NCBI GenBank assembly: GCA_043814985.1
Contig: JBDRJK010000001.1
Coordinates: 28,083 to 92,082 of the forward strand
DNA length: 64,000 nucleotides
Direction of reading: 5' to 3'
Source of the DNA: Candidatus Aenigmatarchaeota archaeon
GTDB lineage: Archaea; Aenigmatarchaeota; Aenigmatarchaeia; Aenigmatarchaeales; Aenigmatarchaeaceae
The notes under the pieces are model-generated. The model had not been told where the DNA came from, ran no database searches, and saw nothing but the letters and a program-made list of their open reading frames with translations. The translations under genes were made by a program, and so were the position numbers. Below, piece by piece: positions 1-64,000 of this stretch. Numbering within the stretch: the stretch's first letter is position 1; each line of letters opens with the position of its first letter.

Positions 1-1
1 C

Positions 2-871
2 AAAAGTTTCCTAGAACAAAACGACTATGCCACTTGTGAGTATAAAGGGTGTTTTGACATAGCAGCACAAAGAAACGTGTTATTATTATTGAAGACCCTG
101 ATGAATGTTGATTCTTTCCAGGAAGAGCAGGCAAAGAACCTAAAAATAATATCAAACAACCTTGACGCGCACCCAATGTTAGTAGGAATCCATACAAGAA
201 GGGAGAAACTGAAGTCCGGCATTGTCTACGAGAGGTATGATTTACCTACTGTTTCTCTGAAGACCTTCGAGGACTTGATTTGCAACTCAATATACCCGAA
301 AATATACAGAGACAGGGGGGGCTTGTATGTGGAGATCGACTCGGACGTTCTAAAGGACTCCAGAAAGAGGAAAGGTTTAACACAAAGGGAGCTGGCAGAG
401 GCTGTTGGAATAAACAAGAAAGTCATCTACGAGCATGAGAAGAAGCAAATAAGGATGATGCTGGCAATTGCTGAGAGGTTGGAGCAGATACTCAATAAAA
501 AAATCATAAAGCCGACAGAAGTTTTCAAGAGGTACGAGGAGCACGGCTACCCTAAGGACAGATTGGAAAGCGTAATTGGAAAGAATCTTGAAAAAATAGG
601 TTTCAAAACAGACTTTGTGAAACAGTCTCCCTTTGATGTGTTTGCCAAGGAGAAGGCACTGATCATCTCTGACATTGAACTCAACAGAAGGAAGATGATA
701 AAGCACGCGGCAGACCTGAAAGACTTCATTAAAGTTGTCAAAAAGCCTGCTGTGCTCATAACCCAAGATTTCAAGGAAGATGAGATACACGGCATTCCTG
801 TAATCAAGAAAAAGGAACTGGAAGAAATTGACAAAAGAGAGCTGATAAAGAAGGCCAAGAAGGCAATCTAA
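2..871 (+). CDS. Archaeal Cro/C1-type HTH transcriptional regulator (COG1395-like), 5'-partial
   Basis: The frame of the 77..871 ORF is open back to position 2 (KSFLEQNDYATCEYKGCFDIAAQRNVLLLLKTLMNVDS), so the true start lies upstream of the window. Central HTH segment RKRKGLTQRELAEAVGINKKVIYEHE. Confidence 0.85.
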   Translation, partial: KSFLEQNDYATCEYKGCFDIAAQRNVLLLLKTLMNVDSFQEEQAKNLKIISNNLDAHPMLVGIHTRREKLKSGIVYERYDLPTVSLKTFEDLICNSIYPKIYRDRGGLYVEIDSDVLKDSRKRKGLTQRELAEAVGINKKVIYEHEKKQIRMMLAIAERLEQILNKKIIKPTEVFKRYEEHGYPKDRLESVIGKNLEKIGFKTDFVKQSPFDVFAKEKALIISDIELNRRKMIKHAADLKDFIKVVKKPAVLITQDFKEDEIHGIPVIKKKELEEIDKRELIKKAKKAI

Positions 872-1095
872 ATCTTGTATCTTTCCCTTAGCTTGTCTAT
901 GACAGGCGTGTAGCCCTTCTTTCTAAGCATTATGAAAATTATTATTACAAGGGAAATTGTTATTAAAAACACGGATGCCTCGAGACTGATGGGCGATGGC
1001 ATTATAAAATGCCCTGTATGGAAGGGCTCTATGTTGACCAGTGTAAAAAACAGTACAATAATGAATAACGCGACAATCAGATTTTCCATTCTCAT
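868..1095 (-). CDS. Small hypothetical membrane protein (2 hydrophobic segments)
   Basis: 75-aa ORF with two long hydrophobic stretches and a basic C-terminus; fills the gap between neighbouring genes. Confidence 0.6.
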   Translation of the reverse strand: MRMENLIVALFIIVLFFTLVNIEPFHTGHFIMPSPISLEASVFLITISLVIIIFIMLRKKGYTPVIDKLRERYKI

Positions 1096-1155
1096 AACAA
1101 TAATAGAAGCGTAAATCTTATTAAGGCATCTAACAAATATTGATTTGGTGTTTAT

Positions 1156-1380
1156 ATGGTAGAATGGATAAAAAACCTTACAATAACCTTTGTGACTACT
1201 GTTCTTGTAATTACACTGAGCATAGTTTATTTCGGGTTATTGCTTTGGATAGTTAAGATGTCAAGCGATGCATTCTTCGGACCAGGTCTAGATGCAAACT
1301 GGGCTGTTTTCGCAGCTGCAATAATGTCAGCAGGCACAGTATTAGCAGGCGCCTTGGAAAAGAAACCTTCTAAGAAATAG
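1156..1380 (+). CDS. Small hypothetical membrane protein (2 TM)
   Basis: 74 aa with two TM-like segments; GGTG-type RBS (ttggtgtttatATG). Confidence 0.7.
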   Translation: MVEWIKNLTITFVTTVLVITLSIVYFGLLLWIVKMSSDAFFGPGLDANWAVFAAAIMSAGTVLAGALEKKPSKK

Positions 1381-1443
1381 GCTTTCCTTTTTTTCTTTGA
1401 TTAATTTTATTAACAGTAAATCAGTATTCTTATAAGTGAGAGC

Positions 1444-2274
1444 ATGGCAATAACAGACATCATAACACCACTGAACGTAGTAGAAGCTGTAATAGTCATT
1501 GTTTCAGCTTATTTGCTCTCAAGTCTATTCAAGAGGATGCTGATTAAACCTTTGGAGAAGAGGGGTGAGAAAAGAAGCGTCATCATACCAATGAAAAGGG
1601 CAATATCCTTAGTAATATACCTGATTGCGTTTGTCTTGATTCTCTATATTTTCGAGATTGACATAACCGCAGCTGTCGCTGGTCTTGGAGTTGGAGCAAT
1701 AGTCATAGGCTTCGGCCTGCAGGACATAATAACGAACTGGATATCAGGCATAATAATAACCACGGGAAATATCTACAAGATTGATGATGTCATCAGAATA
1801 GGCGACATAACCGGTGTCGTGAAGGACATAAGACTCAGGTCTACCATACTCACGACATATGACAGGAACGATGTCATAATCCCGAATTCCATGATTGTAA
1901 AGGAAAAGGTCATAAACCTGACTGGAGGGAAGAGAGAGTCTGTGTCCTCGATCAACTTCTCCATAGACTATACCTCTGACACTGAAAAGGCCAAAAAGGT
2001 CATAGAAGCCATTCTAAGGAAAAATGAAAACGTGATAGTCGATGAAAAGAGGAGAAGAGAGATAAGGTTCATCATAAGAAGCAAAGAATGGACTACTGAA
2101 ATAGAGACTCTCTTCTGGATAAACGAGCCCAAAAAAGAGGAATTCATCAAGTCGAGAATCACAGAAGCTATCAAAAAGAGCTTTGAAAAGGAAAACATAC
2201 TGCCACCTGTTCCAGGATTCTTGAGAAAGGACTATCTGGACTCTAAAATCAAGCATGGAAGACGCAAAAGATAA
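1444..2274 (+). CDS. mscS: Small-conductance mechanosensitive channel (MscS family)
   Basis: TM3 signature AGLGVGAIVIGFGLQDIITNWISG, followed by IDDVIRIGDITGVVKDIRLRSTILTTYDRNDVIIPNS. Confidence 0.92.
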   Translation: MAITDIITPLNVVEAVIVIVSAYLLSSLFKRMLIKPLEKRGEKRSVIIPMKRAISLVIYLIAFVLILYIFEIDITAAVAGLGVGAIVIGFGLQDIITNWISGIIITTGNIYKIDDVIRIGDITGVVKDIRLRSTILTTYDRNDVIIPNSMIVKEKVINLTGGKRESVSSINFSIDYTSDTEKAKKVIEAILRKNENVIVDEKRRREIRFIIRSKEWTTEIETLFWINEPKKEEFIKSRITEAIKKSFEKENILPPVPGFLRKDYLDSKIKHGRRKR

Positions 2275-2282
2275 TCTACTAA

Positions 2283-3065
2283 TCATACAAACTTTGCATA
2301 TTTCCTAATATCTGCTGGAGACGACACAACCTCGCTGATTTTCGAACCAGGTATTTCCAGATAATGAGGCCTGCCGCCATACACGTTAGTAGAAGATATC
2401 GTGACTACCCTTTTCTGAGTAATATGGGGCCCTTCACTTGCTAACCTAGGTTGATGGCTTCTTATCAATAGATTGGCTCCAACATTTTTTAACACTGTTT
2501 CAGTTATGTCTTCACCAAACTCTACTCCAGCCCCTCTCCTGTTATATCGTTCTCCCAACGAATTAGATGGATCGCTCCACAAGATGTCTTCCTCAGACCA
2601 TGAGGGATTTCTCAAATTATCCAGACTTCTTATTCTTGAACTTATACCGCCATGAACAAGCATAATCTCTTGGTCAGCTATCGCAGCCAAACCTAAACCA
2701 TCAAAGAAAGGCTTCAAATGTTCTGAGAAATAAGGCAACCAATAACCGCGTTTATTTTTAACTTCTTTAATCAAATCACATGGATTGAATTTCGGCTCAC
2801 CGCGATGGTCATAATCTTCATGGTTTCCCTTGAGAATGACTACATTTTCCCTGTCTTTCAGCTCAACCAACTTCTCATTTATCTCAACACCGTTTTTACC
2901 ACGGTCAGCATAATCCCCGAGAAACACAATATAGTTGTTTTCCATGCCATCCCAGCTGCCTAGAATCTTTTCGAAGGAATCCAAGTCACCGTGCAGGTCA
3001 CCAACCACAGTCAAGCTTTCTGGATTCTCAATTTTGACCAGCTTTCCTTCCGTATTTCTGACCAT
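2283..3065 (-). CDS. PPP-family Ser/Thr protein phosphatase (metallophosphoesterase)
   Basis: Motifs GDLHG, GDYADRG, GNHE, HGG, LWSDP and IRSHQ; likely start is the ATG at 3065 (MVRNTEG). Confidence 0.9.
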   Translation of the reverse strand: MVRNTEGKLVKIENPESLTVVGDLHGDLDSFEKILGSWDGMENNYIVFLGDYADRGKNGVEINEKLVELKDRENVVILKGNHEDYDHRGEPKFNPCDLIKEVKNKRGYWLPYFSEHLKPFFDGLGLAAIADQEIMLVHGGISSRIRSLDNLRNPSWSEEDILWSDPSNSLGERYNRRGAGVEFGEDITETVLKNVGANLLIRSHQPRLASEGPHITQKRVVTISSTNVYGGRPHYLEIPGSKISEVVSSPADIRKYAKFV

Positions 3066-3124
3066 AATATTAATTTGGATATAAATTTTAAATAGCCTCA
3101 AAACAGTATAATTTCGGTGTTTTA

Positions 3125-3409
3125 ATGGGTTTAATAAAAGATTTTATGGATTTCGTGAAAAAGCAGAACATTGTATCAGTTGCACTAGGTTTAATTATAG
3201 GTTTTGCAGCCAAGACATTGATAGACGCTTTGGTAGCAGATCTGATAAGTCCCCTGTACACACCGTATCTGGGGCTTGGAGCTGATGCTGCAATAACAGT
3301 AGGCATGTCAGTATTCAAGATAGGCCACTTCATAGAAGCATTGATCAGTTTTCTGGTGATTCTGCTTGTAGCATTCATTATTGGAAAGAGTATGAACAAG
3401 AAAGCGTGA
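3125..3409 (+). CDS. mscL: Large-conductance mechanosensitive channel (MscL, short form)
   Basis: N-terminal FMDFVKKQNIVSVALGLIIG...ALVADLISP and second TM IGHFIEALISFLVI match the MscL pattern. Confidence 0.85.
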   Translation: MGLIKDFMDFVKKQNIVSVALGLIIGFAAKTLIDALVADLISPLYTPYLGLGADAAITVGMSVFKIGHFIEALISFLVILLVAFIIGKSMNKKA

Positions 3410-3510
3410 ATAAGCTCATACTCACCCCTTTTCTTCTTTTTGATTAGATTTAAATAATTTGGAGATATACTTACATACACATATTTTTGTAATAAAAACG
3501 AGGTGATAAA

Positions 3511-5166
3511 ATGAGTAACGGACAAACACAAATGGGAATGGGAGGACAGCCAATACTAGTGCTACCTGAAGGAACCCTAAGAACCTTGGGAAAGGGTGCC
3601 CAGTACACTAACATAGCAGCTGCAAAAGCTGTGGCAGACGCTGTAAGAACTACACTAGGCCCTAAGGGCATGGACAAGATGCTTGTGGACAACATGGGAG
3701 ACATTGTTATAACCAATGACGGTGTCACAATTCTAGAGGAAATGCAAATAGAGCATCCATCTGCAAAAATGCTTGTTGAGGTTGCAAAGACGCAGAACGA
3801 GGAAGTCGGAGACGGCACAACAACAGCAGCTGTTTTAGCAGGTGAATTACTGAAAAAGGCAGAAGACCTTTTGGACCAGAACATACATCCAACTGTTATA
3901 ACAAAGGGCTACAAGCTTGCCAGGGAAAAGGCATTAAAAATTTTAGACAGTATTTCTGAAAAAATAACGCCCGAAGATGTCAGAGACCTGGAAAAGATAG
4001 CAGTTACTGCAATGACAGGAAAGAGCGCTGAAATGGCTTCAGAGCACTTGGCAAAGCTGAGTGTTGAGGCTGTAATAACTGTCTTAGAGAAGATTGACAG
4101 CAAGATAGAGATTGACAAGGATGATATAAAGCTCAATAAAAAACATGGAGGATCAGCAGATGACACGGAACTGATAAAGGGAGTGATAATTGACAAGGAA
4201 GTCGTGCATCCAGGAATGCCTAAAAGAGTGAAATATGCAAAAATCGCCTTGGTGGACGCTGCTTTGGAAATAGAGAAGACTGAGACAGACGCCCAAATAC
4301 AGATAACATCCCCTGAACAGTTGCAAACCTTCCTAGAACAGGAGGAAAAAATCTTGAAGAACATGGTTGAGAACATTGCCTCTTCTGACTGCAATGTGTT
4401 ATTTTGCCAGAAGGGAATAGACGATGTGGCACAGCACTACCTTTCTAAGAAAGGTATTTTAACAGCCAGAAGAGTTAAGAAGTCAGACATGGAAAAGCTT
4501 GCAAGAGCAACTGGCGGAAGAATAGTCTCAAACCTATCTGACATCTCTGTCAAGGATCTGGGAAGCGCTGGACTTGTTGAGGAAAGGAAAATTTCAGGAG
4601 AGGAAATGATCTTTGTAAGGGACTGTAAGAACCCGAAATCAGTATCAATACTGATCAGGGGCGGGACAGAACATGTTGTCGACGAGGTCGAGAGGGCAAT
4701 GGAAGATGCCTTAGGAGCAATCGTGTCTGCTTTGGAAGTCGGCAAAGTAGTTGCAGGCGGAGGAGCTCCTGAAGAGGCTGTGGCAAAGGGTTTGAAGGAA
4801 TTTTCACAAAGTTATTCAGGAAGAGAGCAATTGGCCATATTAGCATTTGCAGAAGCAATGGAAGTAATTCCCAGGACTCTAGCAGAAAACGCAGGTTTAG
4901 ACCCAATAGACATATTAGTGGAATTAAGGTCTGCACACGATCAGGGCAAGAAGACCTACGGCGTGAATGTCTACACAGGAAAGATAGTAGACATGAAGGC
5001 ATTGGGTGTCATCGAGCCTTTGAAAATAAAGACGCAGGCAATAAAATCTGCTGCAGAAGCTGCTGAGATGATATTGAGAATCGACGATATCATATCTGCC
5101 GGAAAGTTGAGCAAAGGTGGAATGCCGCCAATGCCATCAGGAATGCCTGAAATGGGTGGCTACTAG
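3511..5166 (+). CDS. ths: Thermosome subunit (group II chaperonin)
   Basis: [19 protein letters not shown] and GDGTTT motifs; GGM-rich C-terminal tail; GAGGTG RBS. Confidence 0.98.
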
Positions 5167-5175
5167 CCCCCTCCA

Positions 5176-5190
5176 TTTTTTTCTTTTTCT
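5176..5190 (+). terminator. Oligo-T archaeal terminator after thermosome
   Basis: tttttttctttttct immediately after the stop codon. Confidence 0.55.
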
Positions 5191-5228
5191 TAAGAAGATT
5201 TATATATCGGTTTTATAAAATTATACTT

Positions 5229-5717
5229 ATGCCAGACAATTATGAAAACGATTATGAGATTATACCTGTCACCCCCTTGAAAAAGATGGAAAAAAGATTG
5301 GACAAGCTAGAGGGTGCAGGAACTGTTCCTCAACTACAATCTTTGATAAACCAGATAATAGAGCTAATAAGAAGCAATCAAAAAATAGTGAACGATGTCA
5401 TACAGGCAAACGTCGAACTGAAAAACGAGATGGCAAAGCTGCCTTCAAAGATAGACGAGATGACAACAGAATTGAAAAACTTCATCTCTTTGGTCGAGGC
5501 TGCTGGCAAAGAAGAGTTTTCAGGCCCTAGTCCTGAGATAATGAAGCCTGTGACAAGCGAATTGAAGAAAATGGTCGAGCAGAACCAGAGAATAATGGAA
5601 AGCAACCAGGCCATGCTTGACAAGCTGGATGTTCTCGGGAAAAAGGCCAGGAGAGGCACTCCTGTTTCAGAGCTTTTGACATCCTACCCCAGCGTTAGGT
5701 TTAGGAGAGAAAGATAA
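5229..5717 (+). CDS. Hypothetical coiled-coil protein heading the pilus locus
   Basis: 162 aa with a heptad-like helical composition; 1-nt gap to the next gene. Confidence 0.75.
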   Translation: MPDNYENDYEIIPVTPLKKMEKRLDKLEGAGTVPQLQSLINQIIELIRSNQKIVNDVIQANVELKNEMAKLPSKIDEMTTELKNFISLVEAAGKEEFSGPSPEIMKPVTSELKKMVEQNQRIMESNQAMLDKLDVLGKKARRGTPVSELLTSYPSVRFRRER

Positions 5718-5718
5718 A

Positions 5719-5943
5719 ATGTTATTCAGAAACGTTGTAAAGGTAATAGCAGTTTTGGTGGAAATAATACTGGCCCTAGTTATTTTAGTGGTGTTCACAG
5801 CATTTGCATTGCAACCAACGGAACTTTTAATATTCACAAATGCTCTAATACTGGTAATGATAATGGTACAGTTGTATACTGTAAACACACTAACAGATTT
5901 ATATGAGGAAATAGATAAAATAAAGGTGGTGAAAAAGAAATGA
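5719..5943 (+). CDS. Small 2-TM membrane protein
   Basis: Two hydrophobic segments; its end overlaps the pilin start codon (ATGA overlap). Confidence 0.7.
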   Translation: MLFRNVVKVIAVLVEIILALVILVVFTAFALQPTELLIFTNALILVMIMVQLYTVNTLTDLYEEIDKIKVVKKK

Positions 5944-6377
5944 AAGGCGTTAGCGCGGTAATAGCAATAATTTTGATTTTGATGATAGTTGTTGCTCTAG
6001 CTGCTTTGGCTTACACGTGGTTCACAGGCATATTCAGTGACTTGACAGCAAGCGCAGGTGAAAGTATAACTCAATCAACATCGCAGATGTCACTGAGTTT
6101 TAGCTTAGAATCAGTAACATGTGGTACTGCTGGTTGTCCATCAGGTAGCACATTGACAGTGGTGATTAGAAACACGGGAACTGGAGACATTGTGGCGGAT
6201 TCTGTAGGTGTATACTTGGATGAATTCTTCCAAAGCACAACATGCGGATCAGGTGTAGATGTAGATTCATTGGCATCATGCACAGTCACTACGAACAGGA
6301 TTGGAAATTGTGGTACCAGTGTAGTGAAAGCAACAATCGGAAGCGGCATAGTAGGAACAAAGACACTTGCATGCTAG
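5940..6377 (+). CDS. Archaeal type IV pilin (class III signal peptide)
   Basis: MKG|VSAVIAIILILMIVVALAALAYTWF signal and hydrophobic helix, then a Ser/Thr/Cys-rich globular domain. Confidence 0.9.
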   Translation: MKGVSAVIAIILILMIVVALAALAYTWFTGIFSDLTASAGESITQSTSQMSLSFSLESVTCGTAGCPSGSTLTVVIRNTGTGDIVADSVGVYLDEFFQSTTCGSGVDVDSLASCTVTTNRIGNCGTSVVKATIGSGIVGTKTLAC

Positions 6378-6411
6378 TTGTACTGGAAAACAAAGCAGAT
6401 TAATAACTATC

Positions 6412-6480
6412 ATGAAGACACAGATAGACTCAGTTATTTTTTATTCTTTTTATTTAATTATTCTTATTTTTTCAATTTAA
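6412..6480 (+). pseudogene. 22-aa pilin-N-terminus-like remnant (MKTQIDSVIFYSFYLIILIFSI)
   Basis: Read by hand. Resembles the start of the next pilin (MKGQSEAIVFILLFIVSIF), and its upstream sequence (ataactatcATG) resembles ataactattATG before 6536. Confidence 0.3.
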
Positions 6481-6535
6481 ATATCAGAATGTATTTTTTG
6501 CAATTTATTTAAACAAAATAACTTAGATAACTATT

Positions 6536-7036
6536 ATGAAAGGGCAGTCTGAGGCAATAGTTTTCATTCTTTTATTTATTGTCAGCATTTTTCTTTTTAC
6601 ATTCGCAGCCCAATGGAGCAGAAATATTTTCCAGGAGAACATGGATTTTTCAAGGCTCGAGGCCTCGGAAAGGTTCATGAAGGAACTGGACAACGACATC
6701 TCGAACATCATAAGATTCGGGGGCCTGAGGGAAATAGAGTTCAACCTTGATGGAACAGTAGAGCTGGTTGATAGCAGGACAATAGGGATAAGGGTTCCAA
6801 GTTCCCTAGATATCCAAAATAACTGGGTCAACATATCTGAAGGCGCTTCCTTTATACGGGAAAGGAAGGAGGGGGAAACCATTGTCCTTCACCTGATTTA
6901 TCCTCAAAGCGACTACAGGGTAGAGTTCTTCACTGACGGTTCTAGATTGTCCCAGCCATCATATGTGAAACTGGAAAAAAACGACACTTTTTTCGATACA
7001 ACGACTGTCATTAGAATAAAAATAAGCTTTGTGTAA
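6536..7036 (+). CDS. Minor pilin-like protein (class III signal)
   Basis: MKG|QSEAIVFILLFIVSIFLF N-terminus. Confidence 0.8.
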   Translation: MKGQSEAIVFILLFIVSIFLFTFAAQWSRNIFQENMDFSRLEASERFMKELDNDISNIIRFGGLREIEFNLDGTVELVDSRTIGIRVPSSLDIQNNWVNISEGASFIRERKEGETIVLHLIYPQSDYRVEFFTDGSRLSQPSYVKLEKNDTFFDTTTVIRIKISFV

Positions 7037-7044
7037 TTATTCTT

Positions 7045-7467
7045 ATGAAAGGGCAGTATCTAACAATAGAATATCTTCTTTTCTTCACAATCGGAGTAAT
7101 CATGATAGTCTCAGTGTACTATATTTTTTCAGGCCTCAACCAGCAGTATGAAAAGGCCACCACAGAATACCAGCTCCAGATGACAGGCCAGATGATAATG
7201 GGAAGTGTGATAAATGTGTTCGAGGCATCAAATTCAACGAACAGCCAAGTGATATATAATCTTACAATACCGACCAAACTATCCAATTGCATCTATTCCA
7301 TAAGGGAACTTAACGGCTTCCTGCTATTGGAATGTGTGGAAATAAGAGGCATGAATGCCAATTTAACACTATACAATTTCAATATTAAAATAAAAAATAA
7401 TATAATATACAGCACAAATGGTTTACTGGAAATATATGCCAATGGCGGGGAGATTGATATAAAATGA
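7045..7467 (+). CDS. Minor pilin-like protein (class III signal)
   Basis: MKG|QYLTIEYLLFFTIGVIMI, with the Q+1/E motif typical of DUF361/DUF515-type pilins. Confidence 0.8.
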   Translation: MKGQYLTIEYLLFFTIGVIMIVSVYYIFSGLNQQYEKATTEYQLQMTGQMIMGSVINVFEASNSTNSQVIYNLTIPTKLSNCIYSIRELNGFLLLECVEIRGMNANLTLYNFNIKIKNNIIYSTNGLLEIYANGGEIDIK

Positions 7468-9252
7468 AAATTGTTTTGAGGAGACCACCAAAAAAAGTAA
7501 ATCTATACAAAGTTTTCCACAAAGCTGTCGATGGATACAAAAACCTGCAAAAAAGGGCCATGGAAAACATGCCGCATGTTCAATTATTGTCCTCAATGAT
7601 AGGCGAGCCTCCCCAACCAGGAGCATATGGTCCAATGCCTGGTCTAAAACCTCATATTGGCCTAGGGAAGACGGCAGTTGAAAAAATTGCTGAGGAGGAA
7701 AAGGAAAGCGATATAATAAAAAAGAAGACTCCTTTGGCGTTCAATGAGCCTGAAGTTAATCTAAAGTCTATAAATATTGTTTACACTTTGATACAGTCTG
7801 AAGAGAGGGTACCACTTGCCAGCGCCAACATAAAATGGAGCCGTACGGAAAACTCTCTGATATACTACCTAATCGAACCTGTCCTGAACGACAGTGAAAA
7901 GAATTTACTGAAAAGAATAAAAACCGCAATAATGGAAAAACTTGACATTGACTTCACATCAATGAGAAAGGGTGAGGCAAGAACTTACCTGAAAAAGAGG
8001 TTCGAGGAAACCATAGACCTTATGACAGCAGAGCTGCCAGTTGAAAAAAGAAAGCAATTTCTCTACTATGTCGAGAGGGACTTTGTCGGTATGGATAAGA
8101 TAGAACCCATGATGCAGGACCCCAACATAGAGGATATTTCCTGCGACGGTATTGGAATTCCGCTTTTTGTATTTCATAGGAACCCTGTATTAGGAAGCAT
8201 ACAGACAAACGTGAAGTTTGAAAGCAAGGAAGAGCTTGACACATTTGTCAGCAAGGTTGCACAAAGATGTGGAAAGAATATTTCAATTGCTGTTCCTCTC
8301 ATTGGAGGCAGCTTGCCTGACGGTTCCAGAGTTCAGGCAACATTGGGAACAGACATAGCCAGAAGAGGAAGCAACTTTACAATAAGAAAGTTCACAAAAA
8401 GGCCTCTGACTCCTATTCAGTTGATAAATTTCAAGACAATCGACCCGAAGATTGCCGCGTTCCTGTGGCTGTCGATCGAGTACGGAAGGTCTATCTTAAT
8501 GAGTGGCGGTGTTGCATCAGGAAAAAACCACTCTACTCAATGCACTGTCACTTTTCATAAGGCCTGAACTTAAGATTGTTTCAATAGAAGACACTGCCGA
8601 ACTTAAACTGCCACACCCACACTGGGTTCCAGGCGTTGCCAGAACAGCAATAACCCAAATAGAGGGGAAGAAGATAGGTGAAGTGGACTTATTCGACTTG
8701 TTGAGAGAGTCATTGAGACAGAGACCTGACTACCTGATTGTAGGAGAGGTTAGGGGCAGGGAAGCGTATGTACTGTTCCAGCAAATAGCAACAGGGCACT
8801 CGAGCATGTCAACCATACACGCTGACTCTATGGAGAGGCTTATGGACAGGCTGACAACACCACCAATTAACCTGCCTGCAACCTTGATTGCAGCTTTGGA
8901 CATTGTGATATTTATTGTGAAAATGAAGTACGGACAAACCTATGTAAGAAGGATCAAAAGTATATACGAAGTCACTGGTTTTGATAGGGACAAAAACTTC
9001 CCTCTTGTCAATGAAGTATACAAATGGAATTCTTTAACAGACAAGTACGATCAAATAAACCCTTCAACTGTTCTAAAAAAAATAACTGAACAATACGGCA
9101 TTCCGCAAGAAAAACTAAAAACTGAGATCAAAAACAGGGCGGCAGTAATAAACTGGATGATAGAAAGCAGAATTGAGGACTACGTGGATGTTGCAAAAAT
9201 AATTAAGCTTTACTACGTCAGGGCGCAGGACCTATTAGATGCAATTGGATGA
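7464..9252 (+). CDS. Type IV pilus/T2SS assembly ATPase (VirB11/CpaF/ArlI family), split by a +1 frameshift in Walker A
   Basis: ORFs 7464..8567 and 8503..9252 join to give SGGVASGKTTLLNAL if one A is removed from the A6 run at 8522-8527. Downstream motifs SIEDTAE, LRQRPDYLIVGEVRG and TIHA are intact. Confidence 0.9.
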
Positions 9253-9257
9253 TTTGA

Positions 9258-10136
9258 ATGGATTTGTGGAAAACCCTTAAACCATTGTCATTCAAGTTCT
9301 TTGGAAGAAGTCTAGAGCCCTTTATAGGTTATTTCGATAGCATAAAGCCAGACTTGCAAAGAGCCAACATAGGTCTCAGCCTGCAGGAATACATCTACAT
9401 AATATTTTTTGTGATGCTTGGAACCTTCATCATAGAATTCCCCTTCGTAGTCATAATAACATCCCTACTGCTTGGGGATGCCATCAGTGCATTCCTATTA
9501 TCTTTTACCTTGACTGTCCTGATTATGATTGTCCAGTTCTTTATATTCTACACTTATCCGAGCATGTCTGCCGGAAGGAGAAGAAAGAGCATAGAAGCTT
9601 CATTGTCTTTCGCAACAACGTACATGGCAACAATAGCAAGCTCTGGAGCGCCGCCAATAACCATGTTCAAGGTTCTTGCTGACTTCGAAGATTATGGGGA
9701 GATGTCAAAGGAGGCGGGAAAAATCTACACGGACGTGGAAGCCTTTGGAATGGAGCTTGTTGCAGCCATAAGAAAAACTGCAAGGAGAACACCCTCAGAA
9801 GAACTAAAGGAGCTTTTGTGGGGTCTTGACACTATTCTAACAAGCGGCGGTAATGTAAGCGACTTTCTTCATGAGAAGTCCAGACTTTTCATAGCAGAGT
9901 ACAGGAGAAAACTGGAAAAGTATTCCAGAACCCTGTCAATGCTCATAGAAGTTTACCTGACTGTTGTACTGATTGGTTCAATATTCTTCATAATCATGAC
10001 AGCTTTGATGTCAATAATAGGAGGCGGTTCAAATCTACTCATGATATTCCTCCAGTTCCTAGTTGTTTTTGTTGTTCTGCCGTTTGTCTCAATAGGTTTC
10101 ATACTGCTAGTGAAATCAATATCGCCAACCATGTGA
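9258..10136 (+). CDS. Type II secretion system F-family membrane platform protein (TadC/ArlJ-like)
   Basis: Multi-TM protein with the MATIASSGAP...TPSEELKELL pattern; follows the ATPase. Confidence 0.9.
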   Translation: MDLWKTLKPLSFKFFGRSLEPFIGYFDSIKPDLQRANIGLSLQEYIYIIFFVMLGTFIIEFPFVVIITSLLLGDAISAFLLSFTLTVLIMIVQFFIFYTYPSMSAGRRRKSIEASLSFATTYMATIASSGAPPITMFKVLADFEDYGEMSKEAGKIYTDVEAFGMELVAAIRKTARRTPSEELKELLWGLDTILTSGGNVSDFLHEKSRLFIAEYRRKLEKYSRTLSMLIEVYLTVVLIGSIFFIIMTALMSIIGGGSNLLMIFLQFLVVFVVLPFVSIGFILLVKSISPTM

Positions 10137-10140
10137 TAAA

Positions 10141-11148
10141 ATGAATTTTAAAAATATGTTAAGTTTTGGCTCGGGAAAGCCTAAAAAAGGCGGGCCCAAA
10201 AAGGAAGGGTTAAACATAGAGTACAAATATATACCCTTGATAGTAGCAGCTATCATAATCGCCATTGGATTATTTTTCTACGAAATTCCAGCAATAATGT
10301 ACAACCTCATTGTTCTTGGGGTCATAATAGGAGTGGCCCCACTAGTACTCATTTCTTATTTTGAATATTCTAGAATCAAGGCAATAGAGGACCAGCTGCC
10401 AATTTTCTTGCTTGATCTGGCCGAGTCACAAAAGGTCGGGTTGACCCTACACGAGTCACTGAAACAAGCAGCAAAAACTGACTACGGCAAGCTGACGCCT
10501 GAGATAAGAAAGGTCTACAACCAACTGTCATGGGGCTTGAGAGTACAAGACGTGTTTTTGAATTTTTCCAAAAGAATGAAGAAGTCAAAGCTAATAGGAA
10601 GGATTGTCAGGATAATAAATGAGACCTATATATCCGGAGGGGATATAGGAAGGACAATGGAATCGACCGCATCAGACATAACAGCCATAAAGGAGGCTGA
10701 GAAGGAAAGGAAGTCAGTAACCTCGGAGCACACCTTCATCATGTATGCAATATACTTCATATTCATCGGGATTGTCATTGGTCTTTCCCAGACACTTATA
10801 CCGCTGTTGAGCATGGGAGAGCAGGCCGGAGCAGCAGGTGGGGGAATGGGGGGAATATTCGAATTCAAAGACCCCTGCGTGGCATGTGAAGGCAGCGGCA
10901 ACATATACTGCATAAACTGCTCGATTTTTGGTGTTGTCTGCCAGATGTTCAGTCTAAAGGAAGGCGGAACATGCTATTACAATGCCTTATTCCTCGTGAT
11001 GGCAGTTGTGCAGGGCATCTTCTCAGGCCTGGTGGCCGGGCAGATAGGTGAGGGCTCTGTTTATGCTGGCGTCAAGCACAGCATTATAATGACAATCTCC
11101 GGCTTTGCAATACTTATAGCCCTAATGCTGTCAGGTTTCATGGGATAA
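10141..11148 (+). CDS. Second T2SS F-family platform protein (TadB/C-like)
   Basis: IEDQLPIFLLDLAESQKVG...YGKLTPEI...SWG motifs, plus a Cys-rich external loop. Confidence 0.9.
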   Translation: MNFKNMLSFGSGKPKKGGPKKEGLNIEYKYIPLIVAAIIIAIGLFFYEIPAIMYNLIVLGVIIGVAPLVLISYFEYSRIKAIEDQLPIFLLDLAESQKVGLTLHESLKQAAKTDYGKLTPEIRKVYNQLSWGLRVQDVFLNFSKRMKKSKLIGRIVRIINETYISGGDIGRTMESTASDITAIKEAEKERKSVTSEHTFIMYAIYFIFIGIVIGLSQTLIPLLSMGEQAGAAGGGMGGIFEFKDPCVACEGSGNIYCINCSIFGVVCQMFSLKEGGTCYYNALFLVMAVVQGIFSGLVAGQIGEGSVYAGVKHSIIMTISGFAILIALMLSGFMG

Positions 11149-11149
11149 T

Positions 11150-11596
11150 ATGCTCGGTCAAATAAGAATTGAATTCATTGCTGGCATCTTGATATTTTCA
11201 ATAATAATAACGTTTGTCGTAAACCAGACCAACATAACTTTCTCAAACCTGCTGACAGATTCAAAGGCTGACATCCTGAAGGCAAAGGCCTTAAATTCAA
11301 TAACAATCCTTGTTGAGGACACGGGACAACCATCAAACTGGAATCCGTCAAATGTTGAAAGAGTCGGACTTGCATACAAGCCGCATAGCCTTTCCCGCAA
11401 CAAGATAAACATGCTCAACACTAACTGTGATATCTTGGACAATTTCGTACTTAGGACCTACAGGCTAACGATATATAATTCCACTGATTTGATGTTGTTT
11501 TGCGGCAGCGAGAATTTAAACCCGGCTGCAGCATTTGAAGTGGAGTATGTTGAGATCGAGGGAGACTACGGCAATGTCTCATTAGAGATGTGGTAA
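11150..11596 (+). CDS. Minor pilin-like protein
   Basis: MLG|QIRIEFIAGILIF class III-like N-terminus and a GQPSNW motif. Confidence 0.75.
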   Translation: MLGQIRIEFIAGILIFSIIITFVVNQTNITFSNLLTDSKADILKAKALNSITILVEDTGQPSNWNPSNVERVGLAYKPHSLSRNKINMLNTNCDILDNFVLRTYRLTIYNSTDLMLFCGSENLNPAAAFEVEYVEIEGDYGNVSLEMW

Positions 11597-11597
11597 A

Positions 11598-12761
11598 ATG
11601 AAAGGTTTTGTATATTTGTTGGAGATAGCAATCGCAGCAATACTTATGGTAGTTGTCCTGAGCACTTTCTTTGCCATCAGAGTGAAACAGAGCTGGGAAA
11701 GCTCTGACCTCATAGACGCCGGAAACAACATTCTTAGCTACATAAAACAAGACGACAATTATTTTGTAGACATACTGGATGGAAACTTTTCAGATATGAT
11801 TGAAAATATTAAGGTGGCAAGCATTGGTTATGGTATCAGCATCAAAGGCTCGCCAAAGTCAAACATAATAGTTGGCTGTGCTCAGAATTATCAATGTGCT
11901 TATATTCAAAGCCTTTTGACAGATGTTTATTTGAACGAACGCCAAATCACTTTTCTTGTTGAGGAATTCAACATCACGGCCGGAGTTCCGAATTACTATG
12001 ATGCAATTGTTTTTGTTGATTATAATGGATACACAACATATAAAACAGAAATCATTGATTTTTTGAACACTGGAGGCATGGTTCTTGGAATAAACCCAGT
12101 AATCAACAACAATGATTTTTATGACATTTTCGGCTTAAGTGAAAGCCTTAATCCCCTTCCCCCTCCAGGCGAGTCTAACCATTTCACAGCATATGACCCT
12201 GCAATAGAGGACATAGAAAAGTATTTCATGGGAATTGGTTTTGACCTAAATAGAAGCTGGTATATCTGGGAGGATGAGTGGACAGTTGATTATGGTACGA
12301 ATTATATAAACTTATCAAGAGGCGGTGAGGAGAGGAATTTACGTTACGAAGAGGATACTATTGTCCTGAGAGGACCAGATTCCATTGATTATTCATTCCA
12401 AGTAAAGGAAATATGGTCTGGGATTCAAAAAGCAAATGTCCAAACCTTGAGTACTGGCTTTGTTTTTGAAGATTTTTCAGATGCAATCCCTGTTGAAGGC
12501 AATAAAAACGTTGTTGGTTATTTTTCAAACAGTTATGCAGAAATGGCATCAAATGGAAGCGCAATCTGGATTTCAGACTTTCCGTTTAGCAGCGAATATG
12601 TAACATTGTTAAAATCTGCCATAATTTCAAGGTGTGATGAATGGGTCGCCAAGGGAGTTTACACAGAAAGGGAGACTGTAACAACATCATCCTTCTTTTC
12701 TTTGTGCTGTGACATGCCAGAAACAGCAGAATTGGAAATCACCTTGTGGAATATTGTCTAA
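11598..12761 (+). CDS. Large pilin-like/adhesin protein with class III signal
   Basis: MKG|FVYLLEIAIAAILM N-terminus followed by a large acidic extracellular domain. Confidence 0.75.
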   Translation: MKGFVYLLEIAIAAILMVVVLSTFFAIRVKQSWESSDLIDAGNNILSYIKQDDNYFVDILDGNFSDMIENIKVASIGYGISIKGSPKSNIIVGCAQNYQCAYIQSLLTDVYLNERQITFLVEEFNITAGVPNYYDAIVFVDYNGYTTYKTEIIDFLNTGGMVLGINPVINNNDFYDIFGLSESLNPLPPPGESNHFTAYDPAIEDIEKYFMGIGFDLNRSWYIWEDEWTVDYGTNYINLSRGGEERNLRYEEDTIVLRGPDSIDYSFQVKEIWSGIQKANVQTLSTGFVFEDFSDAIPVEGNKNVVGYFSNSYAEMASNGSAIWISDFPFSSEYVTLLKSAIISRCDEWVAKGVYTERETVTTSSFFSLCCDMPETAELEITLWNIV

Positions 12762-13057
12762 ACTTCCTCTGTTTTTCCATTAATCTTGACAATTTCCTTC
12801 ATTGCCTTTGTCAATGTCCTCTTCTTGTAATGCTCTATGCTCATGTGCCAGTAGAGGTTGCCGTGAGCCACTTTCCTCTTCATTATCTTGCCTTCATTGC
12901 AAAGCCAGTCAAGTTTCTTCCTGATTGTCTCCAAGGTATTGGGTTTTACAGGGATTCCTTCTATTTTCAGCAAATCTGTTGGCATACAGGGAGAATTAGC
13001 TAAGACAAGTATCTCCAATCTCTCCTCATCAGGATAATCGTAAATTTTCTTGGGCAA
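12758..13057 (-). CDS. Small hypothetical protein, possibly winged-helix
   Basis: 99 aa with a TTG start; ETIRKKLDWLCNEGKIMKRKVAHGNLYW resembles a recognition helix plus wing. Confidence 0.55.
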   Translation of the reverse strand: MPKKIYDYPDEERLEILVLANSPCMPTDLLKIEGIPVKPNTLETIRKKLDWLCNEGKIMKRKVAHGNLYWHMSIEHYKKRTLTKAMKEIVKINGKTEEV

Positions 13058-13219
13058 AAAACCACGTATAAACTCTACTTATTCTTATTATAACTTAATT
13101 AGTATAAAAGAATAACTGCACTTACAAAAGAGATAACTAGACTTATAGAAAATTTAAATTTCCTTTGGCACCTTTTAGGCACGGAAGGTATACTAAACCA
13201 TCTCATCTTTTCCGAAGAA

Positions 13220-13516
13220 TTAGTCTAAGGAGATTTTCTTCAACATGCCTTTTTTCTTAATCCATAAAGACTGTGCTCTTGAGTATTTCCAAATAACGTC
13301 TGCCCTTTCCTCAGTCTGTACTACCCATGGTGTCACTAATACCAGATCGCCGGCCTTAGCCCACATTCTTCTTCTTACCCTACCGGGTATCCTGCATATC
13401 CTAGTAAAACCATCATCGCACTTGACTTCCATTCTTCCGCCTCCCAAAAGAGCATTAACAGTTCCCAAAATCTCCCCTTTCTTGGGCATTCTAACTCTTA
13501 TGATCACTTCTTCCAT
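13220..13516 (-). CDS. eif1a: Translation initiation factor aIF-1A
   Basis: LLGGGRMEVKCDDGFTRICRIPGRVRRRMWAKAGDLVLV. Confidence 0.96.
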   Translation of the reverse strand: MEEVIIRVRMPKKGEILGTVNALLGGGRMEVKCDDGFTRICRIPGRVRRRMWAKAGDLVLVTPWVVQTEERADVIWKYSRAQSLWIKKKGMLKKISLD

Positions 13517-14155
13517 TCAATCAATCCTTACTAATATCGAACTTCTATAAATATCTTTACCTTTCTTTCTAGTAACCAGCTTGTAATTCTTTTTTACTTC
13601 GGCGTCAAATTTCTTTTTTAACTCGTTTGCTACTCTGTCCGCGAAATTATTGTCTGCCAGATAGATGTCCATCCCGTTCTTTAGTTCCTCCACCCTGAAA
13701 GTCTTGTTCTCCCTTATTATCTGATCATCTATGAAGTTCATGGCCTCGGCTGTATTGCCTCTCAGCTGAATAACAGCTTCAAAGTATCCGCCACTTCTTC
13801 TAGAGCAGTCTATACAAACCTTCTTAATTGGCTTGAGAGCTATAACATGCTCCTCTTTTTCTTTAATTTTCTTAGAGCCCTTAAGATAGCCCTTGGCGAT
13901 AACATGGAGGACATCGTTCTTATTGATTTTAATGCTGACATTCTTTCCCATAATCTTAATCTTGTCCCTCAGAAGCTCCCCAACCTCAATTTCCTCCCAA
14001 TTGTTCCTGTGCTTTATGCGGTCGCACCTCTTGCACACTGTAAAGGTCATTTTCTCAGGAACTTCTATCAGGTTAAACTCCTTGTTGTAGCAGTCCTCGC
14101 AGTAGCCCTCTACCAATTCTTCAGTATTCTTACCACACAAAAAACAAAACTTCAT
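13517..14155 (-). CDS. nmd3: NMD3-family ribosome biogenesis protein
   Basis: Four CxxC pairs (CFLC, CEDC, CKRC, CIDC) and SGGYFEAVIQLR. Confidence 0.92.
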   Translation of the reverse strand: MKFCFLCGKNTEELVEGYCEDCYNKEFNLIEVPEKMTFTVCKRCDRIKHRNNWEEIEVGELLRDKIKIMGKNVSIKINKNDVLHVIAKGYLKGSKKIKEKEEHVIALKPIKKVCIDCSRRSGGYFEAVIQLRGNTAEAMNFIDDQIIRENKTFRVEELKNGMDIYLADNNFADRVANELKKKFDAEVKKNYKLVTRKKGKDIYRSSILVRID

Positions 14156-14156
14156 A

Positions 14157-14651
14157 CTAATCATTCCTTACCTTTTGTAAGAAGCCGTATACCTTTGAAT
14201 GTTTTGATCCTCTAAGTATCATGTTAACAGCGTCTCTAGCTATTTCAAGCTGTTGGTATTTGCCTATCAGGGATACTGTCTTGCCGCACACGGACATGAA
14301 GCAGCCACTGTCCTTCTCAATAATTATCCTTGTCTTGCCTCTGGTGCCTATCAGCCTTGACTTTATCAGCTTCAATTTATTGTCCTTGAAGCCTTCCAGC
14401 TCTATTATTTCCAAAACTTCTTCTTCATCAAACAATCTAAAGGCCTTTTTCGGAACAAAACCCTTTGCTATTGCCTTCACTATGCACTTTGCCTGTAAAA
14501 GCTCTATGCCCTCGCCTTTGATTTCAACCAGATTGTCCTGGAACTCGATTTTCACATTGAGGGTATTTTCTATCTTATGATTGACAGGTCTGTCTTTAAT
14601 TACCTTTATCCTATCCAGGGGAACAATCACTGTTTCTAAAATCTCTCTCAC
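14157..14651 (-). CDS. KH-domain RNA-processing protein (Dim2/Pno1/KRR1 family)
   Basis: KAIAKGF, SRLIGTRGKTR and GSKHSKVYGFL motifs; typical synteny with aIF-1A and topo VI. Confidence 0.9.
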   Translation of the reverse strand: MREILETVIVPLDRIKVIKDRPVNHKIENTLNVKIEFQDNLVEIKGEGIELLQAKCIVKAIAKGFVPKKAFRLFDEEEVLEIIELEGFKDNKLKLIKSRLIGTRGKTRIIIEKDSGCFMSVCGKTVSLIGKYQQLEIARDAVNMILRGSKHSKVYGFLQKVRND

Positions 14652-14782
14652 CTATATTCATAAATTGAAAAGACAAACTTATATTAAACACAAGTGTATT
14701 TATATAAAAAATAGAACTTAACTTCTAAAAAATGCAATTAAGTTTAAAAGGAATAAGTGTCAATTCAATTGAGTGGTAAAAA

Positions 14783-16366
14783 ATGGCAGATAATTCGAAA
14801 AACGCAACAGAACTGGGAAAAAGTCTGAAAGAAATATCTGTGGCCGAATTCTTCGAGAAGAACAGGCACTTGTTGGGTTATGACAACCCTACAAAGGCAT
14901 TGCTGACCATTGTAAAGGAGACAGTAGACAATTCAATTGATGCTTGCGAAGAAGCAGGCATACTTCCTGACATAAAGGTTACTATAAAGCAGATTGGAGA
15001 CAGCAGATACCGCTTAAAGGTCGAAGATAATGGCCCTGGAATAATTGAAGAGAAGCTTTCCCTAGCTTTTGGCAAGTTCCTTTACGGAAGCAAGTTCCAC
15101 AGATTAAGGCAGGCAAGAGGTACACAGGGCATTGGAGTTGCAGGAGCCATCTTATATTCTCAATTAACAACAGGAAAACCAGTTAAAATATCATCAAGTA
15201 TAGGAAATGAGATTACAGACCTTGTCTTGATGCTTGATGTTATCAAAAACGAACCTCACATAATATCTTCTACTAAATCAAAAAACCCCAACAAGTGGCA
15301 TGGCATAAAAATCGAGATGGAAATGGAGGCAAGATACATAGAAAAGGGTGTGTCTGTCCCAGAATACCTGAAGCAAACAGCAATAATGAACCCTTATACA
15401 AAGATAGTTTACAACGGCCCCAACGAAAAGATAACATTCTCAAGAGCAGTGCAAAAACTTCCTAAGATGCCAAGGGAAATCAAACCTCATCCGCACGGAG
15501 TTGAGCTTGGAATCCTAAGGAGAATGGCAAAACTATCAAAGGAAAAGGACATAAAGAGGTTTTTGAAAAAGGAATTCTCAAGAATAGGAAGCACATCAGC
15601 TGAACAGATATTCAAATTGGCGAAAATCGATCCTAAGAAGAAGCCAATAAATCTTGCTCACGATGATATTGTAAAATTGCACAATGCAATGAATAAAATA
15701 AAACTCATTGCCCCATCAACAGACTGCCTGTCTCAGATAGGAGAGGAAATGATAGAAAAAGGTTTGAGAAAGCAGATAGATGCAGAGTATTTTGTTGCAA
15801 TATCAAGGTCACCGACAGTCTACAGGGGAAGGCCTTTCGCAGTTGAGGTCGGAATAGCATACGGAGGAAGTCTGAACCCGAAAGACAAGGCGGAGCTTTT
15901 GAGATTCGCAAACAAGGTTCCTCTGATGTATCACAAGGGAGACTGCGCAATAACAAAGGCTGTACAGCAGACTGACTGGAGAAGATACGGCTTGCAGCAG
16001 TCAGGAGGTTCCATACCAAACGGTCCTGTGGCAATTACTGTTCATTTCGCATCTGTCTGGGTTCCCTACACTTCAGAAGGAAAGCAGGCAATAGCAAGCT
16101 ATCCTGAAATCGTAAAGGAAATCAAACTGGCGCTTCAAGACGCTGGCAGGAAACTCAAACTTTTCATTTCAAGAAAGAAGAAAAGGCACGAACTTGAAAA
16201 AAGGAAGAACCTTTTTGAGAAATACATACCAGAAGTTGCAATAGCCTTGTCAAAAATAACAGACACGCCAGAAGGGAAAATCAGAAAAGGTCTGGAAGAC
16301 TTATTAAAGAGAGGTACTAAAAATGGCGAAAACGGAGAAGCTGAAGCAGGGGAAGAAAAACCTTAA
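14783..16366 (+). CDS. top6B: DNA topoisomerase VI subunit B
   Basis: GHKL motifs KETVDNSIDA, EDNGPG and QARGTQGIG, plus RFANKVPL. Confidence 0.98.
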   Translation: MADNSKNATELGKSLKEISVAEFFEKNRHLLGYDNPTKALLTIVKETVDNSIDACEEAGILPDIKVTIKQIGDSRYRLKVEDNGPGIIEEKLSLAFGKFLYGSKFHRLRQARGTQGIGVAGAILYSQLTTGKPVKISSSIGNEITDLVLMLDVIKNEPHIISSTKSKNPNKWHGIKIEMEMEARYIEKGVSVPEYLKQTAIMNPYTKIVYNGPNEKITFSRAVQKLPKMPREIKPHPHGVELGILRRMAKLSKEKDIKRFLKKEFSRIGSTSAEQIFKLAKIDPKKKPINLAHDDIVKLHNAMNKIKLIAPSTDCLSQIGEEMIEKGLRKQIDAEYFVAISRSPTVYRGRPFAVEVGIAYGGSLNPKDKAELLRFANKVPLMYHKGDCAITKAVQQTDWRRYGLQQSGGSIPNGPVAITVHFASVWVPYTSEGKQAIASYPEIVKEIKLALQDAGRKLKLFISRKKKRHELEKRKNLFEKYIPEVAIALSKITDTPEGKIRKGLEDLLKRGTKNGENGEAEAGEEKP

Positions 16367-17417
16367 GGAACTAGGTCAGAAAATAGTGAAGGATATTGAG
16401 AGTGAGAAGAATCCCTCAATGGATGTTCCTGTGAGAAGCCTCTCTAATGTTTATTATGATGAGAAGAACAGGATACTGAAACTTGGGATAAACAAGTCAA
16501 AAAGGTATTTCTTCAATGTTGCTCATGTGAGAAAGTTCACACAGACCGCTGAGGTTGCCGCACTGGCAAAGCAGTTGCTTGATGTTGACAAGCACATAAG
16601 TCTGAGAGAGGTTTTCTATGCAATGAGGAGAACGCTTCCCGATTCTGACATAGACATAGTCAACGAGCAGGATGAGTCTAACATGGCCGTTGAAGACTTG
16701 GAGCTGATAACAAACCTTCTCAGAGAACAGCTTCACATAAACGCTAACAAACTAGGAGCAGCTGCGGGAAGAATAGTAATTAAGGACAAGGGAGACCTTA
16801 TCGACTGGTCAAAGCTGGGAAGTGGTGGATGGGCTATCCCCTCCAATGTCGAGGAGATTGAGTTCAAGAAAGTGGATGCCAAGTTTATAATCTACATGGA
16901 AAAGGCTGCTGTGTGGGAAAGACTGCACGAAGATAGGTTATGGGACAAGATGAACTGTGTGATAATCGCATCCCAGGGTCAGGCAACAAGGGGAATAAGG
17001 AGACTGCTCAAAAGAATGAATCAGGAACTGAAACTTCCTGTTTATATCTTGACAGATTTCGACCCATGGGGGATTTACATATATTCTGTCATCAAGACAG
17101 GTTCAATATCATTGGCCCACATATCAGAAAGACTGGCAATACCTGACGCGAAATTCCTTGGGTTATCAGGGGATGACATAATAAAGTATGGCCTGAAAAA
17201 ACACATAATAAAATTCAAGGATGTTGACATTAAGAGAATAAAGCAAATTTCCAACTACGAGTGGTTCAAGGACAAGAAAGAATGGAAAAGGCAGTTCAAA
17301 CTGATGATGGACATGAAGGGGAAGGTGGAACTAGACGCCCTAGTTTCCAAGGGAATAACATTCACTTCTGACGTATACATACCAGAAAAAATTAAAAACA
17401 AAGAATTTATTGACTAA
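16323..17417 (+). CDS. top6A: DNA topoisomerase VI subunit A
   Basis: LREVFY (catalytic Tyr), EKAAV, and the TDFDPWG TOPRIM motif. Confidence 0.98.
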   Translation: MAKTEKLKQGKKNLKELGQKIVKDIESEKNPSMDVPVRSLSNVYYDEKNRILKLGINKSKRYFFNVAHVRKFTQTAEVAALAKQLLDVDKHISLREVFYAMRRTLPDSDIDIVNEQDESNMAVEDLELITNLLREQLHINANKLGAAAGRIVIKDKGDLIDWSKLGSGGWAIPSNVEEIEFKKVDAKFIIYMEKAAVWERLHEDRLWDKMNCVIIASQGQATRGIRRLLKRMNQELKLPVYILTDFDPWGIYIYSVIKTGSISLAHISERLAIPDAKFLGLSGDDIIKYGLKKHIIKFKDVDIKRIKQISNYEWFKDKKEWKRQFKLMMDMKGKVELDALVSKGITFTSDVYIPEKIKNKEFID

Positions 17418-17493
17418 TTTCTATAAAATATTTTTATTTTATTTTTGCGTAAAAAAGACATAACTATAAATATCAAAAAATTATAATTTAAAT

Positions 17494-17518
17494 TACGAAA
17501 TAAAAAAATTATTTCGTA
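17494..17518. promoter_or_regulatory. Perfect 10-bp inverted repeat (TACGAAATAA-N5-TTATTTCGTA) upstream of the Lys-rich microgene
   Basis: Read directly from the sequence; lies between AT-rich TATA-like boxes and the GAGGTG RBS. Confidence 0.6.
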
Positions 17519-17549
17519 TTATTTTATAAAAAAAATTGAGGTGTAAAAA

Positions 17550-17627
17550 ATGGCAGCAAAAAGGAAAGCAGCAAAGAAGAAAGTAACAAAGAAAAAGACA
17601 ACAAAAAAGAAAAAAACCAAAAGATAG
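17550..17627 (+). CDS. 25-aa Lys-rich microprotein MAAKRKAAKKKVTKKKTTKKKKTKR (histone-H1-tail-like)
   Basis: GAGGTG RBS before the ATG, tandem stops TAG TAA, its own promoter-like region and a downstream terminator; below the ORF-track size cutoff. Confidence 0.75.
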   Translation: MAAKRKAAKKKVTKKKTTKKKKTKR

Positions 17628-17644
17628 TAAATAAATTGCCTGAG

Positions 17645-17697
17645 AAAACGATGATGGCGTTTTTATTTTTTCGAACTTTCTTTCTTTAAATTTTTAT
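17645..17697 (+). terminator. Hairpin plus oligo-T terminator
   Basis: AAAACG-atgatgg-CGTTTT followed by long T tracts. Confidence 0.55.
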
Positions 17698-17740
17698 TAT
17701 CAGCTCATTCTAAAACCGGATTCAAAACAGCACTAAAAGG

Positions 17741-17748
17741 TTTAAATA
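17741..17748 (+). promoter_or_regulatory. TATA box for tRNA-Phe
   Basis: TTTAAATA preceded by a purine-rich BRE-like AAAAGG, about 24-31 nt upstream of the tRNA 5' end. Confidence 0.65.
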
Positions 17749-17771
17749 TTATAATCCTTTATCAATTTGTA

Positions 17772-17845
17772 GGGGCAGTAGCTCAGCCTGGGAGAGCGCA
17801 CGGCTGAAGACCGTGATGTCGCGTGTTCAAATCACGCCTGTCCCA
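17772..17845 (+). tRNA. trnF: tRNA-Phe(GAA), no intron, CCA not encoded
   Basis: Acceptor stem GGGGCAG/CTGTCCC, anticodon arm CACGG-CTGAAGA-CCGTG, T arm GCGTG-TTCAAAT-CACGC. Confidence 0.97.
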
Positions 17846-17881
17846 CTTATTTTTTAATCTTTAAAATCCAATTTTTAGTAT

Positions 17882-18433
17882 ATGTTTCTTCGTATAGTGC
17901 CGGTCAGCAACATAGCCCAGGGCATATTGGACAAGGTACGAAACGACCTGGAGAGCAACCTGAACATAAAGTGCAGGATAATGCCGGGACTCCAGCTTCC
18001 CGAGGGCTCATTCAACAGGTGGAGAAAGCAGTACAATGCAGAAGTGATACTCAGTCTGCTGTCTGAAAAGTCAGCAGTCAAGTTCATAGACAAGAACATC
18101 CCGACCTTACTGATAACTGACGTTGACCTCTATTACGGTGGCCTGAACTTCGTTTTCAGCCTGGAATATCCTGCAAAGAGCTCTGCCATTGTCTCTATCA
18201 CAAGACTGAGACCAGAGTTCTACGACGAGAGAGCCAACATGAACCTTCTCGGTGATAGGACTGTCAAGGAGGTCATACATGAGATAGGGCACCATCTCAG
18301 CTTGGGGCACTGCTGCAACACATGGTGTGTCATGTGCTTTTCCCCATCTGTAGGAGACATCGACATAAAGCAAAAGTATTTTTGCGAGAACTGCAAGATT
18401 AAACTAATGACAAGAGGAATAAACATAGGTTGA
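17882..18433 (+). CDS. amzA: Archaemetzincin zinc metalloprotease
   Basis: HEIGHHLSLGHC-x4-CVM motif and C-terminal FCENC; RQYNAE-like N-terminal motif. Confidence 0.92.
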   Translation: MFLRIVPVSNIAQGILDKVRNDLESNLNIKCRIMPGLQLPEGSFNRWRKQYNAEVILSLLSEKSAVKFIDKNIPTLLITDVDLYYGGLNFVFSLEYPAKSSAIVSITRLRPEFYDERANMNLLGDRTVKEVIHEIGHHLSLGHCCNTWCVMCFSPSVGDIDIKQKYFCENCKIKLMTRGINIG

Positions 18434-18437
18434 TTTT

Positions 18438-19022
18438 ATGGTTACCGAAACTGTTTTAGTAAGAATTGTTGAAGAATATGTGTTTAGTAATCCTCCTCCT
18501 AGAGACATTCTTTACCTTAGTCATGTAGATTCTGTCAGAAATTATGCTTTATTGTTGGCGTCAAAAATAAAGTCTGACAAACTGGTAGTAGAATTAACAG
18601 CTCTACTTCACGATATTGGAAAAACAAAGGATTTGAAAAACCACCATATAGAAAGTGCAAAAATAGCAGAACCACTTCTGAGGAAACATGGTTGTGATGA
18701 AAAAACAATACAAAAGGTCGTCAATTGTATTCTAACTCACAGAGCCGAAAGAGATGACAAAGCTGAAACAATAGAGGCTCAGATAATCAAAGACGCCGAT
18801 GGTATAGCTTTTCTGGATATTGAAACAGGCACATGGATAGCCTTTCTATATTATATGTGGTTAGAAAGAAAGCTTAGTTTTGAAGAGGGTGTGAAAAAAA
18901 CCATAATTAAAACTGAAAATATGTACGAAAAGATAGAAACAGAAGAAGGTAAGTCGATTGCTAGCTCAAATTATAATAAAATAAAAAGTCTACTCTCATT
19001 CCCAATTAAGAAAATGTTTTAA
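18438..19022 (+). CDS. HD-domain protein
   Basis: H...LHDIG...H...DAD residues; visibly more AT-rich codon usage than the flanking genes. Confidence 0.85.
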   Translation: MVTETVLVRIVEEYVFSNPPPRDILYLSHVDSVRNYALLLASKIKSDKLVVELTALLHDIGKTKDLKNHHIESAKIAEPLLRKHGCDEKTIQKVVNCILTHRAERDDKAETIEAQIIKDADGIAFLDIETGTWIAFLYYMWLERKLSFEEGVKKTIIKTENMYEKIETEEGKSIASSNYNKIKSLLSFPIKKMF

Positions 19023-19046
19023 ATAGTGCAAACCTAAAGTGATTAT

Positions 19047-19595
19047 ATGCCTGACAAAACTCCGAAAGCAGAACTCCAAGAAGACAAGGTAATAGTCTGG
19101 AACACGGGAGACGGCAGAAAGATATTTGACAAGGGATGGTTCGGCGAAATCTTTGATGACAGGCTGGAGCTTTCCGTAATAGAGGCCACTTACCTTCTGG
19201 AGAGGAAGAAGATCGAGATCAAGGAGGACAAGAAGAAGGTCACGCTGAAAAGCATCTACAAGCACGCCCAGAAAAGGGACAAGAGGTTCCTGATAAAATA
19301 CAATGCCTACAAGGACTTGAGAGAGAGGGGACTGCCTGTGAGGACAGGCTTCAAGTTCGGCTGCGACTTTCGAGTATACGAGAGAGGCGTATCACCAATC
19401 AAGAGGGGCCCCAAGTCTGCAAGAGAACATACTAAATGGATTGTTTTCTGCGTCTCAGAGGACTACGACTGCTCGTTCCAGGAGCTGTCAAGGGCAGTCA
19501 GGCTCGCGCACAACATAAGATCCAACATGCTCTGGGCTGTCGTGGACAATGAGGGCGACTGCACTTACTACAGCGTCACTTACATATCTCCGTAG
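19047..19595 (+). CDS. endA: tRNA-intron endonuclease (single-unit, alpha4-like)
   Basis: DLRERGLPVRTGFKFGCDFRVYERG...EH...RLAHNIR...VDNEGDCTYY aligns with the M. jannaschii-type EndA. Confidence 0.95.
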   Translation: MPDKTPKAELQEDKVIVWNTGDGRKIFDKGWFGEIFDDRLELSVIEATYLLERKKIEIKEDKKKVTLKSIYKHAQKRDKRFLIKYNAYKDLRERGLPVRTGFKFGCDFRVYERGVSPIKRGPKSAREHTKWIVFCVSEDYDCSFQELSRAVRLAHNIRSNMLWAVVDNEGDCTYYSVTYISP

Positions 19596-19600
19596 GTTTT

Positions 19601-20743
19601 ATGATGATTGTCAAAGATATAATGTCAAAAAACGTGATTTGCCTGTCTCCTGAGGACACTGTATCAGAACTGATTTCCCTGGTGGAAAAAAATCATATAA
19701 GGGAAATCCCGATAGTGGAAAACAAGAAGCTGAAGGGCATTGTCTATTCCAAGGACATTGCAAGGAAGAATGTCACCAATCCCCAAAAGACAAAGATAGC
19801 CAAGGTTGTCAAGTCGCATCCTGCAACTGTCTCTCCCGACCAAGACATAAACGAGGCAGCTGAGCTGATATTGAAGAACGGGCTGATAGGCCTGCCTGTT
19901 GTGGAAAAGGGCAAGGTGGTCGGCATAATCTCCATGCACGACATAATAAACTTCTCCTCAAAGACAAAGCAGTTCAGGCAGACCAAAGCAGAGCAGATAA
20001 TGTCCATGCCAGAGACCATAACCAATGATGTTGACATCGGGAAGGCCAGATTGCTGATGAGGGAGAAGAACATATCAAGGCTCCCTGTTGTTGACAGCAA
20101 AAACAAGCTGTCAGGAGTTGTGACCATATTCGATCTGCTGAAGGCAGTAAAGCCAAGGGATAGAATGGGTTTCTACTCAAAAGCAGCTGAAAAGGAGACA
20201 ATGATGGGCATACCAGTGTCAACAATAATGGACAGGAATCCGGTAACTGCTGAAAGAAGCAATTCTTTGAACGAGATTGTAAGCCTGATAGACAAGAACA
20301 GGACAGACGGCATCATTGTTCTGGAGGGGGGACAACCAATCGGTGTTGTCACTGAAAAGGACCTGCTGGAAGTCTATGTTTCCAGTTTCAAGCAGAAGGG
20401 CATATTCTACCAGATAAGCGGTCTTAAGGACGAGGATGATTTCATACTAGCAACAGTTAACAGGATGATAAGGGACAGCCTGCAAAAACTAACAAAGATG
20501 ACCAAATCCGAATTCTTCTTCCTGCATGTCAAAAGGTACGATAAGAAGGGAAAGGTAAAGTACTCGATAAGGACCAGGCTGATGACTGAGAGGGGAATTT
20601 TCGTGAGCAAGTCGTACGCGTGGGACCTTAGGGAAGCTGTTGACATGTCTCTGGACAGGCTGGAAAAAATAATAATAAGAGGCAAGGAACACAAAAAGGA
20701 CAAAATAGAAGATATGTTAAGGTTTAAGAAGTTGCTAAGATAA
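19601..20743 (+). CDS. Four-CBS-domain protein with C-terminal HPF/RaiA-like domain (candidate archaeal ribosome hibernation factor)
   Basis: Four CBS repeats (VKDIMS, LPVV..GKVVGIIS, LPVV..KLSGVVT, VGVVTEKDLL). The C-terminal FLHVKRY...YSIRTRL...FVSKSYAWDLREAVDMSLDRLEKII resembles the HPF beta-beta-beta-alpha end. Confidence 0.8.
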   Translation: MMIVKDIMSKNVICLSPEDTVSELISLVEKNHIREIPIVENKKLKGIVYSKDIARKNVTNPQKTKIAKVVKSHPATVSPDQDINEAAELILKNGLIGLPVVEKGKVVGIISMHDIINFSSKTKQFRQTKAEQIMSMPETITNDVDIGKARLLMREKNISRLPVVDSKNKLSGVVTIFDLLKAVKPRDRMGFYSKAAEKETMMGIPVSTIMDRNPVTAERSNSLNEIVSLIDKNRTDGIIVLEGGQPIGVVTEKDLLEVYVSSFKQKGIFYQISGLKDEDDFILATVNRMIRDSLQKLTKMTKSEFFFLHVKRYDKKGKVKYSIRTRLMTERGIFVSKSYAWDLREAVDMSLDRLEKIIIRGKEHKKDKIEDMLRFKKLLR

Positions 20744-20763
20744 GATATATTCAAGGTGTTTTT

Positions 20764-20895
20764 ATTCAAGTTATCTGCGATCGTTGCAAAAAGTCAGTCA
20801 AGGAAGTAGGAAGGCTTACCAATGTCAAGTGGAAGGGCGTCAACCAGAAGATATGCAAGTTCTGCAGAAGGAACCTGAAGATAAGGGTCAGATAA
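20764..20895 (+). CDS. 43-aa CxxC-x22-CxxC zinc-finger microprotein with apparent ATT start
   Basis: (M)QVICDRCKKSVKEVGRLTNVKWKGVNQKICKFCRRNLKIRVR. GGTG lies 5 nt before ATT, and there is no in-frame ATG/GTG/TTG after the upstream stop at 20725. Confidence 0.7.
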   Translation: MQVICDRCKKSVKEVGRLTNVKWKGVNQKICKFCRRNLKIRVR

Positions 20896-20925
20896 GTATA
20901 AAAAATTTTCTTTACCTATATCTGT

Positions 20926-21183
20926 ATGAACGCTTGTGCTGTTTCTGAAGAGAAATGGGATCAACTCGGAGAAAAGGTAAAAGAACTTGATCCTTCTTTT
21001 AATCCCTGTAATTTTAATGGTCCATGTTATGTTCTGCGTGTACCTGAAGATAATCTTGAAAAATACAAGAACTTTCTTATAGAGGAAGCAAAAAAGCTGG
21101 GAATTGAAGATTCTATATCTATTAAATCTTCAGATGATTTTATGAGAAAGAGGCATTATCAAATCAAAGTGTCTATGAAATAA
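20926..21183 (+). CDS. Hypothetical protein
   Basis: 85-aa AT-rich ORF filling the gap; converges exactly on the rhomboid gene. Confidence 0.55.
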   Translation: MNACAVSEEKWDQLGEKVKELDPSFNPCNFNGPCYVLRVPEDNLEKYKNFLIEEAKKLGIEDSISIKSSDDFMRKRHYQIKVSMK

Positions 21184-21804
21184 TCACATCCAGTCGTCTT
21201 CCCATTCCTCGAACTCTTCCTCATTGATGTTTATTCTGGATTTTCTCTTTGATATTATTCTTTCCCCGTACTTCTTTTTCAGATAGAAACCAATGATTAA
21301 ACCGAAACCTAAGCCAAACAGATGAGCTGCATTGGCCACATTAGAAGGAGCGAAGAAGCCTATCAAGTCTCCTGCAGCCCAGACGACAACAGCAGCAGCC
21401 ATTGGCATGGGAACATAACTAATATAGACCCTCATCCCAGGCCTTAACACAGCCAATGTTCCCAGAATACCCATTATGGCTCCTGAGGCCCCTAGTGAAG
21501 CCTCGTAGAATGGGATAGTGCCCAAACCTGCTATTATTCCTGCGAGAAAATAAAGGACAAGGAACTTCTTTCCTCCTATTATCCTTTCTAGAATGGAACC
21601 GAACAAAGCAAGAGCAAACATGTTATAGAACAGGTGCTCAATGCTCCCGTGGAGGAAAATGCTGGTTACTAAAATCCAGGGCCTTGAGAATACATCTGAA
21701 GATTCTAAAAGATACTGGTCTGTTATTGCCTCATTACTAATCTGCAGGACAAAAACAGCTACGCATATTATCACAAGTGTTATTGCAAACCAATTAAATC
21801 TCAT
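21184..21804 (-). CDS. Rhomboid-family intramembrane serine protease
   Basis: HLFYNM, GASG (catalytic Ser) and AHLFG (catalytic His). Confidence 0.95.
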   Translation of the reverse strand: MRFNWFAITLVIICVAVFVLQISNEAITDQYLLESSDVFSRPWILVTSIFLHGSIEHLFYNMFALALFGSILERIIGGKKFLVLYFLAGIIAGLGTIPFYEASLGASGAIMGILGTLAVLRPGMRVYISYVPMPMAAAVVVWAAGDLIGFFAPSNVANAAHLFGLGFGLIIGFYLKKKYGERIISKRKSRININEEEFEEWEDDWM

Positions 21805-21805
21805 A

Positions 21806-22591
21806 TTAGGTACCTGTTGAGCTATAATTCTTTATGCCGTATTTCCAAAACGAATAGGCTATGAAAAACATCATCAAGCCTACTAGGGGAGTGAGAAACG
21901 ATATGAAACTTACTGTTGTTTTTTGAAGAAAGTACTGTGATGGATAATAGTTAATGAAACCGAAAGGTATCACAAATGTCAAAAAGAAATTTATTACAGG
22001 ATTGTATATCTCAAGGGGGTAATCTGTAAATTTAGTCAAAGGCCATAATAGCTCTGAAATTGCACTTGATCTGGTCACCCAAAACGAAGTTGTAGATATA
22101 ATCAAATTGAATGAAAAGAATATCAGAACACCTCCTGTTATAGTAAGTATCAAGAATAATATGTTAGGAATTGTCCATGCTATTGAGAGAGCACTTGAAG
22201 AATACCAGAGTATCATTATACCGGCTATCATATCGCCTATACCATCGTCATCTATATTTCCCATTAGAAGGAATAGTAGGGTGTTGACTGGTCTTAATAG
22301 GAACATGTCAAATTTACCATCTCTTATATGCCTTTCCACCCTATGGGCAGATGCCCCTACTAGGAAAACATGCCATATACTGATGGAAAAGTATGATATA
22401 CCTATAAGGAAAAGCATCTGCTCAAAGGTCCAACCGTTTATGGTAGGTATGTTCTGGAATATTATCCAAAAAAATGTTACTGATAAAAGATTAGTCAAAA
22501 ATATTGCTATTATGCCTATGAAAAAGTCTGCCCTATACTCTGCCATTCTCTTAATATTCATCTTCAATAGCTGTTTCCATAGTCTTAGCAT
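21806..22591 (-). CDS. ABC-2 type transporter permease (DUF990 family)
   Basis: EYRADF, G.FDMFLLRPVN, YPLEIY and KNYSSTG motifs. Confidence 0.92.
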   Translation of the reverse strand: MLRLWKQLLKMNIKRMAEYRADFFIGIIAIFLTNLLSVTFFWIIFQNIPTINGWTFEQMLFLIGISYFSISIWHVFLVGASAHRVERHIRDGKFDMFLLRPVNTLLFLLMGNIDDDGIGDMIAGIMILWYSSSALSIAWTIPNILFLILTITGGVLIFFSFNLIISTTSFWVTRSSAISELLWPLTKFTDYPLEIYNPVINFFLTFVIPFGFINYYPSQYFLQKTTVSFISFLTPLVGLMMFFIAYSFWKYGIKNYSSTGT

Positions 22592-23380
22592 CTAACCACC
22601 ATGAACAATTACCTTTCTCTCCGCTTTCTTCCAAACCAGATAGCAAATGGAACCTAACAATGCTATCCAAAACAATTGAACACCGATAGAGTATAAAATA
22701 TCAAAATCGGCTATCTTCCCCAAATATATTGAAATTGGTATGTGGAATAATGTCTGGAATGGCAAGAAACTAGTTATGTTTGAGAGCCACTGGGGAAAAA
22801 AATAAAGAGGTATCAATGCACCTGACAATATCTCTGCTATTATTTGCCTTGAGAGTCTAAGACCCCAGACTCTTCCAGAGGACCAAAAGACCCACATGCC
22901 AGTAAGGAAAGCCAACAAATAATCAACAAAGAAACCCAGCACAACACTCAACGCAAAGGCAAGGGGATTCACTGGCAAAGATATGTTTAGTATAAGGATT
23001 GAGACCAAAAAAATCGGCATTGAATTCGTCAAGGCATTCATCAAAACATTGCTGAACCCCTTTAAGCTCCTGAAGATAGGATAGCTTATTGGCTTTGTCA
23101 TATCAGTACATATTGCTCCTGATATCACATCATCCTGAAATATGTATTCTATGTCTGAAAATGTCAGTGGCCTCAGGCACGATGATATCACAAGGTAAGT
23201 CAACATCACTGGAAGAGTAAAGCCGTTTATAGAATCCACGCCAGAAGCAGCAAAGATGGAATTCCAAACAAACCAAAGCACTATTAAGTTAAGGATGGCG
23301 CCGAAAAGGCTTGCAAAAAAACGAATTCTGTAGGCAAATCTCTCCCTAAGGCCAATAGAAATCACATGCAAATATCTCAT
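22592..23380 (-). CDS. ABC-2 type transporter permease
   Basis: AYRIRF, SG.I..DM.KPI, LSGALIPLYFFP and VHGG C-terminus. Confidence 0.92.
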   Translation of the reverse strand: MRYLHVISIGLRERFAYRIRFFASLFGAILNLIVLWFVWNSIFAASGVDSINGFTLPVMLTYLVISSCLRPLTFSDIEYIFQDDVISGAICTDMTKPISYPIFRSLKGFSNVLMNALTNSMPIFLVSILILNISLPVNPLAFALSVVLGFFVDYLLAFLTGMWVFWSSGRVWGLRLSRQIIAEILSGALIPLYFFPQWLSNITSFLPFQTLFHIPISIYLGKIADFDILYSIGVQLFWIALLGSICYLVWKKAERKVIVHGG

Positions 23381-24357
23381 ATGCCTTCACAATAAATTTT
23401 TCTGATAATGTCCTCTATTTTGGGCTCTTCTATGGAAATGTCATATATAGGCCATTTCGAAAGTATTTTCGTTATTACACCAGAAACAGAAGTTTTCTTA
23501 GTATCTATACCTAGGAACACCTTGTCAGCTTCAGAGTCAAGAAATCTGACGCCCTTCCACTTTAGGTCTTTCTTGCTGACATCTTTCTTAAAGTCTACAA
23601 TCAATACCCTTTCTGTTCCAAACCTCTTTTTTATATCATCAACCAGACCGTCATAAATCTTCTTGCCCTTGTCTATGATCACTATCCTCTCACACAACTC
23701 TTCAATATCTCCCATGTCATGGGTCGTTATTATTATTGTTACCTTTCTTTCCTTGTTTATCTTTGTTAGAAACTCCCTAGTCTTCTGCTTAGCAACAATA
23801 TCCAAACCTATTGTAGGCTCGTCCAAGAAAACAATTTCCGGATCATGGAGCAAGCTTGCTGCGATATCACATCTGACCCTTTCACCTAGGGAAAGCTTTC
23901 TGACAGGCTTTTTCATATATTTGTCTATTTCCAATATTGAAGAGAACATTTCCAGATTTTCTCTGAACCTGTATTCAGGTATCTTATACAGATGTTTCAG
24001 CAAATCAAAGGAATCTTTTACCATCAGATCCCACCAGAGCTGTGTTCTCCATCCAAAAACAACACCAATGTTCTTTGCATTCTCCTTTCTATTCTCATAG
24101 GGTTTCAAACCAAGTACTTTAGAATAGCCTGATGTTGGAGTGAGTATACCTGTGAGTATCTTTATCATTGTTGACTTTCCAGCGCCGTTTGGACCAATGA
24201 CACCAACAAATTCTCCCCTCTCTATCTTGAGATTTACCCTGTTCAGAGCCTTTACTTTCTTATAGTCCCTGCTAAACAAATCCCTGAAAAATGATTTTCT
24301 TTGCAAATCTTTGAATTCCTTGCTAAGATTTTTTGCTTCTATAACAGTTTTTGACAT
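23377..24357 (-). CDS. ABC transporter ATP-binding protein (DrrA-like)
   Basis: Walker A GPNGAGKST, signature LSLGE, Walker B FLDEPTIGLD, and TTHDM. Confidence 0.95.
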   Translation of the reverse strand: MSKTVIEAKNLSKEFKDLQRKSFFRDLFSRDYKKVKALNRVNLKIERGEFVGVIGPNGAGKSTMIKILTGILTPTSGYSKVLGLKPYENRKENAKNIGVVFGWRTQLWWDLMVKDSFDLLKHLYKIPEYRFRENLEMFSSILEIDKYMKKPVRKLSLGERVRCDIAASLLHDPEIVFLDEPTIGLDIVAKQKTREFLTKINKERKVTIIITTHDMGDIEELCERIVIIDKGKKIYDGLVDDIKKRFGTERVLIVDFKKDVSKKDLKWKGVRFLDSEADKVFLGIDTKKTSVSGVITKILSKWPIYDISIEEPKIEDIIRKIYCEGI

Positions 24358-24423
24358 TAACTCACCACAAAAAGTAAATAGAATTTGACTAAATTTAAAT
24401 AAGTTACTATCGAAATTTTAGTT

Positions 24424-24537
24424 ATGGGACTTGTTTGCAACAGATGTAAATCAGAGAATCTGCACTATAGAAAAGGTTCTTCCATAAAATGCGATCAGAT
24501 GATACTTGTTTGTATGGACTGTGGGTTTGAGTTCTAA
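24424..24537 (+). CDS. 37-aa zinc-ribbon microprotein MGLVCNRCKSENLHYRKGSSIKCDQMILVCMDCGFEF
   Basis: Read by hand. CxxC...CxxCG.EF pattern; fills the gap between divergent ABC and convergent glyS genes. Confidence 0.65.
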   Translation: MGLVCNRCKSENLHYRKGSSIKCDQMILVCMDCGFEF

Positions 24538-24540
24538 AAA

Positions 24541-26001
24541 TTATTTGAACTTTTCGGAAATAATCTTCGCTAAGTCATCTATCTTGACCCTTTCCTGCTC
24601 TGCCGTGTCCCTATATCTTAACGTAACCGTCGAGTCTTTTTCTGTATCAAAATCAATTGTGACTGCAAAGGGCGTACCTGCCTCATCAGACCTAGCATAT
24701 CTCCTACCAATGGAACCAGAACCATCATAGAAAACATCAAAATGCTTATCAAGTTCCTTGCAGACAATCTCAGCTTTCTTATCTAAACCATTTTTATTTA
24801 CCAAGGGGAACACTGAAACTGTTATTGGTGCCACATGGGCAGGCAATTTCAAAACAACCTTTTCGTCCTTTATTGAATAGGACAAATCCAACAATGAATA
24901 TAATATCCTGTCAACACCGAAAGAGAGTTCCAATACGTGGGGTATAAATTTCTTGTTGTCAAAGAACACTTCCTGCTTCTGCTTTGACACTTTCTGATGA
25001 CCTAGAAGATCGTGGTCAGACCTGTAATGAACACCACCTACCTCCTTGAAACCACCTAAGCTCTCAGTATCCAATTCCATGTCCCAGTGAATCTTATTGT
25101 AGAAAGCTCTTTCATCTTCTGACAACTCTCTGAACCTGAACTTATCTTTTTCAATTCCTAAAACATCAAAAAAGAACTTTTGTACCTTTGCCATGTAACG
25201 AACATAAAATTTAGGGACTGTCTTTGATAGCTCCTGACAGCTCATCTGAATGCTGGCCTTCTTATCACTCTCTGATACAGGCAAAACTGTTAACTTGTAA
25301 CTTTTAACATCCTCCCAATCCTCGTGCTCATCAATCTTCTCAGGATCGAAAAATATCTGCAACTCAGCCTGCGTGAACTCCCTCATCCTTATAGTTAACT
25401 GCCTGGGGGATATTTCGTTCCTAAATGATTTGCCAACAATAGCCAGACCCAAAGGAATCCTTTTCCTCAGGGCTGTAAATTGGTTAGAAAAATTAACATA
25501 AGCGCCCTGAGCAGTCTCAGGTCTAAGGTAACCTTTTGCATTCTTTTCTGCACCGACCTCCATTGAGAACATCATATTGAGTATTCCAGATTCTCCCAAT
25601 TTTCCCTTACATTTAGGACATTTGATGTTGTTTTCTATTATCAATTTTGTCAGTTTTTCTGGAGTCATGCCCTCGAATGTTCTTCCCAAAAATGACTCTA
25701 GAATATGATCCGCCCTATGCGACGTATTGCACTTGGTGCACTTTGCAACAGGGTCAACAAAACCTTTCAAGTGACCAGAAGCCTCGAAAACCTTTTCAGA
25801 CATTATAAGAGGCGGGTCAATCTCGTAAAAGTTATCCTCGTTCAAGAAATATTTTCTCCATATATTTTCAAGCTTCCTCTTCATCAATGTTCCCATATGA
25901 CCATAGGTATAGAAGCCAGCAAAGCCTCCGTAAATCTCGTCAGACTGGTAGAAGAATGCCTTCTTCTTTGCCAACAACTCAATAGTCTCTATATCAGCCA
26001 T
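24541..26001 (-). CDS. glyS: Glycyl-tRNA synthetase (alpha2, archaeal/eukaryal type)
   Basis: YLRPETAQG, FRNEISPR, REFTQAE and SIGRRYARSDEAG motifs. Confidence 0.97.
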   Translation of the reverse strand: MADIETIELLAKKKAFFYQSDEIYGGFAGFYTYGHMGTLMKRKLENIWRKYFLNEDNFYEIDPPLIMSEKVFEASGHLKGFVDPVAKCTKCNTSHRADHILESFLGRTFEGMTPEKLTKLIIENNIKCPKCKGKLGESGILNMMFSMEVGAEKNAKGYLRPETAQGAYVNFSNQFTALRKRIPLGLAIVGKSFRNEISPRQLTIRMREFTQAELQIFFDPEKIDEHEDWEDVKSYKLTVLPVSESDKKASIQMSCQELSKTVPKFYVRYMAKVQKFFFDVLGIEKDKFRFRELSEDERAFYNKIHWDMELDTESLGGFKEVGGVHYRSDHDLLGHQKVSKQKQEVFFDNKKFIPHVLELSFGVDRILYSLLDLSYSIKDEKVVLKLPAHVAPITVSVFPLVNKNGLDKKAEIVCKELDKHFDVFYDGSGSIGRRYARSDEAGTPFAVTIDFDTEKDSTVTLRYRDTAEQERVKIDDLAKIISEKFK

Positions 26002-26052
26002 ACAAATCATTTGTCACTTTGATTTATATGTATATTTAGAAAAAAGTATTTA

Positions 26053-26652
26053 TTATTCTTCTGCTAAGAGCCTCAATCCAATCATGTCCTTAGAAAGCGG
26101 TGGAGTCATGCAAGCAGCATAGATATCTCCTCCGTTCTCATAGTTTTTTGTTCTAACAACAGCCGCCCTGTCATACTTATCCCTGTTAAGACCAAGCCAT
26201 TGAATGTTCTCCCTAAAGTCTTCAAACAGATTATAAATAACAAAACCTATTCCTGATGACGGATGTGATGGAATAAAGAATTCATACTCTCTGGGCATGT
26301 CAACTTTTCTCACTTCTGGATTTATCATCATAAAACTACCGTCCACGTATTCGGCCTTCCATTCAGGAGGTGAGGAAAGAACAGTTTCCTTGTATTTGTC
26401 ATCCAATCTCTTGAAGGCCATATAGTCTTCTTCAAGGCTTGGTAGTCTTACCTTGATTCCATTGCTTAGCTCTCTTGTCAGCAATTGGGCCTCCGGGAAA
26501 CTAACGCAACTGACATAATTTCCATTGGAATATCTGAGCTTGTCCGGGGCAATACGCCCGGACAAACCCTTCACTTCCAGGAAGCTTTCTGTTTTCAACG
26601 GCTCTATTCTTGACAATAGTTCTTCAAGCCTGCTCTTTCTCCTAAGGAACAT
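26053..26652 (-). CDS. Hypothetical protein
   Basis: 199-aa ORF with no recognisable motif. Confidence 0.65.
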   Translation of the reverse strand: MFLRRKSRLEELLSRIEPLKTESFLEVKGLSGRIAPDKLRYSNGNYVSCVSFPEAQLLTRELSNGIKVRLPSLEEDYMAFKRLDDKYKETVLSSPPEWKAEYVDGSFMMINPEVRKVDMPREYEFFIPSHPSSGIGFVIYNLFEDFRENIQWLGLNRDKYDRAAVVRTKNYENGGDIYAACMTPPLSKDMIGLRLLAEE

Positions 26653-26738
26653 GAGAATAATAGAAATCAGGGGAACATCTATTTTGTTTCCTACTCAGGG
26701 TGGTAAACCAATAAATAAATTACAGCCGAATATCTATT

Positions 26739-27551
26739 ATGAGTCTTTTCACTAACCCTGCTATTCTGGAACAGACCTTCCTGCCTAAGCTGCTGCCGCA
26801 CAGGGAGGAGCAGCACAAGTACATAGCAGAGTGCATAAAGCCGTTGTTCGAGAGGAGAAATGGCACTAATTTAATCATAACAGGCACGCCCGGAATAGGC
26901 AAGACAGCCTGCGTCAAATACGTATTCAGGATGCTCGTTGAAGAGACAGACAATATAATGCCCATCTATGTTAACTGCTGGAAGAGGGACACTAGTCCTA
27001 AGATAATAAACGAGATTGCAAAGAAGATGGACCTGAAGCTGATTGACAGGATGTCCTCAGACGAAATATTCGACAGGCTCATAGAAAAGTTCAGCAAGTA
27101 TGACGGCGTTGTTTTCGCCTTTGACGAGCTGGACAAGGTAAAGGACTTTGATTTTCTTTACAGGATTCTGGAGGATGTCCCATACAAGACCATATTCCTC
27201 ATAACCAACATAAGCGATATAGTTACTAAAATGGACAGGAGATTGTTATCAAGATTATTATTGGAAAGAAATGATTTTAAGCCTTACAAATTCGAAGAGA
27301 CCAAAGAAATTCTATATGAGAGGCAGAAGCACGCCTTCTCTCCTGGCTCTTGGGACTATGACGCATTCGAAATGGTAATAAGGAAGACCTATAACGTAAA
27401 GGACATAAGGACCGGACTGTTCTTGATGAAAAGCACTGGAGAGATTGCCACCAAGAGGAACGCGCCCAAGATAGGGGTGGAGGACGTAAACAAGGCATTG
27501 GAAAAGCTTAAGGACTTCTACAGCAAGACTGAAATAGGAAAGTTCGTATAA
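26739..27551 (+). CDS. cdc6: Orc1/Cdc6-family AAA+ ATPase lacking the C-terminal winged-helix domain
   Basis: LPHREEQ, Walker A GTPGIGKT, YVNC, Walker B FDELD, SRL, F.PY and DIRTGL. It ends at 270 aa, and the next gene starts 20 nt later. Confidence 0.85.
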   Translation: MSLFTNPAILEQTFLPKLLPHREEQHKYIAECIKPLFERRNGTNLIITGTPGIGKTACVKYVFRMLVEETDNIMPIYVNCWKRDTSPKIINEIAKKMDLKLIDRMSSDEIFDRLIEKFSKYDGVVFAFDELDKVKDFDFLYRILEDVPYKTIFLITNISDIVTKMDRRLLSRLLLERNDFKPYKFEETKEILYERQKHAFSPGSWDYDAFEMVIRKTYNVKDIRTGLFLMKSTGEIATKRNAPKIGVEDVNKALEKLKDFYSKTEIGKFV

Positions 27552-27571
27552 TTTTCTTTTTAAAGAGGTAA

Positions 27572-28588
27572 GTGAAAATGAAGCCTAAAACAAAAGATTT
27601 GATTGATTTTGAGAAGAAGGTTTTTAATATAGAGAACGAATCCAGACCGAGAGGGGCTTGGTGGTGGTGGTTCTGGCTGTTCTTTTTCAACAATCCTAAA
27701 AATCCTGGAAAGCCGAGGCAGCTAATGATTCTATGGTCAACCAAGAATGTGAAAGAGATAGAGTGCAACAAGCTGAAGATAAGGCTGAACCGCAATAGTG
27801 ACAGAAAAAACCTGGACGGCGCAGTGGCTGTCTGGTACTTTGATGGAGAAAAGATGAACCACAACTTCGTCCTAGAGCAATGCAACCTAAAGCTGTCAGG
27901 CAACGAGCTTTCATCTGATTCAAAAACACCAACTTCCTTTTCCACAGACAATAACAAGAACATGGTAAAGATAGGAAATGATTTCACTTTCATTGCAGAA
28001 AGTAATAAAGGTCATAAGTTTTCAATGCCAGTTTATCGTTCCAACAATTATCTGGGAAATGTGGGATACTCAATATTGAAAATGAACCGTCTCAGCCTAA
28101 GGGGAAAAATAAGGAATGAACCGATAAGTGGAAGCGCCTACTTCCAGCGAGTTTTCGTTAATGCCCCTTCAGTCCCGTGGTACTGGGGCATATTCCACTT
28201 TGAGAACGGCGGCATACTGACATACTTCAACCCGCATGTGTTTGGGAAGTCAATCAAGAAGGACATATCCTTTTTTGACGGCAGGAGCATGCACAAGTTC
28301 GACAACATAAAAGTAAGGAGATTGGGCAAGTATCTGCCGACTTTTCTTATAACAGGAATCAATGAAAAGGAAAGAATAAGTTTCAAAGTGAAGAGCTATT
28401 CTCACTCCTCATGGTCCTTCAAGAAAAAATCACTGGGTATAATACCCAACAAACTTGTCTACAATGAGTATCCATCTGTTATTTCTGATTTGAAACTGAC
28501 AAACAACAAGACAGGCAGAAGTATTCTTTTGAAGAAGCTGGGTAAGTCAGTGGGCAATGCCGAGCACACAACTGGTTTGTTGCTTTAA
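27572..28588 (+). CDS. Conserved-looking hypothetical protein, aromatic- and beta-strand-rich (AttH/tocopherol-cyclase-like fold possible)
   Basis: GAWWWWFWLFF and SGSAYFQRV...PWYWGIFHF pattern; the fold assignment is inference. Confidence 0.7.
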   Translation: MKMKPKTKDLIDFEKKVFNIENESRPRGAWWWWFWLFFFNNPKNPGKPRQLMILWSTKNVKEIECNKLKIRLNRNSDRKNLDGAVAVWYFDGEKMNHNFVLEQCNLKLSGNELSSDSKTPTSFSTDNNKNMVKIGNDFTFIAESNKGHKFSMPVYRSNNYLGNVGYSILKMNRLSLRGKIRNEPISGSAYFQRVFVNAPSVPWYWGIFHFENGGILTYFNPHVFGKSIKKDISFFDGRSMHKFDNIKVRRLGKYLPTFLITGINEKERISFKVKSYSHSSWSFKKKSLGIIPNKLVYNEYPSVISDLKLTNNKTGRSILLKKLGKSVGNAEHTTGLLL

Positions 28589-28738
28589 GATAATTTTATA
28601 TATTTTTGACTTCAAATAATCCTCTAGGCGATTACATGGGATGGGATTCACTTCAATTTATTTAGAAGATTTGTCTATTTCTAGTAAGCTTAAAAATAAA
28701 GCTAGAGTAATTTATCTATTAGCTGTAAAGGTGAGTAT

Positions 28739-29824
28739 ATGAAAAATGAAAGAATAGATCCGTGGGGCTCAATCGAAATAAAGGATTATTCAAATGTCTT
28801 CAAGGAATTCGGCCTAAAGCCCTTTCCAGAAGAATACAGAAAGAATCTGAATCATCTAGCCTTTAGAAGAAAAATCGTGATAGCCCACAGGGATTTTGAG
28901 AAGGTTTACAATAGGATAATGAACAAAAAGCCCTTCATAAACATGACAGGCATAGCTTCCAGCGGATATCTGCACATGGGCCACAAGGCTGTGATAGACC
29001 TATTCATATTTTTCAAAAATTGCGGAGCCAAAAACCTTTTCGGCATATGTGATATAGACGCCTACACGAGCAGGAAGAAGATTCCCGACTTGAAAACAGC
29101 AAAGGAGTTTGCTGTAAGCAACTTGGCAGATGTCCTAGCATTAGGCCTGACAAAGAATGATGTTTACATACAAAGCAAGAAAGAGCAGAGATATTATGAA
29201 TTCACTTTCGAGCTTTCTAAAAAAATCACTGGGGCGACTTTTCAAGCAATTTACGGAACTCTGGACCTGGGAAAGGTTTCAGCAAACCTCCTACAATACG
29301 CAGACATCTTGCACGGCCAACTGAAAGAGTATTGCGGAAAGATGCCATCCATAACTGCAATTGCAATCGAGCAGGACCCTCACATAAGGGCTGTCAGGGA
29401 TGTTGCCAAAAGGCTTCCGTATGATATGGAACTGCCGTCCTCAATATACATCACCCATCAACCAGGCCTTAAAGAGGGCATGAAGATGAGCTCTTCAGTG
29501 CCTGACACTGCCATTTTCTTAAGGGACAAGCCAGAAGTAGCCAAAAAGAAAATACTGAACTCATTCACTGGAGGCAAAGACACTGTTGAAGAGCAGAAAA
29601 AAACAGGGGGCAATCCCGACATATGCAAAGTCTATAATATTTTTAAATTCCACCATCCTGACGATAAACAAGTTGAAGATATTTATAAAAACTGCAAGTC
29701 TGGAAGTCTTATGTGTGGAAATTGCAAAAAGATTTGCATAAAATTCGTTGAAGAATTCTTAAAAGAGCATCAAAAGAAATACAAAAAGTTTGAACCAGTT
29801 GCAAGAAAAATGGTATTTGGTTGA
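28739..29824 (+). CDS. trpS: Tryptophanyl-tRNA synthetase
   Basis: IDPWGS, HIGH-like HMGH, EQDPH, KMSSS and GGNPDIC motifs. Confidence 0.95.
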   Translation: MKNERIDPWGSIEIKDYSNVFKEFGLKPFPEEYRKNLNHLAFRRKIVIAHRDFEKVYNRIMNKKPFINMTGIASSGYLHMGHKAVIDLFIFFKNCGAKNLFGICDIDAYTSRKKIPDLKTAKEFAVSNLADVLALGLTKNDVYIQSKKEQRYYEFTFELSKKITGATFQAIYGTLDLGKVSANLLQYADILHGQLKEYCGKMPSITAIAIEQDPHIRAVRDVAKRLPYDMELPSSIYITHQPGLKEGMKMSSSVPDTAIFLRDKPEVAKKKILNSFTGGKDTVEEQKKTGGNPDICKVYNIFKFHHPDDKQVEDIYKNCKSGSLMCGNCKKICIKFVEEFLKEHQKKYKKFEPVARKMVFG

Positions 29825-29825
29825 T

Positions 29826-31154
29826 ATGTACAAGTTAACACCTGAGGGTCAGGATTATCTAAAGAACGGTTTGCCGGAGAAGCAATTGCTAAAGTCATTA
29901 GGAGATGAGAAGCCATTGGAAGAGGTTTCCAAATCACCAAAATCCGGGATATCAATTGGATGGGCAAGAAGGAATGCATGGATAGAGATTGAGAACAAGA
30001 AAGTCAAAATAACTGAACTCGGTAAAAAGGCAATTAGTGAGAGAACTGAAATTGAAAAATCATTAGATGATATTGATAAGAATGGAACAACAGATGAAAA
30101 ACTAACAAAGATTCTATTGAGCAGAAAACTGATTGCGGAGATGGAAGATACTGTAACCGAAACGGAAACAACAGAAAAAGTTTCTTTTTGGCAGAGACTA
30201 ATTAATTTCTTCTACAAGAAAGAAAGACCTGTTATAGAAATAACAAATTCAACAGAAATAGCGCAGCTGACACCACAACTAATCAAAACAGGAGAATGGA
30301 AAAACAAGGCCTTCAGGAAATATGATGTGAATGCTCCTGCTCCCAAAGTCTATGCTGGTAAAAAGCAGCCCTATGTCCAATTCGAAGAAGACATAAGAGA
30401 CAAGTTAATAGGTTTGGGGTTCCAGGAAATGAAAGGCCCTCTGGTCGAGACTTCTTTTTGGAACTGCGACGCTTTGTTCATACCGCAGGACCATCCTGCC
30501 AAGAGCATGCAAGACATATTCTACATGAAAAACCCGAGCACAGGAAGACTGCCTGACGAGAATCTCATTTCAAAGGTCAAGGCAACGCACGAGGGCGGCT
30601 GGGTTACTGAAAGTACTGGATGGGGTGGCCACTGGTCAAAGGAAGAAAGCAAAAAGGTTCTATTAAGATCACACACAACAGCTGTTTCTGCCAGAACACT
30701 TTACGAGATTGGTGAAAAACCAGGAAAGTATTTTACAATAGATAGGAACTTCAGGCCTGATATCATAGATGCAAGTCATCTAGCAGAATTCTACCAGTGT
30801 GAGGGCATAGTTGTTGGTAAGGACTTGTCATTCAGGAATGTTTTAGGATACTTGAAGGAAATATCGCAGAGCTTGGGCTCAATAGAGGTTAAGTTCAAGC
30901 CAGGCTTCTTCCCCTACACAGAACCTTCTGTTGAGGGTTTTGTCAAGCACCCCCAGATGGGATGGATAGAAGTATTGCCTGCAGGTTTGTTTAGACCTGA
31001 ACTATTGAGACCGCTAGGTATAGAAGACTATCAGGTGCTGGCATGGGGAATCGGGATTAGCAGGCTGGCCATGGCAAAGCTGAACATAACTGACATCAGG
31101 ATGCTGTTCTCTGATGATCTAGAATGGTTAAGGAAAACTCCAATGGTGAAATAG
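29826..31154 (+). CDS. pheS: Phenylalanyl-tRNA synthetase alpha subunit (archaeal type)
   Basis: FWNCDALFIPQDHPA, LRSHTT, HLAEFYQCEG and FFPYTEPS; likely start is the ATG at 29826. Confidence 0.97.
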   Translation: MYKLTPEGQDYLKNGLPEKQLLKSLGDEKPLEEVSKSPKSGISIGWARRNAWIEIENKKVKITELGKKAISERTEIEKSLDDIDKNGTTDEKLTKILLSRKLIAEMEDTVTETETTEKVSFWQRLINFFYKKERPVIEITNSTEIAQLTPQLIKTGEWKNKAFRKYDVNAPAPKVYAGKKQPYVQFEEDIRDKLIGLGFQEMKGPLVETSFWNCDALFIPQDHPAKSMQDIFYMKNPSTGRLPDENLISKVKATHEGGWVTESTGWGGHWSKEESKKVLLRSHTTAVSARTLYEIGEKPGKYFTIDRNFRPDIIDASHLAEFYQCEGIVVGKDLSFRNVLGYLKEISQSLGSIEVKFKPGFFPYTEPSVEGFVKHPQMGWIEVLPAGLFRPELLRPLGIEDYQVLAWGIGISRLAMAKLNITDIRMLFSDDLEWLRKTPMVK

Positions 31155-31406
31155 ATGGCAGACTTAATTATTGAGATAATCGGCTGGTTTGGCATGGCAC
31201 TTGTATTAGTGGCATATCTTTTGATTACTACCAAGAAGGTCAAGATTGGATCTTTCATATATCATGGTTTGAATTTTATTGGAGCAATAACACTGGGATT
31301 CAATGCTCTAGCCAACGAGGCATACCCATCTGCTCTCTTGAATGCAATATGGTTGGTTATTGCAGTATACGGTCTACTGGAAGGTATGAAAATATTCAAA
31401 AGGTGA
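31155..31406 (+). CDS. Small 3-TM membrane protein (CBU_0592-like)
   Basis: IGWFG..L.L.AY.L...Y..LN.IG...N..W pattern. Confidence 0.75.
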   Translation: MADLIIEIIGWFGMALVLVAYLLITTKKVKIGSFIYHGLNFIGAITLGFNALANEAYPSALLNAIWLVIAVYGLLEGMKIFKR

Positions 31407-31410
31407 TTGA

Positions 31411-31830
31411 ATGAAAATAAGGAACGCAACATCAAAGGACAGAAAGAAGATAACTGAACTTTATTTCGGTCTTTATCCTGACTGGAAGAGGAAGGTTAAG
31501 GGAAAGGTACCACTAGATACGAAAGTCAAGAAGATTGTTCTTCTGGCTGAAGATAAAAAAGATGTTGTGGGGTTCTGTTGGGCCAATCTTATCCAACACG
31601 GCTTTTCAAAGTTCGGTTACATCGAGGACTTGTTCGTCAGCGAGGGTTCCAGAAAAAAAGGTGTAGGAACCATGCTTGTCAAAAGAGTCGTAAAAGAGAT
31701 GAAGAAAAAGGGAGTAGCAGCCATCTTCATCACAACCAGTAGGAAAAACAAAAATGCCATAGAATTTTACAAAAAATCAGGTTTCATAGTGGACAAGAAT
31801 GTATGGTTGTACTGGAGCAGAAAAAAGTGA
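31411..31830 (+). CDS. GNAT-family N-acetyltransferase
   Basis: IEDLFV...RKKGVGTML motif A and N.NAIEFYKKSGF. Confidence 0.92.
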   Translation: MKIRNATSKDRKKITELYFGLYPDWKRKVKGKVPLDTKVKKIVLLAEDKKDVVGFCWANLIQHGFSKFGYIEDLFVSEGSRKKGVGTMLVKRVVKEMKKKGVAAIFITTSRKNKNAIEFYKKSGFIVDKNVWLYWSRKK

Positions 31831-31834
31831 TTGA

Positions 31835-32575
31835 ATGGCAAAGATAAACTCGATTGTAAGATTTTTGAACAAGGAATTGAAAGTCAAAAAAATAAAAGAC
31901 CCTTGGTGTAAGAACGGTCTTCAAGTAAAGTCATCTACTGAAGTGAAAAAAATTGGTTTGTCTGTAGATGCATGTATGGATGTTTTTGAAAAGGCCAAAA
32001 AGTTAAATTGCGACCTCATTATAGTTCATCATGGTATTCTTAAGCCCAAACAAAAAGACACTACAGGTTTAATAAAGAAGCGTATGAAATTCCTGAAGAA
32101 AAACAAAATATCTCTGTATGCTTCTCATCTTCCTTTAGACATTCATAAGAAATATGGTAACAATGCTAACATACTAAGAATGATTGGACTGGAACCAAAG
32201 GCTTCTTTCTCAGAAGTAGGATACCTAACATACTCGAAAGGTAGAAGCATTGACTCAATAGCAAAAGAATTGGGAAAGAAGTTGAAGACAAGATTTAAAA
32301 TATGGAGATTTGGTAAAAAGAGGGTAAGAAAAATAGCTGTGAACTCAGGCTATGGCGGTCCTGAAGTTAGTCTGGCAATCAAGAAGGGTGTGGACCTTTT
32401 GATTGTTGGAGAGCTAGGTCATGGACCTTATCTTCGTGCAAAGGAAGGGAAATTAAACGTGATTTTAGGGGGCCATTACAAAACAGAAACAGTAGGTATC
32501 AAGATATTGGGAAATATATTGGAAAGAGAGTTCGACTTAAAGACTGTCTTCATAGACAATCCAACGGGAATGTGA
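31835..32575 (+). CDS. Nif3-like dinuclear metal-centre protein (YbgI/DUF34)
   Basis: NGLQV, IVHHG, SHLPLD.H and GHYKTE motifs. Confidence 0.93.
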   Translation: MAKINSIVRFLNKELKVKKIKDPWCKNGLQVKSSTEVKKIGLSVDACMDVFEKAKKLNCDLIIVHHGILKPKQKDTTGLIKKRMKFLKKNKISLYASHLPLDIHKKYGNNANILRMIGLEPKASFSEVGYLTYSKGRSIDSIAKELGKKLKTRFKIWRFGKKRVRKIAVNSGYGGPEVSLAIKKGVDLLIVGELGHGPYLRAKEGKLNVILGGHYKTETVGIKILGNILEREFDLKTVFIDNPTGM

Positions 32576-32660
32576 TTAAAATGATTTTTACAGAACTAAG
32601 ACAAAAAAACTACTTGAAAAGGTTAAAGAGTATTACAAAGAGGCTGGTTTGAGTGATTAG

Positions 32661-34265
32661 ATGGTTGTAATTGAGATTAGCAAAAAGGATTTGTTGAATT
32701 TATTGGGAAAGGAAATGACAGACGATGAAATAGAGGAAGTCCTGTTCCTGATAAAGATAGAGTCAAGGATTGACGGCGATGTCATAGAATGTGAGATGAA
32801 TCCTGACAGGCCTGACTTTTTCTCTGTTGAGGGAATAGTAAGGTGGATGAAAGGCTTCTTGGAAATAGAAAGCGGTTTGAAAAAGTATGATGTCTCTGAC
32901 TCAAAGGTTGTATTGAAAAAAGAGAACTCTGAAGTGAGACCATACATAGGATGCGGCATAATAAAGGATGTTGAGCTCACTGACAATCTGGTAAAGAGCC
33001 TGATGCAAGTCCAGGAAAAACTGCACGACAGCATTGGAAGGGGAAGGAAGAAGGTTGCGATTGGTGTTCATGATTTTGACAAGATGAAGCCTCCCCTGGT
33101 TTACAGGGATGTGGAAGAGGAGACATTTGTTCCTTTAGGCAAAACAAAAGAAATGACCATAAAGGAAATACTTACCAAGCATCCCAAGGGAGTTGCATTC
33201 GCGCATCTTGTAAAAGACAAGTATCCTCTGATTTATGACAAGGAAGGTGTGATAAGTTTTCCTCCAATAATAAACTCTGAAAGAACCAGGGTAACTGAAA
33301 ACACGAAAACATTATTCCTTGATGTTACAGGAACGGATGAGAAGACAGTCAATGTTGCATTGAACATACTGGCCTGCAACATACTAGAAAGGTGCGGTAA
33401 ATTAGAAACAGTAAAGGTCGGCAACAAGAAGATGCCTGACCTCACACCAGTCCAGAAAACAATAGACATTGAATACATAAACAAAATCATAGGATTGGAA
33501 TTAACCGGAGACGAAATAGTAAAATTATTTGAGAAGATGAGGTACAGCGCCTCAAAACCAAGAGGCGGTAAAATAACAGTCTCAATACCTCCTTATCGTG
33601 CTGACATACTGCATGCAATTGACCTGGTAGAAGATGTTGCAATCGGTTATGGCTATAATAATCTGGAGCCAGAGATTCCTGAACTGGCAACAATTGGAAA
33701 AGAAGCTGGAATAGAAGTATTGACAAGGAAGATAAGAGAGCTAATGGTCGGTTTGGAATGCCAGGAGATTGTCAACTTTGTTTTAACGAGCAAAGAGAAC
33801 AACTTCTCAAAAATGAATGTTGATGGGACTGCAGCAGAATTAATGAATCCTATATCAAGCGAATACACAATATGCAGGACATGGCTTCTTCCCTGTTTGA
33901 TAAGGAACCTGGTGTCGAACAAGCACAGGGACTACCCGCAGAGAATATTTGAAATAGGTGACTGCGTTGCTCTTGATGAAACAGAAGAAACAGGAACCAA
34001 GACTATCAGAAAGCTGGCAGGAGTTGTTTCATATGACAACACCAACCTGACAGAGATGAAGTCAATAATAGAGAGCGTCCTGAAGAATTTAGGATATGAC
34101 TACCAGATAAATGATTACAAGCATCCGAGCTTTATTGAGACAAGGGTCGGAGAGATAACAGTCAATGAAAAGCAGATAGGATTCTTCGGGGAAATCAAGC
34201 CTGAAATACTTGAGAAATGGAAGCTTGAGAAACCAGTGATTGCCTTTGAGATCGAGGTTGTTTAG
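32661..34265 (+). CDS. pheT: Phenylalanyl-tRNA synthetase beta subunit (archaeal type)
   Basis: PDRPD, QEKLH..IGRGRKKVAIG.HD, SFPPIINS and DLVEDVAIGYG. Confidence 0.97.
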   Translation: MVVIEISKKDLLNLLGKEMTDDEIEEVLFLIKIESRIDGDVIECEMNPDRPDFFSVEGIVRWMKGFLEIESGLKKYDVSDSKVVLKKENSEVRPYIGCGIIKDVELTDNLVKSLMQVQEKLHDSIGRGRKKVAIGVHDFDKMKPPLVYRDVEEETFVPLGKTKEMTIKEILTKHPKGVAFAHLVKDKYPLIYDKEGVISFPPIINSERTRVTENTKTLFLDVTGTDEKTVNVALNILACNILERCGKLETVKVGNKKMPDLTPVQKTIDIEYINKIIGLELTGDEIVKLFEKMRYSASKPRGGKITVSIPPYRADILHAIDLVEDVAIGYGYNNLEPEIPELATIGKEAGIEVLTRKIRELMVGLECQEIVNFVLTSKENNFSKMNVDGTAAELMNPISSEYTICRTWLLPCLIRNLVSNKHRDYPQRIFEIGDCVALDETEETGTKTIRKLAGVVSYDNTNLTEMKSIIESVLKNLGYDYQINDYKHPSFIETRVGEITVNEKQIGFFGEIKPEILEKWKLEKPVIAFEIEVV

Positions 34266-34862
34266 ATGGACAGCATGTTTCATTTCATATTCCCGATAAT
34301 TGCCGCGCTTGCAGCAAGGCTGAATGTCAAGCATCCCATAAAGTCAATACTGGCAGCTGCTGTTTTAACAGTATTGATAGATGTGGACCACTTCATTGGT
34401 TTGGAAAGGGCGACATTCCATAATGTCTTTGTAATAATCCTACTTCCATTGGTATTGTTGTACCTAGCATTCCATTTCAGAATGAACCGTTATGCCAAAG
34501 GGTTCTTACTTCTATTGTTGGTATTTTCTTCAAGCCACCTTTTCCTAGATTTGTTCTCCTCGCCTAGCTTCGGAACCGGCATAGGAATAGTAGAAGGTGC
34601 GGGCCCTGCCTTGTTTTACCCCCTAAGTAACACTCAGTACTCAATAGACTTCAACATAAAGATTCCAATGAGCACTGACAACCCGCCATACCTAATAGAA
34701 GGGTATGTGATATCTTCTCTAGGTTTTGGAATTTTATTGTATTTCATAATTATTTTGCTGCCCTGCCTGTTCTTGGATGACATAATAGAAATAGCAGAAA
34801 GAAAACGAGAAAACTTAGGAAAGGCAACACAGAGCTTCCTCAAGAAATCTTTTAGAGACTAG
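34266..34862 (+). CDS. Membrane-bound metal-dependent hydrolase (YdjM-like)
   Basis: N-terminal H, DVDH, R..FHN and SHLFLD motifs within TM segments. Confidence 0.8.
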   Translation: MDSMFHFIFPIIAALAARLNVKHPIKSILAAAVLTVLIDVDHFIGLERATFHNVFVIILLPLVLLYLAFHFRMNRYAKGFLLLLLVFSSSHLFLDLFSSPSFGTGIGIVEGAGPALFYPLSNTQYSIDFNIKIPMSTDNPPYLIEGYVISSLGFGILLYFIIILLPCLFLDDIIEIAERKRENLGKATQSFLKKSFRD

Positions 34863-35623
34863 TCCCACCAGAAGAACAATCTTTCAAAAAAGCTCTTCTT
34901 CTTGGCTCCGTAATAAGTTTCGCCAAGTATCCTTGATGCGAGCTTCTGGAACTGTATCGATGATTTGCTTCTTGGTTTGTGATGTACAACAGGAGTTTTT
35001 TTAGAAATTGACTTGGGAACAGCCAAATCCTCAGGAATTATAGAGATTATCGGGACCTCAAGCATGGACCTTATCTCGTCCATTGACAATTCATGACTCA
35101 TACCCCTGACCCTGTTTACCACGACTCCCAAAACATTGGTATTGTTGTCCTGGGCTATCTTTATTGTCTTCAAAGCGTCTGCAACAGCTGGCAGCTCTGG
35201 ATTGGTCACAATCAAAATATCGTCTGCAACATCCATTGCAGTCAATGCCTCCTTTCCAAGACCAGCTGCAGAGTCAACAATGATTATGTCGTTCTTGTCA
35301 ACAAGGTGTGAGAGTGCCTTTTCCAACTTGCTCATGTCAATTCCTTTCAAAGCTTCAGTTGACAATGAAGCAGGAACTATCTTCAACCCAGTGTGATGGT
35401 CGTAGATGGCTGATTCTATAGGCGTGTCATTCCTTAGAACATCATGAAGAGTGACTGGATAGAGAGGAATGCCTAAATGTAAGCTTAAATTGGGCGTTGT
35501 GACATTGGCGTCGAGTATTGTTACCTTCTTTCCCCTCTTCACCAAGGCAGTACCAAGATTAGAAACCAAAGTTGTTTTGCCAACACCACCTTTTCCAGAC
35601 AATACAGATATTATCCTTGCCAT
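34859..35623 (-). CDS. minD: Archaeal cell-division ATPase MinD
   Basis: Deviant Walker A GKGGVGKTT, DANVTTPNL, DSAAGLG, and a C-terminal amphipathic helix KKSFFERLFFWWD. Confidence 0.93.
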   Translation of the reverse strand: MARIISVLSGKGGVGKTTLVSNLGTALVKRGKKVTILDANVTTPNLSLHLGIPLYPVTLHDVLRNDTPIESAIYDHHTGLKIVPASLSTEALKGIDMSKLEKALSHLVDKNDIIIVDSAAGLGKEALTAMDVADDILIVTNPELPAVADALKTIKIAQDNNTNVLGVVVNRVRGMSHELSMDEIRSMLEVPIISIIPEDLAVPKSISKKTPVVHHKPRSKSSIQFQKLASRILGETYYGAKKKSFFERLFFWWD

Positions 35624-35661
35624 TTAACCAAAAAATAATTTGTTTAATACAGATAAAAAGA

Positions 35662-35961
35662 TTATTCAGAGCAACTTATTGACTCATATACGAATTTTTC
35701 TATAGAATAATCTTCTTTGAAACCTATTTTAGGATCGATTAATTTCAAATCACCAACAACTCCCTCACACCTTTCCAAGTCACTGGGTGGGTCCATAAAA
35801 GCTAGAGACAAGTTCTCTCCTTGGTAACAATTGAGCACTTTACATCTTTTCTTACAGCCTTCTCTATCACAGCTTGCTCTATACAAAATTCTTTGGTCGT
35901 CAGGATTTGATTCAATTACAGCTGTAAGATGGGTTTTTTTACCCTCTATTCTATTACTCAT
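35662..35961 (-). CDS. Hypothetical protein
   Basis: 99-aa AT-rich ORF with 6 Cys and no recognisable family. Confidence 0.5.
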   Translation of the reverse strand: MSNRIEGKKTHLTAVIESNPDDQRILYRASCDREGCKKRCKVLNCYQGENLSLAFMDPPSDLERCEGVVGDLKLIDPKIGFKEDYSIEKFVYESISCSE

Positions 35962-36111
35962 TTAATCACATCTGTTAATTAGAAAAAAAGCTTTAAATTC
36001 TCTTTGATTAAAACCAATTGGTACCAACGGACTTTACAGAAAAATGTTAACTAAAACATCCCTTTAAAAAGGTTAAAAGGAAAATCTGGAATATCAATAG
36101 GAGGTATTAAT

Positions 36112-36417
36112 ATGGTAACAGGTGTTGTAAAGTTTTATAATCCAAACAAAAGCTTTGGATTTATAACTGGCGATGATGGAAAAGATTATTTCGTCCACTC
36201 AAGTGGATTGAAAGAAGGCGTTGACATCACAGAAGGCGACAAAGTTTCCTTTGAAGTTGTTGAAGGCGACAAGGGACTAAAAGCTGAACAAGTTGAAAAA
36301 ACAGGTGCAGCTGCAGAAAAGCCAGAAGAAGCTGAAGAATCAGAAGATGTAGAAACGGACGAAGGCGTAGAAACAGATGATTCAGACGATGATGATTCGG
36401 ACGAAGACGAAGAATAG
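36112..36417 (+). CDS. csp: Cold-shock protein with acidic C-terminal tail
   Basis: RNP1 KSFGFI and RNP2 YFVH; GGAGGT RBS; D/E-rich last ~30 aa. Confidence 0.95.
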   Translation: MVTGVVKFYNPNKSFGFITGDDGKDYFVHSSGLKEGVDITEGDKVSFEVVEGDKGLKAEQVEKTGAAAEKPEEAEESEDVETDEGVETDDSDDDDSDEDEE

Positions 36418-36515
36418 TAAAACATATTCTAAAAGAGTTTTGTAATTGTTTTTTTATATTTAATTATTGTAGCCACAGCTATAGCCTTAAATGCATATTT
36501 TTCTATATTTTTAGT

Positions 36516-36815
36516 ATGGCAAGTAATCCTCTTGGTATTAAAATAGAACCAATTGATTTAGGTTTTAATTCCTCAAGAAAGAGTGGTAGAGATAAAAGAA
36601 GGTCCTTTACTAGAAGCCAAAAAAATGAAATTCTTTATCAACAAGGTAATAAATGTGCTATATGTCATAAGCCTTTAGATCCAAGAGATATTGAATATGA
36701 CCATAAAAAACCTTGGGCTTCTGGAGGTAGAACTATAACCATTAATGGTAGAGCATTATGTGGTTCTTGTCATAATAAAGTTAGCCACAAGACCAGATTA
36801 AAAAAAAGTAGATAA
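36516..36815 (+). CDS. HNH endonuclease (may extend to 36876 if one A of the A8 run at 36800-36807 is spurious)
   Basis: CAIC...EYDHKKP.ASGG...NGRALCGSCH. Confidence 0.88.
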   Translation: MASNPLGIKIEPIDLGFNSSRKSGRDKRRSFTRSQKNEILYQQGNKCAICHKPLDPRDIEYDHKKPWASGGRTITINGRALCGSCHNKVSHKTRLKKSR

Positions 36816-36885
36816 GAAAAGGGAATCTAAGAAAAATAATATTCTTGGTGGATCATTAATTGACTTTGATGTTTAAAACGAGAAA

Positions 36886-36995
36886 TGCCCCCGGAGGGAT
36901 TTGAACCCTCGGCCCCTTGATTTCTTCATCTTCGAATCAGAACTTCTAAGTTATTTAGAAGTCAAGTGCTCTAATCCAAACTGAGCTACGGAGGC
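36886..36995 (-). tRNA. trnR: tRNA-Arg(TCT) with a 34-nt canonical 37/38 intron (36922..36955)
   Basis: Acceptor stem GCCTCCG/CGGGGGC, anticodon stem CTTGA/TCAAG, T arm GAGGG-TTCAAAT-CCCTC. BHB: exon CTTC pairs with intron GAAG, with bulges TA|A and AA|A. Confidence 0.95.
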
Positions 36996-37042
36996 ATATT
37001 GAATTTATTTATTGTGTTGCTTATAAATTTATAGTGATTGAA

Positions 37043-37594
37043 ATGGACAGGGAAGAGGCACTAAGTTTGATAAAAGAAGGCACGGACAAGAAGAATCTCA
37101 TAAAGCACATGCTCGCAGTCGAAGCAATAATGAAAGGGGCAGCGGAATTCCTAGGGGATGATATTGAGAAGTGGGACATGACCGGATTATTGCATGACGT
37201 TGACTTCGAAAAGACCGAAGAAAACCCGAAGGAGCACGGAGTTATGGCAGAGACTATACTCGAGGGGAAAGTTGACAAAGAGATAATTGATGCCATAAAA
37301 TCCCATAATTTCGAATATACAGGAGTTCAGCCAAAGACAAAGATGGACTTTGCTCTAATAGCTGCAGACGCTGTATCAGGGCTCATAATAGCCAATGCAT
37401 TGATAATATCGTCAAAAAAGCTGGCAGACATCACACCAGAGAATGTTGCCAAAAGATTCAAGGAAAAGGACTTCGCAAGAAGATGCAGAAGGGAATTAAT
37501 TCTATATTGTGAGAAGGTAGGCATCCCCAAAGAAAAGTTCTTTGAAATATCGCTGAAGGCGCTGCAAAACATTTCGGATGAGTTAGGCTTGTGA
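37043..37594 (+). CDS. HDIG-type HD-domain hydrolase
   Basis: KHMLAVEA, GLLHDVD, IKSH and AADAVSG motifs; the stop codon coincides with the right end of the IS element. Confidence 0.9.
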   Translation: MDREEALSLIKEGTDKKNLIKHMLAVEAIMKGAAEFLGDDIEKWDMTGLLHDVDFEKTEENPKEHGVMAETILEGKVDKEIIDAIKSHNFEYTGVQPKTKMDFALIAADAVSGLIIANALIISSKKLADITPENVAKRFKEKDFARRCRRELILYCEKVGIPKEKFFEISLKALQNISDELGL

Positions 37595-37700
37595 CATTCT
37601 CATGATAAATCAAGAGATTCTAACTTCTTGAGTTAGTTACAGGCATTGTCACGGATGCCCCGTTCTTAGAGATATACTCTAAAAACCTCTTTTTGATGTT
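37571..37700 (-). ncRNA. Predicted TnpB omegaRNA (3' scaffold plus flanking guide); 5' boundary uncertain
   Basis: Stem-loops at 37642-37659 (GGCAT/ATGCC, loop containing GTGACA), 37620-37636 and 37598-37617. The loop GTGACA can pair with terminal TGTCAC (37591-37596) as a pseudoknot. Confidence 0.7.
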
Positions 37701-38720
37701 TTTAGCCCCATTAAAGTCAGCATTAACTTGGTATCCGCACTTCTTACATTTGAACAAACTTTGTGATTTTCTGTTTGCTTTATTCTTGTATCCACACTTG
37801 GAAGATGTTATAGACGTCTCTTTTTCTTCAATTTTAATTACTTTTATTCCTTTCCAACTTGCTTTATAGGTTATATACTGACTTAACTTGAAGTATGGCA
37901 TATTAGAAACTATTCTATTAAACCTCTTGCCTCTAGCTGATTTTCTAATTCCTTTCAAGTCCCCAAGTAGAATTAAGGAATTGTGCTGGTAAGCAAGGCT
38001 TACTATCTGCTTTGATATTTCATGAAGTTTTAGATTAACAGTTCTTTGTTCCTTGTTACCAATTTGTTTGATTTTCTTTAATAGTTTCTTTTCTCCTAGT
38101 CGTTTTCTCAACCAGGCATAATGCCTTCTAATTCCTCTAATCTCCCTTCCCATAAATATTGGTTTTCCGTTTAGCAGCACGGTTGCCAAAACCTTCTCTC
38201 CTATATCTATGGCAAGAATAGATGAGTATGATTTTTTGATCTCAATTTGTTTTTTTAACAACAATATGAATTTCAAAATTATTGTCTTTCTTAAATATTT
38301 TACTCTCGCATAATTTGTAATCTTTAGGAAATTTACAATGTGGCTTTATTGGTAACCACAAACCACCTCTACGTTGTTTAACAGGAATTCTTACCCAATA
38401 TTTACAGAATTTATGTTTAGTTTTTTTGAGTATAATCTGATCTTTTCTAATTGAAATAGGATACCTTTTATCTGATTTAATTTTCTTGTAATATCTTAAT
38501 GATTGTTGCTTGTTAGCAGAATGTAAAGGTATATTTTCTGCAATCCAATCTGCACCTATTCTCTCCAATTCTAGAAATTTTTGTAGATTGTCATATTCTT
38601 GTTTAAGAGCTTGATATTTTAATTTTGTTGGTTCAAATACTCTACATTTAATTGTCTTACTCGAGAACACATTAATTATTAGTATTCTAAAAATAAATAA
38701 TAGTATTAAAATTAGAGATT
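37591..38720 (-). mobile_element. Non-autonomous IS200/IS605-family (tnpB-only, IS1341-like) element; left end approximate
   Basis: tnpB plus a right-end signature on the minus strand, GAATCTCTTGA-TTTA-TCATGAGA-ATGTCAC. No Y1 or serine transposase nearby; AT-rich compared with the flanks. Confidence 0.8.
37620..38670 (-). CDS. tnpB: TnpB RNA-guided endonuclease (about 349 aa when joined), split by a +1 frameshift
   Basis: Removing one A from the A7 run (T-run 38250-38256) joins IHIVVKK to QIEIKKSYSSILAIDIGEK. RuvC-I IDIG, RuvC-II region LGDL, C-terminal CG...CKKCG..NADFNGAKNI. Confidence 0.9.
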
Positions 38721-38747
38721 ATAATTTAAAAACGGTGTTATAGGATT

Positions 38748-41360
38748 ATGGAGCTCAGGGGAATAGAGCAAAAGTGGAGAAAGAAGTGGGCAGACGCCAA
38801 GATATTCGAGGCAAAGGAAGGTAAAGGCAAAAAGTTCTATGTTCTGGAGATGTTGCCCTACCCCTCAGGAACTGCAGGACATGTGGGGCATGCAAGAAAT
38901 TATATAATAGGGGACAGCTTTGCCAGGTTCATGAGAATGAGAGGCTTCAATGTTCTCTATCCAATGGGCTGGGACGCATTCGGCCTGCCATCAGAGAACT
39001 CAGCAATAGAAAAGGGCATACACCCTGCGAAAAGCATAGCCCAGAACATAAAGACTTTCAAAGAGCAGCTTAATCTCTTATCTAACAGCTATGACTGGTC
39101 AAAGGAAATTACAAGTTGCGATCCAAAATACTACAAATGGAATCAGTGGCTTTTCTTGAAACTTTTCGAGAAAGGATTAGCTTACAAGAAGCTTGCTTTG
39201 GGCAACTGGTGCCCCGAATGTAAAACAACTCTGGCTAACGAGGATGTAAAGGATGGCAAATGCTGGAGATGTGATGCGGAGGTTGAACAGAAAAAAATCA
39301 ACCAATGGTTCTTCAAGATAACGGATTATGCTGACAGATTACTTGATGATTTGGACAAGATTAACTGGTCAGAAAATCTGAAGACGCTACAAAGAAACTG
39401 GATTGGCAAGAGCCAAGGAATCAATTATATTTTCAAGATCAAAGATTCAAACAAAAAAATAAGGACATTCACAACAAGACCGGACACTTTCTTCGGAATA
39501 ACCTTCATGGTAGTAGCTCCAGAAAACCAGTTGATAGAAGAGTTAATCAAGGATGCTAAAAACAAGAAAGGAATTGAAAAGTTCATAGAGGAGTCAAAGA
39601 AATTGTCAGAGCTTGAAAGGACAATGCTTACAAAGGACAAGAAGGGAATCTTCACTGGAAAGTATGCTATCAATCCTGTATCAAAGGATGAGATTCCGAT
39701 ATGGGTTGCAAACTATGTTGTAGGTACGTACGGAACCGGTGTTGTGATAGGAGTTCCAACCCAGGACCAGAGAGACTTCGAGTTCGCAAAGAAGTATGGC
39801 ATCAACTTGAAGAATGTGATCAATCCTCCTGGAAAGGATTTGAAAGAGAGTGAGATGAAGGAAGCCTATGTCGAGGAAGGCATAATGACCAACTCTCAAC
39901 AATTCAATGGAATGAAAAGTTCCGAAGGTATCAAGGCAATAGCAGACTTCCTTGTTGAAAAGGGCTATGCTGAGAGAACTATAAACTATAAAATAAGGGA
40001 CTGGTGCATCTCAAGACAGAGGTACTGGGGAACGCCAATACCGATTGTTTATTGTGACAAGTGCGGCATTGTTCCGGTTCCTGAAAAGGAATTGCCCGTT
40101 CTCTTACCAATAGATGTTGAGTTCGGGAAGGAAGGGGCTGCTCCTCTTGCAACAAATGAAGATTTCGTGAACACCAAATGCCCCAATTGCGGAGGTCCAG
40201 GCAAAAGGGAAACAGACACAATGACAACCTTTGTCGACTCATCATGGTATTACCTGAGGTATACTTCTCCCAATGATGACAAGGCTATATTCGATAAGAA
40301 GAAAGTGAACTACTGGCTCCCTGTTGACCAGTATATTGGCGGCATTGAGCATGCTGTTGGCCATCTTATGTACTCAAGATTCATAACAAAGTTCCTGAAA
40401 GACCAGGGTTATCTTGACTTTGAAGAGCCATTCTTGAAATTAACAAATCAGGGCATGGTAAATATGGGTGGAGTGAAGATGAGCAAATCAAAGGGCAATG
40501 TTGTTGACCCCAGAGATGTGATAAAGAAGCATGGAGTCGATCCATTGAGAACTTATTTGCTTTTCATGGCAGCTCCTATGAAGTCTGTTGAGTGGTCTGA
40601 CAAGGAAATGGGTGGAGTGAGCAGGTTCCTGGACAAGGTTGCAAACATGCTGGATGAAATGAAGAAGGCAAAAGGAGACAAGTATATTGAAAGTGTGACA
40701 CACAGAAAAATAAATGCTGTAACAAACGCTATGAAGAATCTTGAGCAGAACATTGCCATCATAGAGATGATGGACTTTGCAAACAAACTATCAAAGCATC
40801 CTTCTAAGGATTCTTACAAGACATTCTTGAAATTACTGACACCATTTGCTCCGCACACAACAGAGGAACTGTGGGAAATGCTAGGAGAAAAGCAAATGAT
40901 TTCAAAACAGAAGTGGCCTGAGCATGACGAATTCAAGATAAATATGAAAGTGGAGGCCGGTGAAGATTTTATAAACGATGTTATAAAGGACATCAAGGAA
41001 ATACAAAAGCTTTCCAAGATAGAGAAACCGGAAAAGATATCAATATTCGTGACACCCCACTGGAAGTACGAGGTCTTCAATGCGGTTCTGGAGGAAGTTG
41101 AGATGAAAGAACTGATGCAGAATCAAGAATTAAAGAAACTAGGAAACGCTGTTATCAAATACTACAAGAAGTTACAGAAGAGAAAGCCTTTGGAAGAGAT
41201 ATTCCTTACAGCTGGTTACGAGCATGAGATTTTAGAGGACAATAAAAAATTAATTGAAGGTGAGTTTGATTCAAAAGTTGAAATAATCAAAGCAGAGGAA
41301 GCAAAGAACCCAAAAGCACTGGTAGCAGAGCCTAGCAAGCCAGGAATTCTGGTTGAGTGA
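38748..41360 (+). CDS. leuS: Leucyl-tRNA synthetase
   Basis: MLPYPSG, HIGH-like HVGH, editing TTRPDT, DWCISRQRYWG and KMSKS. Confidence 0.97.
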   Translation: MELRGIEQKWRKKWADAKIFEAKEGKGKKFYVLEMLPYPSGTAGHVGHARNYIIGDSFARFMRMRGFNVLYPMGWDAFGLPSENSAIEKGIHPAKSIAQNIKTFKEQLNLLSNSYDWSKEITSCDPKYYKWNQWLFLKLFEKGLAYKKLALGNWCPECKTTLANEDVKDGKCWRCDAEVEQKKINQWFFKITDYADRLLDDLDKINWSENLKTLQRNWIGKSQGINYIFKIKDSNKKIRTFTTRPDTFFGITFMVVAPENQLIEELIKDAKNKKGIEKFIEESKKLSELERTMLTKDKKGIFTGKYAINPVSKDEIPIWVANYVVGTYGTGVVIGVPTQDQRDFEFAKKYGINLKNVINPPGKDLKESEMKEAYVEEGIMTNSQQFNGMKSSEGIKAIADFLVEKGYAERTINYKIRDWCISRQRYWGTPIPIVYCDKCGIVPVPEKELPVLLPIDVEFGKEGAAPLATNEDFVNTKCPNCGGPGKRETDTMTTFVDSSWYYLRYTSPNDDKAIFDKKKVNYWLPVDQYIGGIEHAVGHLMYSRFITKFLKDQGYLDFEEPFLKLTNQGMVNMGGVKMSKSKGNVVDPRDVIKKHGVDPLRTYLLFMAAPMKSVEWSDKEMGGVSRFLDKVANMLDEMKKAKGDKYIESVTHRKINAVTNAMKNLEQNIAIIEMMDFANKLSKHPSKDSYKTFLKLLTPFAPHTTEELWEMLGEKQMISKQKWPEHDEFKINMKVEAGEDFINDVIKDIKEIQKLSKIEKPEKISIFVTPHWKYEVFNAVLEEVEMKELMQNQELKKLGNAVIKYYKKLQKRKPLEEIFLTAGYEHEILEDNKKLIEGEFDSKVEIIKAEEAKNPKALVAEPSKPGILVE

Positions 41361-41361
41361 A

Positions 41362-41766
41362 ATGGTAAAGATTTACTTAAGCAGCAGGGCAATAATCAGA
41401 AGGGGTAAGAAGATTCTTTTGATCAGAGAGGAAGAACACTGGGAAACCCCTGGAGGAAAATTAGAACCTGATGAAAATCCAATACAGAACGTTCATAGAG
41501 AAATGAAAGAGGAGCTGGGGACAAGAGTAAAGATACTAGACAGGGTTCCTTATTTTTATAAAAGGGTGTATAAAGGGAATCACACTGTAATGTGTTACTT
41601 CTTTATCAAGCTTCTTGGAAAACCAAAGATTACCAAGGACAATCATGAGGCATTGGAAATAAAGTTTCTCAGCAAAAAGGAAATTATGAAACTAAAGAGG
41701 GAAAAGAATTTGATGGGTTGGGATTCTATTTGCCTGCCAAAAATTATGAAAGAACTTGGACTATAA
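41362..41766 (+). CDS. NUDIX hydrolase
   Basis: Nudix box PGGKLEPDENPIQNVHREMKEELG. Confidence 0.92.
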   Translation: MVKIYLSSRAIIRRGKKILLIREEEHWETPGGKLEPDENPIQNVHREMKEELGTRVKILDRVPYFYKRVYKGNHTVMCYFFIKLLGKPKITKDNHEALEIKFLSKKEIMKLKREKNLMGWDSICLPKIMKELGL

Positions 41767-42129
41767 TTCAATGTATTTCTTGAAATTACTCTCGACTTTC
41801 TTTCTTGTGACATAAGGTCTATGACTTCTGAACCCACCACCGAAGTTTTTTGGTATGTGCATCAGTTCATGTATCAGGGTCTTTATTTTGTCCTCTCTGT
41901 TAAGCTTGTCGAACTTCTCAGAAATTAATTCAATAACATAGAAGGCCTTTGTGTTGAATGCTATCTGCATTACCTTGGACAACCCGTGTATCCTGGCAAG
42001 AGTACTCCTGCTCTTCGATCCCCTGCTCCTCAGGCAGAGAATCTTATCAGTGTCTATGTGATTGAGATTGAGCTTTCTTATAACGTCGTTGACAATTTCC
42101 TGCGACTCGCTGTCCATTTCGTACTTCAT
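41761..42129 (-). CDS. Putative zinc metallopeptidase (HExxH)
   Basis: ARIHGL and TLIHELMHIP.NFGGGFRSH. Confidence 0.8.
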   Translation of the reverse strand: MKYEMDSESQEIVNDVIRKLNLNHIDTDKILCLRSRGSKSRSTLARIHGLSKVMQIAFNTKAFYVIELISEKFDKLNREDKIKTLIHELMHIPKNFGGGFRSHRPYVTRKKVESNFKKYIEL

Positions 42130-42211
42130 AGATAGTTATTCACCCCGAGAATATTAATTGCTACCTGGAGTGGTAAGCAAGGGTTAAGGGCGGTTTCAAT
42201 ATACAAGTTCT

Positions 42212-42649
42212 ATGAAGAAGTCAGTGATGGTTTTTTTCATAATCCTAGGTATAGGCTTTGTTGTCACCATTTATATGGAGGACTATAAAGAGGTCAGGGT
42301 CACTGAAGTCATTGACGGCGACACAATAAAGATAGGTTACAATTCTGTAAGGCTTTTAGGAATCAACGCACCTGAAACAAAAGAGCCTTGCTATGAGGAG
42401 TCAAAGGAACTACTGGAAGACTTGGTCGGCCATAAGGAGGTTAGGCTTGAGAAGGATGCTGAAGACAAGGATGATTATGGAAGACTGTTAAGGTATGTTT
42501 ATGTTGACGACATGTTGGTCAATGGGGAAATAATCAGACTTGGTTTAGCAAGGTTCGAGGAAATAGAGCCTAATACAAGATATTCTGATTTATTTTTGGA
42601 TTTAGAAAATAGGGCCAGAAAAGCTGGAAGATGTATTTGGGGGTCATGA
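42212..42649 (+). CDS. Membrane-anchored thermonuclease (SNase family)
   Basis: VIDGDTI, VRLLGINAPE and DDYGRLLRYVY motifs after an N-terminal TM segment. Confidence 0.93.
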   Translation: MKKSVMVFFIILGIGFVVTIYMEDYKEVRVTEVIDGDTIKIGYNSVRLLGINAPETKEPCYEESKELLEDLVGHKEVRLEKDAEDKDDYGRLLRYVYVDDMLVNGEIIRLGLARFEEIEPNTRYSDLFLDLENRARKAGRCIWGS

Positions 42650-43672
42650 GCTAACAAAATTTATGCAGTCCTTTATACCCTCGATGTACTCGCTTGATGG
42701 TACCATCCCAGCATAGCTTCCCTCAATCTGAAAATACTTCACACCATCATCGTAACCATACCTGCAAAGGTTATCAGTTTCGATAGAAGTTGCTTGTTTT
42801 TGCTGATCAATAAAATACCAATCCTGAACACTCTCCCCGAAAGGGATATTAAACTTGTCGGATATATGCTTTGCATAATTTTTGGATGCATCTATCTGGT
42901 CAGGGAAGTTTGTAGCGAACATTATTATGACAGTGTCCCCCCACTCCTCAAACCAATGGTCTAGGCTAGTATCATTGTATACGGTCTGCCAAGCATAGCT
43001 TGGTTCTGACCATATGACTTTCTTGTTTCTTTTTTTGCTCTCATATATTGTCCTGTTCGCCCAAGACCAGTCAAACTGTTCCACCGCAACATTCCAATCC
43101 CAATTATTATCAAAAGAAATATAAGTCAGTGCTTCATGCATATAGAGCCCTTCACATGCATCTCTTTCAAGTACTGGAATTATTTCAGCCTCAATATCCC
43201 TGTGTATGCTCTGCTTGTCATAACTAGCATAATCCGAAGATGCTGAACTGTAATAATATTTAGAATCTTTATTTTCCAAAACAATCATTTCATTCGTGGG
43301 AATAGTACCTATGTCCCTGGTTCTATAATATATCCCAACTTCTTCTGTTTCCATGTCTTTGTAATCATCCCACCATTGATCATAGCAGCAAAAGATGAAT
43401 TGAAAATCTTTTGGAATGGGAGTTTCTATTTTCGGTGTTGTTTCCACTATTGTTTCTGGTACTGTTTCGTCTATTTCTTGAACATCAGCAGTCTCATCCT
43501 GAACTATAGGTTCCACCTTTGCCATTGCTTCACTTACATTCGGAACAGCAATAGTATCATTCTGGGTTACATACACTATGTCTTGTTCAGGAACATTAAA
43601 GAAAATAATATAGATTGATAATCCTACAACAATTATAGCTGATAATATAAGGATTATCTGTACTTTGTTCAT
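42644..43672 (-). CDS. Membrane-anchored hypothetical extracellular protein (acidic/aromatic, possibly glycoside-hydrolase-like)
   Basis: N-terminal TM, a Thr/Glu/Pro linker, then a ~250-aa D/E/Y/W-rich domain; function is inference. Confidence 0.7.
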   Translation of the reverse strand: MNKVQIILILSAIIVVGLSIYIIFFNVPEQDIVYVTQNDTIAVPNVSEAMAKVEPIVQDETADVQEIDETVPETIVETTPKIETPIPKDFQFIFCCYDQWWDDYKDMETEEVGIYYRTRDIGTIPTNEMIVLENKDSKYYYSSASSDYASYDKQSIHRDIEAEIIPVLERDACEGLYMHEALTYISFDNNWDWNVAVEQFDWSWANRTIYESKKRNKKVIWSEPSYAWQTVYNDTSLDHWFEEWGDTVIIMFATNFPDQIDASKNYAKHISDKFNIPFGESVQDWYFIDQQKQATSIETDNLCRYGYDDGVKYFQIEGSYAGMVPSSEYIEGIKDCINFVSS

Positions 43673-43781
43673 ATTTTATAATTAAAATTTCTGCTTATAT
43701 AGAATCTATATCTCGGAAATTTGTACGACCTAAAGTGTATTTGGAGATGATTTATTAATTAATAGAAATAGAATATAAATT

Positions 43782-44407
43782 ATGGCACGATTACTTGTAT
43801 TTGGAGATAGCATTGCTTGGGGGTACTACGACATAGAAGGAGGATGGGTTGAAAGGCTCAAAAGATTCTTTATGGAAAAAATGTTGTCGGGTGATAGTTC
43901 CGGTTTTGCTGTTTACAATCTAAGTATTTCAGGGGATTATACAAAGGACTTGTTGGATAGATTCAGGTCTGAAACGAAACAGAGAACAGAAGAAGAGGAA
44001 GGTGGTGAAATTATAATTTTTAACATAGGAATTAATGACTCTCAAATTCTCAACAAAAGTGGAAAACATGTAATTTCAAAGGACGAATTAAAAAGGAATA
44101 TCAAAAAATTGATTGACTTACCAAGAAAGTTTTATTTGTTGGCCTCACTCCTGTAGACGAACCAAAAGTTACACCTGTTCCATGGCGACCTGAAATTTCA
44201 TATAATAACAAATGTATAGAAACATATCATAAAATTATCAAGGAATTATGCGAGGCGAATAAAATATATTTCATAGACTTCTTCCAAATATGGCTCAATT
44301 CAAACTATAAAATTTTGCTTGAAGATGGAGTTCATCCAAATTCTGAAGGTCATAAGAAATTATTCGAAACTGTAAGGGATTATTTAATAGAAAATAAAAT
44401 GATCTAA
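43782..44407 (+). pseudogene. SGNH/GDSL hydrolase, frameshifted near 44118-44120
   Basis: Block I FGDSI, block II NLSISG and block III IGIND lie in the first frame. TKKVLFVGLTPVDE...EDGVHPNSEGH (block V) continues in another frame from 44120 to the stop at 44407. Confidence 0.85.
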
Positions 44408-44410
44408 TTA

Positions 44411-45052
44411 TCATTCGACTTCTTTTAGAACAAGTTCCATTTCATCGAGCCTAACATACTTGAATCCTTTTGTTTTTTCCAAAATCTGGGGCAATGCCTC
44501 AATCATCTGATCTGGACGGCTACCTCTGTCTACCTTATGGTCACCATCATGCATAGTTATCACAGAACATTTAGCTATGTTTTTTGTATAATAACCCACT
44601 GTCGCTTCAACCCCCTTCAGCCTCCAGTCATAAGAATGGAAAGTTGAACCGACAATCTTTTTACCCTTCATACTCTTAAGACTAGGAAAGCTCTTCCAAT
44701 CGTTGTAAGGAGCCCTTATGAATATTATTTTCTCTCCTGTAATTGTTTCCACTGTTTCAAGGCCTTTTTCAATATCATCATTTTCCCTAGAATGGGAATA
44801 GCTATGACCTCCTATCAAATGACCTCTCTTCTGTATTTCCATAACAGTCTCAGGAAATAATACTGCATGCTTACCCAGAATGAAAAATGTTGCTTTTGCA
44901 TTATACATGTCCAAAATATCCAGAACCTTATCTGTTCTGGGGGGATTGGGACCATCATCAAATGTTAGAGCGACCTTGTTCTTACTTTGGTCCCCATTGA
45001 AATATACAATCTGTCTTTTTCCATATAACCATCTTATAAAATCTCTTATAAT
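44411..45052 (-). CDS. Polysaccharide deacetylase (NodB/CE4 family), start upstream of the tracked ORF, possibly ATT at 45052
   Basis: VALTFDDGP lies in frame upstream of the tracked 44914 start; HSYSH, IRAPY and MHDG motifs present. Confidence 0.88.
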   Translation of the reverse strand: MIRDFIRWLYGKRQIVYFNGDQSKNKVALTFDDGPNPPRTDKVLDILDMYNAKATFFILGKHAVLFPETVMEIQKRGHLIGGHSYSHSRENDDIEKGLETVETITGEKIIFIRAPYNDWKSFPSLKSMKGKKIVGSTFHSYDWRLKGVEATVGYYTKNIAKCSVITMHDGDHKVDRGSRPDQMIEALPQILEKTKGFKYVRLDEMELVLKEVE

Positions 45053-46131
45053 TAAATGTAATCAGTCTTGTGAAGATACTCACCGATTAGTATTGCACCA
45101 TCTGCTCCACCTATCCTGGTATTATGCGAACATGTTACAAAAGCTATTTCATCATGTACTTTCCTAACTCTACCAACAGACGTTATCATACCTTTACCTG
45201 CTTCTGCATCTATTTTAGGCTGCGGTCTGTAAGTCTCATAAATTCCTGAAGTTGGATCACCAAAAACAACTATTGGCCTTTCTGGTGCAGAGGGGAGTTT
45301 AAGCTTTTGAGGCATTCCAGTAAAATTCTTCAGAGCCTTCATGACATCGTCAACACTGCATTCCTCTCTGGTCTTCACAAAAACATTTTCCGTATGGCCG
45401 TCTTCAACAGGAACCCTATTGCAGGCAGGATATATTCTCATCTCAGCATCAACAATTCTCCCGTTTTCATAGCTTCCAAGTATTTTCTTTGTTTCCACAT
45501 CAACCTTTTCTTCTTCTCCTGGAATGAAAGGAATTACATTGGCTTCCGCAATAGTTCTGTATACGGAATTTTTTCTTACTCCCTCTTCTCCTGCTCCAGA
45601 CAATGCCTGCATTGAACCCATGTGCAGTTCTTTAATACCCCAATTGTCATAAATAGGCTTGAGCGGCAATACTAAAGTTCTTGTTGTACAGTTTGAAATT
45701 GTTGAAAGGCTTTCCCAGCCTCTTTTCTTTTTCTGCGTTCTTACAATCTCAGCATGCTCAGGATTGACATGAGGCAAAAGAATAGAAACATCAGAATCAA
45801 GTCTGAATGCTGAGGAAGTACTTATCATGTGTGTGTATTCTGCTATTTTTGGTTCTATCTTTCTGCCTACATCAGCTTCCAAACCAGAAAAGCACAAATC
45901 TATTTTATGATTAAATATGTCTTGAGTTGGATAAACTCTCATTTCCAAAATTTCCTCTGGTATATCTCCATATTCTCTACCCTTTATTGCTTCACCTAAC
46001 TTTTTTCCTGCAGACCTTTCAGAAGCATAGAGGCCTGCTATTTCGAACCATGGATGTTTGTACAAGGACTCTACAAACTGCTGGCCTATCACACCAGTTG
46101 CAGCAACTATTCCAACTCTGAGTTTATCCAT
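45052..46131 (-). CDS. asd: Aspartate-semialdehyde dehydrogenase (archaeal-type)
   Basis: GIVAATGVIG Rossmann motif, SNCTT (catalytic Cys), QALSGAG, NVIPFI.GEEEK, RVPVEDGH and HNTRIGGA. Confidence 0.9.
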   Translation of the reverse strand: MDKLRVGIVAATGVIGQQFVESLYKHPWFEIAGLYASERSAGKKLGEAIKGREYGDIPEEILEMRVYPTQDIFNHKIDLCFSGLEADVGRKIEPKIAEYTHMISTSSAFRLDSDVSILLPHVNPEHAEIVRTQKKKRGWESLSTISNCTTRTLVLPLKPIYDNWGIKELHMGSMQALSGAGEEGVRKNSVYRTIAEANVIPFIPGEEEKVDVETKKILGSYENGRIVDAEMRIYPACNRVPVEDGHTENVFVKTREECSVDDVMKALKNFTGMPQKLKLPSAPERPIVVFGDPTSGIYETYRPQPKIDAEAGKGMITSVGRVRKVHDEIAFVTCSHNTRIGGADGAILIGEYLHKTDYI

Positions 46132-46196
46132 TATTATCAAAGAACTAATAGTAAGAAAAGGATTTAAGTTTTATTTCTTATAAGGCCGAAAATAAT

Positions 46197-46472
46197 CTAA
46201 TCCTTCTTATCCCAGAACTTCTCTGCTTCCTTTTCCATCTTGTACAATCGTGTGTAGTAGTCAGGGAACTCGTTCAAGTGAGCCAAAGCAATCTTGCCTG
46301 TCACAAGAGGATCGTCATCACTCACATTGGTGTTAGCATCAACCAAACCATGTTCTAGTTCTACATCCATTCCCATCCTGAGTTGCTCGATATCAAACTT
46401 GGTCCAGTCGATTCCCAGCATTTCCCCAACTCTTCTAGCTTCTTCAGCAGTAAAAACTTTTTGACTAGTCAT
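46197..46472 (-). CDS. DUF5661-like small protein
   Basis: GMDVELEHG...DPLVTGKIALAHLNEFPDYYTRL. Confidence 0.8.
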   Translation of the reverse strand: MTSQKVFTAEEARRVGEMLGIDWTKFDIEQLRMGMDVELEHGLVDANTNVSDDDPLVTGKIALAHLNEFPDYYTRLYKMEKEAEKFWDKKD

Positions 46473-46496
46473 AAAAGAATTATAGAAGCTCAGAAC

Positions 46497-47249
46497 TTAT
46501 ATAACATGGGCCTTCTGCCAGAACTGCTCGAACTTGTCCTTATAATCTGTCTTACAATTCAGGAACCAGATGCCTTTCTCGTTCTGGTCAATTGTCATGC
46601 CATGCTTCTCGTCAGCAACTATCAGATACGGCAAAGCCCTTCCAAGCCTCATATCAATGTCTATCTTCTTCAGCTTCTCCTTCATTGGCGGGAACATCTC
46701 AGCCGCGATTATCCTTATCTTGACGCCCCTCTCAACAGCCCTTTTAATCGCCTCAAGAAGAACAATGTCGTCATAGAACTTGTCTGTTGTAACAAGTATC
46801 TCATCATTGGCAAGATCGAAAAGCAAAGCTGCCCTTCTAACGAAATCCCCCTCGTACTGCTCGTAGGCCTTCTCACCCTGCCATATGCTCTTTCCCCTTG
46901 TCTCGAGAAAATCGTCATAGGTCTCTTCTAATTTACCAAATAATTCCTTTAATCGTAAGTAATCTTTGCCAACATAGCTCATTATTCTTGGGAAGGGATT
47001 AGTGGACATGGTCAACCAGAATACCTTGTTCTTGTCCTGTCCGGATTCTACCAGCCCCTTCTTCTCCAGAGAGTAAAGATACTTGTAGGCATTGGTAACA
47101 GAAATATTAACTTCATTTGCAATGAGGTTCGCGCTTGCCTTTATCATGTCCCTGTTAGTTAACTTAAGCATAGCCCTAATAATCCTTATTTCCAAATCGT
47201 CAAACTGCTTGCTATCTTTGAGCATTGAGCAAAACTCATTTGTGTCCAT
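46497..47249 (-). CDS. TrmB-family transcriptional regulator
   Basis: N-terminal wHTH (AYKYLYSLEKKGLVE) and C-terminal PLD-like effector domain (AVERGVKIRII). Confidence 0.85.
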   Translation of the reverse strand: MDTNEFCSMLKDSKQFDDLEIRIIRAMLKLTNRDMIKASANLIANEVNISVTNAYKYLYSLEKKGLVESGQDKNKVFWLTMSTNPFPRIMSYVGKDYLRLKELFGKLEETYDDFLETRGKSIWQGEKAYEQYEGDFVRRAALLFDLANDEILVTTDKFYDDIVLLEAIKRAVERGVKIRIIAAEMFPPMKEKLKKIDIDMRLGRALPYLIVADEKHGMTIDQNEKGIWFLNCKTDYKDKFEQFWQKAHVI

Positions 47250-47365
47250 AGATAACTTATGAATCTTGTGATTTAAATTTATATTGTCTCTTATAAAATA
47301 TAGGGCATAAAGAAATAGAAAAACATATTTAAACTACATCCTATAACTAATTAGAAAGTGATTTC

Positions 47366-48013
47366 ATGCAAGAAAACGATTTCATAATAGTCAATTATAC
47401 AGGAAAGGTCAAGGAAACTAACAAGGAGTTTGACAAGGCTGACAATGCTCCAATGATTATAAAGACAGGTTTTGTGCTGAAAGGACTGGAACAGCCTCTG
47501 AGACTGATGAAATTAGGCGAGAAAAAAACAATAGAAGTTAATTCAGAGAATGCCTTTGGAAAGAGGGACTTCAAGCTTATCAAGCTGGTTCCATTAGGAG
47601 AATTCAGAAAGCACGGGACAAAGCCAGTTCCTGGAATGTTCGTAGAGGCAGACAACAGGAGAGGAAAGGTGGTATCTGTTTCTGGCGGAAGGGTCAGGGT
47701 TGACTTCAACCATCCATTGGCAGGAAAAACTTTACTATATAATATAGAAATAAAGAAGAAGATAGAGACTCCCGAGGACAAGATAAAGACTCTGGTACAA
47801 ATCTACACGAAAGTTGACAAGGCCAAACTTAATGTCATAATCAAAGAGAAGCAGGTTGACATTGATGTTCCCCCCATGATAAATTCCCTGTTCAAGAAAA
47901 GGATTTCTGACGACATCATGAAGATAATGGGAATGGAAAAGGTAAGGTTCATCGAGACTTTCGAGAAACCAAAGCAAGAAACTGAAAAACCTAAAGAAGA
48001 AGTTAAAAAATAG
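47366..48013 (+). CDS. FKBP-type peptidyl-prolyl isomerase (archaeal long/SlyD-like)
   Basis: VNYTGK, AFGKRD and RVRVDFNHPLAGKTL. Confidence 0.93.
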   Translation: MQENDFIIVNYTGKVKETNKEFDKADNAPMIIKTGFVLKGLEQPLRLMKLGEKKTIEVNSENAFGKRDFKLIKLVPLGEFRKHGTKPVPGMFVEADNRRGKVVSVSGGRVRVDFNHPLAGKTLLYNIEIKKKIETPEDKIKTLVQIYTKVDKAKLNVIIKEKQVDIDVPPMINSLFKKRISDDIMKIMGMEKVRFIETFEKPKQETEKPKEEVKK

Positions 48014-48088
48014 AATTATATTTCACTTTATAACACACTACTTAATTATAAATTGTTTAGTTCTCTAAAATATTACAAGGGTTTTTTA

Positions 48089-49168
48089 ATGGCAGTTAGA
48101 AGTATAGCAGGTAGGGAAAAAATTTCTGATACAGACGAAGATTTGAGGAAGTTGTTGGAAGCAAGAAAGGCAGACATAAAGGTCATAGGAGTCGGAGGAG
48201 CTGGAAACAACACTATTTCTAGAATGATGCAAGTCGGTATTGTTGGCGCGCAGATATTGGCAGCAAACACTGACGCCCAAGATTTGCTATACACTGATGC
48301 AGACGAGAAAGTTCTTTTGGGAAAGGACCTGACAAGAGGTTTGGGAGCAGGTGCTGATCCGAAAGTCGGATGCGAATCCGCAAGGGAGAGCAGGGAAATG
48401 ATAAAGGAAGTTTTGCAAGGCGGGGACATGGTCTTCATCACATGTGGATTAGGTGGCGGAACTGGAACAGGAGCCTCGCCAGTAATTGCGGAGATTGCAA
48501 AGAAGATGGGATTACTGACTGTTGGCGTTGTGACCTTGCCGTTCACAATGGAAGGCAAGCAGAGAATGGAAAATGCAAGGTACGGCCTGGAAGAACTGGA
48601 AAAGAACGTTGACACATTAATAGTAATACCAAACGACAAGCTTCTGGAGATTGTACCTGATGTTTCAATTGTTACAGCATTCAAGATTTGTGACGAGATC
48701 CTTGTCAACGCAGTCAAGGGTGTGACAGAACTGGTAACCAAACCAGGTTTAGTCAACCTAGACTTCGCAGACATAAGGGCTGTAATGACTGCTGGCGGAT
48801 TGGCAATGATCGGCCTGGGAGAATCCAACACAGAGAACAGGGCATTGGAAGCTGTTGAAAAGGCTTTGAACAACCCGTTGCTTGATGTTGAGATTGATGG
48901 AGCATGCGGAGCATTGGTGAATGTCAGCGGCGGAACAGACGTCACAATAAAGGAGTGCCAAGAGATAGTGGAGGCAATATCAGCAAAGATATCACCTGAC
49001 GCAAAGATTATTTGGGGAGCACAGATAGAGAAGGACATGGGTGAAATGGTAAGGGCCTTGATAATAGTGACCGGAGTGAAGGCATCCCAACTGTACGGAA
49101 CTGGAACTTTCTTTTCAACAGAAAAGCAACAGCAAATAGAAAAGATACTTGGAATAGAATTTGTCTGA
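48089..49168 (+). CDS. ftsZ: Cell division protein FtsZ (FtsZ1-type context)
   Basis: GVGGAGNN, GLGGGTGTG tubulin signature and NLDFADIR; ftsZ-secE-spt5-rpl11 synteny. Confidence 0.98.
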   Translation: MAVRSIAGREKISDTDEDLRKLLEARKADIKVIGVGGAGNNTISRMMQVGIVGAQILAANTDAQDLLYTDADEKVLLGKDLTRGLGAGADPKVGCESARESREMIKEVLQGGDMVFITCGLGGGTGTGASPVIAEIAKKMGLLTVGVVTLPFTMEGKQRMENARYGLEELEKNVDTLIVIPNDKLLEIVPDVSIVTAFKICDEILVNAVKGVTELVTKPGLVNLDFADIRAVMTAGGLAMIGLGESNTENRALEAVEKALNNPLLDVEIDGACGALVNVSGGTDVTIKECQEIVEAISAKISPDAKIIWGAQIEKDMGEMVRALIIVTGVKASQLYGTGTFFSTEKQQQIEKILGIEFV

Positions 49169-49239
49169 TAGCAAAGGAAAAGCTTAGATAAACATTTAAA
49201 TACTATTCAGTATAATAGAAAATAGTTCTAGGTGCTAAC

Positions 49240-49497
49240 ATGGAAGAGGCTAATGAATCAAAACAGCAGGAAAAGGCTAGCCATAAGGCTAAGAAAATAG
49301 ACAAGCCCAAAGGACCTGGTTTATTCACTAAACTAAAAAACAAGATAGCACAGTTCAAGCGTGTTGTAAGCATAGCCAGGAAACCAGAGAAGGAGGAGTT
49401 CATCTCTTCTGTCAAGATAACTGGAACTGGAATGGCATTGATCGGAGTGATAGGCTTTATAATATTTCTCCTATATTTTCTAGTAAGGTCTTTGTGA
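49240..49497 (+). CDS. secE: Protein translocase subunit SecE/Sec61gamma
   Basis: RVVSIARKPEKEEF...G..LIGVIGFII. Confidence 0.93.
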   Translation: MEEANESKQQEKASHKAKKIDKPKGPGLFTKLKNKIAQFKRVVSIARKPEKEEFISSVKITGTGMALIGVIGFIIFLLYFLVRSL

Positions 49498-49501
49498 TAT
49501 T

Positions 49502-49951
49502 ATGATTTACACTGTAAGGACAACTGTCGGCAGGGAAAACGCGGTCATTGAGACATTGACAAGAAAGATAAAGTGTAGGACACTGGACATAAGAACGGTC
49601 TTCCATCCAGGCGAATTGAAAGGCTACATATTCGTGGAAGGGGGGGAGGAGGACATAGACACCATAATAAAGGCTGTCCCGCATGTCAAAGGCCTAATCA
49701 GAAGGGAAGTTAAGATTGATGAAATTAAAAACTTCCTGGAAGTCAAGAAGATTGAAATCAAGATTAACAGAGGAGATGTTATTGAGGTCACAAGCGGTCC
49801 CTTCAAGAACGAAAAGGGCAAGGTGACAAGGGTTGACGAGGCAAAGGAAGAGGTCACAATAGAACTGCTTGAAGCTGCAATACCAATTCCCATCACAGTT
49901 CCAATAGACTCTGTCAGGGTCTTGGAAGCAATTGAGAGTGAAAAGAAATGA
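49502..49951 (+). CDS. spt5: Transcription elongation factor Spt5/NusG
   Basis: LKGYIFVE and a KOW domain, GDVIEVTSGPFKNEKGKV. Confidence 0.96.
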   Translation: MIYTVRTTVGRENAVIETLTRKIKCRTLDIRTVFHPGELKGYIFVEGGEEDIDTIIKAVPHVKGLIRREVKIDEIKNFLEVKKIEIKINRGDVIEVTSGPFKNEKGKVTRVDEAKEEVTIELLEAAIPIPITVPIDSVRVLEAIESEKK

Positions 49952-50448
49952 CAATAATAAAGGCCGTAATCAAAGCTGGCAAAGCAAGCGCAGCACCACC
50001 TTTGGGTCCGTCTTTAGCTGCATTAAAAATGAACACTCAGGATGTTATTAATGCTATAAATGAGAAGACAAAGGACTTGGAAGGCATGGAGATTCCTGTT
50101 ACAATAGACGTTGAACCCTCGACAAAGGAGTTCAAGATATCAGTGGGAACGCCGACTTTAACAGCCCTGATTAGAAAGGAACTGAAGGTCAAGAAGCTAT
50201 CAAAGGCTCCATTCAATGTTTATGAGAAAGAGGAAGTCAAGGAAGAGTTCAAGGAAAGCATCAAGTTCGAGCAAATCGTCAAACTAGCCAAGATGAAGAT
50301 GGATGACATGAAAACAGACGACCTCAAGAACGCTGTCAAGCAAACTGTCTCTTTCTGTGTGAGTGCTGGAGTCCTTGTAGAGGAAAAAAGGCCCAAAGAG
50401 ATACTAAAAGAGATTGCAGAAGGCAAATGGGACGAGAAGATTGTCTGA
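49948..50448 (+). CDS. rpl11: 50S ribosomal protein uL11
   Basis: GKASAAPPLGP...GMEIPV...VGTPT. Confidence 0.95.
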   Translation: MTIIKAVIKAGKASAAPPLGPSLAALKMNTQDVINAINEKTKDLEGMEIPVTIDVEPSTKEFKISVGTPTLTALIRKELKVKKLSKAPFNVYEKEEVKEEFKESIKFEQIVKLAKMKMDDMKTDDLKNAVKQTVSFCVSAGVLVEEKRPKEILKEIAEGKWDEKIV

Positions 50449-50497
50449 TTCTAGCTAAAAATAACCTTTAAATGCTTTTAGAGAGCATTATTTTCTT

Positions 50498-51007
50498 ATG
50501 ATTTTGTCAAAGATGTTTTTGTTCCTGATTGCAATTACAATAGCAGTATCAGGCATGCAGATACTGGGATACCAGGTTCTGGAATTGATCATAGTAATGA
50601 TGGTGGTTGACTTCCTTACACTGGGAGCATTGTTCCATCTGGAAAAGGCCCCTTCCCTGATAAAGAACAACCCAATAAATGTGGAAGATGACATAGTTCC
50701 CAGGCTCAAGAAGATTGACAAGCTTGATGCCATAGAGGAGAACTCCAAAAACATACTCAGCCAATTATCTAATTCTGGCTTTGAGGACAAGCTGAAAAAG
50801 CAGAGCGACGACATAACCTATCTTTTAGACAAGATGGGGAGGAAGACACTAGAACTGGAAGAGAGAATAAACAAGTTCGGAAACGGCCTTTTAGACTCAT
50901 TAACAAACCTGAACAAAAGGGTAGATGGCCTAGAAAAGACAGACGAGAAAAACAACCAATTTTCCTCAAACGAGTTTGTTTATCTGAAAGCAGATGAAAA
51001 AGCTTAA
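50498..51007 (+). CDS. Hypothetical N-terminally membrane-anchored coiled-coil protein
   Basis: Two TM segments followed by about 100 aa of heptad-like helix. Confidence 0.75.
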   Translation: MILSKMFLFLIAITIAVSGMQILGYQVLELIIVMMVVDFLTLGALFHLEKAPSLIKNNPINVEDDIVPRLKKIDKLDAIEENSKNILSQLSNSGFEDKLKKQSDDITYLLDKMGRKTLELEERINKFGNGLLDSLTNLNKRVDGLEKTDEKNNQFSSNEFVYLKADEKA

Positions 51008-51032
51008 ATTCTTTTGCAATTAACTGTTTTCT

Positions 51033-51311
51033 ATGGAAAGGTTTTTTTGGATAACAATGTTAACTGTAATAGCAGGATTGTTCCAGCTATTATTCTACAA
51101 AAGCATAGAATTGACCATAATACTCTTTTCTATTAATTTCATGGTTTTCGGGCTAGAACTGGCAAGAACAACATCCAAAAGGGGTGTTTTGCTAAAGCTT
51201 GAAAGCATAGAAAGGGACCTCAATGACACAGTAAGCAACCTGATTTCCCCCCAAATAGCCAAAATAGGGGGAAGTAAGAAGGAAATCATAGAGTGGCTGA
51301 ATAAATTCTAA
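51033..51311 (+). CDS. Hypothetical small membrane protein
   Basis: Two TM segments, a short coiled coil and a KEIIEWLNKF end. Confidence 0.7.
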   Translation: MERFFWITMLTVIAGLFQLLFYKSIELTIILFSINFMVFGLELARTTSKRGVLLKLESIERDLNDTVSNLISPQIAKIGGSKKEIIEWLNKF

Positions 51312-51329
51312 TACGACAAAAAACTATTT

Positions 51330-51375
51330 TTCAAGTATATATCTATAGATATTTGAACTGTCGGGCTACTGTCGG
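51330..51375. repeat. 14-bp palindrome ATATCTATAGATAT (51339-51352) and tandem ACTGTCGG repeats (51357-51364, 51368-51375)
   Basis: Read directly at the junction of convergent genes. Confidence 0.7.
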
Positions 51376-51764
51376 AGGCTATAGAACTTTTTTCGACTTA
51401 ATGTCTTTGATATTGTTAGACCATCATCTTCCATTTGCTTCAGGTATTCATTGCACCTTGTTCTCGACAGTTTTATGAGTTTACTCAATTGATAGGGAGT
51501 GATCTCCCTGTATTTCTGCAGTATCAGCCTGATTGCTTCCTTTGTCTTTACTGATACAGTGCGCCTTTGGAGTGTTATGCCGCTTGCCGAGATCACGTCA
51601 TTGACACTTCTCAAATTCGACTCTATCTTGTCGATTTTCTGGTTTAAACCCTTTAATCTCTCAATCTCAATTGCTATCTGAGCATAGCGCATGTCCAGCT
51701 GCTTCAACAAAGTTTCTATTGAATCCTTCTCTTCATCCTTGGACTTGAAAAAAGACATAAACAT
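51366..51764 (-). CDS. Coiled-coil plus C-terminal winged-helix DNA-binding protein
   Basis: N-terminal heptads; C-terminal ITPYQLSKLIKLSRTRCNEYLKQMEDDGL..KT..RKKFY wHTH. Confidence 0.8.
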   Translation of the reverse strand: MFMSFFKSKDEEKDSIETLLKQLDMRYAQIAIEIERLKGLNQKIDKIESNLRSVNDVISASGITLQRRTVSVKTKEAIRLILQKYREITPYQLSKLIKLSRTRCNEYLKQMEDDGLTISKTLSRKKFYSLRQ

Positions 51765-51887
51765 TACTATATTCTTTCATTTTCCTATATTTAAAAATTT
51801 TTCGACAGCACTGTTTTTCTCGTATTGTCGGGATTCTGCCTGTTTTTCCTTTTTAACAGGTTTAATATCATCGACATGAATCTTTTG

Positions 51888-51927
51888 TTATAAAATCTGG
51901 CCAGGTCTGTTGTACAATATTGTACAA
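51888..51927 (+). promoter_or_regulatory. TATA box (51888-51895) and perfect 18-bp palindromic operator TTGTACAATATTGTACAA (51910-51927)
   Basis: The palindrome consists of two TTGTACAA half-sites, lies 11 nt before the ATG at 51939 and spans the expected transcription start. Confidence 0.75.
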
Positions 51928-51938
51928 AAGGTTTTTCA

Positions 51939-52961
51939 ATGACAATAAAGGAACCTAGAAAAATTATAATCGAAGCTCTGATGAAGAATCCAGAAGGTTT
52001 GACACTTCTTTCACTAGCTGAGGTAACTGGATTGCACCGACACACAGCCACCAAATATGTCCATGAATTGATTGGAGCAGGGGTTGTCTACCAGAGAAGT
52101 GTCGGGGCTGCAAAGCTCTGTTATTTGAAGAAAAAAATAGAGACTGAAACTGACGAGAAAAGGGTTCTGGATATGCTTAGGAAAAAGAGGAAAGGAAGCG
52201 TCCAAATGAAGCTTTTGATTGCTGTGGTTGTCTTGTCGTTCCTGTTGAGCGAATCTGTGATCATAGCATATGAGAACAGCTCCTTCATCAACAATACCAA
52301 CTTCTCGAACACCAGCCCAGTCACATCAAGCCTCAATAATTCTGACTTGAATATCAATTTCAATATAACTGAAAATATCAACAGTACACAAAATAGTTCT
52401 GTCGAGCCATCGACAAATGAAACTGAGTTTAATAATAATGGAACTGTCGGAGGAACTAACGGAACATCCCTAAACACTACTAATGAAACAATAGAAGCCC
52501 CGATTATTGAAAATACAACCAATGTAACTGAGCCTGTAAATGCTACAGAGGACATTAATCAGACTATAGACCTTAACTTGACTTTTAATGAAACTTTTGA
52601 AGAAAATGAAACTGTTTTTGAAAACATAACAGAAATTATTGAAAGCATAACTTCTGAAATAGGAAATATTACATCTATAGAACCGATTCTTGATGTAAAG
52701 TTGCTGTATCCGCAGAAAATAATAAGGGGTGAAAGCCTGGATATAAGAGCTGACCTTGAAAACAGCGGTTATTTGGCTAAAAATGTTGTTCTCAACTGGC
52801 TGCTACCTGCTGGTTTTAACATGGTTTCTGGGAATATGAGTGAAAATTGCGGGGATTTGGATACTGGTGGTTCCTGCTATTCAGAGATTAGCGTTATGAC
52901 TAATCTGACAACAGGCATTGGCCTGAATGAAATAAGAGTTGTGGTTGATTATGAAGAGTAG
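51939..52961 (+). CDS. Membrane-tethered regulator: N-terminal wHTH, single TM, Asn/Thr-rich stalk, C-terminal Ig-like (CARDB/DUF11-like) domain
   Basis: GLTLLSLAEVTGLHRHTATKYVHELIGAGVVYQRSVGAAKLCY (wHTH), then LLIAVVVLSFLLSESVIIA (TM), many N-x-S/T sequons, and a C-terminal beta-rich domain with a Cys pair. Confidence 0.85.
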   Translation: MTIKEPRKIIIEALMKNPEGLTLLSLAEVTGLHRHTATKYVHELIGAGVVYQRSVGAAKLCYLKKKIETETDEKRVLDMLRKKRKGSVQMKLLIAVVVLSFLLSESVIIAYENSSFINNTNFSNTSPVTSSLNNSDLNINFNITENINSTQNSSVEPSTNETEFNNNGTVGGTNGTSLNTTNETIEAPIIENTTNVTEPVNATEDINQTIDLNLTFNETFEENETVFENITEIIESITSEIGNITSIEPILDVKLLYPQKIIRGESLDIRADLENSGYLAKNVVLNWLLPAGFNMVSGNMSENCGDLDTGGSCYSEISVMTNLTTGIGLNEIRVVVDYEE

Positions 52962-55900
52962 CACTAAGTCAGGACAGAGCCAATTATTGATTCCCCTACT
53001 CTTGATTATCTCATCGGCAATGGTATTTGCCACAAATGTCACTCTAAATTTGACCAAAAACACAACACCATCAGGAGCTTTTGTAGGCATTCCAAACAGT
53101 ACAAATGAAACTAATAATTCGCAAGAATTTGTATTCCCAATAGAGGTTTGGGCTGAAACCTACATTGGTATGAACATAGATGGAAATGTTGTTAAAGCTC
53201 ACTTGTTCTTGGACAACCAAACAAAAATTGAGAACCACCAAATCAATCTTTACCTGAATGGTGTTTTCTTTGGTTCTGATTTAACTGATGTTGAAGGCAT
53301 TGCTGAATTCACTGTTTCTGAATTTGGGGAATATAAGATATTTGCTGTTTTTGAAGGCAGAGACTTCTTGAACCCATCTGAAATCAACCTAACTGAGATA
53401 ATTCAAGAAAATGAGGTTATTTTCGAGATTCTTGGAACAGAGCAGGGTGATATTGAGATTGGGGAACCTGTTAAATGGGAGAAGAAATTCAGATTATTTA
53501 ACCCGAATGACAGGGATGCCTTAGCAGATTTCGAATTGGACTTTCCTGAAGATGCTTTTAGCGTTAATGTCGCTGAAAAGGACACGAAAAAGATGTTGAA
53601 TTTGATTAAGAAATCCATTAGGGAATGGCTCAAAGCCAATGAGAGTAGGGAATATATGCTGGAATACTTCACAGATTCACCAGTCGTAATCGAGGAACTG
53701 GTAAACAAGTACAAGAAAGTGATTAACATCAGCTCTCCGATACACTATGAGAATGTTCCTGTCTACACTGACATTGAAGAGACTTCCCAAGATTCCATAA
53801 GGATTTACTGGATTGTTGATGGTGAGAGAGTAGATATTACTAATAATCCTTCATTCAATGTTATTTTCATTGATTCCAATGGAAATGGCCTAATAGATAG
53901 AGTAGAGTGGGTTGTTCCACATCTTTCAGACCAGATATTCGAAATTTCAATTACTGTCTTGAATGTAGATACTCTTGTAAGAGATGGTGATAACTGGGTA
54001 GTCGCATTCAATACAACTGGAACAGCCAATTTGACCATTAATTCCACAAATGCTGGATGGACTGAGTTTCTGACAGACAACACAAGCACATTTGACGAAA
54101 TGTTACTGTTGGATATTAATTGTGGCAATGTTTCTTTGAAAGACTCATTACAATTGATTGATGAATTTGATAATGTTTACAATTACTCTGACTTAACTGC
54201 AAATGACACAATAGACATAAAGCATTTGTTTGTTGAGAATTATTCTTGCAATGATACTGGTCTCATAAGCAATAACATGTTAAAAGCTGGTTATGCTGCT
54301 CTACAATTCACCTTCGGAGACCAGATTGCTTATGCTTATGATGCTGCAGTAGTATGTAACTGGTCAACAGATACTGTTAACTGGGCAGATCAACAAGGTG
54401 GTGGTGGTTCTGCATGGGGAACTTCAAATACAACATGGAATCTAGGATATAATTGTAGCGAAGCAGGCGGTCCTTCAACTGGCTGCTATATCGCAAACAT
54501 AACAATAAACATGTATGGTGCTTCGGCGAGCCCTGCATCTGGTGGATTAGGTTTTGTAATATTTAGCAATGACTCAACACAATTCTTTCCTCTTGCGATT
54601 AATGTGGGTGGCGCATATACTTATGGTCCTGTAGATTCTTGTGGAGCTAATAACAACTATACTGGTGGAACAGGTTATCCTGGTAGTACACCAAACAGCA
54701 CTCCAAATACATGTAACATAAGTTTTACTGACTGGTTTAATGTAACATCATACACGGTTAATTGGTATATACCTGGTAAGGGTTCTGTGTCAATTCCAAC
54801 AATTAGTTACCAGTGGTGTTGGGAAGACGCGCTTCCAAAATTAGATAATCCAGCTGTTAATGGCACACAATCAGGATATAGTGCAGGTTGGGGAAGTATA
54901 TTCAACTTTTCAGTAGAAATATGGGAACCTCAAGGCAGTGAAAGTAATGTGAGTTTATGGTATACTCCAACTGCAGGAACAGGTTGGATGTTTGCAGGAT
55001 CAAGAAACGATACTTCGCCTCCAACTTCTTCTCCAGGCAACTTGACTAATTTTACTATAAACTATAGCTGTAGTGGAGGAACAATTACAGACAGTTTATC
55101 AAATGATTTGGGTGTTGTTGGGGCAGCAAAATACTATAAATTCAATGCTACTGACCCTTACTCCAATAAAAACGATACTTTTGATTCTTATGGAAACATA
55201 TATTTCACACCTACAAAAGATGATGTAAATGTTGTGAACGAGACTCCTACAGCTAATATTATTATAAACAGAAGTGACACAACTGATTTTGTTGTAGAGG
55301 TATATGACAGGGAAAAACAGAGTTACGGTAGTGGACAGTCTGGAAAAATATGGGTGTCTACCTATGAATATGATCAGAACACCAGTTATTTGGTAAGTAC
55401 TAATTCCACTGGGCATTTAGTACAAACATTTACGAATGCTATCTGGTGTGGGGACGAAAAATATTATCTTGGTGTTCATAAATGGAGTGGTGGAACAGAC
55501 AGTGATTCTTGTGTACAAAACAATGTAACTGAAAGTTCAAATTTCACCCTGTTGGGTAGTTTATACAACACATTAAACATTCCAGATGGAAGTTCAAATT
55601 TCACCCAAGCTCAAACAATAGATTTTACTGCAAGTGTGGCTGATGACTGTAGTGTTGGAAGAACAGCAACTTCCACAATTAACATCACTATGGTTAATAA
55701 CGACACTGAATATTTTTGTATTGCTTCAGCAGCTGGTGAATGTTCTATAAGCACAGACATTTCTTTCCCGACAGGATGGTACAATGTTACCATAGTTTCA
55801 AACAAATCTTACCATAATGATGGTTATTCTATTGATCAGGATGTTTTCTATCTATTACCTTACAGGAATGTTTTCAATGAGTCAGTAAATCCAGACTCTG

Positions 55901-58900
55901 CATATTGGAGCTATCCAAATTGGAACTTCTCTGTTTTAGCAACTTCAGGCGACAACGACCAAATGAATGTATCGCTTTATCTAAGGAAACAAGGTGAAAG
56001 TTATTCAGAATGCACTGGGTGTTTTAATCAGACCCCAACAATTTGTGTTAACTGTGAAAACCAGTCAGTATTCTGGTATCGTAATTTCACTGAACCAGAT
56101 TCAGGTAGCAATTGGTACTATCAGTTCAGGATGTATAACAACCTAACTGGTGAACTTGAAGACCAAACAACCGAGCATTCATTCTACGTGGACAGTATTC
56201 CAGATGAAAAAATATATTTGGAGAACGTAACTCAAAGCCCGTCTTCAGGGCAATGGGGTGGAACTCCATTCACTTTCAATATTACTGTTAACACGACAGG
56301 TATAAACAATGTAAGTGTATTCCTTTGGACTTCAGACAGTGCTACTGGTCCATGGTCATTGGTGGAATACCAGAACTACACTATCCCTCCTGGTGGCTGG
56401 CAAATAATAAATTACACGACATATTTCGACTGTAATGACATTGACACTGACAAGTATTTCTTCTTCAATGCAACCAACTACAACATGTCAACAAATACAA
56501 CAACACCCCAAAGTTTTGAAATAACAAGAGATAGAATAGAGCTTGATTACTACTGGGGGCATGACTCGACAGCTAACAGGTCAGGTGACCAGACTGATTT
56601 CTTGCTTTTCCGTGCAACCAATGTTAATGGCAGTGACATGGGAAGCTTCCCAATAAAATACTCTGTAACATCTGGTAATTCAACAGAAACATATTATACA
56701 GATAATAATTTTGTAACTAATACAAATAGTACTGGATTTGCTGAATTTTATTTCAATGCTACTTGTTTGAATGATTACATTGGAGCACCAAAATTCCAAG
56801 TCAGAGAACAGCAATGGAAGGCTCAGTTAAATGACTCTGAACTAGATTGTTACTATCAGAATGATAGTTCTGATATCTGGTATAGAAACATGAGTGTTAT
56901 GGGTAATATCCTGATAACACTATCAAACCCCGACGGAACTGAAAATGTGACTCAGGAGAATATAATGACTTTCCTTGGTTCCAGCGATGATGACTGTGGG
57001 GATTCTCTGAAATTGAACTATACCTTTGGATATGAGGAGATAAAGTACTATGCAAACAATACTCCGACAACTGGTTTTGACTGTGGTAATTCAACTCTGA
57101 TTGGTGCCAACGCTTATCGTTGCTACTGGCAGACTGACACTGATACGCCTGTCCAGGATTACAATGCATCAATGTTTGTGAACAGAATTGGTTACTATCC
57201 CAACCAGACATTGGATGATGCTTCCAGAGGATGGCTGTTCTATGTTGATGCACTAAGGCAATTCACAAACATAAGTGTTGTGCCTTCGTCAGCCCTATGG
57301 GATACAACAGACTGGAACTTCTCCGTCATTGCAACATCAGGAGATTACAACAATGAAACAATTGTGCTGCAATTGAAACAGGGTGCTGGTGCATGGCAGA
57401 ACTGTGAAGATGCTTTAGCACAATGCTACAACATGACTCCAACCAACTGTACACACTGCATAAATGAGACATACTTCTGGCATGCCAACTTCACTGCAGA
57501 CGATGCAGGAACGTGGTTCTACAAGTTCCAGATGAACAACAGCGATACCTATGTCATAGACGAGGAAACAACTGGCACTGATAGTTTTGACGTGCTGGCA
57601 AGCGATGTAAAGATATATATGGAGAATGTCACCAAGTATCCAACGACAGGAAGCTGGGGTGGTGGCAACTTCACTTTCAATGTTACTGTTAACACGAGTG
57701 GTATAAACAATGTTTCTGTATTCCTGTGGACTTCCAACAGCTCCACTGGGCCTTGGACATTAATTGAAGAGCAGAATTATACTATTCCACCAGGAGATTG
57801 GCAACAATTTAATTTTAGTAATGCTTATTATTGTGATGATATAGGGACCAATTATTTCTTCTTCAATGCAACGAACTATAACCTGTCGACAAACATGACA
57901 AGTCCCCAGAGCTTCACAGTGACAAAGGATACTGTGATATTAGAATACATAGAGGGTAACAACACAATTGCAAACAGGTCAGGAAGTCAAACTCAGAATC
58001 TATCTATAAGATTGAGTGATGGCAACGGTACATACCTAACTGATTTCAATATGACCTACTATGTGGAGACAAATAGTTTCGAATATGATTCTGGTAACAA
58101 TGTGACTTCTGACTCTTCTGGTTATGCCAATTATTCATTTGAACCAACATGTTCCGGTCCAAGATACGAAGTCGGGAATCAAAACTGGAAAACTGCTGCC
58201 TTGGAACAGCAGTGTTATCAGACCAATGACACTGACACTGCAGGGTTTGCCTTGAATCTGACAGTGATGGGCGACTTCAACATTAGCTTCAATTATCCTG
58301 AAACTGTTAACCAAAGTCTTGGCGATCAGGTAATATTCGAATCTGTCATAAAGGACAATTGTAATGTGGAATTAGGGGGAATAGAAGTAAGATACAATGC
58401 AACAAATGAAAACTTCAATGACGAATGTTCTTTGGTTACAAGTCCAGCCACTGGTCTTTACAGGTGTTTTGAGGGCGGAACAAACGGCTGGGATTCAACA
58501 GGAGCTAGGCAGGGTTGGTACAACGCAACTATTAACGCTACCAAAGATTTCTACTGGAACAATGTCACAACCAAAGCAGAGGAAGGCCTTGGTCATTTCT
58601 ATCTATACAGAAAACCAACATTGAGTGGAGATATTGTTGTTCCTTCAATTGGAGGATGGGCTTTGGACAGAAACTTCTCAGTCAATGTTACTGATGATCC
58701 TATTGACAATGTTACTGTTTTCCTATGGCATAGGAGCTCTGGAGGAACTGGAAATGTCTGGGAACAGATAAGCACATCTAAATTATGTTCTGATTGCGAC
58801 AATACCAATGTGAACTGGACTGATGTCAGTTACAACTGTTCATTCGCGTCTGCTGGAGGTTCTGTTGATTATAAGTTCAATGCCACTGATTTGGATTTGA

Positions 58901-61900
58901 ATAATACTGAAGCTTCAGGATCGTTCACTGTTAATTACGACAATGTCAGTGTTACCAACATAACACCTGTTGCTACTGCCACTATTAACAGAACAGACAC
59001 CACATCCTTTATCATCGGACTATATGATTTGGACAATAGCACTTCTCCAAATAACACACAAAGTAAGATATGGTTCACAACAACTGATGCAGCCACATGG
59101 GAAAGCGATGTTGCTGCTCCAACGATTTATTCAAACTCAACTGGTCATTTGAACAGGTCAATGACAGCAAGTGGTTGGACCAACCTTTTGGGTTGTGACA
59201 ATACATACAGCCTGGGTGTTCATTATTGGAAGGGTGGTTCTTACGGATCCAACTGTCCTCCAGGTTTGGTTGACAACATAACCTCCTCTATTATATTCAC
59301 CTTGATGGGAGAATTGAGCAATACCATTTACTGGCCTGTTGGAACCCAAAACTACACTGTCGGAAGCGGTATCCACTTGAATGGAACTGTTGTCAGGGAT
59401 AGCAGCTGTGGTGCAGCTACTGGCATAAGCGTTCTATATAACATTACAAACGGGACTCATGCGTACAGCTGTGACGGTGTTCACAGGGGCAACGGTGTTT
59501 ACAACTGCAGCTGGGATTCCAGCGACAAGGCAACAGGTTGGTACAATATCACAATGATATCTTACGGCAGCAATTACCATAATGGGACTGATGTTCAGAG
59601 TGATGCATTCTACTTGAGAAGTGGAATTCAATTAGAAGACATTTCAATGGAACCTGTTGGTGGTGGGAGCTATGGATATTCACCGTTTAACTTTACTGTA
59701 AATGTAACATCATCAGACAATGAGAATGTCACTGTTTATTTGTATTTGCAAAATGTTTCTGGCTGGTTCCTGGAGAATCAAAGTTCCTGTGTAAGTTGTG
59801 ATAACACCTACTTCAAGTTCTCCAAGGATTATGACTGTTCGAACATTGGTTCTTGGGATTACAAGTTCAATGCCACATCTGTCACAGGAGCAGTTAACAA
59901 CTCATTATCATCCAATAGCTTTACTGTAACAACAGATACAATAAGTATTAACTATGGTTCTGGCAACGAGTCTTACGTAAACAGAAGCAACACTAATCCT
60001 GAATACGAGATTCCACTTGTTGTCCAAGTTTGGGATACTGTCAAGAACGAGTTGACAACTGACATAACACTAAGCAACATAAACGCATATGTTACAACAA
60101 GCGGTTCAAGTTGGATGGAGTTGTCTGGTGGGCTGGGAACTGTTGTCAATAACACAACTCACTTTAATGTAACATTCGATCCTAACTGTTCATTCTCCGC
60201 AGGAAAAAGAAACTGGAAGTTCAACATATCTGGTGAGACTTGTTATGGTGATGCTGAATCCAGCAACTATAATGTAACTGTTGTTGGTAATCTGTCTGCT
60301 TATTACATGAGTCCTACTGGAGGAGCAATATATGATTTAGGAGATAATGTTCCATTGTTGGGTAATCTAACAGATGAGTGTAGCAATGACATCATCAATT
60401 CAAATGTCGGGTTCCAGCTGAACTCAAGTCCTTCCACAAGTTATTTCTGTACTTCACCTGGCAATGTCACTGGTAACTTCTATTCATGTGATTGGGATTC
60501 AAACAGTTATGATGTAGGCTATTATAATGTCACAATGATATCTTGGAATGATTCTTATGTCAATGGAACAGACTTTGAAACAGATGCAATCGAGATAAAG
60601 TCTATACCTGATCTGGATGTTGCTGATGTCAACCCAAGAGCGGAGGGGTGGGTCAAGACATTCAACTTTACTGTAAATGTAAGCGATAATGCTGGTGACA
60701 CTGTCAATGTTTATCTTTGGGAATCTACTGATGGAAGCGAACCATGGATTCAGATAGGTGGAATAAATAACTGCACAACTTGCGTTAACGAAACCATGAC
60801 ATGGAACAAGACATACATTTGTGATGATGTCGGGAACAACAGGGTATTCAAGTTCAATTCAACAGACACAGAAGGTAACAACTATAGCACATCTCTAGTG
60901 GCGGGTGATTATGTTGGTGGAAGCAACACTTTCAATATTGAGAAGAATAACATAGGCATTGAATACATAATTGGAAATGAAACCAATGCTAGTACTGTCG
61001 ACCCTGCATTGTTTATTGTGAGGGTGTATGACATTGACAATTCATCCAGTTACTATATGACACCTAGCATTGATATTTCATTCAATGTAACCAAACAAGG
61101 TTTGAGTAATACTTTCTTTACTGTTGGCAGCAATACAAGCAATGCAACAGGTCACATTATCTACTATTTCACACCAGACTCAAGCTTTGCTTCTGTAAAA
61201 CAAAACTGGACAGCATTTACTTCTGCAGGTGAGGGATGCTACAAACTAAACCAAAGCGATTATTACAATGTAACAACCCAAACACACGTTCCAAAAATAG
61301 AGAACGAGACAGTTGATCCTCAAGTAGGAGGATGGGGAGACGCCAGACAGTTTAATGTGTCGATATACGATGCCAATGACACTGCCGTTGTAAGATTGTG
61401 GAAGTCAACAAGCACTGGAGGACCTTGGACATTTGTAGCTTATCAGAATTATACTGATGTTGGAAATTGGGAAAATGTATCCTTCTTGATTAATTTCACT
61501 TGCACTGATTACAGAACAGAGCCGTGGTACTTCAAGCTAAATGTTAGTGATGATTTCAACAACACGAACTCGACTGATACACCAGAACCCGAGAACAATT
61601 ACACTGTCAACAAGGATGCTGTAATATTTGAAGAATTTTATGGCAATAACTCAACTGCGAATCGTATTGGAAGCCAAACCGATTTATTGTCTTTAAGATT
61701 AAGAGATGGAAACGGAACCTATTTGACTGATTTCAATGCCACTTTTTATGTGACTACTGACGGAGTCAGCTGGCCTGGTAGTGGTGTTGTCAATCAGAGC
61801 AATAGCAGTGGTTATGTTCACTATAACTTTAATCCCATTTGTTCACCAAAGAACCAAGTAGGTGACCAGATGTGGAAGGTTGAAGTCGGTGACTCGTGCT

Positions 61901-64000
61901 ATCAGACCAACAGCACCAACACATCAGATTTATTCTTGAACCTGACAGTTATGGGCAACATAAACCTTACTTTCACTAGGCCTGATGGAACTACAAACTA
62001 TACACAGGAAGATCCAATACTGTTCCAGGGTTATACTTACGATGATTGTGGAGGTGCTATTGCGCCAACAGTAAAGTTCTATGCAAACAATTCAACTGAT
62101 TATGGCTTTGATTGCGGTAGTGTACAAAAAATAGGTGAAAACGTATTTGAGTGTACCTGGCAAACCCAGATAACAACACCAAGGGGTTGGTACAACACAA
62201 CAATGGATGCGAACATAACAGGCCATTATAACAACTTCAGCATAAACTCTGGCACTTCTGGTTTGTTCTACTTGAACCCAATATATAAAATAGAAAACAT
62301 TTTAGGAACACCAACTACAGATGGTTGGGGATACACCAACTGGAACTTTTCAGCAATAATATCTTCTGGCGATCCTGACACAAGCTATCCTTTGGAGATA
62401 TTCATGAACAAAGGTTCCCCTGACTTCACAACAGCTTGTTCAGGTTCAACATGTTTTAACCAGACAACTGTAGAGTGCATTTATCCCGAATGTGTCAACA
62501 AAACAGTTTTCTGGTACAGGAACTTCTCTTACAATGATCAGGGAACATGGTTCTTCAAGTTGAGCTTAGCAGCTGAAGAAACTTCTGGTAATGATATTGT
62601 GACAGTGGTAAAAGATGATATACTCATAAACCATTCGTTTGGTAATGGTGAGAGTGTAAACAGAAGCGGTGATCAATCAAAGCTTTTGGTTGTTTTTGTA
62701 AATGATACGGACAGAAACCTGTCAGCAGCAAATCCTTTTGTAAATGTTTATTTCAATGTAACCAACAACACAGCCAGCAATTATTTAATTTACGGCGCTA
62801 ACTCTACAAACACAACTGGTTATTCCAATGCAACATTTAACCCGAACTGTGATTATTCCAATGGAACTCAGAATTGGTTTTCCTATGTTTCAGGGGATTC
62901 AAACTACAATGATGCGAATTCCAGTATATTCAATATAACAATCTACGGAGACCTAAACCCATCTGAAATTAGAACTTACAACACAACGCATGAAACAAAT
63001 TATTTCTTCCATGGTCAAAATGTAAACATTACTGGAATTGTAGAGGATGACTGTGGTAACAGAATCTCAAATGAAACAGGAATAAACGTAACATTCGAGG
63101 TTTTCAAAAATAATACTTATCCAGCATCGGCAGATACGTACTGTTTTGATGTAACCTATCTTGGAAACGGAATATACAGCTGCCTATGGGACACCAAAAC
63201 ATATGAGAATGATACTTACAAGATAAGAATGGATGCAAGCAATGTAAGCTTCCATAACAATGGGACATATTCGAAGCCCGGAGCATTTGGTTTGAATGTA
63301 CCTCCAAACACGCCTCCAGTTGTAAGCGATGGGAGCGTAACACCAGACCCGGGTGGCTGGGGTTCAACATTCAACTTCTCAGTGAATGTAACAGATGGGG
63401 ATGAATTCCAAAACGTTACTGTTCATTTCTGGGAATCTCCTGACGGAAGCGAGCCATGGACCTTAATAGAAGATCAAACATGCACAGATTGTGTTAACAC
63501 TACTGTAAAAACTGTTTACTTCAGCAAAAACGATTACAGCTGCCAGCAAATAGGAATTAGATATTACAAGTTCAATGCAACTGATAATTCAAGTGAGGCA
63601 AATGCAGGTTCTGATTCTGATGATGGACCTTACAGTTTTAACCTGACAAGGGATAATGTTGAATTCATTAATCCTGTTGGTAGTGCTGGTACTGTAAACA
63701 GAAGTGGTAGTCAGGACATATTCCTTGCAGTCCGGATTAACGACACCACTAAAGGTGTTTTAGTTGAATCTAATGTAACCGCTGGAAGGTTCTGGATAAC
63801 TTATGATGAACTAAACTGGAACAGTGGAAGCAGTAACAGAACCTCTAACTCATCTAGTTATGTAAACTACACATTCGACCCAACATGTACACCTACAAGG
63901 TACAATGTAAGCAATGCACAACAATGGAAAGTAGGAGTTTTGAATGATTCTTGTTATATTGATGCTAACAGTTCTAATTACACCTTGACAATAAAGGGTG
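52951..64000 (+). CDS. Giant secreted/surface glycoprotein, >3,680 aa, 3'-partial
   Basis: ATG at 52951 overlaps the regulator's 3' end by 11 nt; MKSSTKSGQSQLLIPLLLIISSAMVFA signal. The frame was open at every position spot-checked through 64000 (..NYTLTIKG), consistent with its absence from a stop-terminated ORF track. Confidence 0.92.
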   Translation, partial: MKSSTKSGQSQLLIPLLLIISSAMVFATNVTLNLTKNTTPSGAFVGIPNSTNETNNSQEFVFPIEVWAETYIGMNIDGNVVKAHLFLDNQTKIENHQINLYLNGVFFGSDLTDVEGIAEFTVSEFGEYKIFAVFEGRDFLNPSEINLTEIIQENEVIFEILGTEQGDIEIGEPVKWEKKFRLFNPNDRDALADFELDFPEDAFSVNVAEKDTKKMLNLIKKSIREWLKANESREYMLEYFTDSPVVIEELVNKYKKVINISSPIHYENVPVYTDIEETSQDSIRIYWIVDGERVDITNNPSFNVIFIDSNGNGLIDRVEWVVPHLSDQIFEISITVLNVDTLVRDGDNWVVAFNTTGTANLTINSTNAGWTEFLTDNTSTFDEMLLLDINCGNVSLKDSLQLIDEFDNVYNYSDLTANDTIDIKHLFVENYSCNDTGLISNNMLKAGYAALQFTFGDQIAYAYDAAVVCNWSTDTVNWADQQGGGGSAWGTSNTTWNLGYNCSEAGGPSTGCYIANITINMYGASASPASGGLGFVIFSNDSTQFFPLAINVGGAYTYGPVDSCGANNNYTGGTGYPGSTPNSTPNTCNISFTDWFNVTSYTVNWYIPGKGSVSIPTISYQWCWEDALPKLDNPAVNGTQSGYSAGWGSIFNFSVEIWEPQGSESNVSLWYTPTAGTGWMFAGSRNDTSPPTSSPGNLTNFTINYSCSGGTITDSLSNDLGVVGAAKYYKFNATDPYSNKNDTFDSYGNIYFTPTKDDVNVVNETPTANIIINRSDTTDFVVEVYDREKQSYGSGQSGKIWVSTYEYDQNTSYLVSTNSTGHLVQTFTNAIWCGDEKYYLGVHKWSGGTDSDSCVQNNVTESSNFTLLGSLYNTLNIPDGSSNFTQAQTIDFTASVADDCSVGRTATSTINITMVNNDTEYFCIASAAGECSISTDISFPTGWYNVTIVSNKSYHNDGYSIDQDVFYLLPYRNVFNESVNPDSAYWSYPNWNFSVLATSGDNDQMNVSLYLRKQGESYSECTGCFNQTPTICVNCENQSVFWYRNFTEPDSGSNWYYQFRMYNNLTGELEDQTTEHSFYVDSIPDEKIYLENVTQSPSSGQWGGTPFTFNITVNTTGINNVSVFLWTSDSATGPWSLVEYQNYTIPPGGWQIINYTTYFDCNDIDTDKYFFFNATNYNMSTNTTTPQSFEITRDRIELDYYWGHDSTANRSGDQTDFLLFRATNVNGSDMGSFPIKYSVTSGNSTETYYTDNNFVTNTNSTGFAEFYFNATCLNDYIGAPKFQVREQQWKAQLNDSELDCYYQNDSSDIWYRNMSVMGNILITLSNPDGTENVTQENIMTFLGSSDDDCGDSLKLNYTFGYEEIKYYANNTPTTGFDCGNSTLIGANAYRCYWQTDTDTPVQDYNASMFVNRIGYYPNQTLDDASRGWLFYVDALRQFTNISVVPSSALWDTTDWNFSVIATSGDYNNETIVLQLKQGAGAWQNCEDALAQCYNMTPTNCTHCINETYFWHANFTADDAGTWFYKFQMNNSDTYVIDEETTGTDSFDVLASDVKIYMENVTKYPTTGSWGGGNFTFNVTVNTSGINNVSVFLWTSNSSTGPWTLIEEQNYTIPPGDWQQFNFSNAYYCDDIGTNYFFFNATNYNLSTNMTSPQSFTVTKDTVILEYIEGNNTIANRSGSQTQNLSIRLSDGNGTYLTDFNMTYYVETNSFEYDSGNNVTSDSSGYANYSFEPTCSGPRYEVGNQNWKTAALEQQCYQTNDTDTAGFALNLTVMGDFNISFNYPETVNQSLGDQVIFESVIKDNCNVELGGIEVRYNATNENFNDECSLVTSPATGLYRCFEGGTNGWDSTGARQGWYNATINATKDFYWNNVTTKAEEGLGHFYLYRKPTLSGDIVVPSIGGWALDRNFSVNVTDDPIDNVTVFLWHRSSGGTGNVWEQISTSKLCSDCDNTNVNWTDVSYNCSFASAGGSVDYKFNATDLDLNNTEASGSFTVNYDNVSVTNITPVATATINRTDTTSFIIGLYDLDNSTSPNNTQSKIWFTTTDAATWESDVAAPTIYSNSTGHLNRSMTASGWTNLLGCDNTYSLGVHYWKGGSYGSNCPPGLVDNITSSIIFTLMGELSNTIYWPVGTQNYTVGSGIHLNGTVVRDSSCGAATGISVLYNITNGTHAYSCDGVHRGNGVYNCSWDSSDKATGWYNITMISYGSNYHNGTDVQSDAFYLRSGIQLEDISMEPVGGGSYGYSPFNFTVNVTSSDNENVTVYLYLQNVSGWFLENQSSCVSCDNTYFKFSKDYDCSNIGSWDYKFNATSVTGAVNNSLSSNSFTVTTDTISINYGSGNESYVNRSNTNPEYEIPLVVQVWDTVKNELTTDITLSNINAYVTTSGSSWMELSGGLGTVVNNTTHFNVTFDPNCSFSAGKRNWKFNISGETCYGDAESSNYNVTVVGNLSAYYMSPTGGAIYDLGDNVPLLGNLTDECSNDIINSNVGFQLNSSPSTSYFCTSPGNVTGNFYSCDWDSNSYDVGYYNVTMISWNDSYVNGTDFETDAIEIKSIPDLDVADVNPRAEGWVKTFNFTVNVSDNAGDTVNVYLWESTDGSEPWIQIGGINNCTTCVNETMTWNKTYICDDVGNNRVFKFNSTDTEGNNYSTSLVAGDYVGGSNTFNIEKNNIGIEYIIGNETNASTVDPALFIVRVYDIDNSSSYYMTPSIDISFNVTKQGLSNTFFTVGSNTSNATGHIIYYFTPDSSFASVKQNWTAFTSAGEGCYKLNQSDYYNVTTQTHVPKIENETVDPQVGGWGDARQFNVSIYDANDTAVVRLWKSTSTGGPWTFVAYQNYTDVGNWENVSFLINFTCTDYRTEPWYFKLNVSDDFNNTNSTDTPEPENNYTVNKDAVIFEEFYGNNSTANRIGSQTDLLSLRLRDGNGTYLTDFNATFYVTTDGVSWPGSGVVNQSNSSGYVHYNFNPICSPKNQVGDQMWKVEVGDSCYQTNSTNTSDLFLNLTVMGNINLTFTRPDGTTNYTQEDPILFQGYTYDDCGGAIAPTVKFYANNSTDYGFDCGSVQKIGENVFECTWQTQITTPRGWYNTTMDANITGHYNNFSINSGTSGLFYLNPIYKIENILGTPTTDGWGYTNWNFSAIISSGDPDTSYPLEIFMNKGSPDFTTACSGSTCFNQTTVECIYPECVNKTVFWYRNFSYNDQGTWFFKLSLAAEETSGNDIVTVVKDDILINHSFGNGESVNRSGDQSKLLVVFVNDTDRNLSAANPFVNVYFNVTNNTASNYLIYGANSTNTTGYSNATFNPNCDYSNGTQNWFSYVSGDSNYNDANSSIFNITIYGDLNPSEIRTYNTTHETNYFFHGQNVNITGIVEDDCGNRISNETGINVTFEVFKNNTYPASADTYCFDVTYLGNGIYSCLWDTKTYENDTYKIRMDASNVSFHNNGTYSKPGAFGLNVPPNTPPVVSDGSVTPDPGGWGSTFNFSVNVTDGDEFQNVTVHFWESPDGSEPWTLIEDQTCTDCVNTTVKTVYFSKNDYSCQQIGIRYYKFNATDNSSEANAGSDSDDGPYSFNLTRDNVEFINPVGSAGTVNRSGSQDIFLAVRINDTTKGVLVESNVTAGRFWITYDELNWNSGSSNRTSNSSSYVNYTFDPTCTPTRYNVSNAQQWKVGVLNDSCYIDANSSNYTLTIKG
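54880..64000 (+). repeat. Degenerate tandem protein-domain repeats within the giant ORF
   Basis: About 11 copies of a (G)W(G)-x3-4-(F/W)NF(S/T)V module start (near 54886, 55905, 56251, 57295, 57652, 58651, 59660, 60645, 61327, 62322, 63352), plus recurring NR(S/I)G(D/S)Q and Cys-pair motifs. Confidence 0.85.

What the first reader, a model, noticed from the sequence alone, without database searches (positions are those of the whole stretch)
17461..17697. Self-contained microgene for a 25-aa Lys-rich, histone-H1-tail-like peptide next to topoisomerase VI
MAAKRKAAKKKVTKKKTTKKKKTKR has 14 K and 2 R among 25 residues. It has all the signals of a real gene: TATA-like boxes, a perfect 10-bp inverted repeat, a GAGGTG RBS, a double stop and a hairpin/oligo-T terminator. 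It resembles H1/Hc1-type DNA-condensing tails rather than the Arg/Trp-rich eL41. It could be an overlooked chromatin-compacting peptide of ultrasmall cells, co-located with the topology enzyme. Standard annotation would miss it.
Basis: partly seen in the sequence, partly recalled or inferred. Interest (0 to 1): 0.65.

Follow-up and report, generated by a model that had tools for sequence, protein, structure and literature searches.

The report
Polybasic micro-gene with kink-loop RNA tail
A real, unannotated 25-codon gene for an almost purely Lys/Arg peptide sits in front of tRNA-Phe in a tiny groundwater archaeon. It is conserved in related genera together with a kink-turn-type RNA hairpin just after its stop codon, which links it to RNA/ribosome biology and not to the neighbouring topoisomerase.

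Summary
The ORF at 17550-17627 (MAAKRKAAKKKVTKKKTTKKKKTKR; 13 K and 2 R, not 14 K) is real. Three independent metagenome assemblies reproduce it without a difference.

The genome is an 808-kb Aenigmatarchaeota (DPANN) assembly. Thirteen homologous units were found, in 11 genomes of five genera plus 2 metagenome contigs. All share one architecture: TATA box, usually a palindrome, GAGGTG-type Shine-Dalgarno site, ATG or GTG, then 8-33 codons of K/R/T/A, a stop, a K-loop hairpin and oligo-T. tRNA-Phe follows in most.

Across ten units, the 225 in-frame codons contain no acidic residue and no Gly. The other two frames of the same DNA would give 51-52 acidic residues each. This shows selection for a translated polycation.

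It has invariant tandem GA/GA and box D'/C'-like strands, and its closing stem covaries. In the 371-genome pattern scan, which its T-run requirement limited to 8 of the 11 unit-bearing genomes, it matched almost only at this locus.

The topoisomerase VI adjacency is inherited synteny, since top6A-tRNA-Phe adjacency occurs widely without the micro-gene. G000 also has histones and Alba. No database family matches, and there is no expression data.

Most likely this is a translated oligocation whose mRNA binds L7Ae. The function is still inferred.

The parts
17464..17472 (+). TATA-like promoter box (CTATAAATA). A second AT-rich box lies at about 17480-17493.
   Evidence: Read directly. An equivalent TTTAAATATC / TTTTATATATC box stands at the same relative position in relatives.
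17494..17518 (+). Perfect 10-bp inverted repeat with a 5-nt spacer (TACGAAATAA-AAAAA-TTATTTCGTA). It is either a 5'-UTR hairpin or a palindromic operator over the transcription start.
   Evidence: A palindrome is present in 10 of 11 genomes with changed arm sequences (G012 TTACAAACAATT/AATTGTTTGTAA; G017 GAACAAAA/TTTTGTTC). It is unique in the G000 genome.
17538..17543 (+). Shine-Dalgarno sequence GAGGTG, 6 nt upstream of the ATG.
   Evidence: Perfect complement of the 16S 3' end found in G000. GAGGTG, or GGTGAGGT in G012, stands immediately upstream of the start codon in every member (6-7 nt for GAGGTG).
17550..17630 (+). Micro-ORF MAAKRKAAKKKVTKKKTTKKKKTKR (25 codons) with TAG and an in-frame TAA.
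   Evidence: Homologues of 8-33 codons start with ATG or GTG. Over 225 in-frame codons there is no acidic residue and no Gly, against 51-52 acidic residues in the other frames. Three independent assemblies show 0 differences.
17637..17659 (+). K-loop (kink-turn-type) hairpin: TGCC-T-GA-GAAAACGAT-GA-T-GGCG. The 5' strand is box D'-like (CUGA), the 3' strand box C'-like (AUGAUGG).
   Evidence: Same geometry in all ten units examined: a 9-nt loop ending GAU and invariant GA/GA; G017 (aligned) fits it too. The stem is 100% paired and 2 of 4 pairs show compensatory changes. The pattern plus T-run gives 9 hits in 371 genomes, 0 in the control, and 8 of the 9 are at this locus.
17660..17671 (+). Oligo-T tract (TTTTTATTTTTT), the probable archaeal transcription terminator.
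   Evidence: Read directly. A T-rich tract follows the K-loop in all members, within about 10 nt in G001 and G003.
17772..17846 (+). tRNA-Phe (GAA) with its own TATA box (TTTAAATAT at about 17745). It is the usual downstream neighbour and not part of the micro-gene transcript as far as can be told.
   Evidence: tRNA-Phe lies about 70-110 nt downstream of the K-loop in 10 of the 11 genomes, in genera g1, g4, g6 and g11; in G012 (g10) a 212-aa ORF intervenes.
16323..17417 (+). top6A (topoisomerase VI subunit A), the upstream neighbour. The adjacency is syntenic, not functional.
   Evidence: Pfam TOP6A-Spo11_Toprim, E = 4e-58. The top6A-tRNA-Phe linkage also occurs in genomes without the micro-gene.

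Best explanation
This is a genuine, independently transcribed micro-gene of an Aenigmatarchaeota (DPANN) archaeon.

Inferred from consensus elements: a TATA-box promoter drives a short mRNA. Its 5' end carries a palindrome, which is either a hairpin or an operator.

Shown by comparative sequence analysis: a very strong Shine-Dalgarno site recruits ribosomes to an 8-33-codon frame (25 codons here). That frame is selected to encode only Lys/Arg with Thr/Ala spacers, which gives an unstructured oligocation.

Motif and covariation shown, binding inferred: 8-18 nt after the stop codon the mRNA folds into a K-loop, which is the box C'/D'-type kink-turn bound by archaeal L7Ae. Oligo-T then terminates transcription.

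Proposed mechanism (inferred): L7Ae bound on the 3' K-loop protects or gates this mRNA. A terminating ribosome would have to displace it. Peptide output would therefore follow the pool of free L7Ae, meaning the state of ribosome/RNP assembly.

Proposed role (inferred): the peptide acts as a genetically encoded polycation that neutralises RNA, most plausibly rRNA/ribonucleoprotein and possibly any nucleic acid.

It is one branch of a wider, undescribed set of SD-led 'MA(A)KKKK...' micro-ORFs seen throughout the phylum. The neighbourhood to topoisomerase VI is inherited gene order.
For: Coding frame:
- The frame set by SD and start codon has K95 R64 T34 A27 V3 P1 S1 over 225 codons of ten units, with no D/E/G. 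The other two frames give 51 and 52 acidic residues. Nucleotide shuffles give a mean of 43 D/E/G, minimum 27, and 0 of 5000 reach the observed value.
- 63 of the 71 C bases lie at codon position 2.
- The start codon alternates between ATG and GTG immediately downstream of the SD.
- G012 uses CGA/CGG as well as AGA for Arg.
- K/R swaps occur between genera.
- Lys codon usage of 46 AAA to 49 AAG matches the genome's 45:55, and no A-run exceeds 7.

Ribosome-binding site:
- GAGGTG pairs perfectly with the 16S 3' end.

Conservation:
- 11 genomes in five genera of one family plus 2 metagenome contigs share the same architecture.

K-loop:
- GA/GA is invariant and the loop is 9 nt in the eleven units checked.
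- The strands read C(U/C/A)GA and AUGA(U/A/C)GG.
- The closing stem is 100% paired and 2 of 4 pairs are compensatory.
- It is highly locus-specific: 8 of 9 hits in 371 genomes and 0 control hits.
- It is not a general 3' element in G000.

L7Ae:
- L7Ae binds K-turns in archaeal mRNAs and regulates their translation (Daume et al. 2017, PMC5539422).
- It is encoded in 19 of 21 genomes of the family.

Sequence accuracy:
- Three independent assemblies agree exactly.

Wider class:
- SD-led MA(A)K-type tiny ORFs recur across the phylum. For example, MAAKKKKKK (8 residues in G182) occurs in 7 genomes of 2 genera, and lies beside an AlaX-like gene in the five loci where the neighbours could be read.
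Against: - There is no transcript, ribosome-footprint or peptide evidence. The only RNA runs found cover the tRNA alone.
- Length varies fourfold, from 8 to 33 codons, which is unusual for a protein with a defined binding site.
- The ORF DNA resembles an (AAG/AGA)n purine repeat and strongly prefers AGA over AGG (57:3, against 46:47 genome-wide in G000). Some constraint or mutational process therefore acts at the nucleotide level.
- The members are related, so the counts are not independent.
- L7Ae was not found in the G000 assembly or its closest relative G002, where only L30e was found. Both assemblies are incomplete.
- K-loop folding and L7Ae binding are inferred from sequence only.
- The peptide's target is unknown.
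Confidence: 0.6

Rival explanations
1. First reader's model. The peptide is an H1/Hc1/protamine-like DNA-condensing counter-ion of the nucleoid and is functionally linked to the adjacent topoisomerase VI.
For: - The composition (K/R with T/A spacers) resembles H1 tails. The Arg-rich homologue MVRRRRRTTRRRTRKKTTRRRRTTRRRRRR resembles fish protamines (the resemblance is from general knowledge).
- The gene lies directly after top6A in genera g1, g4 and g10.
Against: - top6A-tRNA-Phe adjacency exists widely without the micro-gene.
- In g11 another gene intervenes.
- Homologues of 8-11 residues are too short for H1-like bridging.
- G000 has three histone-fold genes, Alba and a SWIB-like protein.
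- The conserved partner element is an RNA K-loop, not a DNA feature.
Confidence: 0.1
2. The peptide is a lineage-specific ribosomal micro-protein. It would be a functional analogue of eL41/eS32, bL37, bS22 or Thx, lying in an rRNA cleft, and its synthesis would be coupled to ribosome assembly through L7Ae.
For: - Size and charge match eL41 (25 aa).
- The SD is very strong.
- The K-loop points to L7Ae, itself a ribosomal/RNP protein.
- No canonical eL41 could be found in G000.
- L41e is patchy among archaea and often missed (Yutin et al. 2012, PMC3353972).
Against: - There is no sequence similarity to any eL41 chain, including the archaeal ones.
- It has no Trp or Leu.
- Length varies from 8 to 33 residues, whereas ribosomal micro-proteins are length-conserved.
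- It is absent from 7 of 12 genera of the same family.
- The eL41 search in G000 is weak for so short a protein.
Confidence: 0.18
3. The functional product is the RNA. It would be a small K-loop RNA, for example an L7Ae-titrating or L7Ae-delivering sRNA. The polybasic ORF would be a cis-acting 'leader' whose translation, slowed by the cationic nascent chain, only controls folding, stability or termination of that RNA. The peptide itself would be a by-product.
For: - The K-loop is the most conserved element, while the ORF shrinks to 8-11 codons.
- The stop codon always lies 8-18 nt before the K-loop, so a terminating ribosome would overlap it.
- The AGA bias suggests constraint at the RNA level.
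Against: - The strict exclusion of acidic, Gly, Asn and Gln codons in frame is a constraint on the peptide's charge. A mere spacer would not need it, although an arrest function of a cationic nascent chain would.
- No Rfam family matches.
- There are no terminal box C/D and no ACA box.
- No second K-loop RNA of this type exists elsewhere in the genome.
Confidence: 0.15
4. Chance ORF in an A-rich intergenic spacer or terminator region, with no function.
For: - The DNA is T-poor and purine-rich, so open frames arise easily.
- Oligo-A/T tracts are common between archaeal genes.
Against: - SD, start, frame composition, stop and K-loop are conserved across five genera.
- Only one such SD-led ORF of 20 or more codons made of at least 60% K/R exists in the 808-kb genome.
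Confidence: 0.03

Closest known systems
eL41 / eS32 (ribosomal protein L41e; Pfam PF05162)
   Same: A tiny (22-39 aa), extremely basic, stand-alone gene that annotation often misses. It occurs in archaea and eukaryotes and acts by lying against rRNA.
   Different: - No detectable sequence similarity.
- eL41 is Arg/Trp/Leu-containing and its sequence is conserved (MRWKWIKKRIRRLKRQRKKER core).
- This family is K/R/T/A only, varies from 8 to 33 residues, and its mRNA carries a K-loop.
bL37, bS22 and Thx (bacterial lineage-specific polybasic ribosomal micro-proteins; from general knowledge)
   Same: Peptides of 24-33 aa that are mostly K/R, start MAK.../MGK..., and were discovered only through ribosome structures.
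   Different: They are bacterial and have defined sequences with His/Gly/Trp positions. NCBIfam models give no match here.
Histone H1 C-terminal tail, chlamydial Hc1/Hc2 and fish protamines (from general knowledge)
   Same: Low-complexity K/A/T or R-cluster composition. They neutralise nucleic-acid charge.
   Different: Those proteins are much longer (H1 tail about 100 aa, Hc1 about 125 aa) or have specialised expression (protamines). No DNA link was found here, and the conserved partner element is an RNA motif.
L7Ae-binding K-turns in archaeal mRNAs (autoregulatory K-turn of the l7ae 5' UTR; Daume et al. 2017, PMC5539422) and the C'/D' K-loop of archaeal box C/D sRNAs
   Same: - Tandem sheared G.A pairs flanked by a Watson-Crick stem.
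- Box D'-like CUGA and box C'-like AUGAUGG strands joined by a short loop, as in K-loops.
- In mRNAs such motifs couple translation to free L7Ae.
   Different: - Here the motif is in the 3' UTR, 8-18 nt after the stop of a micro-ORF, not in a 5' UTR masking the SD.
- There are no terminal C/D boxes or guide regions, so it is not a C/D sRNA.
- Binding has not been tested.
Oligolysine 'M-A-(K/R)n' micro-genes noted earlier in this scan in other DPANN archaea (unpublished AI notes; leads only)
   Same: SD-led ORFs of 8-20 codons with their own promoter and terminator, starting MA(A)K. The same kind is seen here across Aenigmatarchaeota.
   Different: This branch is longer (up to 33 codons), contains regular Thr/Ala spacers, and is the only one seen with a K-loop.

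Membership tests
eL41/eS32 (PF05162) | Significant sequence match to the Pfam model or to eL41 chains of solved ribosomes | tested here: not met
   Pfam gave 0 families at E <= 10. A profile of 9 members against all PDB chains gave 0 hits at E <= 10, although archaeal and eukaryotic eL41 chains are in the library.
eL41/eS32 (PF05162) | Conserved basic helix with Trp and Leu (K/R-W-K/R ... R-R-L-K-R) | tested here: not met
   No W, L, I or M occurs after the start codon in any of the ten units counted. Compare the archaeal eL41.
eL41/eS32 (PF05162) | Physical residence in the ribosome at the subunit interface | not testable with these tools
   This needs ribosome purification or cryo-EM from an Aenigmatarchaeota enrichment.
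H1/Hc1/protamine-type DNA-condensing proteins | Lys/Arg-rich low-complexity composition with small neutral spacers | tested here: met
   K95 R64 T34 A27 of 225 residues.
H1/Hc1/protamine-type DNA-condensing proteins | Length sufficient for DNA bridging (protamines about 30 aa or more, H1 tail about 100 aa), conserved across members | tested here: not met
   Members are 8, 10, 11, 11, 16, 20, 21, 24, 25, 25, 30, 30 and 33 residues long.
H1/Hc1/protamine-type DNA-condensing proteins | DNA binding and condensation | not testable with these tools
   This needs EMSA or condensation assays with synthetic peptide.
   top6A-tRNA-Phe adjacency occurs without the micro-gene in many genomes of the order. 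In g11 a 327-aa gene separates top6A from the micro-gene.
K-turn / K-loop RNA motif (L7Ae-binding) | Tandem G.A / A.G pairs | tested here: met
   The GA...GA columns are invariant in 10 of 10 distinct sequences, and GA...GA is also present in the two metagenome members.
K-turn / K-loop RNA motif (L7Ae-binding) | Watson-Crick helix flanking the G.A pairs, maintained by covariation | tested here: met
   All 40 cells are paired. Two of the four pairs show changes on both sides (GC/AU/UG and AU/GC). 0 of 500 shuffles reach the covariation score, and slid controls give 5-45% pairing. The helix is short, only 4 bp.
K-turn / K-loop RNA motif (L7Ae-binding) | Box C'-like (RUGAUGA) and box D'-like (CUGA) strands joined by a short loop | tested here: met
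   The strands read C(U/C/A)GA and AUGA(U/A/C)GG. In the eleven units checked, 7 nt lie between the D'-like GA and the AU of the C'-like strand.
K-turn / K-loop RNA motif (L7Ae-binding) | L7Ae encoded by the organism | tested here: inconclusive
   PF01248 hits of 86-106 bits (L7Ae type) occur in 19 of 21 genomes of the family, including same-genus G001 and G003. G000 and G002 show only the 60-64-bit L30e-type hit. Their assemblies are 91% and 81% complete.
K-turn / K-loop RNA motif (L7Ae-binding) | Kinked fold and L7Ae binding in vitro | not testable with these tools
   This needs EMSA or structure probing.
Box C/D sRNA | Terminal box C (5') and box D (3'), with guide regions of about 12 nt | tested here: not met
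   The listed Rfam hits are the tRNA (E = 1e-13) and four chance-level hits (E = 0.5-8.6), none to a C/D or H/ACA family of archaea. There is no CUGA after the K-loop and no RUGAUGA before the ORF (direct reading).
Box H/ACA sRNA | K-turn/K-loop on top of an upper stem, a pseudouridylation pocket, a lower stem and a 3' ACA | tested here: not met
   The stem below the K-loop is only 4 bp. There is no conserved lower stem and no ACA box.

The most novel reading that the evidence does not exclude
Ultra-small archaea would encode their own oligocations. K-loop-tagged micro-mRNAs would yield 8-33-residue Lys/Arg peptides that act as genetically programmed, polyamine/protamine-like counter-ions for ribosomes and other nucleic acids. 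Output would be feedback-set by free L7Ae through a 3'-UTR kink-turn. That would be the first 3'-UTR K-turn switch in archaea and would place these among the smallest conserved protein-coding genes known.
Probability: 0.2. Interest if true: 0.8.

Novelty: new variant of a known kind. Interest (0 to 1): 0.6.

Why it matters
Genes of 8-33 codons are invisible to gene callers. If these are translated, DPANN proteomes contain an abundant class of polycations that nobody has counted. Such peptides could matter for how cells with minimal genomes neutralise and package RNA and DNA.

The K-loop gives a concrete handle that can be tested at the bench by L7Ae binding. It would also extend L7Ae-mediated mRNA control from 5' UTRs to 3' UTRs.

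The analysis also removes a tempting but unsupported link to topoisomerase VI.

Tried and rejected
- **HMM search in relatives.** An HMM of nine peptides run against the relatives' genomes missed known members, because of low-complexity filtering. I replaced it with pattern searches.
- **Family and structure libraries.** Pfam, NCBIfam and PDB profile searches gave no hits.
- **Exact look-up.** Six peptides looked up in the 15-billion-protein collection were all absent.
- **Rfam.** Only the tRNA was found, plus four chance-level hits at E = 0.5-8.6.
- **RNA evidence.** Two metatranscriptome runs hold only tRNA-like words. Laying one of them showed coverage of the tRNA only.
- **Canonical eL41 in G000.** The Pfam hit is an out-of-frame artefact inside a larger gene. 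A regex and tblastn found nothing convincing. The test is weak for so short a protein.
- **Box C/D sRNA, H/ACA sRNA, SECIS-like recoding element.** All rejected, because terminal boxes, a pocket/ACA box and a consistent stop codon are missing.
- **Attenuator of tRNA-Phe.** Rejected. The tRNA has its own TATA box, a Lys/Arg leader has no logical link to tRNA-Phe, and in G012 a homing-endonuclease-like ORF separates the two.
- **Long polypurine/polypyrimidine hairpin capped by the K-loop.** Downstream T/C-rich tracts could pair with the ORF in several members but not in G012, so this was not adopted.
- **K-loop as a general 3' element of this genome.** Rejected. The ten loose matches elsewhere in G000 do not resemble the unit; none is followed by a T-run.
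- **Palindrome as a regulon operator.** No second copy exists in the genome.
- **Metagenome scan with the K-loop pattern.** Most of the 120 stretches were chance matches.
Full report
**Observation.** The window comes from an 808-kb, 21-contig genome. Its closest named relatives are Candidatus Aenigmarchaeum subterraneum and Aenigmatarchaeota MAGs from groundwater.

The following lie on the + strand:
- top6B at 14783-16366
- top6A at 16323-17417
- the 25-codon ORF at 17550-17627
- tRNA-Phe at 17772-17846
- an M54 archaemetzincin, an HD protein and the tRNA-splicing endonuclease

- TATA-like CTATAAATA at 17464-17472
- a perfect 10-bp inverted repeat at 17494-17518
- GAGGTG at 17538-17543, 6 nt before the ATG
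- the double stop TAG-TAA
- a GC-closed hairpin at 17637-17659, followed by TTTTTATTTTTT

The peptide has 13 Lys and 2 Arg, not 14 Lys. GAGGTG is a perfect complement of the 3' end of this genome's 16S rRNA (GGATCACCTCCTTA). Only about 45 of 730 long ORFs have a 6-mer SD of that strength. Contigs from three independent metagenome runs reproduce 17400-17900 with no differences, so the A-rich ORF is not an assembly artefact.

**Conservation.** I searched the top6A and tRNA-Phe neighbourhoods of 41 relatives. I also ran two pattern scans over 371 genomes of the phylum and one metagenome scan. Together these gave 13 units with the same architecture:

| Source | Peptide |
|---|---|
| G000 | MAAKRKAAKKKVTKKKTTKKKKTKR |
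| G001 | MAAKKKAKKTTKKKKR |
| G002 | MAARKRKTKKKTTKKKATKRKTKRKTKRRR |
| G003 | MPAKKKKTTKKKVTKKKTTKKKTAKKSTKKKKK |
| G006 | MAKRKKKKKKTKKKKKKRRR |
| G008 | MKAKRKAARKR (GTG start) |
| G012 | MVRRRRRTTRRRTRKKTTRRRRTTRRRRRR |
| G013 | MAARRRRKKAAKKKTKRRRKR |
| G019 | MAARRRKAKRKTTKKKTTKRRRRR |
| G020 | MAARRRRAKKKTKKKATRKRRRRRR |
| G017 | MAKKKKAKRK (GTG start) |
| L222 (metagenome contig) | MAKRKKKR (GTG start) |
| L295 (metagenome contig) | MKAKRKAARKR (GTG start) |

The 11 genomes belong to five of the twelve genera of one family. No unit was found in the other genera of the family or in the other families of the order.

**Is it translated?** The DNA is a T-poor purine tract, so an open frame alone proves little. 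The frame defined by SD and start codon is, however, under a clear constraint at the amino-acid level:
- Over 225 codons of ten units it reads K95 R64 T34 A27 V3 P1 S1, with no Asp, Glu, Gly, Asn, Gln or His.
- The other two frames of the same DNA would give 51 and 52 acidic residues and three stops each.
- Shuffling the nucleotides gives on average 43 Asp/Glu/Gly (minimum 27), and 0 of 5000 shuffles reach the observed zero.
- 63 of the 71 C bases lie at codon position 2, giving Thr/Ala/Pro/Ser codons.

Further points agree with translation:
- The start codon switches between ATG and GTG immediately downstream of the SD.
- G012 mixes CGA/CGG with AGA for Arg.
- Lys codon usage (AAA 46: AAG 49) equals the genomic 45:55, and A-runs never exceed 7.

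Two points argue the other way:
- AGA is preferred over AGG 57:3, against 46:47 genome-wide in G000.
- Length varies from 8 to 33 codons.

Repeat slippage or an RNA-level constraint therefore also shapes the tract, and the product is defined by charge and not by a fold. No transcript or peptide data exist. The only RNA runs with shared words cover the tRNA alone.

**The K-loop.** In the eleven units checked it has this form:

4-bp stem - N - GA - 9-nt loop ending GAU - GA - N - complementary stem

It starts 8-18 nt after the stop codon and is followed by a T-rich tract. Read as RNA:
- The 5' strand is C(U/C/A)GA, which is box D'-like.
- The 3' strand is AUGA(U/A/C)GG, which is box C'-like.
- The two GA dinucleotides would form the tandem sheared G.A pairs of a kink-turn.
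- The helix on the other side of the G.A pairs is replaced by a loop, which is the geometry of the K-loops of archaeal C/D and H/ACA sRNAs. That comparison rests on general knowledge.

The closing stem is paired in all 40 cells. Two of its four pairs change on both sides (GC/AU/UG and AU/GC), and slid controls pair in only 5-45% of cells.

The motif is highly specific:
- The pattern RCCNGA-N6-GATGANGGY-NN-TTT hits 9 places in 371 genomes and 0 in the reversed control. Eight of the nine hits are at this locus.
- It is not a general 3' element in G000.
- It is not part of a C/D or H/ACA sRNA. There are no terminal boxes, no pocket or ACA box, and no Rfam match.

L7Ae, the archaeal K-turn/K-loop-binding protein, binds K-turns in mRNAs and represses translation of its own mRNA (Daume et al. 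2017, PMC5539422). L7Ae-type genes are present in 19 of 21 genomes of the family, including two of the same genus. The G000 and G002 assemblies (91% and 81% complete) show only L30e.

**The 5' palindrome.** The 5' palindrome is also conserved in position. Its arm sequences differ between genera (TTACGAATAA, TTACAAACAATT, GAACAAAA), and it is unique in the genome. It may be a 5'-UTR hairpin or an operator. Sequence alone cannot decide between these.

**Context.** The link to topoisomerase VI does not hold up:
- tRNA-Phe lies shortly after top6A in many genomes of the order that have no micro-gene, for example at 43-134 nt in G015, G030 and G014.
- In genus g11 a 327-aa aminoacyl-tRNA-synthetase-like gene lies between top6A and the micro-gene.
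- In G012 a LAGLIDADG-like ORF lies between the micro-gene and tRNA-Phe.

The ancestral order is top6A - (micro-gene) - tRNA-Phe - archaemetzincin, and the micro-gene travels with tRNA-Phe. The tRNA has its own TATA box, so co-transcription is not implied. G000 encodes three histone-fold proteins, Alba and a SWIB-like small protein. A missing chromatin protein therefore does not need to be explained.

**Wider class.** The first pattern scan shows that SD-led tiny ORFs beginning MA(A)KKKK are common in the phylum, with about 300 hits against about 100 for the reversed control. Several are conserved across genera. One example is MAAKKKKKK (8 residues in G182), found in seven genomes of two genera and lying beside an AlaX-like gene in the five loci where the neighbours could be read. 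Others carry Cys-rich or acidic tails.

G000 itself has a second type, (GTG)AKKKKAAKAKK followed by a GGGTGCC...GCACCC hairpin. It lies at the starts of contigs C1 and C5, and relatives occur in G003 and G020.

Earlier notes of this scan describe similar oligolysine micro-genes in other DPANN lineages. Those are leads, not evidence, but they fit. No paper describing such genes was found.

**Interpretation.** The best-supported reading is a real micro-gene that makes an unstructured oligocation, with an mRNA that ends in an L7Ae-type K-loop.
- **Shown:** the unit's conservation, the frame constraint, and the K-loop's sequence signature and covariation.
- **Inferred:** transcription limits, translation, L7Ae binding, and the peptide's target.

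The K-loop lies within reach of a terminating ribosome, and L7Ae is a ribosome/RNP protein. I therefore favour a model in which peptide output is coupled to free L7Ae and the peptide serves RNA/ribonucleoprotein charge neutralisation. A strict eL41 analogue, a protamine-like DNA role, and an RNA-only function with a cis-acting leader ORF all remain open and are ranked in the rivals. A chance ORF is effectively excluded.

**Novelty.** Tiny polybasic proteins (eL41, bL37, bS22, Thx, protamines) and L7Ae-regulated mRNAs are both known kinds. This unit matches none of those families by sequence. It combines the two kinds in a new way, with a 3'-UTR K-loop behind a K/R/T/A micro-ORF of 8-33 codons. 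I rate it a new variant of a known kind. It is of moderate to high interest because it can be tested directly at the bench.

Noticed in passing
Outside the window: genome contigs C1:29-67 and C5:29-67 (the window is C1:28083-92082): A second type of polybasic micro-ORF in the same genome: (GTG)AKKKKAAKAKK behind AGGTGAAAAAAA, followed by the hairpin GGGTGCCTTTTTGCACCC. It is present at the identical starts of two contigs. Similar units occur in G003 (MAAKKKAKAAAKKSKKK) and G020 (MAARRRKAKRKTTRRRRRKKKEEEW), each with a GGGTG...CACCC hairpin and no K-loop.
   Followed up: partly
Loci L110, L114-L119, L129 (genomes G172, G178-G182, G199): A 9-codon ORF MAAKKKKKK (8 codons in G182/L119) behind GAGGTG is conserved in seven genomes of two genera. 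In the five loci where neighbours could be read it lies next to an AlaX-like gene, between it and a membrane-protein gene, antisense to the AlaX-like gene. The spacer between SD and ATG varies while SD and ATG-GCA-GCA stay fixed.
   Followed up: partly
Loci L113, L115-L118, L120, L123, L126, L128, L130: Tiny SD-led ORFs with a Lys-rich head and a Cys-rich tail, for example MAKKKKAVKKKTVSKKTGGCCCGSGMKSKDCCGC, MAVKKKKKTVKKDSKASCCGCCK, and others ending ...CEYC or ...CTYC. These may be metal-binding or lipidated micro-proteins.
   Followed up: no
Locus L087 (G049) and locus L068 (G003:C16): A basic micro-ORF sits next to an acidic Trp-containing micro-ORF. In G049, MPAKKKTTKKKTVTKKPKKKKK is followed about 50 nt later by MMEWDDIEEEDLEEDWEDEEGWDDDGDF. 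In G003 the basic ORF follows a gene that ends ...EEEDWEDDEDDE. Several other tiny ORFs end in EEEW or DDDW.
   Followed up: no
Loci L148, L150, L151, L142, L172 (tRNA-Phe of genera g4 and g11): The tRNA-Phe genes of these relatives carry an insertion in the D-loop region (GGGAG-TTTTTAACCAA-GAGCGC). In G017 there are further insertions. ARAGORN did not call these genes, so they are probably introns at non-canonical positions.
   Followed up: no
Genome contig C19:113412-113663 (-), and the family-wide search: G000 and its nearest relative G002 show only the L30e-type member of the L7Ae family, located after rpoA'' and before NusA. The other 19 genomes of the family have an additional 86-106-bit L7Ae. 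The cause is either an assembly gap or a real loss.
   Followed up: partly
Loci L162-L166 (L7Ae genes of relatives): The 5' UTRs of the family's L7Ae genes share a conserved motif, AATGA(A/C)C(C/T)(A/T)ATGAAAnGAGGTGATGA, which overlaps the SD and the start codon. It may be the autoregulatory K-turn described for other archaea.
   Followed up: no
Locus L160, 1651-2289 (-) (G012): A 212-aa LAGLIDADG-like (IIGDGCL...) ORF is inserted between the micro-gene and tRNA-Phe. It is probably a free-standing homing endonuclease.
   Followed up: no
Genome contig C21:60381-60452 (+): Another SD-led (GAGGTG, 7-nt spacer) 23-codon basic ORF, MGKKRSWKTGKSQTKYSREKKKK. C19:141982 has a 21-codon hydrophobic ORF, MSGILIGLVMLLVGIGLIIFG, behind GAGGTG.
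   Followed up: no
Genome contig C13:47553-47696; loci L062, L066, L093: A conserved protein of about 50 aa, MVAKKKPFGGFQIKPDE..KIWQYIK..KLAKK, resembles a minimal SWIB/MDM2-type domain. It is present in G000 and several relatives.
   Followed up: no
Metagenome runs X1 and X3, loose ends at window 17573-17614: The same groundwater and biofilm samples contain a second, related organism with a variant unit (…GAGGTGTTACTAAAAATGCCAGCAAA…, i.e. MPAK…), as well as the G001/G003-type unit. Several strains carrying this micro-gene therefore coexist.
   Followed up: no

Follow-up and report, generated by a model that had tools for sequence, protein, structure and literature searches.

A Lys-less active site in the tRNA-intron endonuclease EndA of an Aenigmatarchaeota archaeon, with a candidate replacement Lys in the L3 loop

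The sole EndA gene detected in the genome of a Candidatus Aenigmatarchaeota archaeon very probably encodes a functional enzyme, the only EndA of its organism, with a non-canonical active site that lacks the catalytic Lys. The gene lies in a stretch of 64,000 nucleotides, here called the window (assembly GCA_043814985.1, contig JBDRJK010000001.1, positions 28,083 to 92,082 of the forward strand), and all coordinates below are positions in the window. The active-site variant that we describe for this well-known enzyme is real and conserved, and apparently undescribed. The mechanism with the best support, at about even odds, is a relocation of the catalytic Lys, in which an Arg at position His-5 of the L3 loop would have become Lys and taken over transition-state stabilisation, with the ancestral Lys lost afterwards.

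The gene and its two domains are located as follows.

19047..19595, plus strand: endA gene, 182 aa plus stop, the sole EndA detected in the genome (Pfam/NCBIfam matches)
19065..19253, plus strand: N-terminal EndA domain PF02778, aa 7-69 (Pfam E = 1.7e-17)
19287..19568, plus strand: C-terminal catalytic EndA domain PF01974, aa 81-174 (Pfam E = 9.6e-28)

Both domains score well above their cut-offs (PF02778, 63.1 bits against 21; PF01974, 96.5 bits against 27), as does the NCBIfam equivalog TIGR00324 endA (118.9 bits against 59.6). Among solved structures the best match by sequence using HMMER is the Nanoarchaeum equitans catalytic subunit (3iey_A, E = 7e-33), and Methanocaldococcus jannaschii EndA (1a79_A, E = 3.7e-32) is aligned to the query from end to end. 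An AlphaFold2 model built from an alignment of 123 rows has a mean pLDDT of 90.9, with the loop region of residues 101-130 as its least confident part (pLDDT 71-82). The top Foldseek match of this model is again 1a79_A (TM 0.85/0.90, E = 4.6e-18) and the remaining top matches listed are EndA/TSEN chains. The dN/dS ratio of endA against its closest ortholog (93% identical) is 0.054, indicating strong purifying selection.

The active-site positions of the protein correspond to the following codons.

19377..19379, plus strand: Tyr111, the catalytic Tyr (equivalent to MJA Y115 and NEQ Y86; alignments, Tyr in 121/121 sequences)
19428..19430, plus strand: His128, the catalytic His (equivalent to MJA H125 and NEQ H102; alignments, His in 121/121 sequences)
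19521..19523, plus strand: Ser159 (codon TCC), at the canonical triad-Lys site (MJA K156, NEQ K133; alignments)
19518..19520, plus strand: Arg158, an invariant Arg adjoining the lost Lys and a rival candidate for the compensating charge (conservation)

The sequence-only reading had assigned Ser to the K156-equivalent position, and this assignment is borne out by all five HMMER alignments to structure chains (3iey_A, 1a79_A, 5x89, 4fz2 and 1r0v), which place Ser159 opposite the first Lys of an R-K pair. In chain numbering, the NEQ205 counterparts of Tyr111, His128 and Ser159 are Tyr86, His102 and Lys133; the published triads are Y115/H125/K156 for MJA, Y86/H102/K133 for NEQ and Y246/H257/K287 for AFU (PMC2761253). 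Residues 157-162 read I-R-S-N-M-L and contain no Lys, and the alignments place no other canonical Lys at the triad position within this segment. Misalignment as the cause of the missing Lys was ruled out, with the five structure-chain alignments concordant and no Lys present within three residues of position 159. At the Ser159 codon, contigs from two DNA runs show zero differing letters, and since these runs may be the source samples, the coverage is not independent confirmation. Arg152, the equivalent of the substrate-recognition residues AFU R280 and ARMAN-2 R275 seven residues before the Lys, is present in 72/72 Lys-less and 44/44 canonical units. Because Ser159 occupies the triad-Lys position, the protein is an alpha4/L3-type EndA homologue outside the canonical-triad class.

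Between the catalytic Tyr and His the protein carries a basic loop.

19386..19427, plus strand: L3 loop, aa 114-127, a 7-residue insert relative to 1a79 (alignment; the name L3 is taken from PMC5829648)
19413..19415, plus strand: Lys123, at position His-5, candidate replacement for the triad Lys (conservation and co-variation)

In the HMMER alignment the spacing between Tyr and His is 7 residues longer than in 1a79, and the Lys/Arg-bearing insert reported earlier from the sequence is indeed found there. It is not peculiar to this protein and corresponds to the already published L3 loop (PMC5829648, PMC3488258). In the alignment with 3iey_A the insert matches NEQ-EndA residues 90-98 with one gap, the basic residues agreeing position by position. 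This basic insertion between Tyr and His, aligned with NEQ 90-98, groups the protein with the L3-loop-bearing DPANN EndAs of Kaneta et al. 2018. Hirata et al. 2012 describe the NEQ-EndA loop as a specific loop common to residues 240-247 of ARMAN-2 (PMC3488258); the name L3 was introduced by Kaneta et al. 2018, who report the loop across a range of DPANN lineages, with alpha4-type enzymes among its bearers (PMC5829648). The same loop also appears in the literature as the Nanoarchaea/ARMAN-2-specific loop, and a role in substrate recognition has been proposed for its basic residues in NEQ-EndA (PMC5829648, PMC3488258). The further claim that Lys-bearing loops broaden specificity applies to CSL Lys44 (loop L1) and ASL Lys161 (loop L2), for which it is reported as experimentally shown, but both of these are different insertions located in the N-terminal part (PMC5829648, PMC3488258, PMC12397907). 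Within the L3-like loop of ARMAN-2 itself, the mutations K241A and K244A are reported to have no effect (PMC3488258).

The loss of the Lys is not special to this gene and is common to two archaeal phyla. Across 121 sequences, the query and the 120 homologues closest to it (identity 63-93%, several named Aenigmatarchaeota by their sources), position 159 holds Ala (102/121) or Ser (19/121) and in no case Lys, and the loop G-P-K is kept. Alpha-like units from the loci of 30 relatives (L005-L034) all carry Ala (26) or Ser (4) at 159 together with Lys at His-5. The same applies to 50 of 50 complete single-unit alpha-type ORFs from loci L036-L089, which have Ala (47) or Thr (3) at 159 and in which Tyr, His, Arg152, Arg158 and Lys at His-5 are all present. 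This set consists of 40 regions chosen to represent most Aenigmatarchaeota families plus loci from a search of the phylum's genomes, with the truncated locus L038 left out of the count. One locus (L062) encodes a fused two-unit EndA of 389 aa, and the triad Lys is absent from both of its units. Searching from a distant Lys-less protein (P0125) yielded 120 proteins, many of them named Nanohaloarchaea, Candidatus Nanohalobium or Candidatus Nanosalina. Lys is absent from position 159 in all 120 (Ala 113, Ser 6, Val 1) and present at His-5 in 119, the single exception being P0363 (Nanohaloarchaeota) with Asp, and the remaining loop lysines are variable. All sampled alpha-type EndAs of Aenigmatarchaeota and Nanohaloarchaeota thus have Ala, Ser, Thr or Val at position 159.

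The L3 loop also occurs together with the canonical Lys. A profile of L3-bearing canonical EndAs identified 80 named genome loci, 78 of which have the canonical Lys and are labelled Woesearchaeota, Pacearchaeota, Nanoarchaeota, Hadarchaeota, Altiarchaeota and others, and the sole two Lys-less loci are labelled Aenigmatarchaeota. L3-bearing units that have Tyr and His and keep Lys159 carry Arg at His-5 in 29/29 cases, as does NEQ205, where Arg97 is found together with Lys133. Short-loop units from the search that gave these L3-bearing units keep Lys159 in 91/91 cases. Position 159 is Thr in two further proteins (P0179 and P0249), whose loop is short, with no Lys at His-5; they represent a second, independent loss of the Lys and show that a loop Lys is not the sole route. 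In a tree built without the loop columns and the position-159 column, all L3-bearing Lys-less EndAs fall on one side of a split of 77 versus 46 rows (SH-aLRT 95, obtained with a quick method). Since the Lys-less L3 clade forms one side of a single split, the exchange between Lys and Arg at His-5 represents about one evolutionary event and not many independent ones. The co-variation of K156 loss and insert that the sequence-only reading had put forward for a check in DPANN EndAs is seen in part: Lys at His-5 tracks the loss, but as about one event common to two phyla, and the L3 loop is also found in EndAs that keep the Lys.

An unbiased comparison over all 182 query positions, using 72 Lys-less and 44 canonical units, identified 129, 123, 157, 156, 163, 159, 122 and 161 as the eight most discriminating positions. 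All eight fall in two short segments, one near the catalytic His and one near the site of the lost Lys. Lys-less and canonical units differ by Thr versus Ala/Ser at 129, Lys versus Arg or a gap at 123, Asn versus Ser at 156 and Trp versus Ile/Leu at 163. Because the discriminating positions are all located in these two active-site segments, the active site looks as if it had been remodelled in a coordinated way, unlike what drift or decay would produce.

Quaternary structure was assessed from gene content and by structure prediction. The genome has one EndA gene, and catalytic residues and assembly elements are located on one chain, as in alpha4-type enzymes. The chain has an acidic stretch (aa 167-171), assigned in this analysis as the L10 loop, and the C-terminal strand, both of which align to 1a79. 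Prediction of a four-copy complex gave a score of 0.56 compared with 0.27 for the best control; similar complexes have already been solved, so this score may come from memorised structures. In calibration, the mark was reached by 20/30 solved homo-pairs and 1/23 solved single chains. Runs agree in at least 91% of contacts with a partner pLDDT of at least 82, and the contacts with the lowest error join residues 173-182 of one copy to those of another, which corresponds to the beta9-beta9' interaction of known EndAs. The score expresses model confidence and indicates likeness to known complexes, not proof, and the enzyme is a putative homotetramer (alpha4).

The genome also encodes potential substrates and a ligase. 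With introns allowed, aragorn predicts 37 tRNA genes in the genome, 16 of them with introns, and RtcB is intact (575.8 bits). One of the intron-containing tRNA genes is located in the window.

36886..36995, minus strand: intron-containing tRNA-Arg(UCU) gene, predicted EndA substrate (RF00005, 57.4 bits, 36-position insert after the anticodon)
36922..36955, minus strand: 34-nt intron at 37/38 with a strict hBHBh' motif (strict BHB scan; coordinates derived from Rfam and the scan)

For the strict scan, the outer helix had to measure 3 bp or more, the central helix 4 bp, each of the two bulges 3 nt and the inner helix 2 bp or more. In the tRNA-Arg(UCU) of the window the outer, central and inner helices have 5, 4 and 2 bp and both bulges have 3 nt, and in-silico splicing results in a standard tRNA-Arg(UCU). 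An unconstrained RNA fold of this pre-tRNA gave no tRNA shape and was set aside. Overall, 7 of the 16 intron-predicted genes possess a strict hBHBh' motif whose in-silico excision leaves a standard tRNA according to aragorn, namely Arg(UCU) of the window, Gln(UUG), Ser(UGA), Tyr, Lys(UUU), Met and one Glu(UUC), the last being so called after splicing and called Arg(UCG) before it. Under the strict scan, 8 of the 16 aragorn intron calls have no tRNA-yielding solution and 1 is ambiguous. These may represent tRNAs with relaxed or multiple introns, or aragorn errors. Given that this is the sole EndA found, that RtcB is intact and that at least seven tRNA genes contain strict BHB motifs, the enzyme should be active.

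We propose that the gene product would be the organism's sole active tRNA/rRNA-intron (BHB) endonuclease, an alpha4-type enzyme with a DPANN L3 loop and a remodelled active site. Tyr111 would act as the general base and His128 as the general acid, as in canonical EndA, with RNase A-like chemistry leading to a 2',3'-cyclic phosphate. The positive charge at the scissile phosphate would be contributed by Lys123 of the L3 loop, at His-5, and no longer by position 159. The change would have been a single switch, made in the ancestor shared by the Aenigmatarchaeota and Nanohaloarchaeota EndAs: a loop Arg already near the substrate would have been replaced by Lys and the old Lys lost afterwards, with Thr129, Asn156, Ile157, Met161 and Trp163 changing alongside. 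In ARMAN-2 EndA, NZ of the canonical Lys is reported to hydrogen-bond the scissile phosphate (PMC12397907) and the K282A mutant to have no detectable cleavage (PMC3488258), and some positive group is therefore to be expected as a replacement. The earlier suggestion that a loop Lys replaces the triad Lys is supported by the near-invariance of Lys at His-5 in Lys-less EndAs and by Arg in 29/29 of the Lys-keeping L3 EndAs; that the substitution took place, and that Lys123 rather than another residue is the charge source, is what we infer from these patterns. Against it count the lack of effect of K241A and K244A in ARMAN-2, the Asp at His-5 of P0363, the separate Lys loss in P0179 and P0249, and the origin of the swap in about one event. 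We regard the account as the best explanation and, taken as a whole with its Lys123 step, as evenly poised between right and wrong.

The transition-state charge could also be provided by Arg158, with L3 and Lys123 merely binding RNA and widening substrate specificity, which we judge to be unlikely but the most serious of the alternatives. Arg158 is Arg in 121/121 sequences (query and 120 closest homologues) and in 71/72 Lys-less units, compared with Lys in 25, Arg in 12 and Asn in 7 of the 44 canonical units, and the role given in the literature to the basic L3 residues of NEQ-EndA is one of recognition (PMC3488258, PMC5829648). However, sister families of the same order possess two tandem EndA genes, the second of which (12 cases) is a beta-like paralog that is without His and hence incapable of catalysis. 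In these paralogs the L3 loop and Lys123 are gone along with the His, position 159 is Ala or Thr, and Arg158 is kept in 12/12, indicating that conservation of Arg158 does not track catalysis. Arg158 is moreover often present in canonical EndAs beside the Lys, and a role for it says nothing about the strict pattern at His-5, with Lys where Lys159 is missing and Arg where it is kept. It is also conceivable, if improbable, that nothing replaced the Lys and that Tyr, His and backbone amides suffice at a slower rate, tolerable for a slow-growing symbiont with few tRNAs. The short-loop proteins P0179 and P0249, which lost the Lys and have none at His-5, would fit such an enzyme, as would a contact reported for ARMAN-2, where the residue following the His likewise binds the scissile phosphate through its backbone amide (PMC12397907). 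The lack of detectable cleavage by ARMAN-2 K282A (PMC3488258) argues against it, as do the concentration of clade differences in the active site, which looks like compensation and not decay, the strong purifying selection and the near-invariance of Lys123 across two phyla.

Least probable by far, and hardly credible to us, is that the protein is a non-catalytic or specialised subunit and that a canonical EndA, for example of the epsilon2 type, is encoded in the 9% missing from the assembled genome (21 contigs totalling 808 kb, completeness 91.2%). Among 274 Aenigmatarchaeota genomes with a completeness of at least 80%, 88 encode an ARMAN-2-like epsilon2 EndA (ca. 400 aa, with the canonical Lys). 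With E-values read together, 42 of these also have a Lys-less alpha type, 46 genomes have epsilon2 only and 179 have alpha only, a few of the latter resting on weak or partial matches. Epsilon2 is, however, found in 0/15 other genomes of the family to which the window belongs and in 0/19 genomes from the rest of the order, and a single-contig genome of 875 kb (G198) has the alpha type only. Three models (PF01974, PF02778 and, for the beta subunit, NF007086), run against the window's own genome at E-values up to 10, identified no second EndA. A weak second PF01974 match on contig C19 is an ORF of metallo-beta-lactamase fold and not an EndA. In the sister families, both tandem genes are Lys-less and so neither paralog provides the canonical Lys. 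The catalytic paralog that would make this protein a non-catalytic subunit was thus found neither in the 91% complete genome nor in the family or order, and the protein retains Tyr, His and the substrate-binding Arg152.

The literature treats Tyr, His and Lys as conserved across all four archaeal EndA types and in Sen2/Sen34, and presents the triad as kept all the way from archaea to humans (PMC6379350, PMC5829648, PMC12397907). The 2025 paper on the ARMAN-2 RNA complex still takes the three as the conserved catalytic residues (PMC12397907), and the supplement of PMC5829648 has triad labels in figures only and nothing on a missing Lys. Full-text literature searches, with subscription-only papers outside their scope, returned no description of a Lys-less EndA and no paper pairing Aenigmatarchaeota with a splicing endonuclease, in keeping with the initial claim that this active-site variant is undescribed. 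If the relocation is true, L3, a loop thought only to relax substrate choice, would therefore belong to the catalytic centre, and the Tyr-His-Lys triad would not be universal in the EndA family. Two archaeal phyla appear to live on a Lys-less EndA, which represents a natural test of the role of the Lys. Some nanohaloarchaea have been grown in co-culture. The enzyme may be a case of catalytic-residue relocation and would then tie "specificity" loops directly to catalysis.

The enzyme can be compared with several known systems. It resembles the alpha4 EndA of M. jannaschii (1A79) in that one gene codes for a chain of about 180 aa carrying both domains, Tyr and His, and the two align end to end including the C-terminal strand, through which self-assembly is predicted. 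Unlike the M. jannaschii enzyme, the protein described here has Ser159 in place of Lys156 and contains the 7-residue L3 insert. Alpha4-type EndA is described as having narrow specificity (PMC6379350). The L3 loop between Tyr and His is shared with NEQ205, the catalytic alpha subunit of an (alpha-beta)2 EndA (3IEY), but NEQ205 has Lys133, carries Arg97 at His-5 where Lys123 is found here, and is 154 aa long. NEQ205 is also reported to require the structural subunit NEQ261 (PMC2761253), and no such partner was found in the genome of the window. The epsilon2 EndA of ARMAN-2 (Ca. Micrarchaeum acidiphilum; 4FZ2, 9W2K) likewise has an L3-like loop (residues 240-247) around the catalytic His, and it offers a precedent in ASL Lys161, which reaches the scissile-phosphate region and is reported to be required for cleavage (PMC3488258, PMC12397907). 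In contrast to the present enzyme, its protomer consists of three units and 390 aa, Lys282 is present and essential, the L3-like lysines are dispensable, and the functional loop Lys is located in the N-terminal L2/ASL. Crenarchaeal (alpha-beta)2 EndA (A. pernix, 3P1Z, Lys44) similarly possesses a lineage-specific loop with a conserved Lys adjoining the active site, but that loop, the CSL, is located at L1 in the N-terminal part and supplements the Tyr/His/Lys triad without replacing any part of it. WNK protein kinases lack the canonical catalytic Lys at its usual site and draw it from a neighbouring structural element. With an unrelated fold and chemistry, these kinases are an analogy only and represent a precedent for the relocation of a catalytic residue.

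The endA gene of the window (19047..19595, +), whose product carries Ser at the triad-Lys position and a candidate replacement Lys five residues before the catalytic His (His-5) in the L3 loop, lies among the following genes; the translation of each ORF was read.

17772..17846 (+), tRNA-Phe(GAA), intron-less, 1.2 kb upstream of endA
17882..18433 (+), ORF between tRNA-Phe(GAA) and endA, presumably archaemetzincin-like with an HExxHxxxGxxH-type motif
18438..19022 (+), ORF between tRNA-Phe(GAA) and endA, which we take to encode an HD-domain protein
19601..20743 (+), ORF after endA, assumed to encode a CBS-domain protein

Only 37 tRNA genes were called by aragorn in the same genome, 16 of them intron-predicted. 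A strict hBHBh' solution (outer helix of at least 3 bp, central helix of 4 bp, two 3-nt bulges and inner helix of at least 2 bp) is absent for 8 of these 16, including Trp(CCA). Examples are as follows.

Contig C19, 90142-90251
Contig C5, 7214-7329
Contig C13, 9999-10103
Contig C15, 26289-26387

The missing strict solutions combined with the low number of called genes suggest that some introns are relaxed or multiple and occupy non-canonical positions, in line with expectation for an L3-bearing enzyme. The aragorn output also contains one 'tRNA-Pyl' and two 'tRNA-Stop' calls.

Contig C1, 15164-15250, outside the window, 'tRNA-Pyl(cta)' with a CUA anticodon
Contig C13, 20278-20390, 'tRNA-Stop(tta)'
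Contig C19, 84738-84860, 'tRNA-Stop(tta)'

Both 'Stop' calls are mis-calls because BHB splicing converts the two into Gln(UUG) and Lys(UUU).

Loss of the triad Lys is also found without an L3 loop. The EndA representatives P0179, P0249 and P0203 possess Thr at this position, retain Tyr and His and have a short Tyr-His loop. In the tree, P0203 is placed together with the Lys-less clade. P0179 and P0249 are nested among canonical-Lys enzymes and, given this placement, their Lys loss is an independent event. In two relatives, one in-frame TAA each is reported in the orthologous endA frame (L015, G009:C1:26698-27243, and L038, G173:C64), with the readable part of the L038 protein comprising the N-terminal 129 aa only. 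Gene disruption, misassembly or a neighbouring ORF may account for this.

Other EndA architectures are encoded across the phylum. A canonical-Lys, ARMAN-2-like epsilon2 EndA of about 400 aa is present in 88 of 274 Aenigmatarchaeota genomes of at least 80% completeness (for example L065:2485-3666 in G048), and 42 of these 88, as counted from E-values, also encode a Lys-less alpha-type EndA with intact Tyr, His and Lys(His-5). Each of the 42 genomes therefore possesses two apparently catalytic splicing endonucleases. A fused two-unit, alpha'2-like EndA (L062, G057:C6, ORF of 389 aa) occurs in one family. Tyr and His are found in both of its units and the canonical Lys in neither; an L3 loop carrying the His-5 Lys is confined to the second unit. 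EndA genes are arranged in tandem, in sister families of the same order, at loci L020-L033. The alpha-like gene of the pair encodes Tyr, His and L3 while the beta-like gene encodes a short loop, has lost His and mostly carries Lys in place of the substrate-recognition residue Arg152. The tandem pair represents an (alpha-beta)2-like split within the Lys-less clade.

What the first reader, a model, noticed from the sequence alone, without database searches (positions are those of the whole stretch)
20755..20895. Zinc-finger microprotein that appears to initiate at ATT
The ORF encodes CDRC-x22-CKFC with codon usage like the housekeeping genes. It has no in-frame ATG/GTG/TTG, but GGTG-TTTTT-ATT has the same 5-nt spacing as GGTG-ATAAA-ATG of the thermosome. 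This suggests AUU initiation, which is rare in archaea, or a recent ATG-to-ATT mutation. The basic Zn-finger directly follows the candidate hibernation factor and could be a ribosome- or RNA-associated protein.
Basis: partly seen in the sequence, partly recalled or inferred. Interest (0 to 1): 0.6.

Follow-up and report, generated by a model that had tools for sequence, protein, structure and literature searches.

The report
AUU-started zinc microprotein gene behind hibA
A tiny, uncultivated groundwater archaeon has a real, conserved 43-residue zinc-finger protein gene right after its ribosome-hibernation gene, and it has most likely started at the weak codons AUU or AUC instead of AUG across many genera, so gene finders miss it or give it a wrong start.

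Summary
Window 20764..20895 (+) encodes a 43-aa, very basic (pI 10.7) protein with four invariant cysteines and no in-frame ATG, GTG or TTG. ATT lies 5 nt after AGGTG, the modal ribosome-binding-site spacing in this genome.

The genome is an Aenigmatarchaeota (DPANN) MAG. Orthologues occur in 98 of 371 genomes of the phylum. In the window's order, the codon aligned with this ATT is ATT (11 loci), ATC (6), ATG (9), GTG (1) or TTG (1). Every ATT/ATC start follows a ribosome-binding site. Two loci have a stop codon directly before ATC.

A well-supported clade of 10 genomes from at least 5 genera has only ATT or ATC. The gene there is under strong purifying selection (787 synonymous vs 96 non-synonymous differences). 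This excludes an assembly error, a recent mutation and a dead gene.

The upstream gene is a HibA-type ribosome hibernation factor (4 CBS domains plus an HPF domain), and this gene order is conserved across the order. The microprotein matches no known family: it is not L24e and not the aMBF1 zinc ribbon. A ribosome- or RNA-associated role is only inferred.

This scan has noted near-cognate starts before in Asgard archaea, but not this gene. I rate it a new member of a known kind, of moderate interest.

The parts
19601..20743 (+). hibA-type ribosome hibernation factor gene (380 aa; four CBS domains plus a C-terminal HPF/RaiA-like domain). It is the first cistron of the pair, and its stop TAA is at 20741-43.
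   Evidence: Pfam gives CBS x4 at E 2.7e-53 and Ribosomal_S30AE at residues 288-364 with E 1.3e-3. A profile of 25 orthologues hits PDB 9sr9_H (392 aa, ribosome-bound entries) over the full length at E 1.9e-60. The architecture matches HibA as described in PMC13324472.
20754..20758 (+). Shine-Dalgarno element AGGTG, 5 nt upstream of the ATT.
   Evidence: It is complementary to the 16S 3' end GGAUCACCUCCU found at G000:C21. A 5-nt spacing is the modal GGTG-to-start distance in this genome. An SD of 4-7 nt lies 3-6 nt upstream in all 17 ATT/ATC orthologues.
20764..20766 (+). ATT, the inferred start codon (read as Met by the initiator tRNA).
   Evidence: It aligns without gaps with ATG, GTG or TTG of 11 orthologues in the order and with the M of all 41 database representatives whose sequences were read. 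There is no canonical codon in frame in the window.
20764..20895 (+). Coding sequence of the 43-aa basic C4 zinc-finger microprotein, stop TAA included.
   Evidence: Orthologues occur in 98 of 371 genomes of the phylum. C5, D6, C8, K13, G16, R17, L18, C31 and C34 are invariant. Synonymous vs non-synonymous differences are 787 vs 96 among the ten closest genomes. The AlphaFold2 model has pLDDT 86.
20776..20787 (+). First zinc knuckle, C5-x2-C8.
   Evidence: Invariant in 27 of 27 orthologues.
20854..20865 (+). Second zinc knuckle, C31-x2-C34, at the start of the C-terminal helix.
   Evidence: Invariant in 27 of 27 orthologues. In the model, helix 32-42 follows the hairpin 18-31.

Best explanation
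Window 20764..20895 is a genuine protein-coding gene and the second cistron behind hibA. It encodes a 43-residue, strongly basic protein that binds one metal ion (presumably zinc) through two CxxC knuckles, in a knuckle / beta-hairpin / knuckle-helix fold resembling a treble clef.

Translation starts at AUU. The AGGUG element 5 nt upstream pairs with the 3' end of 16S rRNA and places AUU in the P site. The initiator Met-tRNA then reads it with a third-position mismatch. This is near-cognate initiation directed by a Shine-Dalgarno element, as in bacterial infC.

Shown here:
- the gene is real and under purifying selection;
- it has no canonical start codon;
- the AUU/AUC codon sits at the orthologous start position, behind a Shine-Dalgarno element, across many genera.

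Inferred:
- the weak start is kept by selection to hold the microprotein's output low, or to make it depend on initiation fidelity (aIF1) or on ribosomes arriving from hibA;
- the protein acts on RNA or the ribosome.
For: There is no in-frame ATG, GTG or TTG in the 55-codon open frame.

Start position. Across 28 orthologous loci of the order, the start-aligned codon is ATT in 11, ATC in 6, ATG in 9, GTG in 1 and TTG in 1, in a gap-free alignment. L010 and L023 have TAA directly before ATC, so nothing upstream can be coding. Seven of 19 AUH loci have no canonical in-frame codon at all. All 41 of the 44 database representatives that were read begin with M followed by three residues and the first Cys.

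Ribosome-binding site. All 17 AUH loci of the order have an SD of 4-7 nt at 3-6 nt. It is longer than in the loci with canonical starts (mean 5.5 vs 4.4 nt). The 16S tail matches, and a 5-nt spacing is modal genome-wide.

Persistence. On the HibA tree a clade of 10 genomes (support 100/98), from at least 5 genera, is all AUH. By my own parsimony count on that tree, it holds at least 4 ATT/ATC interchanges and no change to A or G. At least 3 AUH/canonical switches are forced by well-supported branches.

Selection. Within those ten AUH genomes there are 787 synonymous and 96 non-synonymous single-base codon differences. Third-position differences number 1017, against 304 and 212 at positions 1 and 2.

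Other points. Within the genus, the residues upstream of the AUH codon are unrelated, and one locus has a stop 5 codons upstream. aIF1 is known to discriminate against AUU in vitro, so an AUU start is a plausible regulatory handle (PMC4705826). The start region has no stable RNA structure (z = +1.2).
Against: No expression or protein data exist: no RNA run holds the locus. Logan contigs of the exact strain leave 20744-20777 uncovered, so the ATT of this very strain is not independently re-read. A closely related strain does keep ATT.

In 10 of the 17 AUH loci of the order, the GTG inside GGTG is in frame three codons upstream. Public annotations use such codons, giving products of 46, 46, 47 and 54 aa. 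In those genomes a GTG or TTG start cannot be excluded.

One strain in a biofilm metagenome has GTT at the start position together with such an in-frame GTG.

The SD-length comparison and the codon counts are not phylogenetically independent. The function is unsupported by any homology: no Pfam or NCBIfam family above cut-off, no PDB sequence hit, and a best fold Z of 4.5.
Confidence: 0.8

Rival explanations
1. The AUU is used mainly by ribosomes that have just terminated at the hibA stop 20 nt upstream (termination-reinitiation coupling), not by free 30S subunits. The weak codon would then set a fixed low ratio of microprotein to HibA. This refines the best explanation and does not exclude it.
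For: The gene lies -17 to +34 nt from the end of the upstream ORF in every locus of the order, and hibA is that upstream gene in 25 of 27 loci. No promoter-like spacing fits between hibA and the ATT (sequence).
Against: Outside the order the gene is not behind hibA, and two such loci (L084, L086) still start at ATC or ATA behind a GTGAT element. The strong stand-alone SD suggests direct 30S recruitment.
Confidence: 0.3
2. The real start is an upstream in-frame GTG or TTG (for example the GTG inside GGTG, three codons upstream). Under this reading the ATT/ATC is an ordinary internal Ile codon, and the window's copy, which lacks such a codon, is a start-less pseudogene.
For: An in-frame GTG sits at codon -3 in 10 of the 17 AUH loci of the order. 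Public gene calls use these codons.
Against: The window, L003, L010, L021, L023, L084 and L086 have no canonical in-frame codon, and in L010 and L023 a stop separates the GTG from the ORF. The frame of the GTG changes within one genus through 1-nt indels. The residues in between are unconserved, and there is no SD in front of the GTG. The window's protein is 93-98% identical to its congeners, with mostly synonymous change. Orthologues with ATG all start at the AUH-aligned position.
Confidence: 0.08
3. The zinc finger is made as a C-terminal extension of HibA, by programmed frameshifting or stop-codon read-through.
For: The zinc-finger frame overlaps the last five hibA codons in the window.
Against: The distance from the hibA stop to the AUH is 19, 20, 21, 22, 34, 16, 5 or 2 nt, so the frames have no fixed relation. 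In-frame stops lie between the two genes in L004, L010 and L023. Outside the order the gene stands apart from hibA.
Confidence: 0.02
4. Sequencing or assembly error, or a very recent ATG-to-ATT mutation private to this genome.
For: Exact-strain Logan contigs do not span 20744-20777.
Against: 17 independent assemblies carry ATT or ATC at this codon. A related strain's contig in two runs keeps ATT.
Confidence: 0.01

Closest known systems
Bacterial infC (IF3) and other genes with AUU starts behind a Shine-Dalgarno element (E. coli pcnB, ynfQ)
   Same: A conserved near-cognate AUU/AUC start codon behind a good Shine-Dalgarno element, on a translation-linked locus. The weak codon persists over long evolutionary time instead of reverting to AUG. 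In infC the AUU makes expression depend on the fidelity factor (PMC4705826).
   Different: This is an archaeon, where fidelity is enforced by aIF1/aIF2 and not by IF3. The product is not an initiation factor. aIF1 is encoded elsewhere (G000:C13). No autoregulation is shown, and the start codon flips between AUH and AUG/GUG/UUG among sister lineages.
Sporadic ATT starts reported in archaea (for example Asgard tubulin AtubA, PMC13394414), and near-cognate starts noted by this scan in Asgard genomes
   Same: ATT behind a plausible ribosome-binding site, where homology requires a start and gene callers truncate or miss the gene.
   Different: Here the phylum is a different one (DPANN, Aenigmatarchaeota). 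The start is conserved on one gene family across at least 5 genera, and it is not a genome-wide habit: none of about 830 long ORFs shows an SD-preceded near-cognate start, and only two further candidates were seen.
HibA / AHA ribosome hibernation factors (PMC13324472, PMC13728122)
   Same: The upstream gene has the defining architecture of four CBS domains plus a C-terminal HPF/RaiA-like domain, and it matches the solved protein over its full length.
   Different: Those papers contain no mention of zinc, an operon or synteny (term search). The microprotein also occurs in genomes where no HibA C-terminal domain was found.
Small treble-clef / TRASH-like zinc fingers (ClpX zinc-binding domain, eL24, archaeal zinc-finger microproteins such as HVO_2753)
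   Same: Size, four Cys in two knuckles about 22 residues apart, and a hairpin-plus-helix topology. The best structural match is the ClpX zinc-binding domain at Z 4.5, rmsd 2.6 A over 39 residues. Weak Pfam TRASH hits reach E 1e-4 in 6 of 27 members.
   Different: No significant sequence or profile relation. The comparison with L24e gives 14% probability and is misaligned, and a separate L24e gene exists in relatives. There are no PDB sequence hits even at E 10.

Membership tests
Genes with a near-cognate (AUU/AUC) start behind a Shine-Dalgarno element, infC type | No canonical start codon available in frame | tested here: met
   none in the 12 open codons upstream or before the first Cys in the window. 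The same holds in 6 other loci.
Genes with a near-cognate (AUU/AUC) start behind a Shine-Dalgarno element, infC type | The near-cognate codon occupies the position of the ATG in orthologues | tested here: met
   Gap-free alignment A1, codon tables, and the M-x3-C N-termini of the 41 database representatives that were read.
Genes with a near-cognate (AUU/AUC) start behind a Shine-Dalgarno element, infC type | A Shine-Dalgarno element at functional spacing | tested here: met
   AGGTG plus 5 nt in the window; 4-7 nt SDs at 3-6 nt in all 17 AUH loci; 16S tail; modal spacing.
Genes with a near-cognate (AUU/AUC) start behind a Shine-Dalgarno element, infC type | The weak codon is retained over evolutionary time | tested here: met
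   A clade of 10 genomes is all ATT or ATC, with at least 4 T/C interchanges (my parsimony count on the tree) and no reversion to ATG.
Genes with a near-cognate (AUU/AUC) start behind a Shine-Dalgarno element, infC type | Expression responds to the level of the initiation-fidelity factor (autoregulation) | not testable with these tools
   Needs reporter or in vitro initiation assays with and without aIF1.
HibA / AHA hibernation factor (upstream gene) | N-terminal module of four CBS domains plus a C-terminal HPF/RaiA-like domain, about 380-390 aa | tested here: met
   Pfam; PDB 9sr9_H over the full length at E 1.9e-60; description in PMC13324472.
Ribosomal protein eL24 (PF01246) | Profile match to L24e, and being the only L24e-like gene of the genome | tested here: not met
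   hhalign of A1 against the L24e of relatives gives 14% probability over 12 misaligned columns. A bona fide L24e is present in 36 of 41 relatives, including genomes that carry the microprotein.
aMBF1 N-terminal zinc ribbon (TIGR00270) | Homology to the aMBF1 zinc ribbon, or a split aMBF1 gene | tested here: not met
   8 of 27 members hit weakly (best E 5.6e-5, far below the 110-bit cut-off). A full-length aMBF1 is encoded at G000:C5. hhalign probability is 0.8%.
TIGR04104 cxxc_20_cxxc putative zinc finger | Score above the curated cut-off | tested here: not met
   16 of 27 members match, but the best E-value is only 0.007.
C4 zinc-finger protein (generic) | Four invariant Cys in two knuckles that come together in the fold | tested here: met
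   C5, C8, C31 and C34 are invariant. The model (pLDDT 86) has knuckle-hairpin-knuckle-helix topology. Metal content itself is not testable here.

The most novel reading that the evidence does not exclude
The AUU/AUC start may be a selected sensor. Because aIF1 rejects AUU, the microprotein would be made mainly when initiation fidelity or aIF1 occupancy drops, or only by ribosomes coming off hibA. Its synthesis would then be tied to the hibernation state. The basic zinc finger would itself be an undescribed ribosome-binding accessory of the HibA hibernation programme in Aenigmatarchaeota. That would make it an archaeal counterpart of infC-type start-codon control, attached to ribosome dormancy.
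Probability: 0.12. Interest if true: 0.8.

Novelty: new member of a known kind. Interest (0 to 1): 0.5.

Why it matters
It documents a near-cognate AUU/AUC start codon in Archaea that is conserved across a clade on a specific gene. Such starts are considered rare in Archaea and are ignored by standard gene callers. As a result the gene is unannotated in this genome and carries arbitrary N-terminal extensions in relatives.

It also gives a natural sequence context (strong GGUGAU Shine-Dalgarno element, 3-6 nt spacer, AUY) that could be used to test aIF1-dependent start-codon discrimination.

Finally, it flags an uncharacterised basic zinc-finger microprotein that is fixed next to the recently discovered HibA hibernation factor throughout one order of DPANN archaea. 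That makes it a candidate to check in ribosome preparations.

Tried and rejected
- L24e identity: rejected. PF01246 is missing from G000 itself but present in its congeners, so its absence there is probably an assembly gap.
- Split or paralogous aMBF1 zinc ribbon: rejected.
- Fold searches: Foldseek against the PDB gave nothing below E 0.4. VIA-align wide gave a best Z of 4.5 and only generic zinc fingers.
- PDB sequence search with the family profile: 0 hits at E 10.
- ESM Atlas: only unnamed small clusters, plus DUF2197 and TP_0214 at 0.91. These are leads only.
- Complex prediction of HibA with the microprotein: no verdict (score 0.00, controls not run). It is not evidence either way. Two earlier tries found the machine busy.
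- Sequencing runs: no RNA holder is listed. Only Logan contigs could be laid, and the exact-strain contigs leave 20744-20777 uncovered.
- Loss of aIF1 as a cause of relaxed start selection: rejected, since SUI1 is present in 39 of 41 relatives including G000.
- RNA structure hiding the Shine-Dalgarno element or the start: none (z = +1.2).
- Genome-wide habit of near-cognate starts: not supported for long genes (the start-less long ORFs look like non-coding shadow frames).
A2 worked.
- Deacetylase candidate (window 45052): no orthologues in 20 relatives, so it could not be tested.

Full report
**What is in the window.** The + frame is open from 20728 to the TAA at 20893-95 and holds no ATG, GTG or TTG. 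AGGTG lies at 20754-58, then TTTTT, then ATT at 20764-66. From ATT the product is 43 aa, with C5-x2-C8, 22 residues, then C31-x2-C34. It has 14 Lys/Arg against 2 Asp/Glu, and a pI of 10.7. The 16S rRNA of this genome ends in GGATCACCTCCT. GGTG is enriched 3.4-fold upstream of long ORFs, with a sharp preference for 5 or 7 nt of spacing. The motif is therefore a true Shine-Dalgarno element at the modal distance.

**Organism and family.** The window belongs to a 0.81-Mb, 21-contig genome (91% complete). Record titles of near relatives name Candidatus Aenigmatarchaeota, from groundwater and similar MAGs. A search of 41 relatives found the microprotein in 27. A profile search of 371 genomes of the phylum found it in 98, all in the same class. 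A profile search of 1.84 billion representative proteins gave only 44 hits. All 41 whose sequences were read are small proteins in which a Met is followed by three residues and the first Cys. Nine columns are invariant among 27 orthologues: C5, D6, C8, K13, G16, R17, L18, C31 and C34.

**The start codon.** I extracted the codon aligned with the window's ATT from every locus. In the window's order (28 loci) it is ATT in 11, ATC in 6, ATG in 9, GTG in 1 and TTG in 1, in an alignment without gaps.
- In L010 and L023 a TAA directly precedes the ATC.
- In L004 a stop lies five codons upstream.
- Within the genus the 'residues' upstream are unrelated, while the 43 codons downstream are 93-98% identical.
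- Outside the order (59 loci) the start is ATG or GTG almost everywhere. The exceptions are L084 (ATC) and L086 (ATA), both behind GTGAT. Two more loci have an adjacent canonical codon.

All 17 AUH loci of the order have a 4-7-nt match to the anti-SD complement, 3-6 nt upstream. This is longer than in loci with canonical starts (mean 5.5 vs 4.4 nt; Mann-Whitney p = 0.008). The p-value is indicative only, because relatives are not independent.

**Persistence.** On a maximum-likelihood tree of the adjacent HibA protein, a clade of ten genomes (support 100/98) from at least five genera is entirely AUH. By my own parsimony count on that tree, it needs at least four ATT/ATC interchanges and shows no change to ATG or ATA. 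Elsewhere, sister pairs differ (ATT/ATG, ATT/TTG). The label needs about 6 changes in all, of which at least 3 are forced by well-supported branches. Among exactly those ten AUH genomes, single-base codon differences are 787 synonymous against 96 non-synonymous, and third positions carry 1017 differences against 304 and 212. The gene has therefore been translated and constrained throughout the time it has lacked an ATG. This excludes an assembly error, a private recent mutation and a pseudogene. It also suggests, without proving it, that the weak codon is itself maintained.

**Caveats on the start.** In 10 of the 17 AUH loci the GTG inside GGTG happens to be in frame three codons upstream. Public annotations of four relatives use such upstream GTG/TTG codons, giving 46-, 46-, 47- and 54-aa 'hypothetical proteins' with unrelated N-terminal extensions.
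- That GTG has no Shine-Dalgarno element of its own.
- Its frame changes within one genus by 1-nt indels.
- It is separated from the ORF by a stop in L010 and L023.
- It is absent in frame in 7 of 19 AUH loci, including the window.

I therefore treat it as a by-product of a 6-nt spacing, though it cannot be excluded as a co-used start in some genomes.

Read evidence is limited. Only Logan contigs exist. The exact-strain contigs stop at 20743 and resume at 20778. A variant-strain contig identical to the G001 sequence keeps ATT in two groundwater runs. A biofilm-metagenome variant has GTT there, plus the in-frame GTG. No RNA run holds the locus.

**Is this a habit of the genome?** Mostly not.
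- Among about 830 non-overlapping long ORFs, none shows an SD-preceded near-cognate start. The few start-less long frames look non-coding.
- Among short intergenic ORFs behind GGTG, one further convincing case appeared. It is a desulforedoxin-domain gene at G000:C21:101405 that has ATA behind GGTGAT where the same-genus genome G002 has ATG.
The frame indeed lacks a canonical start before its conserved VALTFDDGP motif. It has no orthologues in 20 relatives, so it could not be tested.
- aIF1 is present in 39 of 41 relatives, so loss of the fidelity factor is not the cause.

**Context and function.** The upstream gene (19601..20743) has four CBS domains and a C-terminal HPF/RaiA-like domain. A profile of 25 orthologues matches the ribosome-bound 392-aa chain 9sr9_H over its full length at E 1.9e-60. 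This is the architecture of the newly described HibA/AHA hibernation factors (PMC13324472, PMC13728122).

The order endA - hibA - microprotein - rhomboid (the last on the opposite strand) is kept in nearly all loci of the order. The microprotein starts -17 to +34 nt from the end of the upstream ORF.

Outside the order the gene is elsewhere: behind an M24 peptidase of methionine-aminopeptidase size in several loci of family f15, and near diphthamide synthase, a class II aminoacyl-tRNA synthetase, TBP, or SAM synthetase in others. The HibA C-terminal domain is found in 261 of 371 genomes against 98 for the microprotein. Some genomes have the microprotein without a detectable HibA. It is therefore not an obligate HibA partner.

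**Fold and homology.** The AlphaFold2 model (pLDDT 86) is a knuckle, a short helix, a beta-hairpin, and a second knuckle leading into a helix. Fold searches return only generic zinc fingers: ClpX zinc-binding domain at Z 4.5, LIM domains, and small ribosomal zinc proteins at Z about 4. No Pfam or NCBIfam family reaches its cut-off. L24e and the aMBF1 zinc ribbon were tested and rejected. A role on RNA or the ribosome is thus an inference from charge, size and translation-linked neighbours. I give it roughly one chance in three.

**Mechanism proposed.** The SD:anti-SD duplex places AUU in the P site. Met-tRNAi pairs with a third-position mismatch. aIF1 is known to destabilise AUU complexes in vitro (PMC4705826), so output should be low and sensitive to aIF1 occupancy. 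Ribosomes terminating at hibA 20 nt upstream may contribute by reinitiation. The start region is unstructured. The steps shown are the anatomy and its conservation. The steps inferred are the use of AUU itself, its regulatory meaning and the function of the protein.

**Verdict.** The phenomenon belongs to a known kind: near-cognate starts behind a Shine-Dalgarno element, as in infC, with sporadic ATT starts reported in Asgard archaea (PMC13394414). Earlier notes of this scan also describe such starts in Asgard genomes. It is a well-documented, clade-wide archaeal example on a previously unannotated microprotein gene coupled to hibA.

Noticed in passing
L116:1001-1234 (G000:C21:101405-101638, outside the window): A 78-aa protein with a desulforedoxin / Desulfoferrodoxin_N domain (PF06397, E 4e-17) has ATA behind GGTGAT at the position where the same-genus genome G002 (94% identical) has ATG. 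Its first canonical in-frame codon lies after the first CxxC. It is a second likely near-cognate start in this genome, but not a conserved one.
   Followed up: partly
window 44411-45061 (-): A polysaccharide-deacetylase-like frame has no ATG, GTG or TTG before its VALTFDDGP motif. An ATT overlaps the asd stop (TAATT), and there is no Shine-Dalgarno element nearby. No orthologue was found in 20 relatives, so the start could not be checked by comparison.
   Followed up: partly
window 20764 in run X3 (biofilm metagenome): A strain variant carries GTT instead of ATT at the start position, together with an in-frame GTG three codons upstream. This may be a lineage that has moved its start.
   Followed up: no
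L010:1489-1503 and L023:1489-1503: The in-frame GTG inside the Shine-Dalgarno element is followed by one codon and a TAA that abuts the ATC start (GTG-AGT-TAA-ATC and GTG-AAT-TAA-ATC). This forms a two-codon mini-frame ending exactly at the start codon. Whether it matters is unknown.
   Followed up: no
G000, whole genome: Ribosomal protein L24e (PF01246) is not found in this 91%-complete genome, although 36 of 41 relatives, congeners among them, have it. This is probably an assembly gap.
   Followed up: partly
L138:2669-3529, L141:2638-3507, L144:1596-2465: In another family of the class (f15), the microprotein gene sits directly downstream of an M24 peptidase of methionine-aminopeptidase size. 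Other neighbours include diphthamide synthase and a class II aminoacyl-tRNA synthetase. These are again translation-linked surroundings.
   Followed up: partly
window 20926-21183 (+): The 85-aa ORF just downstream has no Pfam match. In these loci it is found only in G000 and, at 51% identity, in G002. In the other relatives the rhomboid gene follows the microprotein directly, so this ORF is an accessory insertion.
   Followed up: no
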